A stretch of 64,000 nt of DNA from assembly GCA_963833985.1 (NCBI GenBank), contig CAWIAD010000001.1, forward strand, positions 3,328,001 to 3,392,000, given 5' to 3'. The position numbers were made by a program, and so were the translations under genes. Origin of the DNA: an uncultured Planctomycetaceae bacterium (GTDB lineage Bacteria > Planctomycetota > Planctomycetia > Isosphaerales > Isosphaeraceae). Of this stretch, positions 1 through 64,000 are shown piece by piece. Below the pieces are notes generated by a model that saw only the letters and a program-made list of their open reading frames with translations, searched no databases and was not told the DNA's origin. Every line of letters begins with the position of its first letter. Position 1 is the first letter of the stretch.

Positions 1-2
1 GC

Positions 3-857
3 GCGCTCGAGTCTCTGGGCGACTCATTCGTGCTGGCGCTGGGGCAAGCGTTCAACATCCCTTACAAAAAGAGTCTGTCGGGCAAGTATACAAACGAGCT
101 TCGCCCCTTCCGAGTTGACGATGACGGCACCTCGGTCCAGGTCGTGAAGGGAACTCCGGGCGGCTCATGTGATCCGGAGCTTGGTCGCCGTCATATGAAC
201 CTGGTTCCGGCGATCCGTGCCGACGGCACGCGCGGTCTGACCGTTTACGGCGGCGTCTTCACGCAACTTGGAGGACCCTGGTACCGGCCGATCGATATCG
301 ATCGGCAGCAGTCGTCGATTATCCCATCGATGCGGTCGGCAGACTTCCAGCAGCGTCTCTGTCAGTACAGCTGCCCGGCGCTACCGATCCACCAAGCGTC
401 CGATCAGTCAATGTACACGCTCTTCTTCGGTGGCATCTCCGAGGTTTATTACTCGGCCACGATGCCGGATGGATTCCAGCTCGATACCGGTCTCCCGTTT
501 GTTGATCATGTCGGGTGCATCGGCCGCACGGCTACGAGTGCGAAGGAATGGCTGGTCTGCAAGGGCGGCTCGGGCTCGCCTGTCCCGCTCAGACTTCCCG
601 ATCTACTGGGCACGACCGCGCAGTTTGTTCCACTCCATGCGGTGCAGACCACGCTCTATAACGGCGGCGTGCTCGAGCTCGGGAGCTTGACCGGCCAAAC
701 GCTGGTCGGACATATCTACGGCGGAATTGTCGGCACCACTGTCGCTGGCGGTGCGACCACTGCCAGCAAGCGGATCTTCGAGGTCTATCTCACGGCCGTG
801 CCCTCGACGGGCCTTCCCGTGGCTTCCGGAATGCGAATCTTCGGTCCACGTCTTTAA
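3..857 (+). CDS. C-terminal part of a beta-strand-rich (Kelch/propeller-like) hypothetical protein, 5' truncated by the window edge
   Basis: Frame is open from base 3 (ALESLGDSFVLALGQ...) to TAA at 855-857; repeated GG motifs (VYGGVF, FFGGI, IYGGI); stop is 17 nt before the next gene. Confidence 0.6.
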   Translation, partial: ALESLGDSFVLALGQAFNIPYKKSLSGKYTNELRPFRVDDDGTSVQVVKGTPGGSCDPELGRRHMNLVPAIRADGTRGLTVYGGVFTQLGGPWYRPIDIDRQQSSIIPSMRSADFQQRLCQYSCPALPIHQASDQSMYTLFFGGISEVYYSATMPDGFQLDTGLPFVDHVGCIGRTATSAKEWLVCKGGSGSPVPLRLPDLLGTTAQFVPLHAVQTTLYNGGVLELGSLTGQTLVGHIYGGIVGTTVAGGATTASKRIFEVYLTAVPSTGLPVASGMRIFGPRL

Positions 858-874
858 CTCCCTGGGGCCCTGTC

Positions 875-2884
875 ATGAGCGTGCTCTCTTATCCCCGCCT
901 CCATTTCAAGGGGAACTGTATCATCAACCCGGCAACGGGTAATAGCGACGACGTCATGGTCAATATCGATACCGTCAACGCCAGGCTCATGCCGGCCCTG
1001 GCCGATCTTGACGACGCCGCGGCCCGCGCCTGGATGATGTCCGGGACCCAGCAGGTGAACCCGGTCACCGGACAATCCTTCGAGTATTGCCGATCGTCGT
1101 GGAATTACTTCGGGAATATGTCGGTCTCGTTCTCGGATACACGCATCACGTCCGTTGTCAACATCACGGGAGATGTATCCGAGACCGATCCGGTCGTCGG
1201 CAAGCTCTTGAATCTGATTCACTCGCTTCCGTTGAACAACAACGAGACAGACTTTCATGGTGTGATATGCGACCTTGATCCCCTGGGCACCGCGCTCTGC
1301 CAGATCTTCCTGGGCGGGTTCCAGCTCAGCGATTCAACCGACCCGGGGAGCCCCAGGTGGATCTTCGCACAGAACGACGCGCGTGCGTTCGGCCGCTGGG
1401 TCGGCTGGCGCAACGCAAGCAGTTTTCTCGACTCGTGCAGCTTCGCGGGTGCGGGCGCAGTCTGGCAGTTCGCCATCTCCAAGGACAAGCTCACCTTCGA
1501 TAACGCCTTACAGTCACCGGTCCTGGACCAGCTTCAGCAGGCTGCCCAGGGCAACAAGGGCATCGTGGTCCAGTTTTGCTTCTACCAGGTCATCCCCACG
1601 ATCGCCACGAAGGACCTCCTGGGGAATTACTCAATCAGCACTAAGGGAATCGAAAACCCGGCGCAAGGGTTGATGGTGGGGACCATCGGGGTGTGGGAGG
1701 AGGGCGAGCTGATGACCACGCCCAGCGACCGCTTGCTGCTCCGGCCGTCCACCCTGCCGCCTGAAACTGCTGTCAACACGGCCTGCCAGTTCATGGGGCC
1801 GGCCACCGCCCGGGTTCAGCGTGACGTGAAGGTGGTATCGCTGAACCTGATCACCGCGTTCCCCGAAGCGGGCTTTAAACCACCCTATGATAAGGCTGAC
1901 CTCGGAGATATCTATCTTGCGTACATCCCGGATTCCGGAGGCGGCCCCATTCTCCTCGGAGACCCCATAGAATATGACCGGGTCGAATACGATTTGACCG
2001 CGGGCATCGTGGACGTGGAATATCAAGACTCGAGTCTCTTGCCACAGGACCTCCAGGGCGGCGGGCTGCTCCTGTTGGCCTGGCCGGACAGGACGTTGAA
2101 CGTGGTGTACCCGATCCTCACCGAAGAGGACTCGACCATCAGGATCGAGACCGATGACCGCGGGATCTACAGCGATGTCCGCCAGGACGGGAAGCTGTCG
2201 ATCCTCGTCCGCGAGCGCGGCGGTCCACCCCAAAAGCCTGTCGATATCTATCTCTGGGAATACCAGTACGTGCCCTGCTCGGTGACTACATCACAGTCGC
2301 ATGCGCCGACATTGACGCTCGTGGAGGATGGGCCACCGCTCCAGCACCGGCTTGACTATTCAAGGAAGGTCACATTCCCGGCGGGGAGCCGAGATCCGTA
2401 TGAAATCAGGTTTCACACGCTGAGGCCCGGCGCCGTTGCGCTGGTATTCACTCGCGACGGCCAGCCGCTCTCCGGAGACTACCCCTGGGGTACTGCGTCC
2501 TACGCCGGCGTTCGGGTGCTTCCAGACGACGACTTCAGCTCGGTCGACAAGCAGTTACGAATTTCCTGGGATTATATTTATAATGTCATTTTCCGATACT
2601 ACCACCTTGTGTTTCCGGCCATGTCCGGGGTCATCGCTCTGAATGACAGGACGGAAATGGAACAGGCGGCCGATCTCCTGGTGGATTACACGGAGCCGGA
2701 TCGCCGCTACGGTACCACGTACATGCCACCCTCTCGTGACTTATCCACGGGCAAGCGTGCCTTGATCGTGGAATGGGCCAATTCGGTTCCGCCCTCGCAC
2801 AAGAGAAAAGCTCCATCCATCCGGCTCAGAGGCGCGGCACCGCCGACTCCGCCTCCGCCTCCAGCTCCGCCACGAACGCCTTGA
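875..2884 (+). CDS. VioB/RebD/StaD-like protein (N-terminal and central regions, no recognisable ferritin-like C-terminal domain)
   Basis: N-terminus MSVLSYPRLHFKG..INPATGN resembles VioB MSILDFPRIHFRG..VNAPTAN; SWNYFGN, YYHLVFPAM and YMPPSRDLSTGKR..L..W motifs. Confidence 0.7.
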   Translation: MSVLSYPRLHFKGNCIINPATGNSDDVMVNIDTVNARLMPALADLDDAAARAWMMSGTQQVNPVTGQSFEYCRSSWNYFGNMSVSFSDTRITSVVNITGDVSETDPVVGKLLNLIHSLPLNNNETDFHGVICDLDPLGTALCQIFLGGFQLSDSTDPGSPRWIFAQNDARAFGRWVGWRNASSFLDSCSFAGAGAVWQFAISKDKLTFDNALQSPVLDQLQQAAQGNKGIVVQFCFYQVIPTIATKDLLGNYSISTKGIENPAQGLMVGTIGVWEEGELMTTPSDRLLLRPSTLPPETAVNTACQFMGPATARVQRDVKVVSLNLITAFPEAGFKPPYDKADLGDIYLAYIPDSGGGPILLGDPIEYDRVEYDLTAGIVDVEYQDSSLLPQDLQGGGLLLLAWPDRTLNVVYPILTEEDSTIRIETDDRGIYSDVRQDGKLSILVRERGGPPQKPVDIYLWEYQYVPCSVTTSQSHAPTLTLVEDGPPLQHRLDYSRKVTFPAGSRDPYEIRFHTLRPGAVALVFTRDGQPLSGDYPWGTASYAGVRVLPDDDFSSVDKQLRISWDYIYNVIFRYYHLVFPAMSGVIALNDRTEMEQAADLLVDYTEPDRRYGTTYMPPSRDLSTGKRALIVEWANSVPPSHKRKAPSIRLRGAAPPTPPPPPAPPRTP

Positions 2885-5686
2885 AGTCCTCGCGGCCGCG
2901 GAGCGGAGCCAGGTCGGGGTCATTGGATTTCAAGCCCAGGAACTGGAACGGCTGGCGAAAGAGCCCGGTAGTGCGGGTCTCGCGCAGCAACTGCATGGCA
3001 CGGTCCAGGTAGCTCTTCGCGCGGCGGGCTTGGTCCGCCACCGCCAGGTTGCCGTCGCGGCGCGCGGCCTCGGCGGAGACGCAACAACAGCAGGCTGCGT
3101 ACAGCAGTGCCATGCCGGAGCGCGACGAGGCCGCAAGGATCTCTTCGGTCGCCTCGATGGCGTACTGGTGCTTGCCGAGCTGTGCCTGATAGATCATGTA
3201 AAGGATCTCGATCAGGCAACGATTCTCCACGAAGAGAGCCACGTCGGGGTGCTCGCGCGCAGCCGCTCGCTGATCTGGCGGATCTTCGTGTGTAGCACGG
3301 GGACCTTGCCCGATTTCCGTGCGTTCGAGTAGACCGCGGCAATGAGCATGCACGAATCAACCAGGCTCGCCTGGTACTCGATGTCCGTGCCGTGCTCGAC
3401 CGCCAGCTTCTCCCGCACCTTCAGCACCTGGTCAAAGAGTTGCTCCGCCTGGGTCAGATCGCCGGAAAAACCCTGGACTGCTCCGCGCAGCAGCAGCGCC
3501 TCGGCCTGCTCGTTCAGGTAGACCGGGTCTTCCGGACTGCTCTCCAGCAGGTACCGGCATTGCCTCAGGCTCTCGCCCAGCACCTGCTCGCTGGCCCCCG
3601 GATCGCGTAGAACCAGGCCGAGAAGCCGGGCCAGATGGTTGAGCGTGGTAGCGGCCTGCAAGCGATGCTTCGGAACATGCTCGTGTTCCCGGAGGATCCC
3701 CTTCAGCAGGTCGATGGCCCGCTGGTAAGCGGCCCTGGCCTCGGCGGGCTGGCTGAGGGCCTTGTAATTGCTGCCCAGGCAATCGAGCGCTCGGGCCAGC
3801 TCGCCCCTGTACTCAAGATGCGCCGGGTAACTTTGCGCGAGTTGTTCGAAGATGCTACAGGCCTGCTGCGAGAGTGGGACCGCCGCTCCGGGCTGCCCCA
3901 GCTCCTGGTTGAACCTGGCGAGCCGGACGCAGAACCTGCCGCGCTCCGTCTCGACGCGCGGCTCGTGGTTTTCCTGCCGGGCGAAGATGTCGTAGAAGTC
4001 CTTGCCAAGCTGGAGAAGTTCCTGACGTTTGCGCTCCAGCCCGCGCGACTTGAGGGCGGGGTCGTCGACGATCGTGCCGTAGAGCTGATCGACGGCGGCC
4101 ATCGCGAGCTGCAAGTTGTTCCTGGCGCGCTCGTGCGCCGCGGTCTCGCGGATGGCTGACAGCTTGAGAAAGACCGTTGCTGCCGAGAGGACCATGGTCG
4201 CCACCAGCAAGCTGGCCAGGCAGGCCGTGGCCAGGGTGCGATGCCGGCTGGTCCAGCGCCTGGCCCTGGCGGTCCAGTGCTCCGGGTATGCGGAGACGGG
4301 CTCGTCCGCGAGGTACCTGCGCACGTCGTCGGCCAGGTCCGCCGCGTGGATGTAGCGGTCTTGCGGCGTCTTCGCCAGGCACTTCAGGCAAACCGCCTCG
4401 AGCGCCGGTGGTACTTCGCGGACCAGCTTCCGGGGCGGCTGGGGCAGCTCCTCCACCACCTGCCTGAGGACCTCGTTGACGCTTCCCCGGAACGGTGGCT
4501 CGCCGGTGAGGATCTCGTACAGGATGGCGCCCAGACCGTAGATATCGCTCCGTTCATCGACCAGGTCGGTCCGGCCCAGCGCCTGCTCGGGCGACATGTA
4601 GCAGGGCGTGCCCAGCAACTCGCCCGGTACGGTATCGGCCGAAGCGTCGGGGAATCGTTGGACGGCTGCCACCGGACTGTCCTGCGGTTCAGCCGCTGTG
4701 TGGTCGTGTTCCGCCGGCGATTCCTGGGCCTGCTCGACGATCCGCGCCAGGCCCCAGTCGAGCACCACAACCTCCCCAAAATCGCCCAGCACCACATTCT
4801 GGCCCTTGATGTCGCGGTGGATCACCCCGCGGCTGTGGGCGTAGGCGATCACCTGGCAGACGCTCTGGAATGCACCCAGCAGTTCGCGAAGCTGGATCGA
4901 GGGCTCCGTGCCGCCGGTGCGCTGGCGGTGATACTCGCGGGCAGACTCGGTCAGCGTCCGTCCGCTGATGAACCGCATGGTGTAAAAGGGCGCTTTGCCG
5001 TCGCCGCCGGGCTCAAGCTCGTACACCGGTGCGATGCCGGGATGGTGCAGCCGCCCAGTGACCCGTGCCTCTCTGAGGAATCGCGCCTGGGCAACGGGAC
5101 TCAGCGAAGTGAGGGGCCGCAAACGCTTCAGCGCGATCTCGCGCCCGAGGTGGTGGTCATAGGCGAGCCAGACCTGTCCGATGCCGCCCTGAGCATGAAT
5201 GCGGTCCAGCGTATATCGCCCGCCAGGGAAGACGCGTTGAGCCCGAGATGAAGCGGGCACACCATCGGCTCCGTGGTCGTCGCGTGGATCCTCCGGCGCC
5301 GGCGACGCCGACACAGTGTCCGTGCCCGCATCGGCCGCAGACGCTTCGCTGGGCCACCATGGCGCCGGGCACTCCGCCGGCAGCGATCTTGCCATCACCA
5401 GTTCGCGAAAAGCCGATTCGACCAGCGTGTGCTGGTCGGGAAAGCGGCTCAGGTAGTCCTGGGGGGTCGGCTCCTCCCCGCGGGTCCGGCGCAGCTCGAT
5501 CTCCAGCCCGATGAGCCGGTAGAGCACGGCGGCTCGATCCTCCGCGCTAGCCTCGCTCAGATACTCTTCAATGGGACGGGGAGCCTGGCGCCGCCAGTCG
5601 GCCTCGAACTGATCGCACACCTTGATGGCTCTCTGGAGCAGCGAGAGCGACACCGAGGCGGGTGCGGTCTTCTCGGCCTGGGTCAT
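2826..5686 (-). CDS. Hanks-type Ser/Thr protein kinase with TM helix and C-terminal TPR-like region; frameshift near 3240
   Basis: QGGIGQV, ALK, HRDIKGQN, LDWGLA, GTPCYMSPEQ, SDIYGLG motifs; ORFs 3212..5707 and 2826..3353 join; ATG overlaps the ECF stop (ATGA). Confidence 0.9.
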
Positions 5687-6303
5687 GCGCTTTCTCCTGA
5701 GAGCCACTTCTTGCGAATGAACTCAAGCTTGTACGCCACCGTCCGCGGCGAGCACTCCAGCCGCCTGGCGATCTCGTCCTTCGTGTACCCTTCAAGCCGC
5801 CAGATCGCGATCTGGCGGATCGCGTCGTCCCCAAGCACCTCGAGCAGCCGGTCGAATTGCTCGGCGATCATGGCGGCGAACTCGGGCGTGGGATCATGCC
5901 CGATGATCGCGTCCAGACCCTCCTGCCAGCCGGATTCCGACCCCACGAGAGCCGATTCGGTGAGCACACGACCGGCACCGCGCTTCTGGCGGCCCTGCCG
6001 GACGCGCTGGTCCGCCACTTTCCGCGCGGTGATCACGACCAGCAGCCGCCAGAGATCGTCACGATCCTTCAGCAGGGGAAAACGACCCTGAGCGGCCCCC
6101 CGGCAGAAGCTGTCGAACGCGCTGAGTGCCGCGTCTTCTTCATCGGCCTCGGCGCTCCGCCTGGGGGAACTGATCAGCCTTGCGTGCGCCAGGCGCACCA
6201 GTCGAGCGAAGTAGCGCTCCCAGAGTTTCTGCGATGCCTCCTGGTCCCCCTCCTTGAGCAGCGAGATCCATGAAGTCACTGAACCCGACTCGTCTTCTGC
6301 CAT
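5683..6303 (-). CDS. ECF-type RNA polymerase sigma factor (Planctomycete, kinase-associated type)
   Basis: SVTSWISLLKEGDQEASQKLWERYF, DEEDAALSAFDSF, DRDDLWRLLVVIT, LEGYT..EIA..LECSPRTV. Confidence 0.9.
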   Translation of the reverse strand: MAEDESGSVTSWISLLKEGDQEASQKLWERYFARLVRLAHARLISSPRRSAEADEEDAALSAFDSFCRGAAQGRFPLLKDRDDLWRLLVVITARKVADQRVRQGRQKRGAGRVLTESALVGSESGWQEGLDAIIGHDPTPEFAAMIAEQFDRLLEVLGDDAIRQIAIWRLEGYTKDEIARRLECSPRTVAYKLEFIRKKWLSGESA

Positions 6304-6675
6304 CAGAACACCCTTGAGGTTCAGTCTTTGAGGAGACCGGTCGCCATCTGCGACGCGGACGTCCTTCAAACCGGTTATTCACTTCATGAATGGCGTGGCA
6401 TGCTGTCATCCCACGTGTCTCCGACCACGCACAGCAGTCTGCATGGTGCTTTATTCTAGCTCTGTTGTGTTGCGAGTGACACGGACAAAAGTCAAGTCGT
6501 GCGAGGCAAACACGAAGAGGCGGGATCCGACGTCAGTGGCGAGGCACCTGGCGGAGTTCGAAGTCTTGAAAACAAGCGGCTCGCGGCATACTCTGAAGCC
6601 CTGTCGATCCGAAGTCAGCAGGGTCTCCCCTGCGGAAGCTTCGGTCGATGCACGCCCCACAGGAGCCAGATCATC

Positions 6676-6999
6676 ATGCCGACTGTGACTGTTGATGGTG
6701 AAAAATCATTCGAGGTCGATCCGAACAAGAAACTGGTCCTCGCCATCGAGGACGCCGGCATCGATATCATGCACCGCTGTGGCGGGAACGCGAAGTGCAC
6801 GACGTGCCGCGTCGAGATCCTGGGCGGCAATGTGGAGCCTGCGACCGGACTCGAGGAGGCCCGGCTGGCTCGCGAAGGCGAGATCGCACCGAATATCCGC
6901 CTGTCGTGCCAGATCCGGGTTCAATCCGACCTCTGGGTGGCCGTCATCAATCGATCTTCCGTTCAGGGCATACCCCCGGGAAACCGGCCCCAGGATTGA
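6676..6999 (+). CDS. 2Fe-2S ferredoxin
   Basis: HRCGGNAKCTTC...RLSCQ cysteine pattern; AGGAG upstream of ATG. Confidence 0.9.
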   Translation: MPTVTVDGEKSFEVDPNKKLVLAIEDAGIDIMHRCGGNAKCTTCRVEILGGNVEPATGLEEARLAREGEIAPNIRLSCQIRVQSDLWVAVINRSSVQGIPPGNRPQD

Positions 7000-7110
7000 T
7001 GTGAGCGAGATCGACAACCGCCAGCAGCCCGCAGGGCCCGATCGAGGATCAGGGCCGTGCGGGCTGCCGGTCGTGCTGACGCGGCTTGCGTCGCCGCGGC
7101 CTGGGGGATC

Positions 7111-8307
7111 TCAGAGGTTGTTGGATCCGAGCACGGTGAGCGCCGCGATTGGCTGGCCGTTCGGGAAGGTGCCCGTGGGTCCGATATAGCGCGGAACCAC
7201 GATGCGGCTGGAGCCATTGATGCTGCCAAGAACGACGATCGGCTGGTCAACGCCCCGGCCGATGGCGAACACGCTGCCGGCGCCGATGTTCAGGTTACCC
7301 TGGATGTAGGCGCCCACCGACGGATAGACGATGTTGGTAGTCGTACCCACGATCGCCTGATTGAGCGTCAGCACGTTGCTGCCCGTGCCAGTTCCCTTGG
7401 GCGGCTGGAGCGTGGCGGCGATGTCCCGGCCCACCAGGATCTGCGACCCGTTTGTCAGGGTGATGCTCTGTCCCACGTTGAGCAGGTTCAAGTCCTGGCC
7501 GATCGTGATCCTCGTGCCCGTATTCAGCGTGATGCCCTGAAGTATGTCGAGCGTGTTCAGCGTGCCCCCCACCTGGATCGACCCACCGGGTCCAATCGAG
7601 TTGAACGCGATGCGATCGACGGTCTGGGTACCGCCAATGACGAGAGGCCCAACCAGGTTCGTCGTGTGGAAGCCCTCCACCGCGCCGATCGCGCCGCTGC
7701 TGACTGTGATCTGGCCGACGTTCAGGATGTGCGTGACTCCGGCCTGCCCGTACGCGAAACTGTGTGCGTAGTTTTTGCGGATCGGGTGTGGCAGGGGATT
7801 GATGGTAAGCTCGGTGTTGGACGTCGAACCGTCGACGATGATCCCCACCTGCCCGTTCGGCATGGCGTAAACCCGCAGGACGCCTTGCGGCTGGGGATAC
7901 TCCGAGGGCTGGAGGTTGGAGGCCGTCGAGGTGCTGGTTTGGGTGTAGGTTCCTCCGGCACCGTCACCGGCGGCCGTCGCAATGGTGTTGCCAATGTAGC
8001 CGAGCTGGAGGCGGAAGTACGAACCATCCGGCGCGATGACGTCAGCCGACTGGCCACCGCGTGCTGTCTGCACCACGGCGGCGGGAATCATGCGGAAGCC
8101 GCGCTGAAAATTTGGTGCGTTCTGGAGGAACCGCGGATTGTTCGCCCTGTAGGCCAGGCCGACCTTGGGATGGCTGAGCAGCTTGAGGTTCTCGGAGAGA
8201 TACTGGTGGACCGTCTGGGAAAGCAGCACACGATCCTCCAGCGTGCCGTCGAGCACTGGCCTGAAAGCGCGCAGTCCTGCCCGGCGTTTCGTGCGAGAGT
8301 CCGACAT
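7111..8307 (-). CDS. Planctomycete extracellular protein with LEPR-XLL-like N-terminal motif
   Basis: RR..FRP..LDGTLEDRVLLS motif followed by a Gly/Thr/Asn-rich beta-helix-like body. Confidence 0.7.
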   Translation of the reverse strand: MSDSRTKRRAGLRAFRPVLDGTLEDRVLLSQTVHQYLSENLKLLSHPKVGLAYRANNPRFLQNAPNFQRGFRMIPAAVVQTARGGQSADVIAPDGSYFRLQLGYIGNTIATAAGDGAGGTYTQTSTSTASNLQPSEYPQPQGVLRVYAMPNGQVGIIVDGSTSNTELTINPLPHPIRKNYAHSFAYGQAGVTHILNVGQITVSSGAIGAVEGFHTTNLVGPLVIGGTQTVDRIAFNSIGPGGSIQVGGTLNTLDILQGITLNTGTRITIGQDLNLLNVGQSITLTNGSQILVGRDIAATLQPPKGTGTGSNVLTLNQAIVGTTTNIVYPSVGAYIQGNLNIGAGSVFAIGRGVDQPIVVLGSINGSSRIVVPRYIGPTGTFPNGQPIAALTVLGSNNL

Positions 8308-8587
8308 GACGACGATCCTTCCTGATCGCAGGGAATGTGCGCCTGTCCATCCTCTCCCGGGCGACACGAACGGGCGGGGCGGATCAAAGCCTGACCGGCC
8401 CCGGTCTCGCCGGGATCAAGCGCCTGGAACCTCGTGCGGGCCTGCCGCTGGATTCCGAACTGCTGGAGTTATCGGCCGGCTGAAGAAGCGGCCCACGCCC
8501 AAACAGCGTGGACCCTTCGTTCCATGGTCGGCGGAAAGGGATTGGCGCGGAGCCTGCGATTGTAGCGGTCGTGCTGACCTCTACGGG

Positions 8588-9451
8588 TCAGAGGTCGCTG
8601 CCGGCGTTGAATGTATCTCCGCCACGCATGTCGCCGCTCACCAGTCCCCTGCGAAACCATTTGACGCGCTGGGCCGAACTGCCATGTGTGAACGAGTCAG
8701 GAACGACGTAGCCTTGAGCCTGCTTCTGGAGGGCGTCATCGCCAATCGCCGTCGCTGCGTTCAGTCCTGATTCGATGTCGCCGTCCTCGAGAATGTGCTT
8801 TTTCTTTTCAGCGTGGTGCGCCCAGACACCGGCGTAATAATCGGCCTGAAGCTCGAGCATCACCGAGAGCTTCTTGGCGTCGGTCCCGCCGACCCTGCGC
8901 TGGAGTTGCGTGACCTTGTCGCTGGTTCCGAGCAAGTTCTGCACATGGTGGCCGATCTCGTGGGCAATCACGTAAGCCTGGGCGAACTCTCCCGGCGCGT
9001 GGAATCGCTTCTTCAGCTCGTCATAAAAGGCCAGGTCGATGTAGACCTTCTGATCTGCCGGGCAGTAGAAGGGGCCGACAGCCGTGCTGGCCAGGCCGCA
9101 ACCCTCGGTGCTCACCCGGTCCGTGAAGAGGACCAGCCGCGGCTTATCGTAGGTACGTCCTGCCTGGGCAAAAAGGTCGGTCCAGACGTCTTCCGTCATG
9201 GCCAGGGTCGCCTTGACAAAGTCGGCCTGGCGTTCCTCCTCAGGGTTCCTGGCCTGTGGCTTTTGCTGTGCGGCGCCGGGCTGGCCCACCTGCATCCGCT
9301 GGAGCAAGGCCCTGGGATCGGCTCCGGTGAGGAAGCTCATCACCAGGACAATCAGAATCGTGCCCAGGCCGCCCCCGACGGCCACCTGGCCGGCCGAGAC
9401 TCCGCGTCGGTCCTCGACGTTGTCGCTCTTTCGCTCGTCTTGCCAGCGCAT
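8588..9451 (-). CDS. ypfJ: Neutral zinc metallopeptidase, YpfJ family
   Basis: MRWQ..R.SDNVEDRRG start, GPFYCPAD, AHEIGHHVQ (HEXXH), LELQADYYAG, PDSFTHGSSAQR. Confidence 0.88.
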   Translation of the reverse strand: MRWQDERKSDNVEDRRGVSAGQVAVGGGLGTILIVLVMSFLTGADPRALLQRMQVGQPGAAQQKPQARNPEEERQADFVKATLAMTEDVWTDLFAQAGRTYDKPRLVLFTDRVSTEGCGLASTAVGPFYCPADQKVYIDLAFYDELKKRFHAPGEFAQAYVIAHEIGHHVQNLLGTSDKVTQLQRRVGGTDAKKLSVMLELQADYYAGVWAHHAEKKKHILEDGDIESGLNAATAIGDDALQKQAQGYVVPDSFTHGSSAQRVKWFRRGLVSGDMRGGDTFNAGSDL

Positions 9452-9631
9452 GTGTCGCTCTCCGAGGTCAATGCCACGCGAACCGGTCACGGCGCGGTCA
9501 TAGTTTTCTCACCACGAATTAGCCTATGAACAGCCAAGCCGAAATCAAGCCGACGGCATTCAGGAAATCCGCCGGTCGGCCGTGGCCTGTCGAGGAATCC
9601 GTACCATGCTGGCCGGATGGCCGGCCCCGAG

Positions 9632-10870
9632 TCACGATCTGCCCAGTCGAACCTGGATGTCAGTTGGCTGACTGTTCCGGATCACCGTCACCCGGAGCAC
9701 CTCGCCGGGCTGGTGCTTTTCTACCTCGGTCAGCAGTTCGTCCACGGTCTTGACGCGGCGATGCTCGACGCCCACGATCAGGTCCGCCGAGTCCACATCC
9801 AGGTAGCGCCGGGCCAGCCCGAAGCCAAGGCGCTCTTCCTTGATCTGGGCCGGCTGGATCCCGGCTTGTTCCGCCGGACCGCCTGCTACCACGGCCATGA
9901 CCAGAAGGCCTTCCTCGGTGGCATAAACACGGGTAATGCCCAGATCGGCCCGGATGACCCGGCCGTTTTCGATGAGCGGCTTGAGGATGCGGGTGATCGC
10001 GTTGATCGGGACAGCAAAGCTGATGCCGGCGGACTGGCCCACCTGGCTGATGATGGCCGTATTCATGCCAATGACCTGGCCGCGAGAGTTTAGCAGCGGT
10101 CCGCCCGAGTTGCCGGGGTTGACCGCCGCGTCGGTCTGGATGATTCCCTTGATCATCCGCCCGTTCTTGGCACGGAGCGACCGATCCAGACTGCTGACGA
10201 TTCCCGATGTGAGCGTCCGCTCCAGGCCGAAGGGGTTGCCCAGAGCCATGATCTTCTGCCCGACCAGCACGCGTGACGAATCGCCAAACTTGACAGGAAA
10301 AAGCTTCTCGGCCGGGACGCGGATGAGCAGGACCGCAACGTCGTTGGACGCGTCCTGGCCGACGACTCTGGCAGGATGGGTCGAGCCGTCGAACATCGTC
10401 ACCCGTACGGCGTTGGCCCCCTGGATGACGTGAAAGTTGGTCAGCAAGTGGCCTTGCTTGTCGATGACGAAACCCGACCCGGTGCCCGTCGAGCTTTCCT
10501 CGCCGAAAAAGCCCATGCCCTCGGACTCGGTGGTGATGTTGACCACGCTCTTGTTGACCGTGGCATAGACCAGAACGTTGTTGCGTTCTTCGGGATCCAG
10601 CTCTTTGAGGACGTCCTCCGGCGGCGCGGGAGACTTCGGGTCGGGCAGCGGGACGGCCGGCACGGTCCGGTCGAGATCGCGCGGTACCGGAACCGGAGCC
10701 GGCGGCTGCGACCCGGGCTCCTGGCTGAGCGCCGGGATCTGGGCCAATGGAGGCCTGCGCATCAGGCCCAGGCGGCCACCGAAGAAGACGGCGACCGCCA
10801 GCAGGGTGATCGCGACCGCGAGGGCATGCGACGCGAGCCAGTACCGCATCGACATCCTGCCGGAACTCAT
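9632..10870 (-). CDS. HtrA/DegP-family (S1C) serine protease with PDZ domain
   Basis: GTGSGFV, TNFHVI, DVAVL, IQTDAAVNPGNSGGPL; N-terminal TM helix and Pro-rich linker. Confidence 0.92.
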   Translation of the reverse strand: MSSGRMSMRYWLASHALAVAITLLAVAVFFGGRLGLMRRPPLAQIPALSQEPGSQPPAPVPVPRDLDRTVPAVPLPDPKSPAPPEDVLKELDPEERNNVLVYATVNKSVVNITTESEGMGFFGEESSTGTGSGFVIDKQGHLLTNFHVIQGANAVRVTMFDGSTHPARVVGQDASNDVAVLLIRVPAEKLFPVKFGDSSRVLVGQKIMALGNPFGLERTLTSGIVSSLDRSLRAKNGRMIKGIIQTDAAVNPGNSGGPLLNSRGQVIGMNTAIISQVGQSAGISFAVPINAITRILKPLIENGRVIRADLGITRVYATEEGLLVMAVVAGGPAEQAGIQPAQIKEERLGFGLARRYLDVDSADLIVGVEHRRVKTVDELLTEVEKHQPGEVLRVTVIRNSQPTDIQVRLGRS

Positions 10871-11339
10871 GGATTCGGCTCCTGTTCTGGTCTTCCAAAG
10901 CCGCGCCCTGTGGCTTGGCTTGCGTCGACATCATTCTACGGCGAGGAGAATGGACAACCAACACCTCTTGGGTAAGTGAACTATCGGGCGCAAATCACGC
11001 CAGGGCACTCACTGATCAGGGCTGCTGGCCAGCGCGCGGACGATCGACGTCTCGACATCCTTCTCTGCTCACGTCCCAGCCGGCAGGACGAGCAGACCAG
11101 GAAGGCGGGCTCGCGGAAGACCACGCTGGGTGTCCTCCGGTCCTCGTGCCGCATGGCGCCGATCTCCCGAACGACGTGGCTCCAGCCGGTTGTGCCGCCA
11201 GCGCCGACACAAGTCGAAGACCGGGCCGAAAGTCGAGCTTCCGGCCGGCTTCACGACAAGGCTGGCTCTTGCCCCGTGCCGATTACGCCCTGGAATAGCC
11301 GCAAGGGGTGTCCTCTTTTGACATTCCTGGGCATCGACA

Positions 11340-13055
11340 TCAGGAAGCGACTGGCTGAAGAGTGAACCCTGCCAGGCGACCGGCTCCCGGACCCATTCTG
11401 GCTGAGCCGTTTTCGCCGGGCCGGGCCGAGTGCACATCGTCCGAGGCGGCCTCGCCGCTCTGTTTGTACTGAAACCTTCCGACCTGCTTCTGAAGATCGA
11501 CGGCCAGCTCGGCCAGCTCGACAGCGGCTCTTCGAGTCTCGCTGACTCCGTCGGAGGTGTCGCGTGTCGCGGTCACGAGATCGGTGATGATGCGGTTGAT
11601 TTCGCCGCTTCCCATTGCGGATTCCTGCATGTTACGAGACATCTCGCTGGTGGTTGCCGTCTGCTCCTCCACGGCGCTGGCGATGTTGGCCTGAATCTCG
11701 TTGATCTGCTTGATGATCGTGCCGATCTGGTCGATCGCCTGCACGGCTCCGTACGTGTTCTTCTGGATGGCCTCGATTTTATGGCCGATGTCCTCGGTTG
11801 CGAGAGCGGTCTGCTTGGCCAGTTCCTTGACCTCGTTGGCGACCACGGCGAACCCCTTGCCCGCCTCGCCGGCGCGCGCCGCCTCGATGGTGGCGTTGAG
11901 GGCCAGGAGATTGGTCTGACCCGCAATGGACGTGATGACCTTGAGCACGCCACCAATCTCGGCGCTGGACTCGCCAAGCTGGGCGACAGTCGTGTTGGTC
12001 TGGTCCGCGACAGCGACCGCAATGGCGGCCACCTTGGCGGCCTCCGCGGCGTTCCTGGCAATCTCGCAAATCGTGGCGCTCATTTCCTCGCTGCCAGCCG
12101 AGACAGTGTGGATGCCGTTATTGACCTGCTCGGTCGCGCTGGACACCACGCCCGCCTGGGCCGCGGTCTCCTCGGACGCGGAGCTCAGGGACTGACTGAT
12201 CTCCGAGAGACGTGCTGAGGAGGTCGCGAGTTTCCTTGCGCCGCGGTCGATCGCCTCCAGTGCACGGCTCATATTCTCCAGGGCCTCGTTGAGCGCTTGA
12301 CCCATCAGGCCAATCTCATCATGCGAGTCCACGCTCAATCGGGACCTCAGATCGCCGCCGGACACAGCGCGGAGCACCTGCACCGTCTTGCTCAGGGGGC
12401 GGGTGATCCCTCGCACGATCCAGATCGACAGGCATATCACGGTTGCCATCAGGAAGCAGGTCAGTGTGGCGACCAGGACGATCCGGTCACGAACCGAATG
12501 CGCGGCGTTGGCCTCGATCTCCGCGTTTCGCTCGTTGGCGAGCTGGATCACTTGCTCGATGGCCTGCTGGTGCTCGCGAAATCGCCGATCAAGTTCTCCC
12601 TCGACGAGCCCCCGCGACTTCTCGCGATTCCCGGTCTCGACGGCCGGAATGAATTGCTCCTCAAGGATCCGGAAGTACTCCATTGCCGGGCGGTAACAGT
12701 CGCTGGTCGCCGCCTTCTTGAATGACCCGGAGGGAAGTTCCTTTTCCCAGAACGCATGGCGATCCTCGTACTCCCTCTTGAGCCTCCGGGAATGCTCGAC
12801 GAGTTGCTGCAATCCGTTGCGGTCGGTTATCGTCGCCATCTGATGAGCCAGCAGGTGGGACTCGATGATGTACTCCGGGGGCGGCAGGAAGTCAGCGACC
12901 AGATCCTTGCCCAGCACCAGATCTTTGTAGACGCTGCCATTGATCTTGTAGGTCTGGAAGGTAGAGAACACGAGCCCAGCAAAGAACAGAAAACCCACGA
13001 GGAACAGGGTCACCAGTATCGTCAGTCTGAATTTGATTGTCATGAAGCTTCTCAT
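11340..13055 (-). CDS. Methyl-accepting chemotaxis protein (2 TM, HAMP, MA domain)
   Basis: [37 protein letters not shown] signature; GGAG upstream of ATG 13055. Confidence 0.93.
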
Positions 13056-13759
13056 CGTGCTCCCCAGGTGCTCGGCAACTGGTCGAAATGGCTTTCTTCG
13101 GGCAGAGTTCTTCGTGGCGCAGCAAATGCACGAGCAGAGCGCGGTCGTGCACCTGGAGCCTGAAGGGTCCTTCGAGTGTGAAACTCGGAATACCGCCAGG
13201 AATTCCTGTTTGCGCCAGGGTTCCGATGGGCCCTGCGCTTCCTTGCTCGGGTGTGAGAACACGCGGGCGCCTGGCTTCGGGATGCAGCCTGCCGCAATCT
13301 CATGCTATGGAACCCCTAGTACGCGAAAGCGACCCAGGCCAGCGCTGCGCGTTGAGAATCCCTCCTGGATGGTACTTTCCTCATTTCTCGTTCGTTCTTC
13401 GCCGTCGATCCGCATACTCCAATTCAGGGGCCGGCCCTGGCAGGCACGGATCGCGCGCCGTACGTGGTAGACCCTTCCGGCTCTGCCGCGATCGCGACAA
13501 CCGGGGAGAGAGTACCGAAGGGGATGGAAACACGGAACATCACGCGATGGCATGCCACAAACTCTAAACGCCATGAAGAAAATCAAAAAAGAACCAACAG
13601 CGACATAACTCAATCAGGAAACGCACGGCCCTTGTATCATGGCAAGGACTCGTGGAGGAAACTTGCGCCGCGGTCAGGGCGCAACGGAACACGGCGCGGA
13701 TGTGTCACCTGCTCCGAGAGGGCTTGAATCGCCACGCGTCCAACCGGTGGTGAGTCGAC

Positions 13760-13937
13760 AAGGAGATTCGAGATGATGACAGGAATCAGAGCTGTCGCGG
13801 TTGTGTTACTGCTCGGGCAGCTCGCGAGCGCCCAGGTGGGTGGGAACAAAGGAGATTCGAGATGATGACAGGAATCAGAGCTGTCGCGGTTGTGTTACTG
13901 CTCGGGCAGCTCGCGAGCGCCCAGGTGGGTGGGAACA
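13760..13937 (+). repeat. Perfect 89-bp direct tandem duplication covering the RBS, start codon and signal-peptide sequence of the SIMPL gene
   Basis: 13760-13848 is identical to 13849-13937 (aaggagattcgagatgatgacagg...gggtgggaaca). Confidence 0.95.
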
Positions 13938-14773
13938 TCGGTTACGGTCAGCAGGGCGGACGCTCGCGGGCGGAGCAGAACGAGCATGCGAAGCGAGTTC
14001 TCACCCGCGAGGAGATGCCGCCGACGGATACGGCGATGTTCGTCGACGCGAGCGTTCTGATGAACGTCAAGGCCGATCAGTTCGTGGCCACCTTCGGAAT
14101 CGCGGAAGAGGCTCCCTCGATCGAGGAGTGTCAGCAACGCATGAACGCGACCGTGGCCGCATTCACCGAGGCAGTTCGGCCGCTGGGCATCGGGCCCGAG
14201 GCACTGTTCGTTGATTTCACTGCGGAGACGAAGGTTTACGACTACAAGCTCGATGGCAATGTCGCCAGCGAGCGGCTTGCGGGGTTTGAGGTCAAGAAAA
14301 CCATCGCAGTCCGCTACCGCGAGCAGGCATTGATCGACCGCCTGATCATCGCCGCAAGCAAGGCCAGGGTGCACGACCTGATCAAGGTGGATTATGTGGT
14401 GACGGACCTGGGGCCCATCCAGGATCGGGTCGGCGAGGAGGCGGTTGCCGTCATCAAGAGCAAGGCCGATCGCTACCAGCGGCTCCTTGGGATCAAGACT
14501 CGCTCCGCTCCCAGGGTCTACGCGGAGCGAATGTCTGCCTACTACCCCAGCGAGATGTACAGTTCCTACGTGGCCTCGGAATCCGGGAACGTGAATGCGG
14601 GCTTCGACCGCTCGCGCATGACAGTACACGACGTACGCAAGAGCCGCACATTTTTTTTCCACCCGCTCGATGGCAACGGGTTCGACCGCGTGATCAATCC
14701 CGTTGTCCTGGAGCCCGTGGTCCAGTTCACCCTCTACCTCAAGCTGAAATACGAGACCGACGGCAAGCCCTGA
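13862..14773 (+). CDS. SIMPL (DUF541-like) domain exported protein
   Basis: Signal peptide ending ASAQ; VLMNVKADQFVATFG, GFEVKKTI.V.Y, KA..Y..LLG patterns. Confidence 0.75.
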   Translation: MMTGIRAVAVVLLLGQLASAQVGGNIGYGQQGGRSRAEQNEHAKRVLTREEMPPTDTAMFVDASVLMNVKADQFVATFGIAEEAPSIEECQQRMNATVAAFTEAVRPLGIGPEALFVDFTAETKVYDYKLDGNVASERLAGFEVKKTIAVRYREQALIDRLIIAASKARVHDLIKVDYVVTDLGPIQDRVGEEAVAVIKSKADRYQRLLGIKTRSAPRVYAERMSAYYPSEMYSSYVASESGNVNAGFDRSRMTVHDVRKSRTFFFHPLDGNGFDRVINPVVLEPVVQFTLYLKLKYETDGKP

Positions 14774-15001
14774 ACGGGCACCCGACCGGTCTGCCAGAGG
14801 CCGTGACCGTCAGGATGGAACACAGCCTGGAGAGACAGACCGAGAGTCCAGGCGAGCCGGGTGGGAGGTTGGACCGCACCTGGCTTGCTTGCGATCGCCC
14901 TTCCACCTCCGCCGCATGGCCGCTATGATCATGCACCCGGAGAGGGACGGATCCGAAGGGGGAACGCATCTGCCACCGCCTCGCTCACGGAGGAGCCCGC
15001 C

Positions 15002-16666
15002 ATGTCGCTCCCGACCCCGTCGAACGCTCCGCGCAACGCTGGGCCGGGCCGCACGACGGAGCGCGGGCCGGGCCTGTTCCACGACCCGGGAAACGTTCAC
15101 GACGTGTTCCTGGGTGCCTTCCGCCGCGACATCCAGGCATTCTACCCGGGAAGCCGCATCGAGCGCGAGCCCGGCCTGGTGCTGGCCGGACAGACGTTCT
15201 CCACGCCCCGCTCCGCCCCTGCATCCGGCCTCGAATTCCAGCTCGATGCGACCAGCGACTTCGGCGGCGCGATCCGGGTGGGCCTGTTCGGCGCCTGGTA
15301 TCGCCTTAGCCTGCCGTGCAAGCCCGCTCCGGCACCTCGCGACCTGGAGCTGATCCGGGCGATCGGGCAGGTAATGGAGATGCACCACCAGGCGCTCTTC
15401 GGCTGGTCTCGCGTGACGCTCTTGCAGCTCCGCCGGGGCATGCCCGAGGACCACTACGTCGCCGCCGCCGTGGACCCGTTCGCCTACGAGGCCACGTCAT
15501 CGTCGCTCAGCCGGATCGCCGACGCGATCCTCACCCTGCGCACGATGGCTCTGTCCACTTACGAGAATCGCCGCGTCACGACCGGCACGCTGATCCTGGG
15601 CCAGAGCGCTCTCACCGGCTCGCTGCCCCCGAGCTGGAATGGCCCGGCCGTTCCCGAGGCCCTCACGTTCGGAGTGGAACTGACCGCACTCAAGACGCTG
15701 CACCGACTGTGCGACGGACGCAGGACGGTCTTCCTGGTGGACGAGCACGGGAAGCTGGCCGACGTGGTGGACATTCGCCGCTGGGCCAGCCGCGCCGTCA
15801 AGGCTGATCATCCGCCCTTGTTCGCCGTTCCGCGGGATGAGCCGGACGCGATCGGGCCTCTGCTCTCGGTCCCTTGCCCGAGGATGTACACGTACCACGC
15901 CCTGGCCACGCAGGCCGGGGGCCATGTCTGCCTGGTGCTCAGCCCGAACCAGGAGATCAAGGTGTTCGCCGGCGGGGTGCAGGCGTTCGTCTTCGCGCAC
16001 GGCCGCTGGCGGGTGCTCGACCCGGAATCCAAGTTCGCGCTCTGGGCCGAGGCGGTGGCCCATCCCCGGCTGGCTCACGTCCTGTTCCAGACCGCGCTCG
16101 ACCTGGCCGAGGAACGGCAGGGAGGACTGCTGGTCGTCGTGTCCGACCCGGAGCAGGTGATCGGCCGGCTGGTGCCGCCTTACGACGTGCTGGAGATGGA
16201 TCTGGCGAGCGCTTCCGGAGCTGTCAGCAGTGATTCGCAGCAAACTCCGTTCGCCGTGGTGAGTGCGGTTCTGGATCCGGAAAGCTCGCGAACCGAGAGC
16301 GGAGCCCCCGATCTCACGGAGGTCCCGTTCCCGAGCCCGAACGAGCCGCTGTCGAAGCGATCCATCCACTACCTGGCTCGGGGTGCCCGGGTCACCGAGC
16401 TGGACCCCGCGGTGCTCGAATCCCTGGCCAGCCTGGACGGAGCCCTGGTCGCCGATACCCAGGGTCGACTGATCGCGTTCGGAGCCATTCTGCGCCACGA
16501 CCGCAAGTCGCTCTCCACTTATGACCTGGCGTCTCCCCCCGCGGCCGCCGAAGGCGCGCGCACCACCGCGGCCATCGTCGCCAGCCGTTTCGGCCCGGTC
16601 CTCAAGATCAGCGAGGACGGTATCGTTTCCTGCTTCATCGGCGGCGCCAGGGCATGGGACCTGTGA
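15002..16666 (+). CDS. Diadenylate cyclase (DisA_N/DAC)-like protein with long N-terminal putative sensor region
   Basis: GGLLVV, ASLDGALV...IAFGAIL, EGARTTAA..AS...LKISEDG; GGAGGAG RBS before ATG 15002. Confidence 0.75.
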   Translation: MSLPTPSNAPRNAGPGRTTERGPGLFHDPGNVHDVFLGAFRRDIQAFYPGSRIEREPGLVLAGQTFSTPRSAPASGLEFQLDATSDFGGAIRVGLFGAWYRLSLPCKPAPAPRDLELIRAIGQVMEMHHQALFGWSRVTLLQLRRGMPEDHYVAAAVDPFAYEATSSSLSRIADAILTLRTMALSTYENRRVTTGTLILGQSALTGSLPPSWNGPAVPEALTFGVELTALKTLHRLCDGRRTVFLVDEHGKLADVVDIRRWASRAVKADHPPLFAVPRDEPDAIGPLLSVPCPRMYTYHALATQAGGHVCLVLSPNQEIKVFAGGVQAFVFAHGRWRVLDPESKFALWAEAVAHPRLAHVLFQTALDLAEERQGGLLVVVSDPEQVIGRLVPPYDVLEMDLASASGAVSSDSQQTPFAVVSAVLDPESSRTESGAPDLTEVPFPSPNEPLSKRSIHYLARGARVTELDPAVLESLASLDGALVADTQGRLIAFGAILRHDRKSLSTYDLASPPAAAEGARTTAAIVASRFGPVLKISEDGIVSCFIGGARAWDL

Positions 16667-16857
16667 CCGGAAACTCCCCGGTGTCCCAGGCCGTTCCGGC
16701 CCACCTGGCGAAACCTGACCGGCGCAGGCGGTAGTACCTAGCCAACTTGGGCCGGCAATCTGTATCTTGCGCACCGCAGGTCCAGGCTTGGCGGCATCCA
16801 GTCTGGTTCGATGATGCCGCGATGGAGACGCAGAGACGCGAGGCAAGGAGGATACCG

Positions 16858-18303
16858 ATGGTCCGGTGCTGGTGGTACGGATGGACCGCGCTGGCGGTTG
16901 GCTTGGTAGCGTGCGGAGACGGAACACCGGCACGGGCCCGCGATCGGGCAAGCGACGGAACACCGGCAGGCCTGGCGGCCCGACTGGCCGCCACACGCCC
17001 GCCCGAGGCTCAAGCCGGGAACGGACTGGCTCACCAGTTCGCGGCGATTCGCGACGAGTACGAGGCGGAGCTGAAACAGGCTTCGATCGAGTCCGAGAAG
17101 GGGAAGTCCGACTTCGAGCGCATCCAGATCTATGGCCGGCTCGTGCCGGATGAGGCGGCGTTTGCTCACCGCATGGTCGACCTGGCCGCCAGCGATCCGC
17201 TCAACCCGGCCGCGCGCGATGCAATGGTGTGGGTGATCGACAAGCCGGGCATGGGTCCCTCCGGCCCCTACAGCGACGAATTCACCCGCGCCGTGCTGCT
17301 ACTCTTGCGGAACCACGCCGACGATCCGGAGGTGGCCCGTGCCAGCCTGGCCCTCGACAATCTGTGCTCGCCGGCGCGCGACCTCTTGCTGGAGGGGCTT
17401 TATGTGCGTACCCGGGGGCACGAGGCACGGGGCCTGGCCACGGCGGCCCTGGCGCAGTATCTCCAGCAGAAATCCAGGATGGCGGCCGCGTTCAGGAATC
17501 CCGATAGTCCGACGAAGATGAAGTTCCGCACGCTCGATGAGCATGGCAAGCTCGTCGAGAAGGAGATGGAGCTCCCCCAGGAGGAGCTCGCCTACAGGAT
17601 CCATCTTCGGATGTCCGACCCGCAGTTGATTCAAGCTGAAGCCCGGCGGCTGTTCGACGAGCTCATCAAGGATTACGGCGATGTCCCGTACAGCACCCGG
17701 CAGGAGCGGCAGCTCGAAGCGATCCTGAGCCAGCCGCAACCCAGCTGGAACGGCCGCATGCTCACTCCCGATGAGATTCAGCAAGGCCGGCGCATGCTGG
17801 CCCACAAGAGAACGCTGGCGGACGCTGCCAGGGCGCGGCTCGACGAGATGGAGAACCTGGTGGCCGGCAAGCCCGCACCGCCCATCGGGGGCCTGGGCAT
17901 GGACGGCAAGCCGCTGAAGCTGGCCGACTATCGTGGCAAGGTCGTGGTGCTCGTCTTCTGGGGCACCTGGTGCGGGCCCTGCATGCAGGAAGTCCCTCAC
18001 GAGCGCGAACTGGTGGAGCGCTACAAGGGGCGCCCCTTCGCGCTGCTCGGCGTCGACTGCGAATCGAACAAGGCGGCCGCGCTGAAGGTCATGAAGGAGC
18101 AGAGGATCACGTGGCCGAACTGGAACGACGGCGACCCGGGCGAGGGCCCGATCGCCCGGGCCTATCACGTCCGCGGCTATCCGACGATCCTCGTCATCGA
18201 CGCCAAAGGGATGATTCGCCAGCTCAACGCTATCGGCTCCGCGCTGGACAAGGTCCTCGAGGATCTCCTGAAGGAGACGGAAGCCGCGGTCGCGGGGAAG
18301 TGA
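16858..18303 (+). CDS. TlpA/redoxin-domain protein with N-terminal helical region, probable lipoprotein
   Basis: YRGKVVVLVFWGTWCGPC, VRGYPT; LVAC lipobox-like motif; start codon uncertain. Confidence 0.85.
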   Translation: MVRCWWYGWTALAVGLVACGDGTPARARDRASDGTPAGLAARLAATRPPEAQAGNGLAHQFAAIRDEYEAELKQASIESEKGKSDFERIQIYGRLVPDEAAFAHRMVDLAASDPLNPAARDAMVWVIDKPGMGPSGPYSDEFTRAVLLLLRNHADDPEVARASLALDNLCSPARDLLLEGLYVRTRGHEARGLATAALAQYLQQKSRMAAAFRNPDSPTKMKFRTLDEHGKLVEKEMELPQEELAYRIHLRMSDPQLIQAEARRLFDELIKDYGDVPYSTRQERQLEAILSQPQPSWNGRMLTPDEIQQGRRMLAHKRTLADAARARLDEMENLVAGKPAPPIGGLGMDGKPLKLADYRGKVVVLVFWGTWCGPCMQEVPHERELVERYKGRPFALLGVDCESNKAAALKVMKEQRITWPNWNDGDPGEGPIARAYHVRGYPTILVIDAKGMIRQLNAIGSALDKVLEDLLKETEAAVAGK

Positions 18304-18363
18304 CTGCGGCAACCAGCACCCGTAGGGCCGGGCCCAGGAGCCTGCTGAAGCTCGAGGCACGGG

Positions 18364-21300
18364 TTATGGCGGTGAGGGGACGGGCGGACGGGCAAGGCTT
18401 TCGATCACGCGCAGGAACGCAGCTTCGGAAGCGTTGATCGACAGTTGTCGGCAACGTCGAGCGGCATCCACCGCCTTGTCCGCCCTGCCAACCTCCGTCT
18501 GCGCCAGGGCAAGCCCGAAGCGTGCGTCAACAGACGCAGGGTCGAGCTCGAGGGTCTGCTGGTAGCCGTGGATCGCCGCATCGAAATCTAGACCGGTGAG
18601 GTCGGCAGTGGCGATGCGCGCCAGCCGCAACGCCGCCGAGGGAGCATCGTTGCCGCGTTCCCAGACCCCGCTCGCCTCGGCAGGCCGACCAAGATGGAGA
18701 AGCGCCAGGGCCACGGCGTCTCGACAGGGCCAGGATGGCTCTGCCCCTCGCGCCTCGGCCAGGCGGAACATCCTGGTCGCCGCTTCAGTCCGGCCGGACT
18801 GGAGCAACCGTGTCACGTCGCGATCCATGCGTACACGGTCGGTTGGGTCCACGAGAGAGGCAACCGGCGCAGGGCCCGAGGGAGTTGCTGGCGACGGCAG
18901 GGCATCATCCATCCGCCGGTCGCGAAGCAGGAAAGTGAGCGCCGAGAGCGCTTCGGGTTCCCCGGGGTTCAGCATCAGGGCGCGCCGGTAACAATAGGCC
19001 GCCTGCGCGAGCAGGAGTCCGCTCGTACGGTCCCAGGGCTCGGCAGGGCCCGCAGGAGGAGTCGTCAGATTGGGGACCATCCCTCGGTAGCAGTTCCCCA
19101 GGAGGCCCCACAGCACAGGATCGCGGGCCTGGGGTTCCGCGGCCATCCCATTCCGCAGTCGATCACACGCCAGCAGCATGAGCGAGAAGCGGAGCGGCCA
19201 GGATGATTCGGGGCGGGCACGCAGGGCAGATCGCAGGCGGTACAGAGCCCTCGCTTCGCCCAGGCCCCAGGGCTCGAAGGGAGCCTTGCGCCCGTCCTGG
19301 CCGGTGAACCCAAAATGGCGGGCGGCAAAGTTTATGCTGGGAAATGCGGCACCCGGCACGTCCTGGGTACGCGCGATAAAAACCGAACCCACGGCATCAT
19401 AGAAAATGCACCGCCAACCCGGGTGCAGCAACAGCGTGGCCTCGGCACCAGCGCTCTTGATGTGGTCCAGCAGGATCAGCGGGTTGCCCATCGCTCGAAC
19501 GGTGCTCTCCCAGTCCTCCCGTCCCTGGATCAGCGACTCATCAACCCGCATGTAGGTCTCGAAAACCTCACGCGGATGCACCTCGTTCTGACAGTCCATA
19601 AACAGCGTGTTCGGCGGGCAGTTGTGAAAGGTATAAACGCCCGCCTGCCGCAGACTGAAGGCCAGGGCACGCTTAGGAAGTCCTGGCTGGCCGGCAAACC
19701 GCGCGGCGTCGTGGGCGTAGGCCAGTGGCGATGCGAAGACGCCGAAGTGCCGGGATTCACCCGTTATGCGTGAGAAGCGGTCCGTCACGATGGCCCAGAG
19801 GAAAAAGACCGCGAACCCGCAAAGTGCCGAGTCAAGCACCAGACTGGCGCGCCCCGGGGGGGCGGGGGCGGAAGCCGTTGCACAAGCGCGGTCTACCGGA
19901 ACGGAGCCCGCGGCCCATTCCCCCAGGTTGCAGGTCAGGACATAGCCCGCGATGAGGGCGAAAAGGCTAATATTGCGAACGGCCTGGAGCGCCAGGTAGG
20001 TGAACGCCACGGCAAGCAGCAGGCGAAAGACCTGCTGGCGACCTCCGCTCCGGAGCGTCAGGAACGCCGCCGCCATGCCGCACCCAGCCGCCAGCCTGCC
20101 GACGCTGGACAGACTGGATGTGCCTGCCCAGTGCATGGGCCCTGCCAGAGATCCCGGAATTGCGGCCGGCTGAAGGTCGAAAAGGTACGCGCGAAGCCAG
20201 AAAACCCATGCAGCCTCGGCGATGCCCCCCAGCAGGGTCAGCAGGGCCGCGGACCCGGATACGGGCACAAGCAACAAGGCGCCCGTCACACCCAGAGCAG
20301 CCAGGGCAAGCGGAGCGATGCACGTCAGCTGCGCCAGCCAGTTCGGCACGGTTGCCGTGGGCAGGCTCAGCACGACAGCGCCGATGCAGAGAAGAGCCAG
20401 GCCAAGTCCAGCGCCCGGGCCGAGCGACGACGCCAACGTTGCGCGGTGCCTCGCGTGGCGGCGGATGTAACGCTCCATTGCCGGGATCAGGAAGCTTAGC
20501 GGCAGAGCCCCCATCAGGAATAAGGCACATCGGTAGTAGAGGTTGCTGGCCATCACGGACACGCCAAAGCGCTCGATACTTGCCTGAAGACTCATGTATT
20601 CGACGATCGAGGTCCTGTAGACCCCGCCCCACGGTGCGATCTTGGGAAGGATCTCCAGCGGAAAGAGAACGCCCCGCAGGCCATAGGGATTGACCAGGCA
20701 CGCGGCTGCGACTGCGGCTGTTGCAGCGATCGCGTGCCGGGAGCGGTCTGTGGTGCCTGCCTCTCCCCCCCCCCGTCTTCTGGTATCCGGCGTGGTGACC
20801 CGATCCACCCAGTACGCTCCCAGAATGAGCGGGCCCATGATGAAGAGGCCATGCATGTTGATCCAGAAAACCTGCACGACGGGCAGAATCCAGCAGAGTC
20901 GCGGCCTGCGATCCGCATGAAGGAGGACCGCGAGAAAAATCGCCATACAGAGTAACGAAAAGAGTCGGGCGCGGCGCGGCACGTTGAGCCATGGCCACCA
21001 TGGCCGGCAGCCAGCAAAACGCCGCTAGCCACAGGGGGCAGCGACGGTCGCGGGCAATCAGGTTCACAAGGAGAGTTGCCGTGCTCAGAGCCGCCGCCAG
21101 GAGGATGGTGCCGCCAATGCCGCCGAGCGCGAACGTGGCCGCGAGGCTCAATTGAAAGAGCCAGTGCAGATCAACCCAGGGGCGGTCCGTCGATGCGAAA
21201 CTGAACGGGTCGTGTGCGGGGACTTTCCCCTGGGCCCAGATCCACTGGCCAGACTTGAGGTGCCACCAGAAGTCGGAGTCGTAAAGTTCCTGGCAGCCCA

Positions 21301-21376
21301 GCGCGAAGGCGCACGAAAGCAGAAGGACCGTGAGAGTTGCCGCGAGAATGCGCTGGGCGTTGGTAGGAATGGCCAT
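18364..21376 (-). CDS. Multi-TM membrane protein (GT-C/flippase-like N-terminal part) with C-terminal TPR repeats; frameshift near 20980
   Basis: DSDFWWHLKSGQWI...DPFSF...WVDLHWLFQ (ORF 19967..21457) joins FWINMHGLF..G, CLVNPYG and TPR-like helices (ORF 18364..20982). Confidence 0.7.
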
Positions 21377-21785
21377 TTGGCACGCTGCCTCGCCCGGCTC
21401 CAGGATTGGCAGGCGTACGGTGGTTAAGGACGAAAGCACATCATTATAGGTTGACACCTGAGTTAAGTGGACGTCCAGATGTGCCCACTTGAAAGCGAGT
21501 CAGAAGAACGATTCCGACCACGCAGGCACGTACCACAGGCTAGCCTGGAGTGGTGTGCGTCAGACCTGATTGTCGAAGATCATCCCACGCGAGCTGGGCC
21601 CTGTCAATCTGGCAGGAAACGGAAATGGCGCATTGCTAAACGACGGCAAGCGCGTGCTATCGCTTGAGGACCTGTTGGACCTGAGAGCGCAATTCCATGG
21701 GTTCGAGCGTCCGTCCTGACTTGCCAGTCCAGGCAAGGCTGGCTTACCCTGGAATCGCCAGGAGAGAGTGTCTGCGGGTGAGCCA

Positions 21786-22613
21786 ATGGACTTGAAGGAT
21801 CGGCGGGGAATGAACGCAGCGTGGGGTGACGGCAGCGAGCTGGAGTTCGTCAAGGCGATAGCGCGCGAGGCGGCGGGCAGGGCGCTGGCCCAGGCGAAAC
21901 AGGTGACGCCCGTCGAGAAGGCGAACCAGAGCTTCGTCACCAGCCTCGATTTCGAGCTCGAGCAGTTCCTCCGCGGCCGGCTCGCGGCCGAGTATCCTGA
22001 CGACCAGCTCACGGGCGAGGAGTACACGGCCGGCGGCGGCGCGGGACCCCGGCGCTGGTCGATCGACCCGATCGACGGCACGGGCAACCTCGTCCACGGC
22101 TTGCCGCTGTGGGCCATCAGCATCGGCCTCATCGAAGACGGCCTCCCGGTCCTCGGCGTCATCGCCATCCCTCCACTGGGCGAGCTTTACTGGGCCGTCA
22201 AGGGGCAGGGGGCGTTCCTCGACGGCCGGCGGCTCCAGGCCCGGGACAGCGATTCGATCCACACGCAGGACAACATCTGCCTGGGCACCAACGCGTTGCG
22301 GGCCATCGACACGCGCACCTTTCCCGGACGCCTCCGGGACCTGGGAAGCGCCTGTTGCGAGCAGGTCTTCGTGGCGGCCAACCGCCTTCAGGCGTGCACC
22401 TTCCTTGGGGAGCAGACGCACGACGTGGCCGCCGGCGCGGTGATCGCCAGCGAGGCCGGATGCGTCTTCGGAACGCTTGATGGCGAAGCCCTGAGGCCGG
22501 CCGAAATGGTTCGCCGCACGCCGATCACCACTCCCACCTTCGTCGCCCCGCCCCAGCGGCTGGCCACGCTCCAGCGCCTGGCCCGCCCGCTGCCGCCCCG
22601 GGAGCGCTCCTGA
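21786..22613 (+). CDS. Inositol monophosphatase family protein
   Basis: GEE, WSIDPIDGTGN, DVAAG.VIA.EAG. Confidence 0.9.
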   Translation: MDLKDRRGMNAAWGDGSELEFVKAIAREAAGRALAQAKQVTPVEKANQSFVTSLDFELEQFLRGRLAAEYPDDQLTGEEYTAGGGAGPRRWSIDPIDGTGNLVHGLPLWAISIGLIEDGLPVLGVIAIPPLGELYWAVKGQGAFLDGRRLQARDSDSIHTQDNICLGTNALRAIDTRTFPGRLRDLGSACCEQVFVAANRLQACTFLGEQTHDVAAGAVIASEAGCVFGTLDGEALRPAEMVRRTPITTPTFVAPPQRLATLQRLARPLPPRERS

Positions 22614-22615
22614 CC

Positions 22616-23085
22616 ATGAATCGCGTCATCGCCCGCCTTCCCGATTCGATCCCGGAGCTTTGCCTGGTGCGGCTGGGACTCCAGGTCAAGAGTCTCTCGG
22701 GCTGGCTCTTCGGCGCCGGCTACGATCGGCCATCGCGGCCGAGGCCCGCCGCGCCGTCGCCGAGGACAGCGGACTGCTGAGCTGCGATCTCTTCGCGATC
22801 ACACTGGACCATTTCGGCGTCCTGCAATACTGGCGCAGCTTCGATGACCTGGAATCCTGGGCGCGCCGGCCGCCTCATTCCGAGTGGTGGGGCAGCGCCG
22901 TGGACCGGATGCGCCGCAAGCGCGACATCGGCATCTATCACGAGACCTTCCTGGTGCGAGCCGCCGATATCGAGTCCATCTCCATGAATTGCAGCCCCGC
23001 GGGCCTGGCCAGCTTCGGTCTGCTGGGCGAACCCGTGGGCCCGATGACCACCAGCCGGGGCCGGCTGGGGCGAGCCAGGTCGTGA
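22616..23085 (+). CDS. DUF4188 / monooxygenase-like protein; frameshift near 22720
   Basis: LQYWRSFDDLESWAR..PH..WW, IGIYHETF; ATG at 22616 is in a different frame from the body. Confidence 0.7.
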
Positions 23086-23093
23086 GGCCAGCC

Positions 23094-23561
23094 ATGGGCT
23101 ACTGGGGCGTCCGGAGCTACGAGAACGACGACGCGGACGATGCCCTCGACGCCGGCTTCGAGGACGTCCACGGCGCGCTCTACGAGGAGCTGATGGACGA
23201 CCGCAACCCCCTGTCGCTCGAGCAGGTTCAGAAACGACTGGCCGATGCGCGCACCCTCTGCGCGGCCGTCGCGGCTCTGGAAGAGATGGTGGGCGCACCC
23301 TTCGGGCCAGACCTGGAAGCCTGGGACGACGCGGCCCGCCTGGCGCTGGCCGGGATCGTTGTCCGCCACGCCGAGTGCGGAGTGGCCATACCGGAACCGC
23401 TCCGTGCACGCGCCGTCGCCTGGCTGGAGAATGAGGCGATCGAGTGGGAGGAGGCCACGAAGCGGCAACTCCGGCGCGACAAGGAACTCTCGCTGCTGCG
23501 CAAGGCGCGGACTACAACAGCAGCGGGCGATGGGCCGTACCCAGCTTCGCCCGAGTCATGA
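23094..23561 (+). CDS. DUF4259-like hypothetical protein
   Basis: MGYWGVRSYENDDADD start matches the MG.WG...F.ND.A.D pattern. Confidence 0.6.
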   Translation: MGYWGVRSYENDDADDALDAGFEDVHGALYEELMDDRNPLSLEQVQKRLADARTLCAAVAALEEMVGAPFGPDLEAWDDAARLALAGIVVRHAECGVAIPEPLRARAVAWLENEAIEWEEATKRQLRRDKELSLLRKARTTTAAGDGPYPASPES

Positions 23562-23592
23562 TCTTCACACAGTGAACCAACAGGGAACCGCC

Positions 23593-23913
23593 ATGAGCAT
23601 CATCATCAAGGAGTCCCGCACCGGCACGGTACTGGCGCAGGGCGAGCCAGGAAATGACGTGATGAACTACGAAGGGAACCTTTATTTCGCGCCGTCGGCC
23701 GTGAACCAGCAATCGCTCAGGGTCACGGAACGGACCTACACGTGCCCGGTCAAGGGCACCTGCAACTGGGTCGATTTCGCTGCCGCGGACGGTGGCGTGG
23801 TGCGCGACGTGGCCTGGGTTTATCCGCGGGTCAAGCCGGGCCATGAGGCAATCCAGGGCCGATTCGGCTTCTACGCCGGGACCCGTGGAAGCACGCGTCA
23901 GGAGCAGGCATGA
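23593..23913 (+). CDS. DUF427 domain protein
   Basis: EGNLYF.P, TCPVKG.C.W, AWVYP. Confidence 0.8.
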   Translation: MSIIIKESRTGTVLAQGEPGNDVMNYEGNLYFAPSAVNQQSLRVTERTYTCPVKGTCNWVDFAAADGGVVRDVAWVYPRVKPGHEAIQGRFGFYAGTRGSTRQEQA

Positions 23914-24331
23914 ACGGTGCGCGGGTGCTGCCGGCGAGAGTCCGCAGCACCCCTCGATTTTTCCTGGAGGCAGTGCGTTTCGTACGTTATAGTCTTGGTA
24001 ACAGGTCGGGCTCTTGCGGTCCGGCCGCCGTCGGATCTCCTGGTCACCGGACCGGGGGCGGGCTGAGCTTGATTTTGGACCTTGCCGCGCACCAGCGGCT
24101 GCGATCGCAGCCTCCCACTCCCGGGCCAGCCACTGGCAAGTCCGGGCACGAGGCAATTGCACGATCGTCAGTCCTGTTGTCACACCTCCCGATCCCGGAC
24201 CTTTCGGACAAGCGGAAGCTGGCTCGCAGCGAGGCGATCCACCGCGGCGACGAAGGGTCCGGGCTGACGTTTTTCCGGCACCCCAGCAAACCGCTGGCCC
24301 GGCGGAATTGCCGGGGTGGGACGTGCGTGCG

Positions 24332-26145
24332 ATGACGCCTCCCTCACTCGCCGCAAGCCACGACCTACCGATCGATCCCGCACAGCCGCCCCTTGCGAGC
24401 GACAGCCGCAGCCGTCGCCGCCTCGTCACCGGCTGGTTGCTCGTCGCGGCTCTGCTTGCGCCGGTGACCGTTGCCATCTGGACTGTCCCGGGATTCTCCA
24501 CCCAGGACGGCCCGGCCCACCTGTACAACGCCTGGATCCTCGCGCACTCGTTCGACGCGGAATCTCCCTACCGGCCTTTTTTCCAGGTACACTGGCAACC
24601 CCTGCCGAACTGGGCGGGACACCTGGCCCTCGCGGTTCTTGTCCGCCTGGTCACGCCGGCCACGGCGGACCGGCTCATGATCACGGTCACCCTGCTGGGA
24701 TTTGCCGGCTCGCTGGTCTGGCTGCGCTGGCGGATCCGTGGGAGCGAGGCGCTCGCCGGAAGCTGCGTATTCATCGCCTGTCTGACGCCCAACTTCCTCT
24801 GGCTCATGGGATTCTCAAGCTTCCTGCTGGGCTGTTGCCTCTTTCCGATCACGATCGGCGTGTGGTGGGGCGGGCGCGATCGTCCGGGTGTAGCACGCAT
24901 GCTCAGCCTCGCGGCCCTGCTGGTGCTCGGGTACTTCTGCCACCTGGCAAGCCTGGGCCTGACGGTCATCGGCCTGGCGTTCCTTGCGGCCTTCGCGCCT
25001 CCGGAAGTCACCACCCCGAGGGCCTGGAGGTCGTGTGCATCACGGCTTTCCCGGACGGCCCTTTGCCTGGCCCCCTTGGTGGCGCTGCTCGTGGTTTACC
25101 TCCGGCTCTCGCGCCAGGGGGGACCCATGCAGCCGCACTGGCCGCATCTGGCAAGTCTTGGTGGACTCTCGGTCTGGACGGCCAGACTGGGCTGGGTGGA
25201 TCCGCTGACCCTTTCCAGGAAGGTGGCCCTGCCATTCACCGAGCGGACCAGCCCGACCTTCGCCATCCTCGCCCCGGTGCTCTGGCTCGGCATGGCCGGC
25301 CTCTCGTGCCTGGAGGCGAAAGTGATCAATCGCCTGGCGCGCTGGCAGCAGCGCTCGGCCCGTGGTGAACGGATTGACACCAGCGCGCCCGAACCCGCCG
25401 ACTCGACCCGGACCACCAGGCGGGTCTGGCTGGCCCTTGGCGTACTGTTCATTCTGGGCGGCGTTCTTGGCCCGGACTCGCTCGGACCGGGGCACGGTGA
25501 ATACCTGCCGCAGAGGCCATTCCTGCTTGGACTTGCGGCGCTGGTCCCGGCCCTGGATTTTCCCCGCGGTGCTCGATGGGGACGCCAGGCCATCGGCTGC
25601 CTGGGAATCGCGCTGGCACTCCAGACCGTCATCGTCTGGGATTACGCCTGGCATTGCCAGCGCACCGCGGCTCAGTTCCCCCGGGCGGCAGCCTTGGCCG
25701 GCCGGAACCAGCGGATCGCCCCACTGCTCACGGCCATCCGCAGCCGGTTCCGGGCCAATCCGCTCATGCATGCGGATTGCTGGCTCGGTATTGCCACCGG
25801 CAACATTCTCTGGAGCAACTACGAGACGCGCTACTACTACTTTCCGGTGCAGTTTCAGCCGGGCCTGGATCGCACCGACCCGAAGGATTACGAGTACCTC
25901 AGCCTGCTGTCCGACCCGCGCCCCGCGCCGAATGCGCGCGGCTGTGGGAACAGATCCTCACCCGCCACCACGCGTCGATTGACCGGGTCGTGGCCTGGAA
26001 ACGGCAGCCTCTGCTCGACGCGATCACGGCACGCTGGTATGACCTGGTGGCGACGGAGGGCGACGTGCGAATCTTCGCGCGCCGCCCAGTGGCCGCGCCA
26101 GAAGCTTCTCAACGAGGTGGCGAAACGACAACCGCTACAAAGTGA
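24332..26145 (+). CDS. Multi-TM membrane protein, GT-C-like; frameshift near 25925
   Basis: TQDGPAHLYNA, PLPNW, MGF.SF, FCHL, WSNYE; C-terminus continues in the frame of ORF 25576..26145. Confidence 0.65.
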
Positions 26146-26176
26146 TCGGGAGGCGAAGAATTACCCCCGCCCGCGG

Positions 26177-26635
26177 CTAGCCTTTCTTCGCCTTCTTCAA
26201 CTCGAAGAGATACACCTCGTCGGGCACCGGCTCGAAATCCTTGGGCCGGTCATGACCGGGCATGGAAACCGAGATCACCAGCTTCTCGCCTTCCAGCTTG
26301 TAGATCGCCTTGCCAGTCTTGCCCTTGGACTCCTCGGGACCTTCCGAGATGGCAATATCCAGCGTGGAATGCGGCTTGGCGTGGTCGTCCAGTTTCACCT
26401 TGCCGACATACTCCATCCCGTTGACGTTTACTTCAACCGTCTCGCCCTTGAACGTCCACTTGGCGTCCAGTGGGTCATTTTCTGACGTTGCCCAGGTTCC
26501 CTGGATTGCCTTGAGCGCCGGCGAATCGGCCGACTCGTCCGCGGCAGCACTGAGGGGGGCCAGTCCCGCGGTCGCTGCCAGCAAGGCCAGGGTGCATCCG
26601 AGAGCAAACCCAAAGAGGCGATTTGTCACTACCAT
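26177..26635 (-). CDS. Planctomycete TIGR03067-domain exported protein
   Basis: Signal peptide; IQGTW, KP..LDI, GKAIYKLEGEKL.I, RPKDF. Confidence 0.8.
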   Translation of the reverse strand: MVVTNRLFGFALGCTLALLAATAGLAPLSAAADESADSPALKAIQGTWATSENDPLDAKWTFKGETVEVNVNGMEYVGKVKLDDHAKPHSTLDIAISEGPEESKGKTGKAIYKLEGEKLVISVSMPGHDRPKDFEPVPDEVYLFELKKAKKG

Positions 26636-26989
26636 GGTCAGGTTCTCTTGTTGTGGGACGTCCACCGGACGATGATCTGTTCCAGTTCCGGTCACCGGCG
26701 CTTCAACCATTGAAAGCGGCGGAGCTTGTGGACCAGCGAATTGAATCATTTCCTCGGCGCACCTGCAAGGGAGTCTTCCGCCAGGGATACCAGGGCGCTT
26801 ATAATTGGGCGATTGCACCGCAGTATCGTTTCGTCACAGTCTGCCCGGAGCCGCGGGTTCGCTGTTCAGGCCTCCGGGCCACGACCCGGTTGGCCCTATC
26901 AAAGGGAATCGCTGGATCGCCATCGGACGCGGACAGGTAGTGGACCTCTTGAAGGCTGGCATGGGCGCAGGGAGGAATCTCTACCGATC

Positions 26990-27964
26990 ATGAGCGGGGC
27001 AGAGCGAATATCAGCTCGGGTCATGCAGGCGCGGCGCATCATGCTTGCCGTCGGGCTGGCACTGCTTGTCTCGGTCGGCGATCACGCCTGCCGGAGCGAC
27101 GAACCCGACCCCGATACCGCGACGACAGCCGGGCACATCGTCAAGCCGCAGGCTGCGGTCCCGTCCACTGGTCCCCGACCGCCTGACGCGGTCCGGGAAT
27201 CGGACAACTGGACGTTTCGCGCCACGGTCCTGGTACGCCGTGGAACGTCCCAGGGATCCGGCACCATCATCGCATCGCTCGACGGCGAGACGCTGGTCCT
27301 CACCGCCGCGCACGTGATCCGTGGCCGCGGTCCGACGACCGTGGAGCTGCACCGGTACAACCTGGGCATCGAGCGCCAGCCCGCCCTGCCCGGGCTCTGG
27401 CCGCGTAAGGTCCCAGCCGAGACGGTGATCTCCGACGGAGTTTCGGACCTGGCCATCCTCCGGCTCCGCAACCTGATCACACTTCCTTACGTGGCGCGGC
27501 TGGGGCGGGACGAGCAAGAGGTCGCGCCGGACACGGGGCTGGTCTCGGTGGGGATCGACCTGGGAACCAAGCTCTCGAGCTGGAAGACCCGGCTCGTGGA
27601 GGTTCTCTGGTTCGAGCTCAATGACAGCGGGACCGACCGGCCGTTTCTCGTCACCGCGCGGATTCCGGAACACGGACGCTCGGGCGGCGGGCTTTTCGAC
27701 ACCGAGGGGACCCTCGTGGGCGTCTGCGTGGGCCATGCCGAGCTGGTCAAGGGGCGCCGCATGGGGGTCTTTTCCTCCGTCGAAAGCCTTCGCCAGTTGC
27801 TTCGCGAGCATGCACTGCTGTCGATCGTTGAGCAGTCCGACGCACGGCATGCGCGCTCGGCGCTGCGATACAGAGAGCCGCCGGGTCATCGGCCTGCGCG
27901 GCCCGCGCCTTCTGACGTCACGACCACGGGAGCCCGGCAGGACCCTGTCTTGAGCCGGCCCTGA
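26990..27964 (+). CDS. Trypsin-like serine protease
   Basis: GSGTII, LTAAHV, DLAIL, GRSGGGLF triad motifs. Confidence 0.85.
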   Translation: MSGAERISARVMQARRIMLAVGLALLVSVGDHACRSDEPDPDTATTAGHIVKPQAAVPSTGPRPPDAVRESDNWTFRATVLVRRGTSQGSGTIIASLDGETLVLTAAHVIRGRGPTTVELHRYNLGIERQPALPGLWPRKVPAETVISDGVSDLAILRLRNLITLPYVARLGRDEQEVAPDTGLVSVGIDLGTKLSSWKTRLVEVLWFELNDSGTDRPFLVTARIPEHGRSGGGLFDTEGTLVGVCVGHAELVKGRRMGVFSSVESLRQLLREHALLSIVEQSDARHARSALRYREPPGHRPARPAPSDVTTTGARQDPVLSRP

Positions 27965-27973
27965 AGGGGTGCC

Positions 27974-28417
27974 CTACTGGCGACGGGACGGCACCCGTAT
28001 CAGCATGACCAGGAAAACCGCGGCGAGGATGCCGAAGATGACCATGCTGTGAGGGCTGTGCTCCAGCCAGGCGAGCAGCAACAGCAGGCCGGACACGAAG
28101 AGCCCCGTGGAGATGATCAGCCGGGCGGGACTTGAAGCCTGGGAGGCCTGCACCGCGGCCTTGATGCGTGCGGTCGTTTCGTCCGCCGTGCCAGCCGTGC
28201 TGGCGAGCTGTGGCTCGGGCTGGTGACCGTTCTGCCCCACCGCCGGAGCCACCGCGCGGCGTTGCCTCCGGCGTCTGGTGGAACGCTCCGGAGGCAGCCA
28301 AGGCAGGCCGCACTCCGGACACAGCATCCAGCCTCCCCACGGCTTCCCTGCATCTACAAGACTCGCATGGCAGTGAGGGCAGGAGAGGACTGAAGGCACG
28401 ATGATCTCGGTGCTCAT
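27974..28417 (-). CDS. Small membrane protein with N-terminal zinc-ribbon
   Basis: CPHC...CPEC followed by two C-terminal hydrophobic helices. Confidence 0.6.
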   Translation of the reverse strand: MSTEIIVPSVLSCPHCHASLVDAGKPWGGWMLCPECGLPWLPPERSTRRRRQRRAVAPAVGQNGHQPEPQLASTAGTADETTARIKAAVQASQASSPARLIISTGLFVSGLLLLLAWLEHSPHSMVIFGILAAVFLVMLIRVPSRRQ

Positions 28418-28560
28418 GAACAGGCTCCCTTACGGTCCGATCGAGCTTCATGCATCGAGGAAGCCGGGTGATAACAAATCGCTTCCCATTTTATCCACCC
28501 ATCCTGTCTGCCTCACTCAATCCTCCTCGAATCCCTCCGACGCTCGCGTGGGTGTTCAGA

Positions 28561-28908
28561 TCAGATGCCCAAGAGAACTCGCAGGCGATATTCGATCTTT
28601 TCCATGATCTCGGGCGAAACCATCCCACGTCGTCGAGTCATTCGTTCGAGTGAGATCGACCGCATCGCCTCGCACATCGCGAAACTCCGCGTTTTGCATC
28701 CGCCTTCACCGGCTTCGATCGTGACCCATGATCGGATGTTCCTGTTCTTCGATGTTATTGGCACGACGAGCACGAGGCCGCTCGGACCCTGGTTGAACTC
28801 GTTCACTGAGACGACCAGAGCCGGGCGTTTCCCACCTTGCTCGTGACCGAGGACCGGATTCAACTCGACGTCCCATACCTCACCACGGACTGGCTTATCA
28901 TGAACCAT
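28561..28908 (-). CDS. Type II toxin, PemK/MazF family
   Basis: RGEVWDVELNPVLGHEQGGKRPALVVS, VVPITS. Confidence 0.92.
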   Translation of the reverse strand: MVHDKPVRGEVWDVELNPVLGHEQGGKRPALVVSVNEFNQGPSGLVLVVPITSKNRNIRSWVTIEAGEGGCKTRSFAMCEAMRSISLERMTRRRGMVSPEIMEKIEYRLRVLLGI

Positions 28909-28913
28909 CTAGG

Positions 28914-29165
28914 CTATTCCTGAAGGCCATCGGAGAGCGTGGCGTCCCATGCTTTCCTTTCCTGTTGTTCTTCCTCCCAGGCAGCTCGATTCTGTCGCAA
29001 GGCGGCAAAGTCTCCATTCAGGCCAGCAAGAAAGCTCGACCGCTGGTAAGCCTCGATTGCCTTGTCCAGAACTTCCGTCATGGACACGTCAGCCTCTTCG
29101 GCCAGCGAACGGAGTACCGCATGAGCGGAACGCGTGATGCGCACAGTGAGGCTTTCGTTCGTCAT
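28914..29165 (-). CDS. Cognate antitoxin (RHH-like N-terminus, acidic C-terminus)
   Basis: 83-aa ORF 5 nt upstream of the toxin; TVRIT..AH..L..LA, W....DGL end. Confidence 0.8.
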   Translation of the reverse strand: MTNESLTVRITRSAHAVLRSLAEEADVSMTEVLDKAIEAYQRSSFLAGLNGDFAALRQNRAAWEEEQQERKAWDATLSDGLQE

Positions 29166-29754
29166 GAGATTCTCTCCGCGACGTATGCGCGGAGCGTCCT
29201 TTCCAGATCTTGCTTGCCTTGGTTCGTTGCGACCACTGGCTATAACGGATCGACCGAGTTTTCAGCGCCCCTCGTATGCCCGGCCTGTCTACAGTATAGT
29301 ATACGTCAGCGCCGACAGAAACCACGACAGAATCTTGGACCCAAGCGTTTCGCGGCGGGTCAGAACGTGAGCACCCTCAAGTCGCGGTCGAAGGATCGAA
29401 CGGGCTCGGCTGGTCACCAGCCCACGACGCTGGCGAGAATACAGGCTCGCGAGCACGCAGTCGCGGGTTCCGTAGAGCCTTGAGCTCCCTGACGAGATGC
29501 CGTTTGGAGTGACCCCAGGCCGGTGCAGCGGACGGTGCCACGGGCTGGACTGGAGCAGGCGATACCCGGGCGTGGGCAAGGAGATTCTGAGCTTAACCTG
29601 GGTAGCGGGGAAAGTTAGACTCCGGATGGTGGATGGGCGTCTGGCGGGTCGGCCCAATGCAACCGTGCACCGGCCCGCACGCGCGCGATCCGGGAATGCG
29701 GCCGCGACCCTCGGGCGGCAGCTTCCACCTCATGCTGATCTCGAAAGGAAGACC

Positions 29755-31365
29755 ATGCCGCAGGTTCCCAAGAGGGCGTACCTCGCCGTTTCTCTGGCTC
29801 TGGCGGTGCTCGCTTACGTCGGCTGCACGAACTCGTCACCGCCGGCCGGGGCACGCGCGCCTGCCAGTTCGGGCTCGAACCCGGCGGCACCCACTGCGGG
29901 TAAGGCCAGCGCCCACGCGGGGAAGCTGCTGGCTGACTGGTCTACACCGCGGGGCGTACTGATCATCTCGGGGCAGATGGACGGGTACCTGGAACCCTGC
30001 GGCTGCACGCAGGGACAGCAGGGCGGTCTCATTCGACGGTACGATTTCGTGGAACGGCTGAAGGCCCAGAAGTGGCCCGTGGCGCTGGTGGACCTGGGTA
30101 GCCTGATCAAGGATCCCGCGGCCGCGCGGGGCGGGTTCGAGCAGGCCAAGATCAAGTTCGCCACCGCGCTGAAGGCGTTCAGCACGCTCAAATATGACGC
30201 GATTGCATTGAGCGCGGAGGACCTCAAGGTCGGGATCGGCGAGGCGTTCGCCCAGTTCCTCAACGGCCTGGGCGATACGACGAAGATCCTCACGGCCAAC
30301 GTTCAGGCGGCTCCCGGGTTCGAGTCGCGGATCCAGGCCAGCCAGATCATCTCGGCGGGCGATGTGAAGCTAGGGGTGACGGCGGTCACCGATCCCGAGG
30401 CGATCGCGAAGCTGAACGATCCCGACAAGGCCGAACTGCTACCGGTCGTCAAGCGTCCCGACGAGGTGCTAAGCCCGATCCTCGCCGATCTGGAGGGCAA
30501 GAGCGAGTACCAGGTGCTGCTGGTGCAGGGTCCGCCCGAGCTGGCCCGGCGCCTGGCCACGGCCTACCCGGGGTTCGATGTGGTGGTGTCGACGTCCCAG
30601 TTCGCCGACCCGCTGGACCGCGAACCGCTCTCGCTGAATGGCGGCAAAACCATGCTGGTGACCGTGGGCCGGCGCGGGAAGTACGTGGGAGCGATCGGGT
30701 TCTTCAGCGACGGCGACCGCAGCATGCGGTTCTATCCGGTCACCCTCGACCACAAGTACGACGGCCCGGGAACCGAGGTAAAAAAGGTAATCGAGGATGA
30801 GTACCGGGCCATGCTCAAGGGGGCGGGCGTGGTCGAGAGCTTCCCACGCCACGACTACGCCGGGGGGACGGCCGGCGCCCTGTTCGTCGGGGCGGAGACC
30901 TGCCGCCAGTGCCATCCCAACACCTTCGCGAGGTGGTCCACGACCAAGCACGCCCAGGCTTTTGCCGCCCTGGAAAAGGACGCTCGGCCTGACACCATCT
31001 ACGACGCCGAATGCATCAGTTGCCACACGACTGGCTTCGAGTACAACTCGGGCTGGAAGTCCGCGGCCGCGACACCGCACCTCAAGGGCAACCAGTGCGA
31101 GAACTGCCACGGGCCGGGGTCCAAGCATGTCTCTGCCCCCGATAACCTGGCGTTTCGCGCTCCGCTCAAGCTCTCGGCCGAGGTGGCGAACAAGAACGGG
31201 CTGTGCACCCACTGCCACGATGAGGACAACGCGCCGAAGTTCGAATTCGTCAAGGACTGGAGCCAGATCGTCCACAAGGGTCTGGACGATTACAAGGACC
31301 CCAAGGTGCACCAGGGCATCGCGGCCCGGGTGGCGCGGTCGGCGGCATCGAGCGCCGAGAAATGA
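29755..31365 (+). CDS. Lipoprotein with metallophosphoesterase/5'-nucleotidase-like domain fused to a tetraheme c554-like cytochrome domain
   Basis: Lipobox AYVGC; GYLEPCGC..Q.GG..RR, VDLG; four CXXCH motifs (CRQCH, CISCH, CENCH, CTHCH). Confidence 0.85.
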   Translation: MPQVPKRAYLAVSLALAVLAYVGCTNSSPPAGARAPASSGSNPAAPTAGKASAHAGKLLADWSTPRGVLIISGQMDGYLEPCGCTQGQQGGLIRRYDFVERLKAQKWPVALVDLGSLIKDPAAARGGFEQAKIKFATALKAFSTLKYDAIALSAEDLKVGIGEAFAQFLNGLGDTTKILTANVQAAPGFESRIQASQIISAGDVKLGVTAVTDPEAIAKLNDPDKAELLPVVKRPDEVLSPILADLEGKSEYQVLLVQGPPELARRLATAYPGFDVVVSTSQFADPLDREPLSLNGGKTMLVTVGRRGKYVGAIGFFSDGDRSMRFYPVTLDHKYDGPGTEVKKVIEDEYRAMLKGAGVVESFPRHDYAGGTAGALFVGAETCRQCHPNTFARWSTTKHAQAFAALEKDARPDTIYDAECISCHTTGFEYNSGWKSAAATPHLKGNQCENCHGPGSKHVSAPDNLAFRAPLKLSAEVANKNGLCTHCHDEDNAPKFEFVKDWSQIVHKGLDDYKDPKVHQGIAARVARSAASSAEK

Positions 31366-31393
31366 ATCTCCGACCCGAAAAGGAATTCCGCTC

Positions 31394-31756
31394 GTGAGCA
31401 ACCTGGAATCGCCGGCCGGTCCGATCCTCGAGGTCAGCGAAGGCTCCGCATTCGACCGGCTGGTCGCCCGCTACCGCGAGGACCATCGCAACCCGGTCAA
31501 CCACGTTTTGCATGTGGGTGTCGGCTGGCCCATCATGGCTCTGGCCGTACTGCTCGTGCCGTTTCGCCCGCCCTGGTCGCTCGGCCTGTTCGTGCTCTCG
31601 TACGCGATCATGTGGTTTGGCCATTTCGTCTTCGAGCGCAACCTGCCCACCGTGTTCCGGCATCCCACCACCCCGTTCGTCATCGCCTGGGCCGTGATCC
31701 GCAACCTTTGCCGGCGGGTGCTGGGCCACAAACGGAGGAACGAACGGGGGGAGTGA
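31394..31756 (+). CDS. DUF962/Mpo1-like membrane protein
   Basis: YREDHRNPVNHVLH..G.P, GHFVFE.N.P. Confidence 0.8.
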   Translation: MSNLESPAGPILEVSEGSAFDRLVARYREDHRNPVNHVLHVGVGWPIMALAVLLVPFRPPWSLGLFVLSYAIMWFGHFVFERNLPTVFRHPTTPFVIAWAVIRNLCRRVLGHKRRNERGE

Positions 31757-31787
31757 ACCAGTAAAGAATGGCGGAAGACGGGAGTGT

Positions 31788-31819
31788 GAACCACAAAGGA
31801 CACGAAGAGCACCAAGGGA
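31788..31819 (+). repeat. Upstream copy of the ~32-bp GxxExxY-flanking repeat
   Basis: gaaccacaaaggacacgaagagcaccaaggga; its reverse complement recurs at 32271-32302, 32365-32396 and, degenerate, 32448-32477. Confidence 0.8.
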
Positions 31820-31865
31820 TGCAAGAAAGAATGATCGAGAAGGAGAGAAGGGGCGAGGGAGGAGC

Positions 31866-32255
31866 ATGAACTGGGAACCGATCGGGGAGGGCGATGAGGC
31901 ACTCGGTCATCGGGTGATCGGTGCGGCAATCGAGGTTCACCGGGTGCTGGGTCAGGGATTTCTCGAGTCGATCTATCACAAGGCGATGGAGTACGAGTTG
32001 ACGACCGCGGGGCTTTCCGTCGAGCGAGAGAAAGAAATCCAGGTGCCGTACAAGAGGATCCAGATCTCGGGTCAACGGCTGGATCTGGTGGTTGGCGGGC
32101 GCATCATCGTGGAGCTCAAGACCGTCGACTCGATAGCGCCCATCCATGAGGCCCAGTTGCTCTCATACCTCAAAACCACCGGGTTACGGCTTGGGTTCTT
32201 GCTCAACTTCCGAATACCCGTTCTCAAGGACGGGATCCGGCGGTTGGTCCATTGA
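31866..32255 (+). CDS. GxxExxY protein (PD-(D/E)xK nuclease-like family)
   Basis: IGAAIEVHRVLGQGFLESIY, RLDLVV...IIVELK, HEAQLLSYLK...LGFLLNF. Confidence 0.92.
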   Translation: MNWEPIGEGDEALGHRVIGAAIEVHRVLGQGFLESIYHKAMEYELTTAGLSVEREKEIQVPYKRIQISGQRLDLVVGGRIIVELKTVDSIAPIHEAQLLSYLKTTGLRLGFLLNFRIPVLKDGIRRLVH

Positions 32256-32270
32256 GCCGTATTCCCTCCA

Positions 32271-32477
32271 TTCCTTCGTGATCTTCGTACCCCTTGTGGT
32301 TCCACCCCCTCTTCCCCATGATTCACGCAACGTGCCTGCCTGTTCCTCGAGGCGTATTCTTGGATTCCTTCGTGATCTTCGTGCCCTTTGTGGTTTCAAT
32401 CATCTTCCTGGTTCTTCGCCCGCGTGGCTCGCTGCCCGAGGCATGATCTCTCGACGTCCTTGATCCCTTCGTGGTTC
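32271..32477 (-). repeat. Three downstream inverted copies of the GxxExxY-flanking repeat
   Basis: ttccttcgtgatcttcgtaccccttgtggttc (32271), ttccttcgtgatcttcgtgccctttgtggttt (32365), ...tccttgatcccttcgtggttc (to 32477). Confidence 0.8.
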
Positions 32478-32570
32478 AATCCCTCCTGGCATTTTGCGGC
32501 GGTTGCGGGCACAATCGAGTTCCTGACAGAACGACGTGAAAGACAGACAGCCAGCGAGGGTTGTTCAACG

Positions 32571-32909
32571 ATGGCCGATGTGATCAGCTACGATGATTTC
32601 GCCAAGCTGGAGCTGCGCATCGCGAAGGTTCTCGAGGCGCGGCCCCACCCCAACGCCGACAAGCTCCTGCTCTTGCAGGTAGACCTGGGTGACGAGCAAA
32701 AGCAGATCGTGGCGGGGCTGCGGCAGCATTACACGCCCGAGCAGCTCAGCGGCAAGCTCATCGTCATCGTCAACAACCTGGCGCCCGCGATGCTGCGCGG
32801 CGAGACTTCCAATGGCATGCTGCTGGCGGCCACCTCGGGTGACAAAGTCATCGTGCTGACTCCCGACGACCCCGACTGCGCCGCCCGGGTCGAAGGTCAA
32901 GTGAGCTGA
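32571..32909 (+). CDS. Stand-alone tRNA-binding OB-fold protein (MetRS C-terminal/Trbp111/CsaA-like)
   Basis: ISYDDFAKLELR, HPNADKLL...VDLG, QIVAG, NLAP..LRG..S.GMLLAA. Confidence 0.88.
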   Translation: MADVISYDDFAKLELRIAKVLEARPHPNADKLLLLQVDLGDEQKQIVAGLRQHYTPEQLSGKLIVIVNNLAPAMLRGETSNGMLLAATSGDKVIVLTPDDPDCAARVEGQVS

Positions 32910-32944
32910 CAGCAGGTGCATCGGGACCGCGAAGCGAAGACGGC

Positions 32945-34538
32945 ATGAGCGGAGCGCGAACACGCAACAACCCGCACGCGGACATGGGCGATTTCCAGAC
33001 GCCGCCGGGCCTGGTTGCGGCGATCCTCGCCACGCTGGGACCGATCGGCAAACGGTACAGCCGCGTCCTGGAACCGACGTGCGGCCACGGTGCGTTCTTG
33101 CGGGGCTTACTCGAGCACGAGTATCCGCCCCGCGAGCTTATCGGTATCGAGCTCCAGGAGTGCCATTGGGCCCAGGCCCAGGCACTCGCGCGCAGAGACG
33201 GGCCGTCTCGTCGAGGTTGTGCACGGCAATCTCTTCCGGATGAATCTCCGCGCTGGCCTTACGTGGCGTGGCGATGGGCCGCTCCTGGTTCTGGGCAACC
33301 CGCCCTGGATCACGGCCTCCGCCCTCGGCCGGCTCGAGAGCGGCAACCATCCGCAAAAGCGCAATCTCAACCAGTTACCGGGCCTGGCGGCGCGCACCGG
33401 CAGCGCGAACTTCGATATCGCGGAGGCCGTATGGATCAAGTTGATCGAGGAGCTGGCGCCGGAACGGCCGACGATCGCCTTGCTGTGCAAGACGGCCGTG
33501 GCGCGGAAGGTCCTCGAGTTCGTCCTGCGCCGGGACATTTCCGTGGTCGACACGGCGGTTCACAGGATCGACGCCGGGCGCTGGTTCGGCGCTGCCGTGA
33601 GCGCCTGCTTGCTTCGCTTCACCATCGGGGCGGGAAGATCGGACCACGGGATAAGGATTCCCGTGTTCGCGACGCTCGCCGCGAACGAGCCGTCCGAATT
33701 CATGAGCTTCCAGCAGGGACGGCTGACCGGCGATGCAGACGCCGTGCAGCAGCACGCCTTCGCGCTGGGAGCGTGCCCTCTCACCTGGCGGCAGGGCATC
33801 AAGCACGACGCCGCTGCGATCCTGGAACTGGTGCACGACACCGCGACGAACTCGTACCGCAATGGCCTGGGCAAGACCGTCAGCGTCGAGCCCGAGTTCC
33901 TCTATCCTTTGCGGAAGGGCACGGACCTGCGCAAGGCACCCGCCGATCGTCCCCGCCGAGCCCTGATCCTCACGCAGAACGGAATCGGCCAGCCCACCAG
34001 CCCGCTGGAACAAAGAGCGCCCAGGCTCTGGGATTACCTGCAACGCCACAAGTCTGCCTTCGCCGGCCGGAAATCATCGATCTACCGCGGGCAGCCGGCG
34101 TTCGCCATCTTCGGCGTGGGACCCTACAGCTTTGCTCCCTACAAGGTGGCGGTATGTGGTCTGTACCGCACGCCGAGCTTTCAGCTCGATGGCCCGATCG
34201 CCGGCCGACCGGTCATGGTCGATGACACGTGCTACCTGCTGCCGTGCACTTCGGCGGCCGAGGCCGCCGGGCTGTGCGCGCTGTATCAGGACCCGGCCGC
34301 GCTGGCGCTGATTCGGGCGCTGAGCTTCGCCGACGCCAAGCGGCCCGTGACCAAAGGGCTGTTGCAACGCATCGACGTGTCGGCGATCTTGATGCGAGCC
34401 GACCGTGCAGCGCTGCTCCGCCGCGCAGCCGACGCGCTGGCCGAGCAGGATGAACCGTGCCAGGAGGCGGAGCAGGGGCTGCCCGCGGCCATCGATCGGC
34501 TATCCCTACGGTTCCAGACCGAGCGTGATCCCACTTGA
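32945..34538 (+). CDS. SAM-dependent DNA methyltransferase (amino-MTase type); frameshift near 33195
   Basis: GDFQTP, LEPTCGHGAFL, GIE in frame 32945; VLGNPPW and the C-terminal region in frame 33015. Confidence 0.8.
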
Positions 34539-34547
34539 GGAGAGACC

Positions 34548-35309
34548 ATGGCATTCGCCCGCATCAATTACTTCAGCCGATCGCTCGGGAAAGCCTCGTC
34601 GTTCAGCGTGGTCTTCCCGGATGATCCGTCGGTGCCCCGGCCCTACGCGGTCTTTTACCTGCTGCACGGGCTCTCCGACGACGACACGATCTGGATGCGC
34701 CGGACGAGTATTGAGCGGTACGTGGAAGGCATGCCGCTGGTCGTGGTGATGCCCGATGGCGGGCGGGGCTGGTATACCAACGCCCAGATTGGCCCGGCCT
34801 ACGAGGACGATCTGATCAAGGACGTGGTCGGGCTTGTGGATCGCACGCTGCCCGTGAAGGCCGAGCGCGCCGGCCGGGCGATTGGCGGGTTGTCGATGGG
34901 CGGCTACGGCGCGGTCAAGCTTGGGCTCAAGCACCACGCGATGTTCGCCAGTGTCAACTCGCACTCCGGCGCTCTGGCGATCCTCCAGGAGCCGCTGGAT
35001 ACCGAGGGCCGCAAGGACCTGGGCCCGGAGCTGGAGCGCCTCTTCGGCAAGAGCCCGAAAGGCGGCCCGGAGGATCCCTTCGGCATCGTCGAGCGGCTCG
35101 ATCACGGGCGCATCCCCGCCCTGCGTATCGACTGCGGCAAGGGAGACTTCCTGCTGGAACAGAACCGCGCGTTTCACCGCCATCTCGAAGCAATGCACAT
35201 TGCCCATGAGTACGAGGAGTTTGTCGGCGTGCATAGCTGGGAATACTGGGACGAACACGTGCGCGCAGCGATCGCCTTCCACGCACGGAACCTGAAGATC
35301 GCCCGGTAA
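34548..35309 (+). CDS. Putative esterase (alpha/beta hydrolase, tributyrin esterase/FrmB-like)
   Basis: YLLHGLSD, GGLSMGGYGA, DCG..DFL, HSWEYW. Confidence 0.9.
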   Translation: MAFARINYFSRSLGKASSFSVVFPDDPSVPRPYAVFYLLHGLSDDDTIWMRRTSIERYVEGMPLVVVMPDGGRGWYTNAQIGPAYEDDLIKDVVGLVDRTLPVKAERAGRAIGGLSMGGYGAVKLGLKHHAMFASVNSHSGALAILQEPLDTEGRKDLGPELERLFGKSPKGGPEDPFGIVERLDHGRIPALRIDCGKGDFLLEQNRAFHRHLEAMHIAHEYEEFVGVHSWEYWDEHVRAAIAFHARNLKIAR

Positions 35310-35464
35310 TCGAGGCGCCCGCCGTTCGCACCCGCTTCGGCTCGGGCCCGTTATTCCACCGGCTGGCTTGAAAAGCGTAAAATGAGTCGAGTCAACCAGT
35401 TTTGTGGCGGTTCCGCGTTCCTGTGACCGGACCGGCCCGGGCGCGGGTGGGAGTCTTTCGGGTC

Positions 35465-37201
35465 GTGTTGCAGCAGCTTTCGGTGCAGAACCTGGCGCTG
35501 ATCGAGGACGTGCAGGTGGAGCTCGAAGGCGGCTTCTCCGCCTGGACCGGTGAGACCGGCGCGGGCAAGAGCCTGCTGCTGACGGCGCTGGGGCTGGTGC
35601 TGGGCGGCAAGGCCTCGTCCGAGTTCGTCCGCGCGGGCAAGAGCGAGGCGCGCGCGTCCGCGGTGTTCGAGATTGGCGACCGGGTGCTCCGCGAGAAGCT
35701 GGAGGCCATCCTGGGCGCGATCATTGAGGAAGACGTGTTGATCATCACGCGGCGTGTCAGCGGCCAGGGCCGCAGTATGGCGCAGGCGAACGGTACGCCC
35801 GTGACGATCGGGACGCTCGAGCGGCTGGGAGCGCTTCTGGTCGACATCCACGGTCAGCACGAGGGCCGCGCGCTGCTCGATCCGGACGGCCAGCGCGCGC
35901 TGATGGACGGCTTCGGCAAGCTCGAGGGGCCTTTGGAGGCCTATCGCACGGCCCGCGCCGGCCACGACGCCCTGCGCCGCAAGCGCCAGCAACTGCTCGA
36001 CGCCACGCTGGCCAGGCAGCGCGAGCGCGCCCTGCTCGAGTTCGAGCGCGATGAGCTGGAAGCCGCCGATCCGAGGACTGGCGAGTACGACGAGCTGATG
36101 CGGCAGTCGCATGCGATGGCCAGCGCGGAGGCGATCCGGGCGGCCGCCACGGAGGGATACGGCTTGCTCTACGAGGCCGATCACTCGGCCCAGGAGCTGC
36201 TCAAGCGCGTGGCCCGCAACCTTGAACCGCTGGCCGCGGCCGCGCCCGAGCTGGCCGACGCGGCCGCCAGCCTGGCGCGCCTGGCCGGTGAGACGCGCGA
36301 GGTGGCCTACACCCTGCGCGACCTGGGCGAGCAGTGGGAGGACGATCCGCGGCGTCTCGAGGAGATCGAGACGCGCCTGGCGCTCTATCGCCGGCTGGCC
36401 GGCCGGTTCCATTGCACGCCCGATGCCCTGGCCGACCGCAGGGTAGCCACGGCGGCCAGGCTTGCGGCCATCGCGCGTGACGAGGAAGACCTGGGCTCGC
36501 TGGACGTGCCGCTGGCTCAGTCGTTTGCCGCGCTCAAGAAAGTCGCGGCCAAACTCTCGAGCGCGCGAAGGAAGACGGCGGAGCGCTTCACCACGGCCAT
36601 CCAGGGTCAGCTCCGATCCCTCGGGCTGGAGAAGTCGCGGATCTCCGTCGAGGTCGAATCGCGCGAACTGGGCGCTGATCCTGCGGCCGCGGCTGCTCCC
36701 GAATCGGGCCTGGACTCGGTCGAGATGCTCTTCCTGGCCAATCCCGGCGAGTCGCCCAGGCCGTTGCGGAAGATCGCCTCAGGCGGTGAGCTGTCGCGGG
36801 TGACGCTGGCGGCCAAGACCGTACTAGCCGGGGTGGACCGTGTTCCCACACTGATCTTTGACGAGATCGACACGGGCGTCGGCGGCCGGCTGGGATCGGC
36901 GCTCGGCAAGGCCCTGGGCGCTCTGGCACGCCATCACCAGGTCGTATGCATCACCCATCTGCCGCAACTCGCTTCCCACGCGCACCACCAGTGGGTGATC
37001 CGCAAGCACGTGGAGCGAGGACGCACGAGCACCACCATCACCCTGCTCTCCGACGCCGACCGCGTGCACGAACTGGCGCTGATGCTGCGCGGCGAGTCGG
37101 CCGCGGAGGGAACCCGGCAGGAGGCACTCGACATGCTCCGCGAGGCACAGGGCGCCGAGAAGCGAGCCACGGGAACCAATGGCCGCGTCCGGCGGCGGTA
37201 A
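35465..37201 (+). CDS. recN: DNA repair protein RecN
   Basis: L.VQNLALIE, TGETGAGKS, DIHGQHE, ASGGELSR, FDEIDTGVGG, ITHLPQLA. Confidence 0.95.
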   Translation: MLQQLSVQNLALIEDVQVELEGGFSAWTGETGAGKSLLLTALGLVLGGKASSEFVRAGKSEARASAVFEIGDRVLREKLEAILGAIIEEDVLIITRRVSGQGRSMAQANGTPVTIGTLERLGALLVDIHGQHEGRALLDPDGQRALMDGFGKLEGPLEAYRTARAGHDALRRKRQQLLDATLARQRERALLEFERDELEAADPRTGEYDELMRQSHAMASAEAIRAAATEGYGLLYEADHSAQELLKRVARNLEPLAAAAPELADAAASLARLAGETREVAYTLRDLGEQWEDDPRRLEEIETRLALYRRLAGRFHCTPDALADRRVATAARLAAIARDEEDLGSLDVPLAQSFAALKKVAAKLSSARRKTAERFTTAIQGQLRSLGLEKSRISVEVESRELGADPAAAAAPESGLDSVEMLFLANPGESPRPLRKIASGGELSRVTLAAKTVLAGVDRVPTLIFDEIDTGVGGRLGSALGKALGALARHHQVVCITHLPQLASHAHHQWVIRKHVERGRTSTTITLLSDADRVHELALMLRGESAAEGTRQEALDMLREAQGAEKRATGTNGRVRRR

Positions 37202-37247
37202 ATGACCGTGCGGCCAGGTCTCTCCCACCCAGGTTGAGGAACAGCCC

Positions 37248-39065
37248 TTGGCGACCAGTCCTGACTTACCGGAGACAACGGCACTTGCCCGGCCCACCCC
37301 GGGAGCGCCTGCGGTGCGGAGTTTACCGTGCGATCCGGGTACGGGCCTGTTCGTCGGGTCGATCTGGATGGCGATGCTGGTCCTGGCGGTTGTTTACGTG
37401 CTGCGGTTTGGTGCGGATGTCCCCCTCTGGGATGATTACGCGGTGGTCCCCCAGCTCGCCGGCACTGAACCGGTCACGATCGGCTGGCTGTGGTCGCAAC
37501 ACAGCGAGCACCGGATCCCGCTCGCCCGGCTCATCCTGCTCGGGGCGTTCCGGTCAAGCGGGGCGGATCCCCGACCGGTCATGCTGCTGATCGTCGGGTT
37601 GCTCGGTGCGCTCGCCGTCGGGCTGCTGCTGGCGGTTCGCCGAGTTCGCGGATCGTGGCATGCGGCGGACGCGTTCCTGCCGCTCGTGCTCCTGAACCTG
37701 GGTCAGCATGAGAACTTCCTCTGGAGCATCCAGATCACCTACGTGCTGGCCGTGGTCCTCCTCGGAGTGGTTCTGGCCGTGGTGGTGCGCAGCCGTGAGG
37801 TTCCGGGCCTGGGCAGCCTGGCCCTTGCGTCGCTCTGCATGAGCCTCATGCCCCTCTGCAACGCGGGAGGACTGGCCTTCCTTCCCGCACTTCTCCTCTG
37901 GCTCTGGCTGCTGGCCGCGGGCGTGCTGGTGCGGCATGGGGCGGCCGGCCGACGGCGGGCACTGGCCATCGCGGCGTTCTCGTTGCCTCCCCTGGTTTTG
38001 ATGGGTCTCTACCTGCACGGCTATTCGGCGCCCGCTCACCACGCCGCGCCGGGAGACGCTACGGCCGTGGCCCGGACAACGCTCCAGTTTCTGGCCATGA
38101 GCCTGGGCGAGCCTGGCGCCCGTCTCTGGCCGGCCTCCGGACTGCTGGTGCTGGCACTCTTGCTCAGTGCTACGGCCTTGCTGGCGTGGGTCTGGATCAG
38201 GCAGCCCGCGGAGCGCGCCAGGATCGAGGGACTGGCCTGGGTGCTGGCCGCCGTGGTCTCGCTGGCGCTCGGCTCCGGCTGGGGCCGGTCCGGTGAGGGC
38301 GTGCTCGCTGGTCTCCAGCCGCGCTACACCACGCTGGCGGCTCCCGCACTGCTGGTCAGTTACTTCGCCCTGTCTTGTTACGGCTGGCGGGCAAGCCGCA
38401 CATTCTGCCCCCTGATCCTGTTTTTCCTTGGCTGTGTGCTGTTGTGGCCAAACATCGAAACCGCCTGGACCACTGGCGACGCTGCGCACCGCAAGGCCCT
38501 TGCCGTCGATCGCGACCTGGCGTCGGGCGTCCCCTTGTTCCGTCTGGTGCGCCGGCACACGCCGTTCCTCCATCCTTCGCAGGAGATTCTGCACGAGTCG
38601 CTCTCGCTGTTGCAACGCGCCGGGATCGGCAGGTTCCGGTCGATCCAGGACGATCCGCCCTTCGGGGAACAGCCCGTGCCCCTGCAACCGGTCGAAGTCC
38701 GGCTGGCGCGATGGAACGAGGGCCGCATCGAGGTGACGGGGCTCGACCCCTGGATCCGCTTCAACCTGGCCGCGCCGCTCTACGTCTGCGGCGTGCGGAT
38801 GCGGTATGCCCACGCCGCGGCCAATGGGGCTCCGGCCCATTTCCGGATGGCCTGGCGCGGCCCCACCCTGGCTGATCTGCCCATCGAGCCGCAGTACGGT
38901 AACTGGAACCTCCCCACCGGTCCCGACCAGACGACGACGATCTGGATTGACGACTGGATCTCCCAGATCCGGATTCAGCCCGACAACCACCCGTGCACCT
39001 TTGAGCTGCGCACGTTGACCCTGTTGTTGCCCACTGCACAATTCAGCGACGAGACCAGGAAGTGA
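37248..39065 (+). CDS. Multi-TM membrane protein, GT-C-like
   Basis: VPLWDD...WSQHSEHR in the first loop, ENFLW, about 10 hydrophobic segments, RY motif. Confidence 0.65.
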   Translation: MATSPDLPETTALARPTPGAPAVRSLPCDPGTGLFVGSIWMAMLVLAVVYVLRFGADVPLWDDYAVVPQLAGTEPVTIGWLWSQHSEHRIPLARLILLGAFRSSGADPRPVMLLIVGLLGALAVGLLLAVRRVRGSWHAADAFLPLVLLNLGQHENFLWSIQITYVLAVVLLGVVLAVVVRSREVPGLGSLALASLCMSLMPLCNAGGLAFLPALLLWLWLLAAGVLVRHGAAGRRRALAIAAFSLPPLVLMGLYLHGYSAPAHHAAPGDATAVARTTLQFLAMSLGEPGARLWPASGLLVLALLLSATALLAWVWIRQPAERARIEGLAWVLAAVVSLALGSGWGRSGEGVLAGLQPRYTTLAAPALLVSYFALSCYGWRASRTFCPLILFFLGCVLLWPNIETAWTTGDAAHRKALAVDRDLASGVPLFRLVRRHTPFLHPSQEILHESLSLLQRAGIGRFRSIQDDPPFGEQPVPLQPVEVRLARWNEGRIEVTGLDPWIRFNLAAPLYVCGVRMRYAHAAANGAPAHFRMAWRGPTLADLPIEPQYGNWNLPTGPDQTTTIWIDDWISQIRIQPDNHPCTFELRTLTLLLPTAQFSDETRK

Positions 39066-40798
39066 AGCAGTCCCGAACCGCCACCAGCTTCGTTGCCACG
39101 CCGGGAACGCTCCGGACGGCCTGGCTCAGGCGGCCAGTCGGCCGTGGCGGCGTGGTCGTGCTGGTGCTGCTGCTCGCGGCCGCTCCCTGGGTCCTGTTCT
39201 TCGATCCATTCGCCGGTTTGAGGCAGGGACACATTCCGCGTGATCCGGCGGCGATCTATCGTCTCTACAGTGATGACTTCGCCTACGTGGCGGCCTCGCG
39301 CACGCTGCCGAGGACGGTAGTCAACCTGTTCGCCCCGCACAACACGCACATCGTTCCGGCCTGGCGGGTGCTGACCTGGGCGCTGGTGGCCTCGGCCGGC
39401 GCGCTCGAGAAGCTGCCGCCGGTGCTGGCCGAAGCGGCCTACGGCATCCTCATCGCCGCGATGCTTCTGACCGGCCGGTTCGTCGCGCGTGAGACGGGCC
39501 GCTCCGGCGCGGGGCTGGCGGCAATGACCGCCGTGGGCCTGACCTCGGTGATGGCGTCTCCGGCCTGCTGGTACTCGGCCGGCCAGACGCTGTGGGCCGG
39601 CTTCGCTATCCTGGCCAGTCTCTGGTACGCCCAGTGCTGGCGGAGGCGGCCACGGCTCGCCGCGCTGGTCCCCGGCGGCGTTGCGGCGGCGCTGGGAGGC
39701 TGGTTCTGGACCATCGGCTACCTGGCCGGACCTGTCGCGGCGGTCTATCTCTGGCTCGACGGCCGGCGGCGGTGCCGCATCGCGGCCGCGGTGCCGCTCG
39801 CTGCGGCAATCGCGGCGTTCCTGCTGGCCATGGCCCTGGGCGGGGGCAGGATCGACAGCACCGTCAGCTTTCACGGCCGCAAGCCGGGTGAGGCCGCGCG
39901 TCCCGTGGAGGGTCTGCTTCATACAGCGCAGGCCATCCCGGAAAACCTGGTCCTCGGCAACCTGGGGCTCAAGGCCCAGACCACGGCCGCACAGGGGGCG
40001 GTGCTTTGCGCGCTCTTGTTTGGCGTCTGGGCCGGCGGCCGCTTGCGCACGCGTAGGCTCGGTGCGTTCAACCCGCTCGAGTGCACGGGGCTGGCCCTCG
40101 TGCTGGGGAGTTACCTGGTGGAGTGGACCGTACGCGGCTATTTGCCGTTCCGGTCCCTGCGCACCATCAGCCTGGGAATGATCGTTCCCTGGTACGACGC
40201 CGTGCCGCAGATTGGCGCGGTCCTGTTCATCGCCGGCTGGTGGGCCGGACCGCGCACCGCGGGCCAGCGGCCGCCGGTCCTGCGAGCCACCGCGTCACCG
40301 AGTCGCGCGGCCGCGCTCGGAGTCCTCGGCTTGATGGCGGTTCTGCTGGTTCTGAACCGTCCCAGGGTGGACCTGCTCTGGCGCAACTGGGTGCCTCCGC
40401 CGTCGCCCGCGGAGTTGCAGCGGTTTCCAATCCTTTCCTTGCAGTCGATGCGCGCCACCGCACTACTGCTCGACCGAGCTGACTGGCAGCGCCGGCACCT
40501 GCGACGACTGGACCAGGCGCAGCAGGTCGCTGCGCGGTCCGGGATCGGCCGGGATGGAATCCGTGCGGCTTTCGGTCGGCTCGACGCGCCGGAGCTTCCT
40601 GACGTCTACGATGCCGCCGGCCTGCTCGACCTTCCCGAACACGGGCGGATCACCGATGTGGAGCTGATCCGTCGGGTGCTGGGGCCTTTTCTTTTCAAGG
40701 AGAACGCGCCTCGGCCGCCCTGGCTCCCTGCATCAGAGCCCTGGCCGCCCGTGGATCGGCCGCACTGGTCCGAGTCGGACGTGGATGTTTCTGATTGA
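39062..40798 (+). CDS. Multi-TM membrane protein, GT-C-like
   Basis: YSDDFAY...PHNTHIVP in the first loop; many TM segments; GTGA overlap with the previous gene. Confidence 0.6.
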   Translation: MKQSRTATSFVATPGTLRTAWLRRPVGRGGVVVLVLLLAAAPWVLFFDPFAGLRQGHIPRDPAAIYRLYSDDFAYVAASRTLPRTVVNLFAPHNTHIVPAWRVLTWALVASAGALEKLPPVLAEAAYGILIAAMLLTGRFVARETGRSGAGLAAMTAVGLTSVMASPACWYSAGQTLWAGFAILASLWYAQCWRRRPRLAALVPGGVAAALGGWFWTIGYLAGPVAAVYLWLDGRRRCRIAAAVPLAAAIAAFLLAMALGGGRIDSTVSFHGRKPGEAARPVEGLLHTAQAIPENLVLGNLGLKAQTTAAQGAVLCALLFGVWAGGRLRTRRLGAFNPLECTGLALVLGSYLVEWTVRGYLPFRSLRTISLGMIVPWYDAVPQIGAVLFIAGWWAGPRTAGQRPPVLRATASPSRAAALGVLGLMAVLLVLNRPRVDLLWRNWVPPPSPAELQRFPILSLQSMRATALLLDRADWQRRHLRRLDQAQQVAARSGIGRDGIRAAFGRLDAPELPDVYDAAGLLDLPEHGRITDVELIRRVLGPFLFKENAPRPPWLPASEPWPPVDRPHWSESDVDVSD

Positions 40799-40874
40799 GC
40801 CCGGCGGAAGGTCGTGAGCGAAACCGACGGCGCGGCGACCTCCGGCAGTGCCTCGGTCCCCGCGTTGCTTGCGG

Positions 40875-42311
40875 TCAGTACGGCGTTCCCTCGTCGATGG
40901 GCGGCTCGGCCAGCGTGGAGAGATTCTCGAAGCGCGTGAGGTTCTTGAGGAAGGTCAGCTTGACGCTGCCGGTCGGGCCGTTGCGGTTCTTGGCGATGAT
41001 GATTTCGGCCAGCCCGGGCTGGTCATTGGGATCGTAATAATCGGGCCGGTGCAGCAAGAGAACGATGTCGGCATCCTGCTCGATGGCGCCTGACTCGCGA
41101 AGGTCGGCCATGCGGGGCCGGCGATCCTCGCGGCTCTCCACGGCCCGGTTCAACTGCGACAGCGCGATCACCGGCACGTGCAGCTCACGGGCCAGCGTCT
41201 TGAGCCGCCGGCTGATCTTGGCGATCTGCTCCTGGCGGCTGTCTCTCGATTCCTCGGCATCCACGAGCTGAATGTAGTCGACGACGATCAGCCCCAAGCC
41301 TTTGCGCAGCTTCAGCCGTGGCGCCGAGGCCGTGATCTGGAGCATGTTGCGGGCGGGGGTCGAATCAATGAAGAACGGGGCCTTCTCCAGCTCCACGTAG
41401 GCCTTGCCAAGCTTGTTCAGTTCGCGGTGGTCCAGACCAAAGCCCTTTCGCAGCTTGTGGCTGTCCACGCGTGACCGCGACCAGAGGAGCCGCTCGGTGA
41501 CCTCCAGGTCCCCCATCTCCAGGCTGACCATGAGAACGGGCACGTTCTGGGTGAGGGACGCGAATTCACAGATGTTCAAGGCCACCGCGGTCTTTCCCAT
41601 GCTCGGCCGGGCCGCGATGATGATGAGCTGATCGGCATGGAAGCCGTTGGTGTAATCGTCCAGGTCGAGGAACCCGGACCCAACGCCGGTGACGGGGTGC
41701 TTCTCGACGGCCCGCTTCTCGATCAGGTCCATGGCCCTGGCCAGGATCTCCTTGAGCTCGTGCGTTTCTCCACGGGTCTGATCCTCGGCGATTGTGAAGA
41801 TCTTCTGCTCGGCCGATTCCAGGAGCTGCTGGGCCGTGTACAGGTTGGAATAGCCCTCGCGGATGATCTCGGTGGCACTCTGGATGAGATGCCGGCTGAT
41901 GGATTTCTGGCGAACCAGCTCGGCGTGATAGCGCGCGTTGGCCGCGTGCGGCACGCTGTTGGCGATCTCCAGCAGCATCTCGTCGCCGCCAATCTGGCTG
42001 AACTGGTCGCGGCGGATCAGCTCGTCTGCCAGGGTGACCGCGTCAACGCCCTTCCCCGCAGTGTAAAGCTCGCTGATGGCCCGAAAGATCACCTGATGCG
42101 CATCCCTGTAGAAATCGTCGGCGGTCAGGAACTGGGCTATGTCGTGAAGCACCTCGTTGTCCAGCAAGATCCCGCCCAGCAACCAGCGCTCGGCCTCCAG
42201 ATTCTGTGGAGGCAGGTGATCCGCGAGCGAGCCGCTCGGGCCGGACAGCGGCACGCTACCATTGCCTCCGCCCGTCTTTCCATTGCCATGACCGCTTGGT
42301 TGAGACCCCAT
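40875..42311 (-). CDS. dnaB: Replicative DNA helicase
   Basis: PPQNLEAE, AARPSMGKT, VVDYIQL, LSQLNRAVE.R.D.RP..ADLRESGAIEQDAD, AKNRNGP; no intein-sized insertion. Confidence 0.96.
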   Translation of the reverse strand: MGSQPSGHGNGKTGGGNGSVPLSGPSGSLADHLPPQNLEAERWLLGGILLDNEVLHDIAQFLTADDFYRDAHQVIFRAISELYTAGKGVDAVTLADELIRRDQFSQIGGDEMLLEIANSVPHAANARYHAELVRQKSISRHLIQSATEIIREGYSNLYTAQQLLESAEQKIFTIAEDQTRGETHELKEILARAMDLIEKRAVEKHPVTGVGSGFLDLDDYTNGFHADQLIIIAARPSMGKTAVALNICEFASLTQNVPVLMVSLEMGDLEVTERLLWSRSRVDSHKLRKGFGLDHRELNKLGKAYVELEKAPFFIDSTPARNMLQITASAPRLKLRKGLGLIVVDYIQLVDAEESRDSRQEQIAKISRRLKTLARELHVPVIALSQLNRAVESREDRRPRMADLRESGAIEQDADIVLLLHRPDYYDPNDQPGLAEIIIAKNRNGPTGSVKLTFLKNLTRFENLSTLAEPPIDEGTPY

Positions 42312-42725
42312 ACCGCGCGAATCTCCCCGAGAGACAGACGCCATGCGGAACCACAAACTTGTGCCCAGAGCGCGTCCGCCAGCTCCATCACGGCTTCATT
42401 ATCCGGACCCCCACGCCACCCGTGGAAGTGGCAGACCGGTCCTCATCGACCCAGCGCAACCCTTCTGAACAATCGTATCGGTTCGCGGGTGCGCAAGGCA
42501 TCGCAAAAAAAGCCGGAAAAAAGAGCACGGTCACCGACTCATGCGGCGCCGGCCGTGCTCCGTGCAACCACGATTCGCAGCGCTCAAAAAAAAGGGATGC
42601 AACATGTCGAGCGGCGCCGCGAGGGAACCTGCAAGAACCCGGCCACCTGCATCGGGACTCGCGACCGGACCGGCGTGCTGCTGGCCTGGCTAGAAAAATG
42701 CCAGGGCGGTGCTGCACCGCCACGA

Positions 42726-43935
42726 TCAATGCCGCGGCCCCGCGCCGACCCGGCTGGAGAGCTGCTCTGCCCGTTTCTCGAGGAACTGGCCGGCGCGCTC
42801 GCGGCCATAAGAGATCAGGCCGTTCAAGAACGCGGCGCTGCGGTCAAACCGGGACGAATCATCAAGGTTATGCTCCATGACAATCCGATGGATTTCGATG
42901 AACCGAGAATCCCCGCCGATCAGCCTGCCTTGCTCCAGCAGCCGGTTGATCGATCGGATGAAACGGACCTCCTGCTCCAGGACCTGGCTACTGGCCAGCT
43001 CAACTGGATCCACGGCGCAGACAGGGAAGGCCCCGGCACGCCGGTCCTCAACCTTGTTGATCTGGATGAGCCAGATCTCACTCGGCTTGAGCCGGGCCAG
43101 TTCGCGAACGGGTGAGCCTGTGGCGAGGACAGCCCCTACGTCGCGAGAGTGCCGCGGGGCAAGGCAGAACCCGGGTTGCGATCTTCAAGGTCTCCATGTC
43201 GACCTCGGCCCCGCGCTGGACGTCGAGAGTGCCGTTTGCATCGGCGGTGCCGATCACGAGTTGCGTCGAGCCGGCTCCCCCGGCCTGTGACCGTGCTCGC
43301 GTGGCATGCCAATCGAGCCGACGTCCCAGCAAACCGCAGAGTTGCTCGGTACTCAGGGCCGTGACATCCTGAAGCCCATGAACCGGAAGCGGCACGAGTG
43401 CTCGAAGTTGCAGCGCGATCTGGGCGGAGTAGTTCAGCAGGGCGTCCACCACGGAGGCTGACGAGTAGTCGCGCCAGAAGCCTTCCAGCTGCTCCACGGC
43501 CTGGTGCGGCCCGCCGCGGAGTAATCCGTCCCAGGCAAGGACTGCGCAGAGAGATCCGAACGACGTGCCCGCCAGCGCAACGACCTCGATCTCGCTGCTG
43601 CCTTGCTCCAGCAGCCCTTGGAGCACGCCGGCCGTGAAGGCCGCCTGGCTGCCCGTGCCCTGGCACATCACGGCGACGCGTCTGCGGTCCGCGACGGGAC
43701 CGGAAGAGTCGGTTGCCCGCGGGTCGCCAGTGCCGGGGCCGAACGGCTCGTCGCCGAGCAGCACGTCCCGCAGCGTTGCGAACTGTTCGTGGTCGATCCG
43801 GCCTGTGTCCCGCAGGTCCTGGATCTCCTCCAGGCAAAGCTCGACCGCCTCGTCCTTGCCCGGGTAAAACGCGTGCCGAGCGATACGCGTCACCGATCCC
43901 TTCAACTTCTGGAAATAGGTGGCATTGTCCAGCAT
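42726..43935 (-). CDS. Patatin-like protein with extra N-terminal helical domain and degenerate motifs; frameshift near 43140
   Basis: CQGTGSQAAFTAGVL, GTSFG, IWLIQIN, QEVRFIRSIN, SRFDRS; ORFs 43078..44073 and 42726..43013 join. Confidence 0.7.
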
Positions 43936-44275
43936 GGCACCCTCAGGGCCAGCAAAATGGTGCGGGGTGGCAGTTCCCGCCCATTCCGGCCCTTTGCATT
44001 CGTGGACCTGAGCCGCCCGGGCTCTTTCACCAGGACCTTCCGCCCGCTCATGGTCAAGCACGACCCGCTGCAAGGTCTATTATCAGTATTGCCGATATGG
44101 GTCTGGAGGATGCAACGAAAAACGAAGCAATATTCAATATAGTTCGCATCGGTCCTGTGCACGGCCACGGGGTATTGCTTGAAAAAGAGTTTAATCTCGG
44201 ACAGAGTTGAAGAGTTGTCCCGGACATGACATTAAACTGTGCCCGGCAGTCCTACCCCTGCTGGCATCATTGGGT

Positions 44276-44311
44276 GGGTTGGCGGCAGAAAGGGCATCCG
44301 GCTGTAAAACC
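44276..44311 (+). repeat. Possible metazoan SINE conserved-box fragment
   Basis: gggttggcggcagaaagggcatccggctgtaaaacc resembles the GGTTG...GAAGGGCATCCG..GTAAAAC box I recall from animal SINEs. Confidence 0.45.
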
Positions 44312-44538
44312 TTGCACACACCTCAGTGAGTCCTTCTCCCTACCTCTGCTCTTCAGTTGTCCCTCCGCAACTGGACATTGTCTGGATGGGGGGTTGGCTT
44401 GGAGCAGAGATGGATGGAGGGCTCAAAGAGGGAAACGTCCAATCCGTGCGTAGCACGGACAAACTCAAACAATGCTCAAGATCTGAGGTTTGAAAAATCG
44501 ACGAAAAATGCGGAGAGAATCATACAAATTGAATTTAC

Positions 44539-44921
44539 CTGTCGGGTTTAAGTCGTGGGATGATGGGTTGAAGCTGTCGGGTCAAGACAAACACGCAATC
44601 AAGCTTGTGACAGGCTGCAAGCTTCATGACATCCGATGGTGAGATCTTGTGCATGTTCACTTCCCTGCGGTTGGTGAGAAAGAGAATGGCTGCCAAAGCA
44701 TCGTACGTGACGTCGTACACCTCAATGCGTGACCGCATTCCGCGACTCTCTTTGTTTCTCACAAGCAAGAAGAGCTGATTGCCGAGAATCGCTGCCGAGC
44801 TCATATGAACCATTTCACTCTCACGCACCCACTGATCAACACGCGGATGGTCATCGTCCAATAGCGGCAGTCCGATCACGTTCGATTGGCTGGGCTGCGG
44901 GTCTGTACCTAGCGGCGGGAT
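44539..44921 (-). CDS. Internal exon of an animal gene, NHL/beta-propeller-like
   Basis: Minus strand: acceptor ttgttttcgcgcag| before 44921, donor cag|gtaaat at 44538; encodes ILGNQLFLLVR...IEVYDV...LAACHKLDCVFV. Confidence 0.5.
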
Positions 44922-44979
44922 CTGCGCGAAAACAATAGCAAACTTTATTATAATTGTAATTATAATAAACTTTATATAT

Positions 44980-45015
44980 CCCCAAAACCCCAAAACCCCA
45001 AAACCCCAAAACCCC
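44980..45015 (+). repeat. Ciliate macronuclear telomere (C4A4)4C4
   Basis: Exactly ccccaaaa x4 + cccc (36 nt) at the start of the AT-rich segment. Confidence 0.95.
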
Positions 45016-45027
45016 AATCGATTGAAT

Positions 45028-48000
45028 TCATTAAGAACTTAATTCCTCTATAATCTTCATCATAATTTTCATGACATGTTCACCTTCTGATCATACTTAT
45101 TCAGGATCTTCATTCATCTTCTCTACTTTTTATTTTAGAACTTCAATATCATCCCTAACAGGAGCTTTCTTATCTGGATTAACAAAAGATTCTAACTCCC
45201 CATAGCTTAGTCCTAGTATATCTTATCCTTACTTGTAGATATCTTCATTGTCTCAGCATGGAATCTCATCAAGATGAACTCATTGCTAATGAGAACCTAT
45301 AGATCAAATCAAGTCAAAGGCTACTGCTCTGATTATGAACATTCCTGATTTAGCTGTGTCTCATATTTGATCTAGCTTTTAGTTCATCTAATTCAATTTC
45401 TTCATATCTTTACCTAAATCCTACTTTAAGGATTTCTGCATCGAATCAATATCTGATACTAAAGATTCATTTTCTTGTTATAACTATCCTACTTTCATCT
45501 TTAAGCTCGATATCTATTATTCCTTTCTATCTATTTCAGACTTATATTTCTTCTTAATTTCCTTTACTTATGATTCTAATAAATCTTCACTATTGGATTA
45601 TTTAGGTAGAGGCTGTTACTAAGCCTTCTATTTAAGATCTTTTGTAATTGTTTCTTTTCACTGGACATCTAATTTAAGTGATTTTATTTATTCTCTTTAT
45701 TTCTCTAAGTCCTCAGATAATACTTATTCTCATTACTTAAGTTCATCTAATTGTTGTTTCAATTCTTTTATTCATGCATCTTTCCTACTTAATTCTTTCT
45801 ACATTTTACATATTTTCTCTAGATCTTCCTTTCATTCCTCGAGTTCTTCACATACTTTCTCTGCTTCCTACATTGACTATGTCTTCTCTTCTTTAATTTT
45901 CTACACTAGATCTTTCTTTCACTATAACTCTTCTTTCATCTACTTAACCTAGCTTTATAGCTCTCTTTCAACTTCTTTACTTTTCTAATACTATTCTGGA
46001 CATATCCAACTCTACTTCATTTTCTACACCTCTTATCTTAGTTCTTCTCTCTCTTACTTCATCTACTTATTCATCTCCTTGACCTCCTTCTTCTTCTCAT
46101 CTAATTATTGCCTCATAGTCAATTCATTCTACTCTTTCTCCTCTACTTGTTTATTCAGCTATTCGTTCTCATCTCATAACCTATGCATCATAGTCTTCAA
46201 CTCACTACTCTCATTCATATGCTTTATCGCCTTAGACTCTGAGAATGCCAATTACTTCATAGTTTACAGATCACCTATGCACAGATCTTCATTCTTTTGC
46301 GATTTCTTTGATTCTTTTAGTTGTTATTGTAAAGATTTTACCACAGCCTCTCTTTGGGATAGTTCAAACAGAAGGTTAGGAAGTTGGTTATCTTAGCCTT
46401 GCTTAAGCTTAGAAAATTCAGAAGAGATACGAGTTCACATGAATTCTATCTATGATTCATACATATTGACAACTTACTAGTTCTAAGCCTGGATTGATTA
46501 AATTTCTTTCTTGAAATCCTATGCTAGAGTGTCTAGCTCTAGTTACTTGTCTGATAACTATGCTTAGAGTTATTAACATCTAAGTTCTAAATCTCTTACC
46601 TTATGTACTTCAAATTACTCTATCTTCGAGAATGATAACTATGTTTACTCTATTTAGGAGTTTAGTCTAAATGTTCCTTCCTTTAGCTCTTCATTTTCAC
46701 ATTATAACAACTAAACTTATCCTTATCTGTCTTATAATTGCTATTAAGCTATCTTTAACTGCTTCTTTATATTCTTCTTCTCTGTCTCAAGTTACTATAC
46801 CTTCTTGATGATTTCCTCTATTTCTTAAGTCTAAGATGATTAAAGGGCTTAATATCATTAGTTTAGATCCTCTAGCATTTAAAGAGTATTTGATTAATCT
46901 TCTTTTAACAGAATAAGTTACTACTCTTTGTATTTCAATTCTACTAATGCTTTCTATAAATCTTATCTCACAGAATAACTGTCTTCATTTTATACTTCTG
47001 TTCTATTCAAAGATTAATTCTCCTTGAATTTCTACATTCAGAGTATTTCTTCAGTAAGCTCATTAATTTTATCTCTCTACTACTTCACTATATTCTCTTC
47101 TTTAATCTTCTTCCCTCATGCAGAATCTATAAATCCTTCAGTATCCGAATGAGAATGTCGAGGTCCACTTGTCTATCTATACTTCGACTTCTTCTTAATA
47201 GAAGTAGCCAACTTTGATTTCTCTTCTATCCAAGACTCTTCAGAGGATTTCACTTAGGAAAGTTTCTATTGTAATAATTTATTTTCTGATTCTAGAAGTT
47301 TTAATAAGGATGATGATTGTCAAGAACTTTGTAATGAATCTTCTAAAAGTCATGATTAGGCAAGATCATTTGATAATAGTTTGTTTTATGTTTGAAGAGA
47401 TGTTATTTGCTGTTTAAGATCTTTGATAGGAGATGAATTGTCTTCAATATTCGATTATGGGGCTTAGTTAGTAGCTTATATCAAATTCTTTAGATCAGAT
47501 ATTTCTCTTTCTTTTGAAGAATTGCTCTCTTTAATCTTCTTTAATTCAGATTTCAACTATAGATTTTCAGAATCAAATTTCTCATTTTATTTCATCATAA
47601 GCTCAGCATTCTATCCTATGGCTTTCACTTTATCATTTAAAGATTTCTCATTCTATCACATTATATACATCCGTTCCTCTAATTCTTTCCCTACTTCCTC
47701 TGCTACTTTCAATTTATCTTTATACATTTCTATCTCAGATCTTCCAGAATGAGGAATCTACTCAATATCTGATTTGATCAGAATACAAGTTGAATGAATT
47801 GATGATACCTCTCAAAACACTTCTTGTAGATTCTTAGCTAGTCCCTTAATAGAAGCATTAAATTAGATTGTTCCAGTGATTTGCTAAGAAAGTTTATCTA
47901 CCTAACTTTATAACTCAATAAATTGTTTCTCTACAATAGAGGATTGAGTTTCTAAAAGTTCAAGATACCATATATTTCATTCTTATTCACCAGTAGGAAC

Positions 48001-49839
48001 ATAGTTGACAAGATGATCTATCTAATGACCTGAATTTCATTGAAGAATAGATGAAATTGTTTGTGATAGTTATCTAATCACAAGTCTTTATGTTCATTCA
48101 ACTGATGATTAAGATTGCAAAGGAGCATGCTCTTACTAAATTGAATCAAATGCTGAATATGTAAGAGAATCTCTTCTATCATTTCTATGTGTAAGCACAG
48201 AAGCTGTCAGAGTATCATTAAGAGCAGTATTCTTTACAGTGGATTACATTTCCTTTTCACATACATAACTAGCCAAGTATAAAATTGTATCAATGAATGG
48301 ATCTATCTCTTCACTTGATTAATAATTAAGTGCTGTTTAACCATAAGATTCTAAAGCCTCTGCTTCTCTTATTCTAATCTCTTCGATCTATTTAGATTCT
48401 GAAGGTTGAAGAATTGAACTTTTGTATACAGATCCGGGCTATAGTTCATCAATATCAAATGCTTTATCTCTCTATTTTCTATTTGATGAGTATTGATTAT
48501 CATCATAGCATGCTTCAATCTCTCACAATCATTCATTTTGTTTCTGTATAGTTCATAAGTATTCTTTCTCTTTTCTTCCACATCTTCTAACTTCACATAT
48601 TGCCTTTCCTTCTAATCTTTTAGACTATATTATCATTTCTGTCAATATTGAAGGAGCAACAACAAATTCTCATGGTTTCAATAACCCTGCATTTATTTGG
48701 TTAACTATCTACATTGATGAATTCTCAAAACTTTATTCTTTGCCTTTCTTCTTTATACTACTAACTTCCTATTTCTATTAAGGTTTATTCAAAATAGATT
48801 CTAAATCTTATATTTCCTTTTCTTTAGTAAACACAAGATCAGATAATGATGCAGCTCTTTCTTCACTCTCCTCAAGTTGTCACATATAATATTCTAATTT
48901 AGATATTAGATTATCGTTCTACTTCTCTAACTCTTGGTTTTCGGTTAAGAATTGTTATTTAGATTGTAGAAGCTCACCTGGTGATTATCCAGGCTCATAT
49001 TTATCAAGAACTTATTTTAATCAATGCTCACATTCTAGTCTCATTATTGAAAGTTGCTTCTCATATTCTTCTCTTAAATTGTCAATAGAATGTTGATCAA
49101 CTGATTATGAAACTTACTTTTGACTTTATTCAAGGATTTATATTTCTTTTCGTAATTCATCAATTTGAATGTCTCTAAGTGTTAATTCCCTTCTTAGTTA
49201 TAATATTTATTCTTCATCAACTAAAATAATAGGATTCATCTACTTCACTTCTATGGGTTTCTATTTTCTAAAATCTTCAATCAACATTTCTTTATCTAGA
49301 AGTTCTTAGGATAGAGTCCTGTTTAGTTCTCATATTTCAATTATCTCATTAAGAATGCACTGCTCGGATGTCTTTATTGCAATGAGTTCTTTAGATAAAG
49401 ATTCATTAATGTTCTAAGAAGTTCCTAAGACGACTGTTCATAGATGATTATCAAAATAAGATTATAGTTAATCTCTCATAATATTTGTAAAGTCTTCTTT
49501 AGATGATTTAGTTTACTTTGATTACTTCAATTTATCTATCTAGAGTTTTAACTATAATCTTGTTTGTTATTCACTATAAAGTTTTGAATTTGTTTCATTT
49601 TAAAGCTTTTATACATCTTTAATTAAGGATGCACATTCTTTAAGTTTGGATTACTAGTGATGAATTGATTATTCTAATTATATAAATATTTTATTTTCCA
49701 ACTACTATAGATTTAATTCTTCTAAATTTGTGCTATTTAATCAATCAACAAATTTATTGGTCTAGAATCAACTTTATTTTAAAATATTCTTTGTATTCTA
49801 ACTCAACTAAGATCTTTTACTCTATGATTGATTTGAATC
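45028..49839 (-). CDS. Large coiled-coil ciliate protein (possibly centrosomal), 5' truncated, non-standard genetic code
   Basis: One minus frame (codons starting at positions divisible by 3) gives E/K/L/Q-rich heptad sequence over ~1600 codons with no intron or frameshift, if TAA/TAG = Gln and TGA is read as sense; ends ...IIEELSS-TAA-TGA 12 nt before the telomere. Confidence 0.88.
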
Positions 49840-49840
49840 T

Positions 49841-50434
49841 CACCGTCGGAGGTTTGGTGAACATGCCGCCGATGATGTCGCCTGCGGCGGAGAACATCTG
49901 ATAGGTGCCCAAGGCCCCGGTGCTGGCTTCCGCCTTCTGCCAGCCGAAAACTTCATGGTAGAAGGCGAACGCTTTCTCCCCCAATCGCCCGCAAACAATT
50001 CATGCCAACAAACGCCCCCCGGCCCGTCCAGCGCGGCAGGTTGCTTCGGGCCGGGGTTGTGCCACTTGAGCAATGCAAGCGCTGCCATTTGCGGGTCGGC
50101 GACGACCGATAAGCGGCTGATGTTCGGGATATCCATCGGCGGAACATGCACCAGGATCCACCAAATCTAACGATCCGGCCGGCGACGGCATCGACGTCGT
50201 CGACACCGACATACCCGATCCAGATTGGCTTCGCGCCCGCTCTCTGCGCATCCTGCGGCAGGCTCGTCAGCCCGCCGACCGCGACGTCGCCGACGGTAAA
50301 CAGTGTATAGGCCGCGCCCGGCGTCGACGCGTCCTGCATAACCAGCCGACCACCCTGGTGTAGAAGGCCTTGGCGGCCTCCATGTCCATCGTCGTCAGTT
50401 CGTACCAGACAAAACGGCCACGATAATCGACCAT
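49841..50434 (-). CDS. VOC/glyoxalase family protein, 3' truncated at the junction; frameshifts
   Basis: MVDYRGRFVWYELTT..AKAFY, WIGYVGVDDVDA, CWHEL. Confidence 0.8.
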
Positions 50435-50586
50435 GGACTACTTATCCGCTCAAGGGTGAAGGATTTCGATCTAAACGACCAATAGCAAAAACTATGTTTT
50501 TTGATCGCCGCTCACGCGAGCAAGCCAAAAAGATTAGAGGTGGCGTCATGGTGGTTGTAGCTGTGCGTTCGGAATTGCATATCGTC

Positions 50587-51774
50587 TCAGTAGGATTTCG
50601 GAAGACCGAGCACTTTTTCGGCGACCAACGAGAGAATGAGTTGCTCGGTGATCGGCGCGATGCGGGTAAGCGTCACTTCGCGCAGCAGGCGCTCGACATG
50701 ATATTCTTTGGCATATCCGAACCCGCCATGCGTTAGCACGGCGGTCAGGCAGGCGTCATGCCCGGCGCGCGCGCCCAGGAATTTTGCCGCGTTGGCCTCT
50801 GCGCCGCACGGCTCGCGACGGTCATAGAGATCAGCGGCGCGTGCCGCCATCGGATGAGCTGAATTCCAGATACATCCGAGCATTCGGCGAGCGGATGTTA
50901 AATCCCCTGGTTCTTGCCGATCGGCCGGTCGAAGACGACGCGTTCGCGCGCGTATTTGGCTGCCCGGCGCAACGCATCCTGACCGATACCGATCGCCTCC
51001 ATCGCGATCAGCACACGCTCGGGATTGAGGCTATCGAGAATGTAGCTGAAACCCCTGCCTTCCTCGCCGATCCGATGCGCTTCAGGAACAAAAAGCGAGT
51101 CGATGAATAGGGCGTTGAAGTCGACGGCCTTGCGTCCCCATTTTCGGGATCCTGCGGACCTCGATCTTGGAGCGATCGAGGTCGGTGTAAAAGATCGTGA
51201 TGCCGTCGGTCGGGCGCCTGGCGTCCTCATAACGCGTGGTGCGCGTCAGCAGCATGATCTTGTTGGCGACCTGGGCCGTCGACGTCCACACCTTCTGGCC
51301 GCGCACGACGTAACCGCCCGCCACCTTCTCGGCGAAAGTCTTGATGCGGGCGGTGTCGAGGCCCGCGTCGGGTTCGGTGAAACCGAAACAGCATTGGTCG
51401 GTGCCCGCCACCAGCGCCGGAATCCACTCCGTTTTCTGGGCGGGCGTGCCGTGAACGACGATCGGATGCGGCCCGAACAGATTGACGTGCACCGACGAGG
51501 CCGCCGCCATGCCGCCGCCGTGGCTGGAAACCTCATGCATCATGACGGCTGCCTCGGTGACGCCGAGACCCGAGCCGCCATATTCCTCGGGCATGGTGAT
51601 GCCGAGCCAGCCATTATCGGCCATGGCGCGATGAAATTCCTTGGGAAATTCCCCGTCTTCGTCGCGCGCCAGCCAGTACTCGTCGTCGAAACCGGTAACG
51701 ACAGTGCGGACGCCTTGTCTGATGGCGTCGAGATGCGTCTGGCGATTGTGATCGACGGGATTGTACGAATTCAT
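50587..51774 (-). CDS. Acyl-CoA dehydrogenase; frameshifts near 51135 and 50890
   Basis: MPEEYGG.GLG, FGFTEPDAG, GQKVWTS, LNPER, FDRPIGKNQ, HGGFGYAKEYHVER. Confidence 0.9.
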
Positions 51775-51933
51775 TTTCGTTAACTCGCGGACATTAAATC
51801 GATACTGGTGCGCCCGAGCAATGTCTCATGCAAACCGGGCTGCATGGACGCCTTGCGCCGGCACGTGTAGTCATGCGCGATAGCGGATGGTATTGCCCCC
51901 GATAATTCACCGGACATCAAGAGCGCTCACTGA

Positions 51934-52986
51934 ATGCAGTCCCCGACACCCAGCCCCCCCGCGCAGATCAAATTCGCATTTCCGACGCCTCCCGAGGCCG
52001 GCCGCACGATCGAGGTCGCTCCGGGCGTCCTTTGGGCGCGGCTGGCGCTGCCGTTCCTCCTGGACCACGTCAATATCTATTTCGTCGATGACGGCGACGG
52101 CTGGGCCCTGATCGACACCGGCCTCGGCGACAAGGCGACGAAGGTCGCCTGGCAGCCGCTGCTCGAGGGTGTGCTGAAAGACCGACCGCTGACGCGGATC
52201 ATAGCCACGCATTTTCATCCCGATCATGTCGGCGCGGCGGGCTTTCTCCTCGAACGTTTCGATGTTCCGCTCTACATGTCCGCCACGGAATATCTGCAGA
52301 GCCTCAATCTGCATCTCGATCCCGGTGCGCTCGAAGCCGAACACTATCGGCGCTTCTACCTTGATCACGGGCTTGACGCCGTAACGACCCAGGCCGTGGT
52401 CACCAGCGGGCACGCTTATCTCAAACTGATGTCGGGGTTATCGCCCACCTACTATCGCGTCGTCGCCGGCGACGTGCTGCGCATCGGTGGACGTGACTTC
52501 GAGGTGTTGACCGGCGGGGGGCATTCGCCCGAGCAGATCATGCTGGTGTGCCGCGCCGACAAGCTGTTCTTTTCCGCCGACCAGGTGCTGGCCAAGATTT
52601 CCCCGAATATCAGCGTGTCTGCGATCGATCCGGAAGGTGATCCTCTTGGACAATATCTGCGGTCGCTGGATGCGATCGGCGGCGGCATCAATGGCGACCT
52701 CCTTGTGCTTCCCGGGCACAACCTGCCGTTCTATGGACTGCATACCCGCATCGATGCGCTGGTTGCCCACCATCACGCGCGCTGCGATCAGATCCTGCGC
52801 GCTTGCCGGACGGAGCCCCGATCGGCGGCCGAACTGGTCCCCTTCGTTTTCACACGCAAGCTTGATCCGCACCAGATGGGCTTTGCGTTTGGCGAGGTGC
52901 TCGCGCACGTGAACTTTATGCTGCGCCGGGGCGCGCTGAAGCCGATCGGCACTGCTGACGGCATTCGCCGCACGGTCGTTGCCTGA
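51934..52986 (+). CDS. MBL-fold metallo-hydrolase
   Basis: THFHPDHVG, GHS, LPGH. Confidence 0.9.
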   Translation: MQSPTPSPPAQIKFAFPTPPEAGRTIEVAPGVLWARLALPFLLDHVNIYFVDDGDGWALIDTGLGDKATKVAWQPLLEGVLKDRPLTRIIATHFHPDHVGAAGFLLERFDVPLYMSATEYLQSLNLHLDPGALEAEHYRRFYLDHGLDAVTTQAVVTSGHAYLKLMSGLSPTYYRVVAGDVLRIGGRDFEVLTGGGHSPEQIMLVCRADKLFFSADQVLAKISPNISVSAIDPEGDPLGQYLRSLDAIGGGINGDLLVLPGHNLPFYGLHTRIDALVAHHHARCDQILRACRTEPRSAAELVPFVFTRKLDPHQMGFAFGEVLAHVNFMLRRGALKPIGTADGIRRTVVA

Positions 52987-53125
52987 TAGCCGCTGCCGCA
53001 GAGCGCCGGCCATTCGGCTCGGTATCGACGGCTGGCCCGGTGAGCGGCTAGGCTCCGGCAAATAGAAGCCGCTCCTCCTAAAGGTGGCCTGCGCTAGCCG
53101 GCGTGGACCGCATCAGGGGACAAAA

Positions 53126-54785
53126 ATGGCCGATGATGCCGACGCAATTATCGTTGGAGCCGGGCTGGCGGGTCTGGTCGCGGCGGCGGAGCTAGTCGAC
53201 GCGCGAAGGAAGATCATCGTCATCGATCAGGAGCCCGAACAGTCGCTTGGCGGTCAGGCATTTTGGTCGCTGGGCGGCCTGTTCCTCGTCGACTCGCCGA
53301 ACAGCGGCGCATGGGCATCCGCGACTCGCATGCGTTGGCGCTCGAAGACTGGATGGGGACGGCCGCCTTCGATCGCGACGAGGATTTCTGGCCGCGCCAA
53401 TGGGCCGAAGCCTATGTCGCCTTTGCCGCCGGTGAGAAGCGCGCGTGGCTGCGCGAACGCGGTCTGCGTTTCTTTCCGGTTGTCGGCTGGGCCGAACGCG
53501 GCGGCGGCAGCGCGGTCGGCCACGGCAATTCGGTACCGCGCTTCCATCTGACCTGGGGCACCGGGCCCGCCGTTATCGCGCCGTTCGTCGACCGCGTCGC
53601 GTCAAGGCGCGAAGGACGGGTTGGTCACTTTCAAGTTCCGCCATCGCGCCAACGAACTGGTGAAATCGGGCAGCGGGGTCGATGGGGTACGCGGCGATAT
53701 TCTTGCTCCGAGCGACGTCGAACGGGGCCGGAAAAGCTCGCGCGAGATCGTCGGCGCGTTCGAACTGAAAGCCCAGGCCGTCATCGTCACTTCCGGCGGC
53801 ATTGGCGGCAATCACGACCTGGTGCGGCGAAACTGGCCGCAGCGCCTTGGCCCCGCGCCGAAGCGGATGATCACCGGCGTGCCCGACTATGTCGACGGCC
53901 GCATGCTGGCGATCAGCGAGGCCGCTGGCGGCACCGTCATCAACCGCGACCGGATGTGGCACTACGTCGAAGGGATCAAGAACTGGAGTCCGATCTGGAG
54001 CGACCATGCCATTCGCATCATTCCCGGACCGTCCTCGCTCTGGCTCGACGCGTGCGGCAGGCGTCTGCCGGTGCCGCTCTATCCCGGCTTCGATACGCTC
54101 GCGACGCTCAAACATATCGGCGAGACCGGCTACGACTATTCCTGGTTCATCCTGACGCGAAAGATCATCGAGAAGGAATTCGCGCTGTCGGGGTCCGAGC
54201 AGAACCCCGATTTCACCAGCAAGAGTTGGCGCCGAGTCATCGCCCGCGCTCGGGCGGGTATTCCTGGGCCGGTCAAGGCGTTCATGGACAAGGGCGAGGA
54301 TTTTATCGTCGAGCATGATCTCGGCGCGGCTGGTCGAGCGCATGAATGCGCTTGTTGGCGGCGCGCCGCTGCTCGATGCCGCGACAGTGGAGCGTGAAAT
54401 CGTTGCGCGCGATCGCCAGCTCGATAACGCGTATGGCAAGGATATGCAGATCGCCGCCATCCGCGCGGCACGGCGCTATCTCGGCGACAAACTCACCAGG
54501 ACGGTTAGTCCGCACAAGCTCCTCGATCCCGCCGCCGGGCCGCTGATCGCGGTTCGGCTGCATATCCTGACGCGGAAGACGCTCGGCGGCCTGCAAACCG
54601 ATCTCGACAGCCGGGTCATCGGTGCCGGCGGACAACCCGTGGCGGGATTGTATGCGGCGGGCGAGGTGGCGGGTTTCGGCGGTGGTGGTATGCACGGTTA
54701 CGCCGCGCTTGAGGGCACATTCCTCGGCGGCTGCATTTTCTCCGGCCGCGTCGCCGGCCGGGCCGCGGCGCGAAGCGTCGGATAG
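53126..54785 (+). CDS. FAD-binding dehydrogenase (3-ketosteroid dehydrogenase-like family); about three frameshifts
   Basis: [59 protein letters not shown]. Confidence 0.85.
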
Positions 54786-55039
54786 TCCCGGTCGCCGCAA
54801 GTCGTACCGACGAAGGGCGCAAGGAAGCGTCATCCGCAAAGTATAGGAACGGGGCGAGGTCCGATTCGAACGCCGATCCGGTGGCGCTGGCCCAAAGTGC
54901 GGTCACGTCGTTACGTATGATTGCAGTGCGTGCGCGGATGGGCGCGGTGCGGGCGCATTCGCCCGAGCGGCAAATCGATTTATTTGTGGGACGAAAAAGT
55001 CGTGACCTCACGGCTGGTTTCGATTACCACCTCCCGGCC

Positions 55040-55933
55040 ATGACAGATACAAAACGCATCGACGGGAAGGCGCGCGCGGATCGTTTGGTTGCCGATGTCG
55101 CTGCTGCCACCGCGAAACTCAAAGCCGAATTGGGCATCGCCCCTGGGCTCTGCGCCGTGCTTGTCGGTGAGGATCCGGCGAGCCAGGTCTACGTTCGCAA
55201 CAAGGGCAAGGCGGCGACTGCCGCCGGCATCCAAAGCTTTCAGGAGGCCTTGCCGGCCACAATCGGCGAAGCCGAGCTGCTGGCGCTGATCGCCAGGCTC
55301 AATGCCGATGACAAAGTGGACGGGATTCTGGTGCAGCTACCGCTGCCGAAGCACATCGACCCGCAACGCGTGATCGACGCCATCGATCCCGGCAAGGACG
55401 TGGACGGATTCCATGCGCAGAATGTCGGTCAATTGTGGAGCGGCGGATAAGCCGGGCGCTGGTGCCGTGCACGCCGTATGGCTGCCTGCTGCTGTTGCGT
55501 GACGCACTGCCCAATCTCACCGGGCGCCGAGGCGGTCGTGCTCGGACGCTCCAACATCGTCGGCAAGCCGATGGCGGCTTTGCTGCTGGCCGAGAATTGT
55601 ACGGTGACGCTGGCGCATTCCAGGACTCGCGATATTCCCGCCGTGCTGCGCCGTGCCGACATTCTGATCGCCGCCGTTGGGCAGCCGGAACTCGTGCGAG
55701 GATCACTGGATCAAGGAAGGCGCCGTCGTCATCGATGTCGGCATCAACCGGGTGGCGGCTCGGAAGGAAGATCCAGGCTGGTTGGCGATGTCGCCTTTGC
55801 CGAGGCGCAAGGTAGAGCCGGCGCCATTACGCCGGTCCCCGGCGGCGTCGGCCCGATGACCATCGCCTGTCTTCTCCGCAACACCCTGATCGCCGCTTGC
55901 CGGCGCCGCGGACACCCGGAACCGCACATTTAA
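55040..55933 (+). CDS. folD: Bifunctional methylenetetrahydrofolate dehydrogenase/cyclohydrolase; several frameshifts
   Basis: [59 protein letters not shown]. Confidence 0.93.
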
Positions 55934-56037
55934 GGCGATCTGCCGGCCCGCGCTGCCCGGCCGATGCGTCGGCAAGGACTGGCTTCGCGCATCGCCAAAT
56001 CATAGACTCAAACCTCGCCATTGCGAGGTAAGCCGGA

Positions 56038-56946
56038 ATGACTGCCACGACCGCCGAAAAAATCGTGACCCTGAACGCCTGCTTTGGCAGTTATCCGCAC
56101 ACTCGTGCGTTGAAGGAGGGCGATGTCAAATCCGATCGGGTGAAACTGCAATTCACCGAGATCAATCCGGTCAACCGGGCATTCATGCCCATGGCGCGCG
56201 AGCAGAAATTCGACTTGAGCGAGATGGCCATCGTCACCTATTTGCAGGCCAAGGCCTATGGCAAGCCGCTCGTCCTGATGCCCGCCACGATGATGGGACG
56301 ATTTCAGCATGGGACCATGCTGTACAATTCCGAACGTGGAACGCTGCGGCCGGAACAGCTTGCCGGCCGCACGGTTGGCGTACGGGCGTTCTCGCAGACC
56401 ACGGGCGTATGGATACGCGGCATTCTCTGGAAGGACTACGGGCTCGATCTCGGCTCGGTGAAGTGGGTGACCTTCGAGGACGCCCACGTGGCCGAATACC
56501 ACGATCCGCCGGGTGTCGTGCGCGCCGGGCCCGGTAAAGACATCACCAAAATGTTGCTGGAAGGCGAACTTGATGCCGCGATTTTCGGCGGCGTCATGCC
56601 GAACGAACCGCAGCTCAAAAGTGTCATTCCCGATCCCGACACCGCCGCGAAGGAATGGTACAAAAAAAATGGCATCGTGCCGGTCAATCACATGGTCGTG
56701 CTCAAGGAGAGCCTGGCGAAATCGGATCCCGGCGCAGTGCGCGAGGTCTATCGCATGCTGCTCGACAGCAAGAAGGCTGCCGGGCTGCCGAAGCCCGGCG
56801 CGATCGACACGATTCCGTTCGGGTTTGACGCCGTCAAACCAGCGCTCGAACTCATGAGCAGCTACGCCTTCGAGATGAAGCTCATTCCACGGCGCTATTC
56901 GGTTGACGAACTGTTCGACGATACGACACGCGCGCTGAAAGCGTGA
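56038..56946 (+). CDS. 4,5-dihydroxyphthalate decarboxylase-like / periplasmic-binding-fold protein
   Basis: Y..T.AL..G.V, FD.SEM, GVR.FSQTTGVWIRG, PVNH.VV; no signal peptide. Confidence 0.7.
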   Translation: MTATTAEKIVTLNACFGSYPHTRALKEGDVKSDRVKLQFTEINPVNRAFMPMAREQKFDLSEMAIVTYLQAKAYGKPLVLMPATMMGRFQHGTMLYNSERGTLRPEQLAGRTVGVRAFSQTTGVWIRGILWKDYGLDLGSVKWVTFEDAHVAEYHDPPGVVRAGPGKDITKMLLEGELDAAIFGGVMPNEPQLKSVIPDPDTAAKEWYKKNGIVPVNHMVVLKESLAKSDPGAVREVYRMLLDSKKAAGLPKPGAIDTIPFGFDAVKPALELMSSYAFEMKLIPRRYSVDELFDDTTRALKA

Positions 56947-56964
56947 CGGGTTGGAGACTGCCCG

Positions 56965-57979
56965 ATGAAACTTCAATCGCTGGGTTATGTCGGCATCCGC
57001 ACCAAGGATATCGACGAGTGGGCTACCTACGCCACGCGCTTTCTTGGCATGCAGATGGTCGACAAGAGCCGGGGGACCCTGGCGCTGCGCATGGACGATC
57101 GCAGGCAGCGCGTCGTAGTCAGTGCGGACGGTGACGAGGGCCTCGGCTTCTACGGCTGGGAAGTCGCCGACGCCGCCGCGCTCGATGCGCTGGCGGCGCA
57201 TCTTGAACGACGCGGTGTGACGGTGGCGCGCGCCTCGCGCGCGCTGGCGGACGAGCGGCGGGTAAAGGATCTGATCGTGTTTTCCGACCCGGTCGGCAAC
57301 CGGCTCGAAGCATTCCACGGCGCTGAGGTCACGGCGGAACCATTCAAGCCGGGCCGTTCGATCTCGGGTTTTCGCACCGGTCCGCTCGGCATGGGGCACG
57401 CGGTGCTCACCGCCGAGCGGCTCGATGAGGTGCTGCCGTTCTACACCGACATTCTCGGCTTTCGCCTGAGCGACTACATCCTGCGGCCGTTCACGGCATA
57501 CTTCTTTCACCTCAATCCGCGCCACCACAGCCTCGCCTTCATCGAGATCGGGCAAGAATGGCGTGCATCATTTGATGGTCGAGCTTTGTTATCTCGACGA
57601 TGTCGGCCAGGGCTACGACCTGGCGCTGCGCAACCCGGAGACGATCGGCACGACGCTCGGCCGCCACGCCAACGACGAGATGACGTCGTTCTATTCGGTG
57701 TCGCCGTCGAAGTTCATGGTCGAATGTGGCTGGGGTGGCCGCAGCATCGATCCGGATAATTGGACGCCACAGGAGCGCACCGATGGCCCGAGCCTTTGGG
57801 GCCACGACCGCGCCTGGCTCGCGCCGGACAAACGCGAGGAAGCGCGCGACATGCGCATCCGCGTCGCCGAAGCCGGCGGACGCGTCCCGCTCAACGTTAT
57901 GGATGGCAATTATCGGCGCGCCAGCGACGTCTGTCCCTGGTGGAACGCGAGCGTCGCGGCGCGCAAGACGGGCTCGTGA
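56965..57979 (+). CDS. Extradiol ring-cleavage dioxygenase (BphC-like); frameshift near 57550
   Basis: LGYVG, RMDD, DPVGN.LE.FHG, GMGH.V, N.RHHS, HH.M.E, LGRH.ND.M.SFY..P, E.GWG. Confidence 0.88.
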
Positions 57980-58002
57980 GCCGGTCCGATGCGTTCAGCC
58001 GT

Positions 58003-58393
58003 TCAATAGCTGCGCCGCGCGGCCGTCCATTGGCCGGAGCACTCGCCGGTGGACGTGCGCCACAGCCCGCTGCCGTAGTTGCCGGCGAGCCGGCCCGCTC
58101 CGCTGGCCGAGCGGCCGGCCTGGGCCACCGCGACACGGATCAATCCGCTCGCGTTCACTATGCCGGCGACCTGAGCGTTCTGGTCGACGCCTTGCCACTT
58201 GTCCGCCGATGATGCGGACCGAGTATCTGAGCGCGCTGCCGCAATCGCCGCGCAGCGTGTTGATCACTACGCTCCAATTGCCGTCATAGGAGTTCGCCCG
58301 CGCTACGTGGGCTGCATTGGACGGGACGCTGGCGCTCGTCACCAGCAAGGCAGCAGCAGTCGCGAGAAAGATCGAGCGGAAGACATTTTTCAT
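58003..58393 (-). CDS. Small exported alphaproteobacterial beta-barrel-like protein; frameshift near 58195
   Basis: Signal peptide, YDGNWSV...G.C; alternative frame ends GRL.GNYGSG.W....CSGQWTAARRSY-stop. Confidence 0.65.
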
Positions 58394-59715
58394 CGGTTTG
58401 CTCCGGTTTTCTCAATGTGACTGGGTTGCGGTTTCGGTCCGCTCGGAAGGGGCGGCGGTTCGGTGCTGAACGCGGTCGCGCTTTGTCCTTGTTCATAACC
58501 GACCAGATACAGCGCCTTCATGTATGCCGGATCGAACGGACCTTTGGCGGGAAAGTTAAAGCTCGCGGGGATCGACGCGATGTTGAAGTCGATGCCGTTC
58601 CTTTTCGCCACGATATACAAGCGATCGATCATCAGACTGGTATCGACCGGGACCGCCATGCCGATCGATTGAGTGAGTATGGTCGGCGCGAAACGGTCGA
58701 CCACCTTGAAATCGCGTTGCATGCCGGTGTTGACAACGATGTAAAGCTTTGTCGCCGGCAACCGATATTGGCTGGTGCTCTGCATCAATGCCGCGGGCGC
58801 CACAAAGAACTGTCCGCCGAGGCCACCGTCCACATGCATTTCCTGAAAGCGTTTGCCGTAGGCTTCGACGTCGATCAGTACCGGTGGGAATCCGCCCGGC
58901 ACCGAGGCGGACGCCAGCAACACGGCGCTGAACAGTTTGGTCGCATCCGCACCGCCGTGAACGGCGATTGCACCCATGTTCCAGACGACGGAGCGTTGGG
59001 AATCCAGATCGGTGGTGACCACGAACAGCCGCCGGCCTGCGCGGTGCGCGGCGGCGACGTCCGCGATCAATTGCGGCGTAATCTGTTTGGCGATGAAATC
59101 CCGGAGCGGCCAGGAATCGACGAAGCTCTCTCCGGTGCTGCCTCCGGCCTCGAAAACATCCGCCGCCGTGACTTCGGTATAGGCCTTGTGCAAGGCCGCA
59201 TCGTAACGCTGACCTGCAAAAATGAAGGGCGCCATCAGCGCACCGGTGCTGACGCCGGTGACCACCGCGTAGTCCGGGCGTTTTCCGGCAGCCGTTAATC
59301 CATTGAGCAAGCCGGCGCCGAAAGCGCCGTCCGATCCGCCGCTCGAGAGAATGAGCCAAGGGCCCGGGTCCTGCGGCAGCGCGCCCCTATAATCCGCCTC
59401 GGAATCCGCCCAGAAGCGCGCGTCCGGCATGCCCGGAATGGCCGCGACCAGAGCTTCGGCCGCCGTATACGGCACCCGTGGCGGCAATTCAGTCGATTTG
59501 GCCTCGCCCGCGGGCGGATTTTGCGTCTTGGGCGTCGTGACCTTCTTCGCCTGGACGACCAAGCTTGGCCGCGAAACCGCTTTTCCCGGTCCCGCCAAAC
59601 CCTGCGTGTGCGCAGGTAGCGCCGCAAACCCGAAAGTCAGGAGGCACGGCGCTGCGATGAGGGCGGCGACCGCGTGCAAAGTCCGTCGCTTGGGCAGGGT
59701 CTTAGGAATGATCAT
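58390..59715 (-). CDS. Patatin-like phospholipase
   Basis: LSSGGSDGAFGAG, GVSTG, ASASVPG.FPP, HVDGG. Confidence 0.9.
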   Translation of the reverse strand: MIIPKTLPKRRTLHAVAALIAAPCLLTFGFAALPAHTQGLAGPGKAVSRPSLVVQAKKVTTPKTQNPPAGEAKSTELPPRVPYTAAEALVAAIPGMPDARFWADSEADYRGALPQDPGPWLILSSGGSDGAFGAGLLNGLTAAGKRPDYAVVTGVSTGALMAPFIFAGQRYDAALHKAYTEVTAADVFEAGGSTGESFVDSWPLRDFIAKQITPQLIADVAAAHRAGRRLFVVTTDLDSQRSVVWNMGAIAVHGGADATKLFSAVLLASASVPGGFPPVLIDVEAYGKRFQEMHVDGGLGGQFFVAPAALMQSTSQYRLPATKLYIVVNTGMQRDFKVVDRFAPTILTQSIGMAVPVDTSLMIDRLYIVAKRNGIDFNIASIPASFNFPAKGPFDPAYMKALYLVGYEQGQSATAFSTEPPPLPSGPKPQPSHIEKTGANR

Positions 59716-59880
59716 AGTCGATAAGTACCGTCCATCAGGGGGGGGCATTGCGCGACCCAGAGCAGATAGGGCCAGCACGCACAAAGTTCAATTCGAACCT
59801 AAAGTCCACGGTTAAATGCCGGATTTCACCGCGGTGTTTACACGTCCTGTTCCGCTCATTCTGTGACACGGATCACGTTA

Positions 59881-60036
59881 CCCAGGACGCCAAACCCAGG
59901 ACGCCAAACCCCGGACGCCAAACCCCGGGACCGCCAAACCCCGGACGCCAAACCCCGGACGCCAAACCCCGGACGCCAAACCCCGGACGCCAAACCCAGG
60001 ACGCCAAACCCAGGACGCCAAACCCAGGACGCCAAG
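59881..60036. repeat. Tandem repeat: 11 copies of 14-bp CCC(A/C)GGACGCCAAA
   Basis: Direct reading; copy 4 (59923-59938) has two extra bases; copies 1-2 and 9-11 are CCCA, copies 3-8 are CCCC. Confidence 0.95.
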
Positions 60037-60190
60037 CCACGAATTCCGCATCCTCGAACGAGGATGGCGGAATCAGGGCGGGAAGGTGCCAGTGCCTTCT
60101 CCGCTTTTCAATCGCTCTTAGCGCAATAGCGGGTCTTTTTGGCTCAACCGCGGCCGTGGTACAGTCAGCGTCCCGCCGCGGCGGTTGAGT

Positions 60191-61210
60191 TCAGGAACGC
60201 AGCAGTTCCTTGAGCGCGTTATCGATGAACTTGACGTCGTCCGGGTTGGTCCCCGGGCCGCCGGCGAAATGGCCCCAGATCGAGGGAACCGGGAGGAATT
60301 TCGCGTTTGGCATGTTGGCAACCTCGAACTCGCTATCCTCCGGCGGGAAATAGAGATCGGTTTTCCCCGGCATCACGTAGGCTTTCGCCTTGATCGCGCC
60401 GAGTGCCTTCTTGAAGTCGCCGCCATAGATCTCGTTATCGCTGATGTCGCCGTTCTGCCAGGTCCACAGCATGGTCAGGAGGTTGTTAGCATCCTTCGGC
60501 AGGAAGAAGCCTTCCCAGAAGGCGACGAGAAAATCCTCGAGCGAGGAATAGCCCAGGCGCTCGATATCGAGACGCTCGCGATAGAACGCCTGTGAGAAGC
60601 CCCAGCCGGCATAGACCCGGGCCGCTGCGCGCAGACCTTTGGCCGGCTTTTCTTTGTACCAGCCGTCGGCGAAAGCGCCATCGGCGGTCAGCGCAGCCTT
60701 GACGCCTTCGAGGAATACGAAGTTATGTCGCGAACACTTGGCTGAGCCGCAAAACGGTCCGATGCGTTCCACCATGTCCGGATAGAGCGCGCCCCAGTGG
60801 AAGGTCTGCAGCGCACCCATCGACCAGCCAGTGACGAGCGCCAGCTTTTTTACGCCGAACTTTTCGGTCACAAGCCGATGTTGCACGCGGACATTGTCGC
60901 AGGCCGTCACGAGCGGGAAGCGTGGCCCGTTATAAGGCTCGGGGTAATTGCTCGGCGACGAAGACAAACCGTTGCCCAGCATGTTCGGTATGATGATAAA
61001 ATATTTGTCGGGATCGAGCGCCATGCCCGATCCGACCAGCCATTCATTGTCGTAGTGCTGGCCGGAATACCATGTCGGATAGACGATGACGTTGTCTTTC
61101 GCCGCGTTCATCCGGCCGAATGTCTTGTAGGCGAGCGTGCAACTGCGCAGCGTCGCGCCTCGCTGCAGCCTCACGTCGCCAAGTTCGAAGATTTCGTAGT
61201 CAAGCGGCAT
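60191..61210 (-). CDS. Alpha/beta hydrolase, homoserine acetyltransferase (MetX)-like fold
   Basis: LAYKTFG, N.LGNGLSSSP, GWSMG, TDLYFP, SIWGH. Confidence 0.85.
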   Translation of the reverse strand: MPLDYEIFELGDVRLQRGATLRSCTLAYKTFGRMNAAKDNVIVYPTWYSGQHYDNEWLVGSGMALDPDKYFIIIPNMLGNGLSSSPSNYPEPYNGPRFPLVTACDNVRVQHRLVTEKFGVKKLALVTGWSMGALQTFHWGALYPDMVERIGPFCGSAKCSRHNFVFLEGVKAALTADGAFADGWYKEKPAKGLRAAARVYAGWGFSQAFYRERLDIERLGYSSLEDFLVAFWEGFFLPKDANNLLTMLWTWQNGDISDNEIYGGDFKKALGAIKAKAYVMPGKTDLYFPPEDSEFEVANMPNAKFLPVPSIWGHFAGGPGTNPDDVKFIDNALKELLRS

Positions 61211-61295
61211 GACTCTTCTCCCGTAGGGTTCATTTCAGGCAATACGCGGCGGTCGCGTGGAGGGCGACCGCCGCTCTCGATCGATCAAGCAAAGA

Positions 61296-62633
61296 TCATC
61301 GAGCGTATTGGGTGCGCGGTGCCATCACACTTTGGAGCACGCCGTAGACTATGCCCGCAACAAGAAAGGCGGCAATAGCCGTCGAATATTCCGGCGCATA
61401 CTCGCTGACGAAGTAGGCGACAACCGAGCCACACGCCCAGGCGATGAAGGGAGCAACGCGCCATTCGGCCGTAGCTTCCGAATTCGCCCGCATCAGGTAT
61501 TGATCGACCAATATGATGGCGCCGATCGGCGGCACCAGAATGCCGAGCAAGGTCAGCCACTGAATGAAGAAGGCCCATACGTTGCCGGCAGCGACAATGA
61601 TGCCGATCACGCCAAGTGCGATCGCGAGCAGCCGCATGTGGCTACCGAAAATCCGCGACCAGCCCGTTGCCGCATTGTAAAGGCAATGCGAGCAGACCGA
61701 GCCGAGATTGCAGTAGAGGAAGATGAAGGCAATCACCGACAGCCAGACAAGCTGCTTGTCGTTCATGTAGCCGAACATGTTGTCGGCGCCGAACGGATTG
61801 GCTTTGGGTGTCGCCAGCGCCGCCGTCATGATGCCGCCGACCAGCATTGCCACCAGATTGGCAAAGGGGAACGCGCTGAACGTGGAGACGAGCGAGCCTT
61901 TGAGATCCTTGGCCCAGCGGTTGAAGTCGGCCGTCACCGTCCCGGCATCAACGAACAGCGTCAGTACGATCGTCAGTCCGACGCCCATCGACATGGCGCC
62001 TTTGCCGTCGGCGCCGGCGTAGGACATCACTGCCGCCCAGCCATGGTGGGCTACCGAATCCGCCGCGACCCAGACGCCGAGCACAACGAAGAGCGGCACC
62101 GACACCAGGCCGATATAGTGGAGTCCTCGGACCCCGACGAAGGTGATGCCGATGTAGAGCACGCCGGCGATGACCGTCATCAGCACATAGTTCAGGTGGT
62201 ATGTTGAACTGATGAGATTGCCGGTGATGCCGGTCTGCACCGCATACCAGCCAAGCAAAAGGGTAGACAGCAGGCCGGACGAAAACACATAGCCTTTGCG
62301 GCCAAAGACGATGCTGGCGATCAGTGCGAAGTTCATTCCCTTTTTCGTGCCCAGCGCGCCCAAGGAGCCGACATAGGCGAACATGATGATGTTGCCTATG
62401 ATCATGGCCACGAGTGCGCGCTGAAAGCCCATCCCGAGCACCAGCACCGACCCGGTCATCGCTCCCGTGATGATCATCGGGAAGCCGATCCAGACCATCG
62501 TCACCGAGAACAGACTCCGCCGCGCCGAAAGCGGAACCGGCTTGTGCTCATATTCTTCGCCGAGCACGTGATCGATCTGTTCTTCCGCTTCCGCAACCGC
62601 GCTAGCGGAATGTGCTCCTTTTTCCGTAGACAT
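61296..62633 (-). CDS. Purine/cytosine permease (NCS1, CodB-like)
   Basis: PVP...RRS, GWYAVQ, ADFNRWA, about 12 TM helices. Confidence 0.88.
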   Translation of the reverse strand: MSTEKGAHSASAVAEAEEQIDHVLGEEYEHKPVPLSARRSLFSVTMVWIGFPMIITGAMTGSVLVLGMGFQRALVAMIIGNIIMFAYVGSLGALGTKKGMNFALIASIVFGRKGYVFSSGLLSTLLLGWYAVQTGITGNLISSTYHLNYVLMTVIAGVLYIGITFVGVRGLHYIGLVSVPLFVVLGVWVAADSVAHHGWAAVMSYAGADGKGAMSMGVGLTIVLTLFVDAGTVTADFNRWAKDLKGSLVSTFSAFPFANLVAMLVGGIMTAALATPKANPFGADNMFGYMNDKQLVWLSVIAFIFLYCNLGSVCSHCLYNAATGWSRIFGSHMRLLAIALGVIGIIVAAGNVWAFFIQWLTLLGILVPPIGAIILVDQYLMRANSEATAEWRVAPFIAWACGSVVAYFVSEYAPEYSTAIAAFLVAGIVYGVLQSVMAPRTQYAR

Positions 62634-62677
62634 CGCCCACCTCCAATTTGCCCGGCAAATTGTTCATTCCGACCAGC

Positions 62678-62722
62678 AACAAAAAAGCCCTTGACGCGCC
62701 GCACGACGCTGCCAAGGGCTTC
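62678..62722 (-). terminator. Intrinsic terminator in the 5' leader of the permease gene
   Basis: Minus strand AAGCCCTTGG...TCAAGGGCTT stem followed by a TTTTTTGTT tract. Confidence 0.8.
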
Positions 62723-62754
62723 TTTGCCGGTATTTCGAGCTTCGTTGCTCGAAA
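62717..62754 (-). promoter_or_regulatory. ANTAR-binding dual-hairpin RNA motif
   Basis: Minus strand TTTCGAGC-AACGAA-GCTCGAAA, a 4-nt linker, then GGC-AAAGAA-GCC; both hexaloops have A1/G4; hairpin 2 overlaps the terminator 5' arm. Confidence 0.82.
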
Positions 62755-62883
62755 TGAAGGAGCCACTACGGCTCATATTTTCACGATCGAAAAAATTGTA
62801 CGATTTTTTCGTTCTGTCCGGGTGCTAAAAAATGATGAGAACTGCAAAAATATGTAGCAAGTCGCTGGCGCAGAATAATGCGA

Positions 62884-63820
62884 TTACGCGTGGCGCTCGG
62901 CGACGAATTTGGCGCCCTCGACGAGAATGGCCGAAATCTGCACCGAAAGGTGCCAGCGCCTGCTCGGCCTCGGTGACGAGTTCCGCAAGCCTCGCCTTTG
63001 CGCCACTCAGCCCAAGCACATCGACCATGGTAGCCTTGCCTGCCACGGCATCCTTGCCGGTCGATTTGCCGACCAACGCGGGATCGCCCTCGAGATCGAG
63101 AAGATCGTCGGCGATCTGAAAAGCCTTGCCGACGGCCGATCCATAACGGGCAAGCGCTTGGCGCTGTGCGGCATTCGCCGAGCCGAGCATGCCGCCGGCC
63201 TCGCAGGCAAAGCGTAACAGCGCGCCGGTCTTCATTGCCTGGAGCGCAAGCACCTCTTTCTCGCCGAGCCGCTGCGGGCCGTTGCCGCCAAAGCGCCCCT
63301 CGGCGGCCAGATCGAGCATTTGGCCGCCGACCATGCCGCCAAGGCCGGAAGCGCGGGCCAGCGCATTGACGAGTTCGATACGGACAGCCGGATCGGGGTG
63401 CGTCTGCGGTCGCGAGAGGATATCGAAAGCGAATGTCAAAAGACCGTCGCCCGCCAGGATCGCCGTCGCTTCATCGAATGCCTTGTGGGCGGTCGGCTGG
63501 CCTCGCCGGAGATCGTCATTGTCCATGGCCGGCAGGTCGTCGTGCACCAGGGAATAGCAATGCACGCATTCGAGCGCCGCGCCCGCCATCAGGGCCTGCG
63601 GCCGAGGAACTTTGAATAAGGCCGCGGACTCCACTACCAGGAATGGACGAAACCGCTTGCCGCCACCGAGGCTCGAATAGCGCATGGCCTCGATGACCCG
63701 GTCCGGGCGGCTTAGCTCGCCGTCCGCCGGGGTCGGCGCCAAAAGACGATCGAGCAAGTCGTCGATATCCTTGGCGGTTGCATCCAGTCGCGCAAGAAAA
63801 GGGCTGATTTTGGCATTCAT
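62884..63820 (-). CDS. ispA: Farnesyl diphosphate synthase / geranyltranstransferase; frameshift near the 3' end
   Basis: GGKRFRP, SLVHDDLPAMDNDDLRRGQPT, AILAGDGL, GGQMLD, KTGAL, FQIADDLLD, GKSTGKD. Confidence 0.93.
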
Positions 63821-64000
63821 TGCTGTATTGCCCGGCCTACCACGGTCCCCAATTGTCCTATCTGGTTTTATAATAGCGCAAAGGCGCCTGCGGCGAGCCG
63901 CGGTTCCGCCCCGGCGTCCGTGAATGGCCGCCCCCAAATCGAGCCGCAAGGGCTATCTGTGACGAACCTGCTCATAGCGTCAATGGTACTGGCGATCTGG

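Follow-up and report, generated by a model that had tools for sequence, protein, structure and literature searches.

Ambiguous nuclear codes that lack a dedicated stop codon have reportedly been described, by Swart et al. in 2016, for Condylostoma magnum (NCBI table 28) and the Karyorelictea (table 27). A code in which TAA, TAG, and TGA specify Gln, Gln, and Arg (Q/Q/R) has been claimed for seven spirotrichs (Uronychia setigera, U. binucleata, Sterkiella, Tetmemena, Stylonychia, Paraurostyla, and Uroleptopsis; Chen et al. 2023, Mol Biol Evol 40:msad064, PMC10089648). Passages of that paper report 5922 TAA, 5801 TAG, and 987 TGA codons in the coding regions of U. setigera, a tubulin ligase of this species in which 5/5 TGA codons match R, and, in the legend and drawing of Fig. 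S13, a predicted TGA-cognate tRNA from the same species (PMC10089648). A specialist critique from 2023 counts "at least eight" ciliate codes; in the portions of that critique drawn on here, UGA = Arg is not among them and Arg is unmentioned. The original prediction for the locus described below regarded TGA = Arg as unprecedented among nuclear codes, a view that the Q/Q/R report of Chen et al. contradicts. In the literature searched, the assignment rests on this one paper: the TGA = Arg code is not new, and it is rare, having been claimed in 2023 for a few ciliates.

The locus studied here lies in a 64,000-nucleotide stretch (hereafter, the window) from the assembly of an uncultured Planctomycetaceae bacterium (GCA_963833985.1), in which positions 45017–49839 are ciliate DNA of ~31% GC with a C4A4 telomere at one end. 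The telomere repeat occupies positions 44980–45016 on the plus strand (CCCCAAAA x4, then CCCC; 4.5 copies), with three overlapping exact matches compared to zero expected in 100 shuffles, and an AT-rich stretch of 50 bases (44930–44979) lies outside it. Spirotrichs carry C4A4 telomeres, and the repeat represents the 3'-proximal terminus of a gene-sized ciliate chromosome that is now inside a bacterial contig. At the right edge of the insert, 30% GC ciliate DNA passes abruptly, and without a telomere, into 63% GC bacterial DNA (49839–49840); this chimeric junction truncates the chromosome at its other end. The bacterial host assembly comprises two contigs (10.16 Mb, 65% GC), and the single low-GC island and the single C4A4 run of this ~10.2 Mb genome both correspond to the fragment in the window. 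As the sole such island in a 65% GC bacterial assembly, the fragment is an assembly chimera, showing that even a two-contig assembly can still hide 4.9 kb of eukaryotic DNA. The left flank (42900–44172) has a second copy with 100% identity in the other contig of the assembly, and the right flank of the insert matches only itself; Pfam searches of the ORFs adjoining the junctions were uninformative, and no single bacterial gene was seen to be split by the insert. The original prediction presupposed further C4A4-capped contigs of the same organism, a premise that fails for this assembly, which holds no other contigs of the ciliate. We consider it highly likely that a fragment of a spirotrich-like nanochromosome was misjoined into the bacterial chromosome and that it carries a coiled-coil gene written in a code with TAA/TAG = Gln and TGA = Arg, in line with the ciliate origin proposed at the outset.

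The minus-strand frame (49839–45028) comprises 1604 codons, including 89 TAA, 66 TAG, 33 TGA (32 internal codons and the last codon at 45030–45028), 3 TGG, 4 CGN, 39 AGA, and 6 AGG. These values agree with earlier hand counts (well over 100 TAA/TAG, about 32 internal TGA, about 3 TGG, and about 4 CGN), and the TGA positions singled out at that time (49332, 48531, 48525, 46176, 45921, and 45660) are all in the computed list. The coding frame proper (1603 codons; 45031–49839, minus strand) encodes a large coiled-coil protein, the 5' end of which was lost at the assembly junction. About 40% of its Arg-type codons (32/80) are written TGA, and Trp is still written TGG. With 33 TGA codons in this frame and 46 and 90 in its two sister frames on the minus strand, TGA is not avoided in the frame, which is irreconcilable with a role as a stop codon only. 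When sliding windows of 150 nt were evaluated with a self-trained, and hence partly circular, score, this frame ranked first in 62 of 63 cases. When heptad positions were assigned by a leave-one-out approach, 3 of 20 TGAs occupied a/d, and TGA was placed mainly at e/f/g; the a/d share of other residues was 0.15 for K, 0.20 for E, and 0.22 for R, vs. 0.62 for L and 0.57 for I. The residue encoded by TGA is polar, with a heptad placement like that of K/E/R and unlike that of L/I. Pfam searches of the protein returned no family above the cut-off (only sub-threshold coiled-coil matches to SOGA and NYD-SP28_assoc), and those of four homologs returned nothing above it, leaving the family without a name. 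A homolog search with the whole protein scored 7997 candidates, none of which reached E ≤ 1e-3.

Stop codons abound in each of the six frames of the fragment, and the openness of a frame therefore cannot serve as an argument for coding; this is the point in favor of a decayed pseudogene or non-coding DNA in which the TGAs are damage. The probability of this explanation is negligible, however, and it appears effectively refuted by the alignment with a metagenome ortholog (L174), which extends over 1064 residues (E 3e-155) through the TGAs of both genes, with 41.6% identity over 949 aligned pairs, no frame shift, and three TGA–TGA pairs; codon periodicity and the heptad pattern are also consistent in frame. 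L174 has 25 in-frame TGAs in 1057 codons, and TGA makes up 40–49% of the Arg-type codons in these two diverged orthologs. All window-gene TGAs inside the aligned span (20/20) are matched residue-for-residue with L174. Beyond the three codons kept as TGA in L174 (45253–45255, minus strand, and the codons starting at 45774 and 45660), there are 34 TGA–residue pairs, with K (11), R (8), Q (4), S (3), N (2), Y (2), and E, V, A, and F (one each) opposite TGA. The original prediction had relied on an internal control, i.e., a repeated motif with AGG/AGA in two copies and TGA in two others: the AGG/AGA Arg residues of 'LSRKDA' and 'IDRKEQ' are TGA in L174, and both genes carry TGA at 45660. TAA is paired with Q in 38/107 cases and TAG in 22/61, the same pattern as for CAA/CAG (24/63), which supports the reading that TAA and TAG behave as Gln, as had been proposed. 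Other candidate sources of in-frame TGA were rejected, including introns or frameshifts (based on frame scoring and the L174 alignment), selenocysteine (at 2% of codons, TGA is much too frequent), and deamination or base-calling artefacts (the same usage occurs in two other independent assemblies, and TGA–TGA pairs are conserved).

To which amino acid TGA corresponds was assessed from its partners in the L174 alignment. Lys is the commonest partner (11/34), and the BLOSUM62 sum without composition correction prefers Lys over Arg (66 vs. 52), as would be expected if TGA encoded Lys and not Arg. These proteins are rich in Lys, however (247 K sites vs. 47 R sites), and TGA is the partner at 8/47 R sites (0.17), 11/247 K sites (0.045), and 0/6 W sites. 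With composition counted, R is ahead of K by ~7 nats in two separate calculations (empirical log-likelihoods: R -82.1, K -89.6, Q -98.9, C -109.0, W -121.1; composition-adjusted BLOSUM62 log-likelihoods: R -78.7, K -85.7, W -102.3, C -105.9). True Lys sites have Lys as partner in 60% and Arg in 6% of cases, compared to 32% and 24% for TGA; in resampling of Lys sites, the probability of ≥8 R partners was 0.0013 and that of ≤11 K partners was 0.00035; for resampled Arg sites, the corresponding values were 0.40 and 0.29. We therefore regard TGA = Lys as improbable. With the one-step mutational neighbors TTA, GGA, TGG, and TGY considered, the absence of L, G, W, and C among the TGA partners indicates amino-acid selection and not mutational proximity. 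Judged from these comparisons, TGA shows the partner pattern of Arg sites and differs in this respect from Lys, Gln, Trp, and Cys sites (Cys lies 27 nats below Arg in log-likelihood).

A domain conserved among environmental eukaryotic proteins spans residues ~570–700 of the window protein (47740–48132, minus strand) and includes a W-Y-L-E-L-L-E motif; a protein search with this domain yielded 25 matches at E ≤ 1e-3 (best 1.1e-12), and 28 metagenome loci were found separately. Only one TGA (47977–47979, minus strand) lies in a well-conserved column, which is located three positions ahead of the Trp in WYLELLE. This column is occupied by R in 18, K in 3, and Q in 2 of 23 distinct metagenome contexts, and by R in 12, K in 9, T in 2, Q in 2, and H in 1 of 26 stored proteins; the corresponding codon in L174 is AGA. 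Several other TGA columns in the alignment of distant homologs (A1) do not contain Arg: column 47814 is opposite E/D/Q/S/N, columns 48096 and 48039 are variable, 48555 is opposite Y, Y, and F, and 48531 is opposite W, Y, M, K, and F. The aromatic residues in two distant homologs at the latter two columns are compatible with TGA = Trp and stops that depend on context, a combination established in ciliates for karyorelicts and Condylostoma (NCBI tables 27 and 28), whose codes also have TAA/TAG = Gln. This alternative is nonetheless very unlikely given that, in the alignment with L174, Trp sites are TGG–TGG in 6/6 cases, with none paired with TGA, and that the log-likelihood of W is 24 to 39 nats below that of R. 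It would also imply 2.2% Trp (35/1603 residues) in a coiled coil, mainly at e/f/g positions.

In-frame TGA also occurs in contigs of another ciliate with C4A4 telomeres, recovered from a MAG (G001), the link of which to the window ciliate consists only of the shared telomere type, AT-richness, and the presence of all three stop codons in frame. The six TGAs of a G001 polo-like kinase align to A, R (the HRD Arg), K, R, K, and R of human PLK1, and the conserved Trp of DIWSIG is TGG; a kinase with TGA at the HRD Arg and TGG at a conserved Trp again speaks against TGA = Trp. In a G001 PP2C, TGA is found on the Arg of GDSR and on the Arg of ekERi, with one TGA opposite the Gly of KGS.DN and others at variable positions. 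Two of the six TGAs in the kinase are opposite Lys of PLK1, which favors Lys, but TGA on the HRD and GDSR arginines opposes it; to our knowledge, these positions are not normally Lys. A G001 Kelch protein (Pfam E 5.4e-35) has TGA in two repeats and a standard Arg codon in three at the presumed position of the motif Arg of the Kelch consensus. Based on these motifs, the G001 ciliate appears to use the same TGA = Arg code. No match to, or ortholog of, the window protein was found in five MAGs with ciliate contigs, G001 among them. Searches for Ras and Helicase_C in G001 and a second MAG (G002) gave only matches without stops, which are presumably bacterial. Twenty G001 contigs (C400–C419) have long standard-code frames (248–918 codons) and no telomere and look bacterial, so that the ciliate share of G001 is seemingly small (a handful of contigs).

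The original prediction named confinement of internal TGA to this one gene as a potential contradiction; in-frame TGA also occurs in L174 and, in another ciliate, in G001 genes. Alignment of TGA with Trp columns, named as a second potential contradiction, was seen at 0/6 Trp sites of the L174 alignment. The proposal that TGA is read as Arg and not as Trp or Cys is borne out by the L174 partners, column 47979, and the conserved motifs of G001. On comparative grounds, TGA is shown to be a sense codon that evolves exactly like an Arg codon, and in the window gene it very probably encodes arginine, with the evidence for the window's own ciliate coming from one low-complexity gene.

A tRNA-Arg with its anticodon changed to UCA would be able to decode TGA; UCA is one base from UCU or UCG, and C35 would be kept. 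Searches covering ten tRNAs of G001 and 60 telomere loci, which held one tRNA in all, gave no UCA anticodon, making the decoding mechanism purely inferential. This result is compatible with a scenario that requires no reassigned tRNA, i.e., mRNA editing of UGA to CGA or efficient but ambiguous near-cognate reading (Arg, with some Trp/Cys), and DNA evidence alone cannot separate editing, ambiguous reading, and a tRNA. The original prediction had named a tRNA-Arg(UCA) and U-to-C editing as candidate routes; nuclear editing of this kind is not known in ciliates. Near-cognate tRNA decoding of stop codons is discussed in a passage of Chen et al., citing Roy et al. 2015; the TGA-cognate tRNA predicted for Uronychia setigera in their Fig. 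S13, in contrast, points to a dedicated tRNA. The share of TGA (40–49% of Arg-type codons in two diverged orthologs) and its use at catalytic Arg sites argue for efficient, faithful decoding, and we assign a low probability to this scenario. Under the preferred reading, with TGA decoded by a dedicated tRNA-Arg, there would be no dedicated stop codon, and translation would terminate by context near the mRNA 3' end. Such termination, known from Condylostoma and karyorelicts, would probably take place at TGA 45030 or TGA 45093, the final two of the frame. The last in-frame TGA (45028–45030, minus strand), preceded by a TAA, is a candidate terminator that is separated from the telomere by a subtelomeric spacer of 11 bases (45017–45027, minus strand), and we infer a stop role for it; the second-to-last TGA (45091–45093, minus strand) is an alternative candidate with a 74-base trailer to the telomere.

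Extending this reading to an uncultured C4A4-ciliate lineage that includes the window ciliate, L174, and G001, we find it somewhat more probable than its opposite that such a lineage uses all 64 codons as sense codons, with UGA as 40–50% of its Arg-type codons and context-dependent termination. If so, a nuclear code without dedicated stop codons would have arisen independently once more, and it would be the sole such code with UGA = Arg; the code is so far absent from leading reviews of ciliate codes. The present data add independent DNA evidence from three unrelated assemblies, with heavy TGA use both in a coiled coil and at catalytic arginines. Should the reading be correct, ciliates of this kind, without a dedicated stop, would provide a test case for termination vs. 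decoding. Gene callers set to table 6 will truncate or miss genes in such organisms.

Euplotids are a spirotrich lineage with C4A4 telomeres. Their code (table 10) shares a sense TGA within the spirotrichs with the window gene; however, it has TGA = Cys and TAA/TAG as stops, whereas the window gene has 155 in-frame TAA/TAG codons and a likelihood that disfavors Cys. Table 6 (Oxytricha, Tetrahymena) likewise has TAA/TAG = Gln, but TGA is its sole stop, whereas the window gene contains 32 internal TGAs in a frame validated by homology. The Condylostoma and Karyorelictea codes (tables 28 and 27) resemble the window gene in TAA/TAG = Gln and in sense TGA inside genes, from which it follows that termination must depend on context. 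They differ in that TGA = Trp, whereas Trp sites of the window gene never pair with TGA; the telomere of the window fragment is of the C4A4 type associated with spirotrichs. As described by Chen et al., the Q/Q/R spirotrichs have the same three codon assignments, gene-sized chromosomes, and TGA at conserved Arg. They are named species, whereas the window ciliate is known from one gene, with a local GC content of 31% compared to genome-wide values of 36.4% and 45.9% in the two Uronychia species. Relative use of TGA also differs, with a TGA/TAA ratio of 0.36 in the window gene and 0.46 in L174 vs. 0.17 in U. setigera (Chen et al. 2023).

Base composition divides the window sharply: GC content is 63–69% except between 44.9 and 49.8 kb, where it is about 31%. 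This segment is the sole island below 42% GC in the whole bacterial genome (10.16 Mb in two contigs, 65% GC), and it coincides with the only run of CCCCAAAA repeats in that genome, a C4A4 telomere of 4.5 units at 44980–45016 (chance expectation: 0 matches), which we take to be the type associated with spirotrich ciliates. Right of the telomere, the AT-rich DNA ends at 49839 with a sharp change to bacterial composition, and no second telomere was found at this edge. The left bacterial flank (42900–44172) is duplicated with 100% identity in reverse orientation at G000:C2:6624008–6625280 (G000 is the window's own genome), a position about 20 kb short of the other contig's end. This duplication suggests that the chimera breakpoint involves a mis-join or a repeat; the right flank matched only itself. 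Based on the duplicated left flank and the self-matching right flank, we interpret the insert as a chimera created in assembly, in the form of a truncated ciliate gene-sized chromosome, rather than as gene transfer. A frame with 188 standard stop codons could not be expressed by a bacterium. Between the duplicated flank and the telomere (44173–44979) lie about 760 bases at about 50% GC, unlike both the bacterial (65%) and the ciliate (31%) DNA, and then, outside the telomere, 50 AT-rich bases; neither piece is explained by an ORF or a Pfam match.

A scan of public genome records of bacteria and archaea for C4A4 telomeres recovered at least 132 loci with at least 142 stretches, for the most part in MAGs. 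These are mostly ciliate chromosomes mis-binned into MAGs, and contamination of prokaryote bins with ciliate gene-sized chromosomes appears to be common. One locus (L037) has long frames only when TAA and TAG are stops and looks Euplotes-like. The C4A4 matches in Shewanella algicola (L013) and Enterobacillus tribolii (L070), each of 3.5 units and internal to a large isolate contig, may be further chimeras of this kind or repeats that arose by chance.

Read on the minus strand from 49839 to 45028, the frame comprises 1604 codons, including 89 TAA, 66 TAG, and 33 TGA (32 internal), in addition to 3 TGG, 4 CGN, 39 AGA, and 6 AGG. This codon count confirms the in-frame TAA, TAG, and TGA described in the original prediction, whose TGA coordinates are all correct. 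Because stop codons fill every frame, an open frame is no proof of coding here. By a self-trained codon score this frame came out best in 62 of the 63 windows, and no intron-like sequence was found around its weak spots. A word-indexed protein search returned no homolog of the window protein, and Pfam gave no match above the cut-off. In a full HMMER scan (residues 380–730), 25 unnamed environmental proteins were found (best E 1.1e-12) that have in common a domain centered on a W-Y-L-E-L-L-E motif, and scanning metagenome contigs with the alignment of this domain identified 28 loci. In most of these homologs TAA/TAG stand for Gln and TGA is absent from the frame. The exception in having many is a public metagenome contig of 3173 bp (L174; 28% GC, 25 in-frame TGA in 1057 codons), a true ortholog. 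Its alignment with the window frame spans 1064 residues at 37% identity (E 3e-155), keeps one frame throughout, and passes through the TGAs of both genes; this homology is the decisive check of the reading frame. Another homolog with the same domain (L175, Ga0307968_1008979, match 5626–6732) has four in-frame TGA, no TAA, and one TAG; one of its TGAs is aligned with C or W of two other homologs, and it may come from another ciliate with a different TGA-sense code (e.g., TGA = Trp or Cys).

The meaning of TGA was examined in 949 residue pairs (41.6% identity) between the window gene and L174. TGA in either gene faced a residue 34 times (K 11, R 8, Q 4, S 3, N 2, Y 2, and E, V, A, F once each), and three further positions were TGA in both. 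Counted by residue, TGA faced 8 of 47 Arg sites (17%), 11 of 247 Lys (4.5%), 2 of 24 Tyr, 0 of 6 Trp, and no more than 2.6% of the sites of any other residue sampled well. TGA has a partner profile (R 0.20, K 0.27, TGA 0.15) that mirrors Arg (R 0.17, K 0.32, TGA 0.17) and not Lys (K 0.60, R 0.06). TAA and TAG resemble CAA/CAG in their partners, and all have Gln as top partner. TGA = Lys remains a rival reading, mainly on the ground that an uncorrected BLOSUM62 sum favors Lys (66 vs. 52 for Arg), a preference that we regard as a composition effect. With BLOSUM62 re-weighted for the Lys-rich composition, log-likelihoods were R −78.7, K −85.7, W −102.3, and C −105.9 (R −40.0 and K −43.2 at the 19 best-aligned sites), and with the alignment's own substitution table they were R −82.1, K −89.6, Q −98.9, and W −121.1. 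Resampling 34 true Lys sites gave ≥8 Arg partners with P = 0.0013 and ≤11 Lys partners with P = 0.00035; the corresponding values for 34 Arg sites were 0.40 and 0.29. No Leu, Gly, Trp, or Cys, which are one-step mutational neighbors, occurred among the TGA partners in this comparison, and Lys, two steps away, was common, a pattern shaped by amino-acid selection and not by mutational proximity.

Among the TGAs of the window gene, just one, at 47979, falls in a column that is well conserved in more distant homologs; the Trp of WYLELLE follows three residues later, and the column holds R 18, K 3, and Q 2 in 23 distinct metagenome homologs and R 12, K 9, T 2, Q 2, and H 1 in 26 stored protein matches. 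Other TGAs are opposite Y, Y, F (48555), W, Y, M, K, F (48531), R, R, T, K, L (48525), and acidic or polar residues (47814). These columns are variable or discordant, which is evidence against a clean signal, and we place little weight on them because they are poorly aligned and placed differently by BLASTP. Of 20 TGAs given a heptad position by leave-one-out assignment, 3 fell at the core (a/d), which matches K, E, Q, and R (a/d share 0.15–0.22), unlike L, I, and V (0.57–0.62). The proposed reading of TGA as Arg is well supported. TGA is shown to be a sense codon that evolves as an Arg codon would, and it makes up 40% of Arg-type codons in the window gene and 49% in L174.

The same usage was found in a MAG (G001) that holds contigs of another C4A4-telomere ciliate, several of which bear telomeres and have no long frame whichever simple code is applied. 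Its polo-like kinase (L134; Pkinase E 1.6e-59) has six TGA, two TAG, and four TAA in 216 codons; the TGAs correspond to A, R (the HRD Arg), K, R, K, and R of human PLK1, and the conserved Trp of DIWSIG is TGG. In a PP2C (L003), TGA occupies the Arg of GDSR and of ekERi, and also the K and G of KGS.DN and variable positions. At what is presumably the motif-Arg position of the Kelch consensus, two repeats of a Kelch-repeat protein (L004; Pfam E 5.4e-35) carry TGA and three carry a standard Arg codon. The G001 genes show that ciliates with C4A4 telomeres include users of a TGA = Arg code. A search of G001 for an ortholog of the window gene gave none, and the G001 ciliate is linked to the window's organism through shared features only.

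TGA would be decoded by a tRNA-Arg with anticodon UCA; none was found among 10 tRNAs of G001 or in 60 telomere loci (one tRNA), and efficient near-cognate reading or mRNA editing are alternatives to such a tRNA. Because TAA, TAG, and TGA are all sense codons, termination would be context-dependent. The window frame ends with TAA-TGA 11 bases before the telomere, a candidate stop, and the previous TGA (45093) is the other candidate, with a 74-base trailer. In L001, L003, and L044, a small set of G001 ciliate chromosomes that retain the 3′ end, by-eye counts from the last in-frame TGA to the telomere were ~114, ~168, and ~120 bases; for the window gene the distance is 11 or 74.

The novelty claimed for this code was not borne out, because TGA = Arg has been in print since Chen et al. 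2023 (PMC10089648), who claimed Q/Q/R for TAA/TAG/TGA in seven spirotrichs. In that paper, Uronychia setigera has 5922 TAA, 5801 TAG, and 987 TGA occurrences, all five TGAs of a tubulin ligase match R, and a predicted TGA-cognate tRNA is drawn (Fig. S13). The Uronychia genomes were initially annotated with table 6 (PMC8670190). Beyond Chen et al., a full-text literature search found no claim of UGA = Arg in a nuclear code. The available excerpt of a 2023 critique by code specialists counts "at least eight" ciliate codes and does not mention Arg, nor is a UGA = Arg code mentioned in the sections of other ciliate-code literature examined. Within this literature, Chen et al. is the one paper that supports the code. 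The window gene is a new example of the code claimed in 2023, and its value lies in independent confirmation and heavy use of TGA codons.
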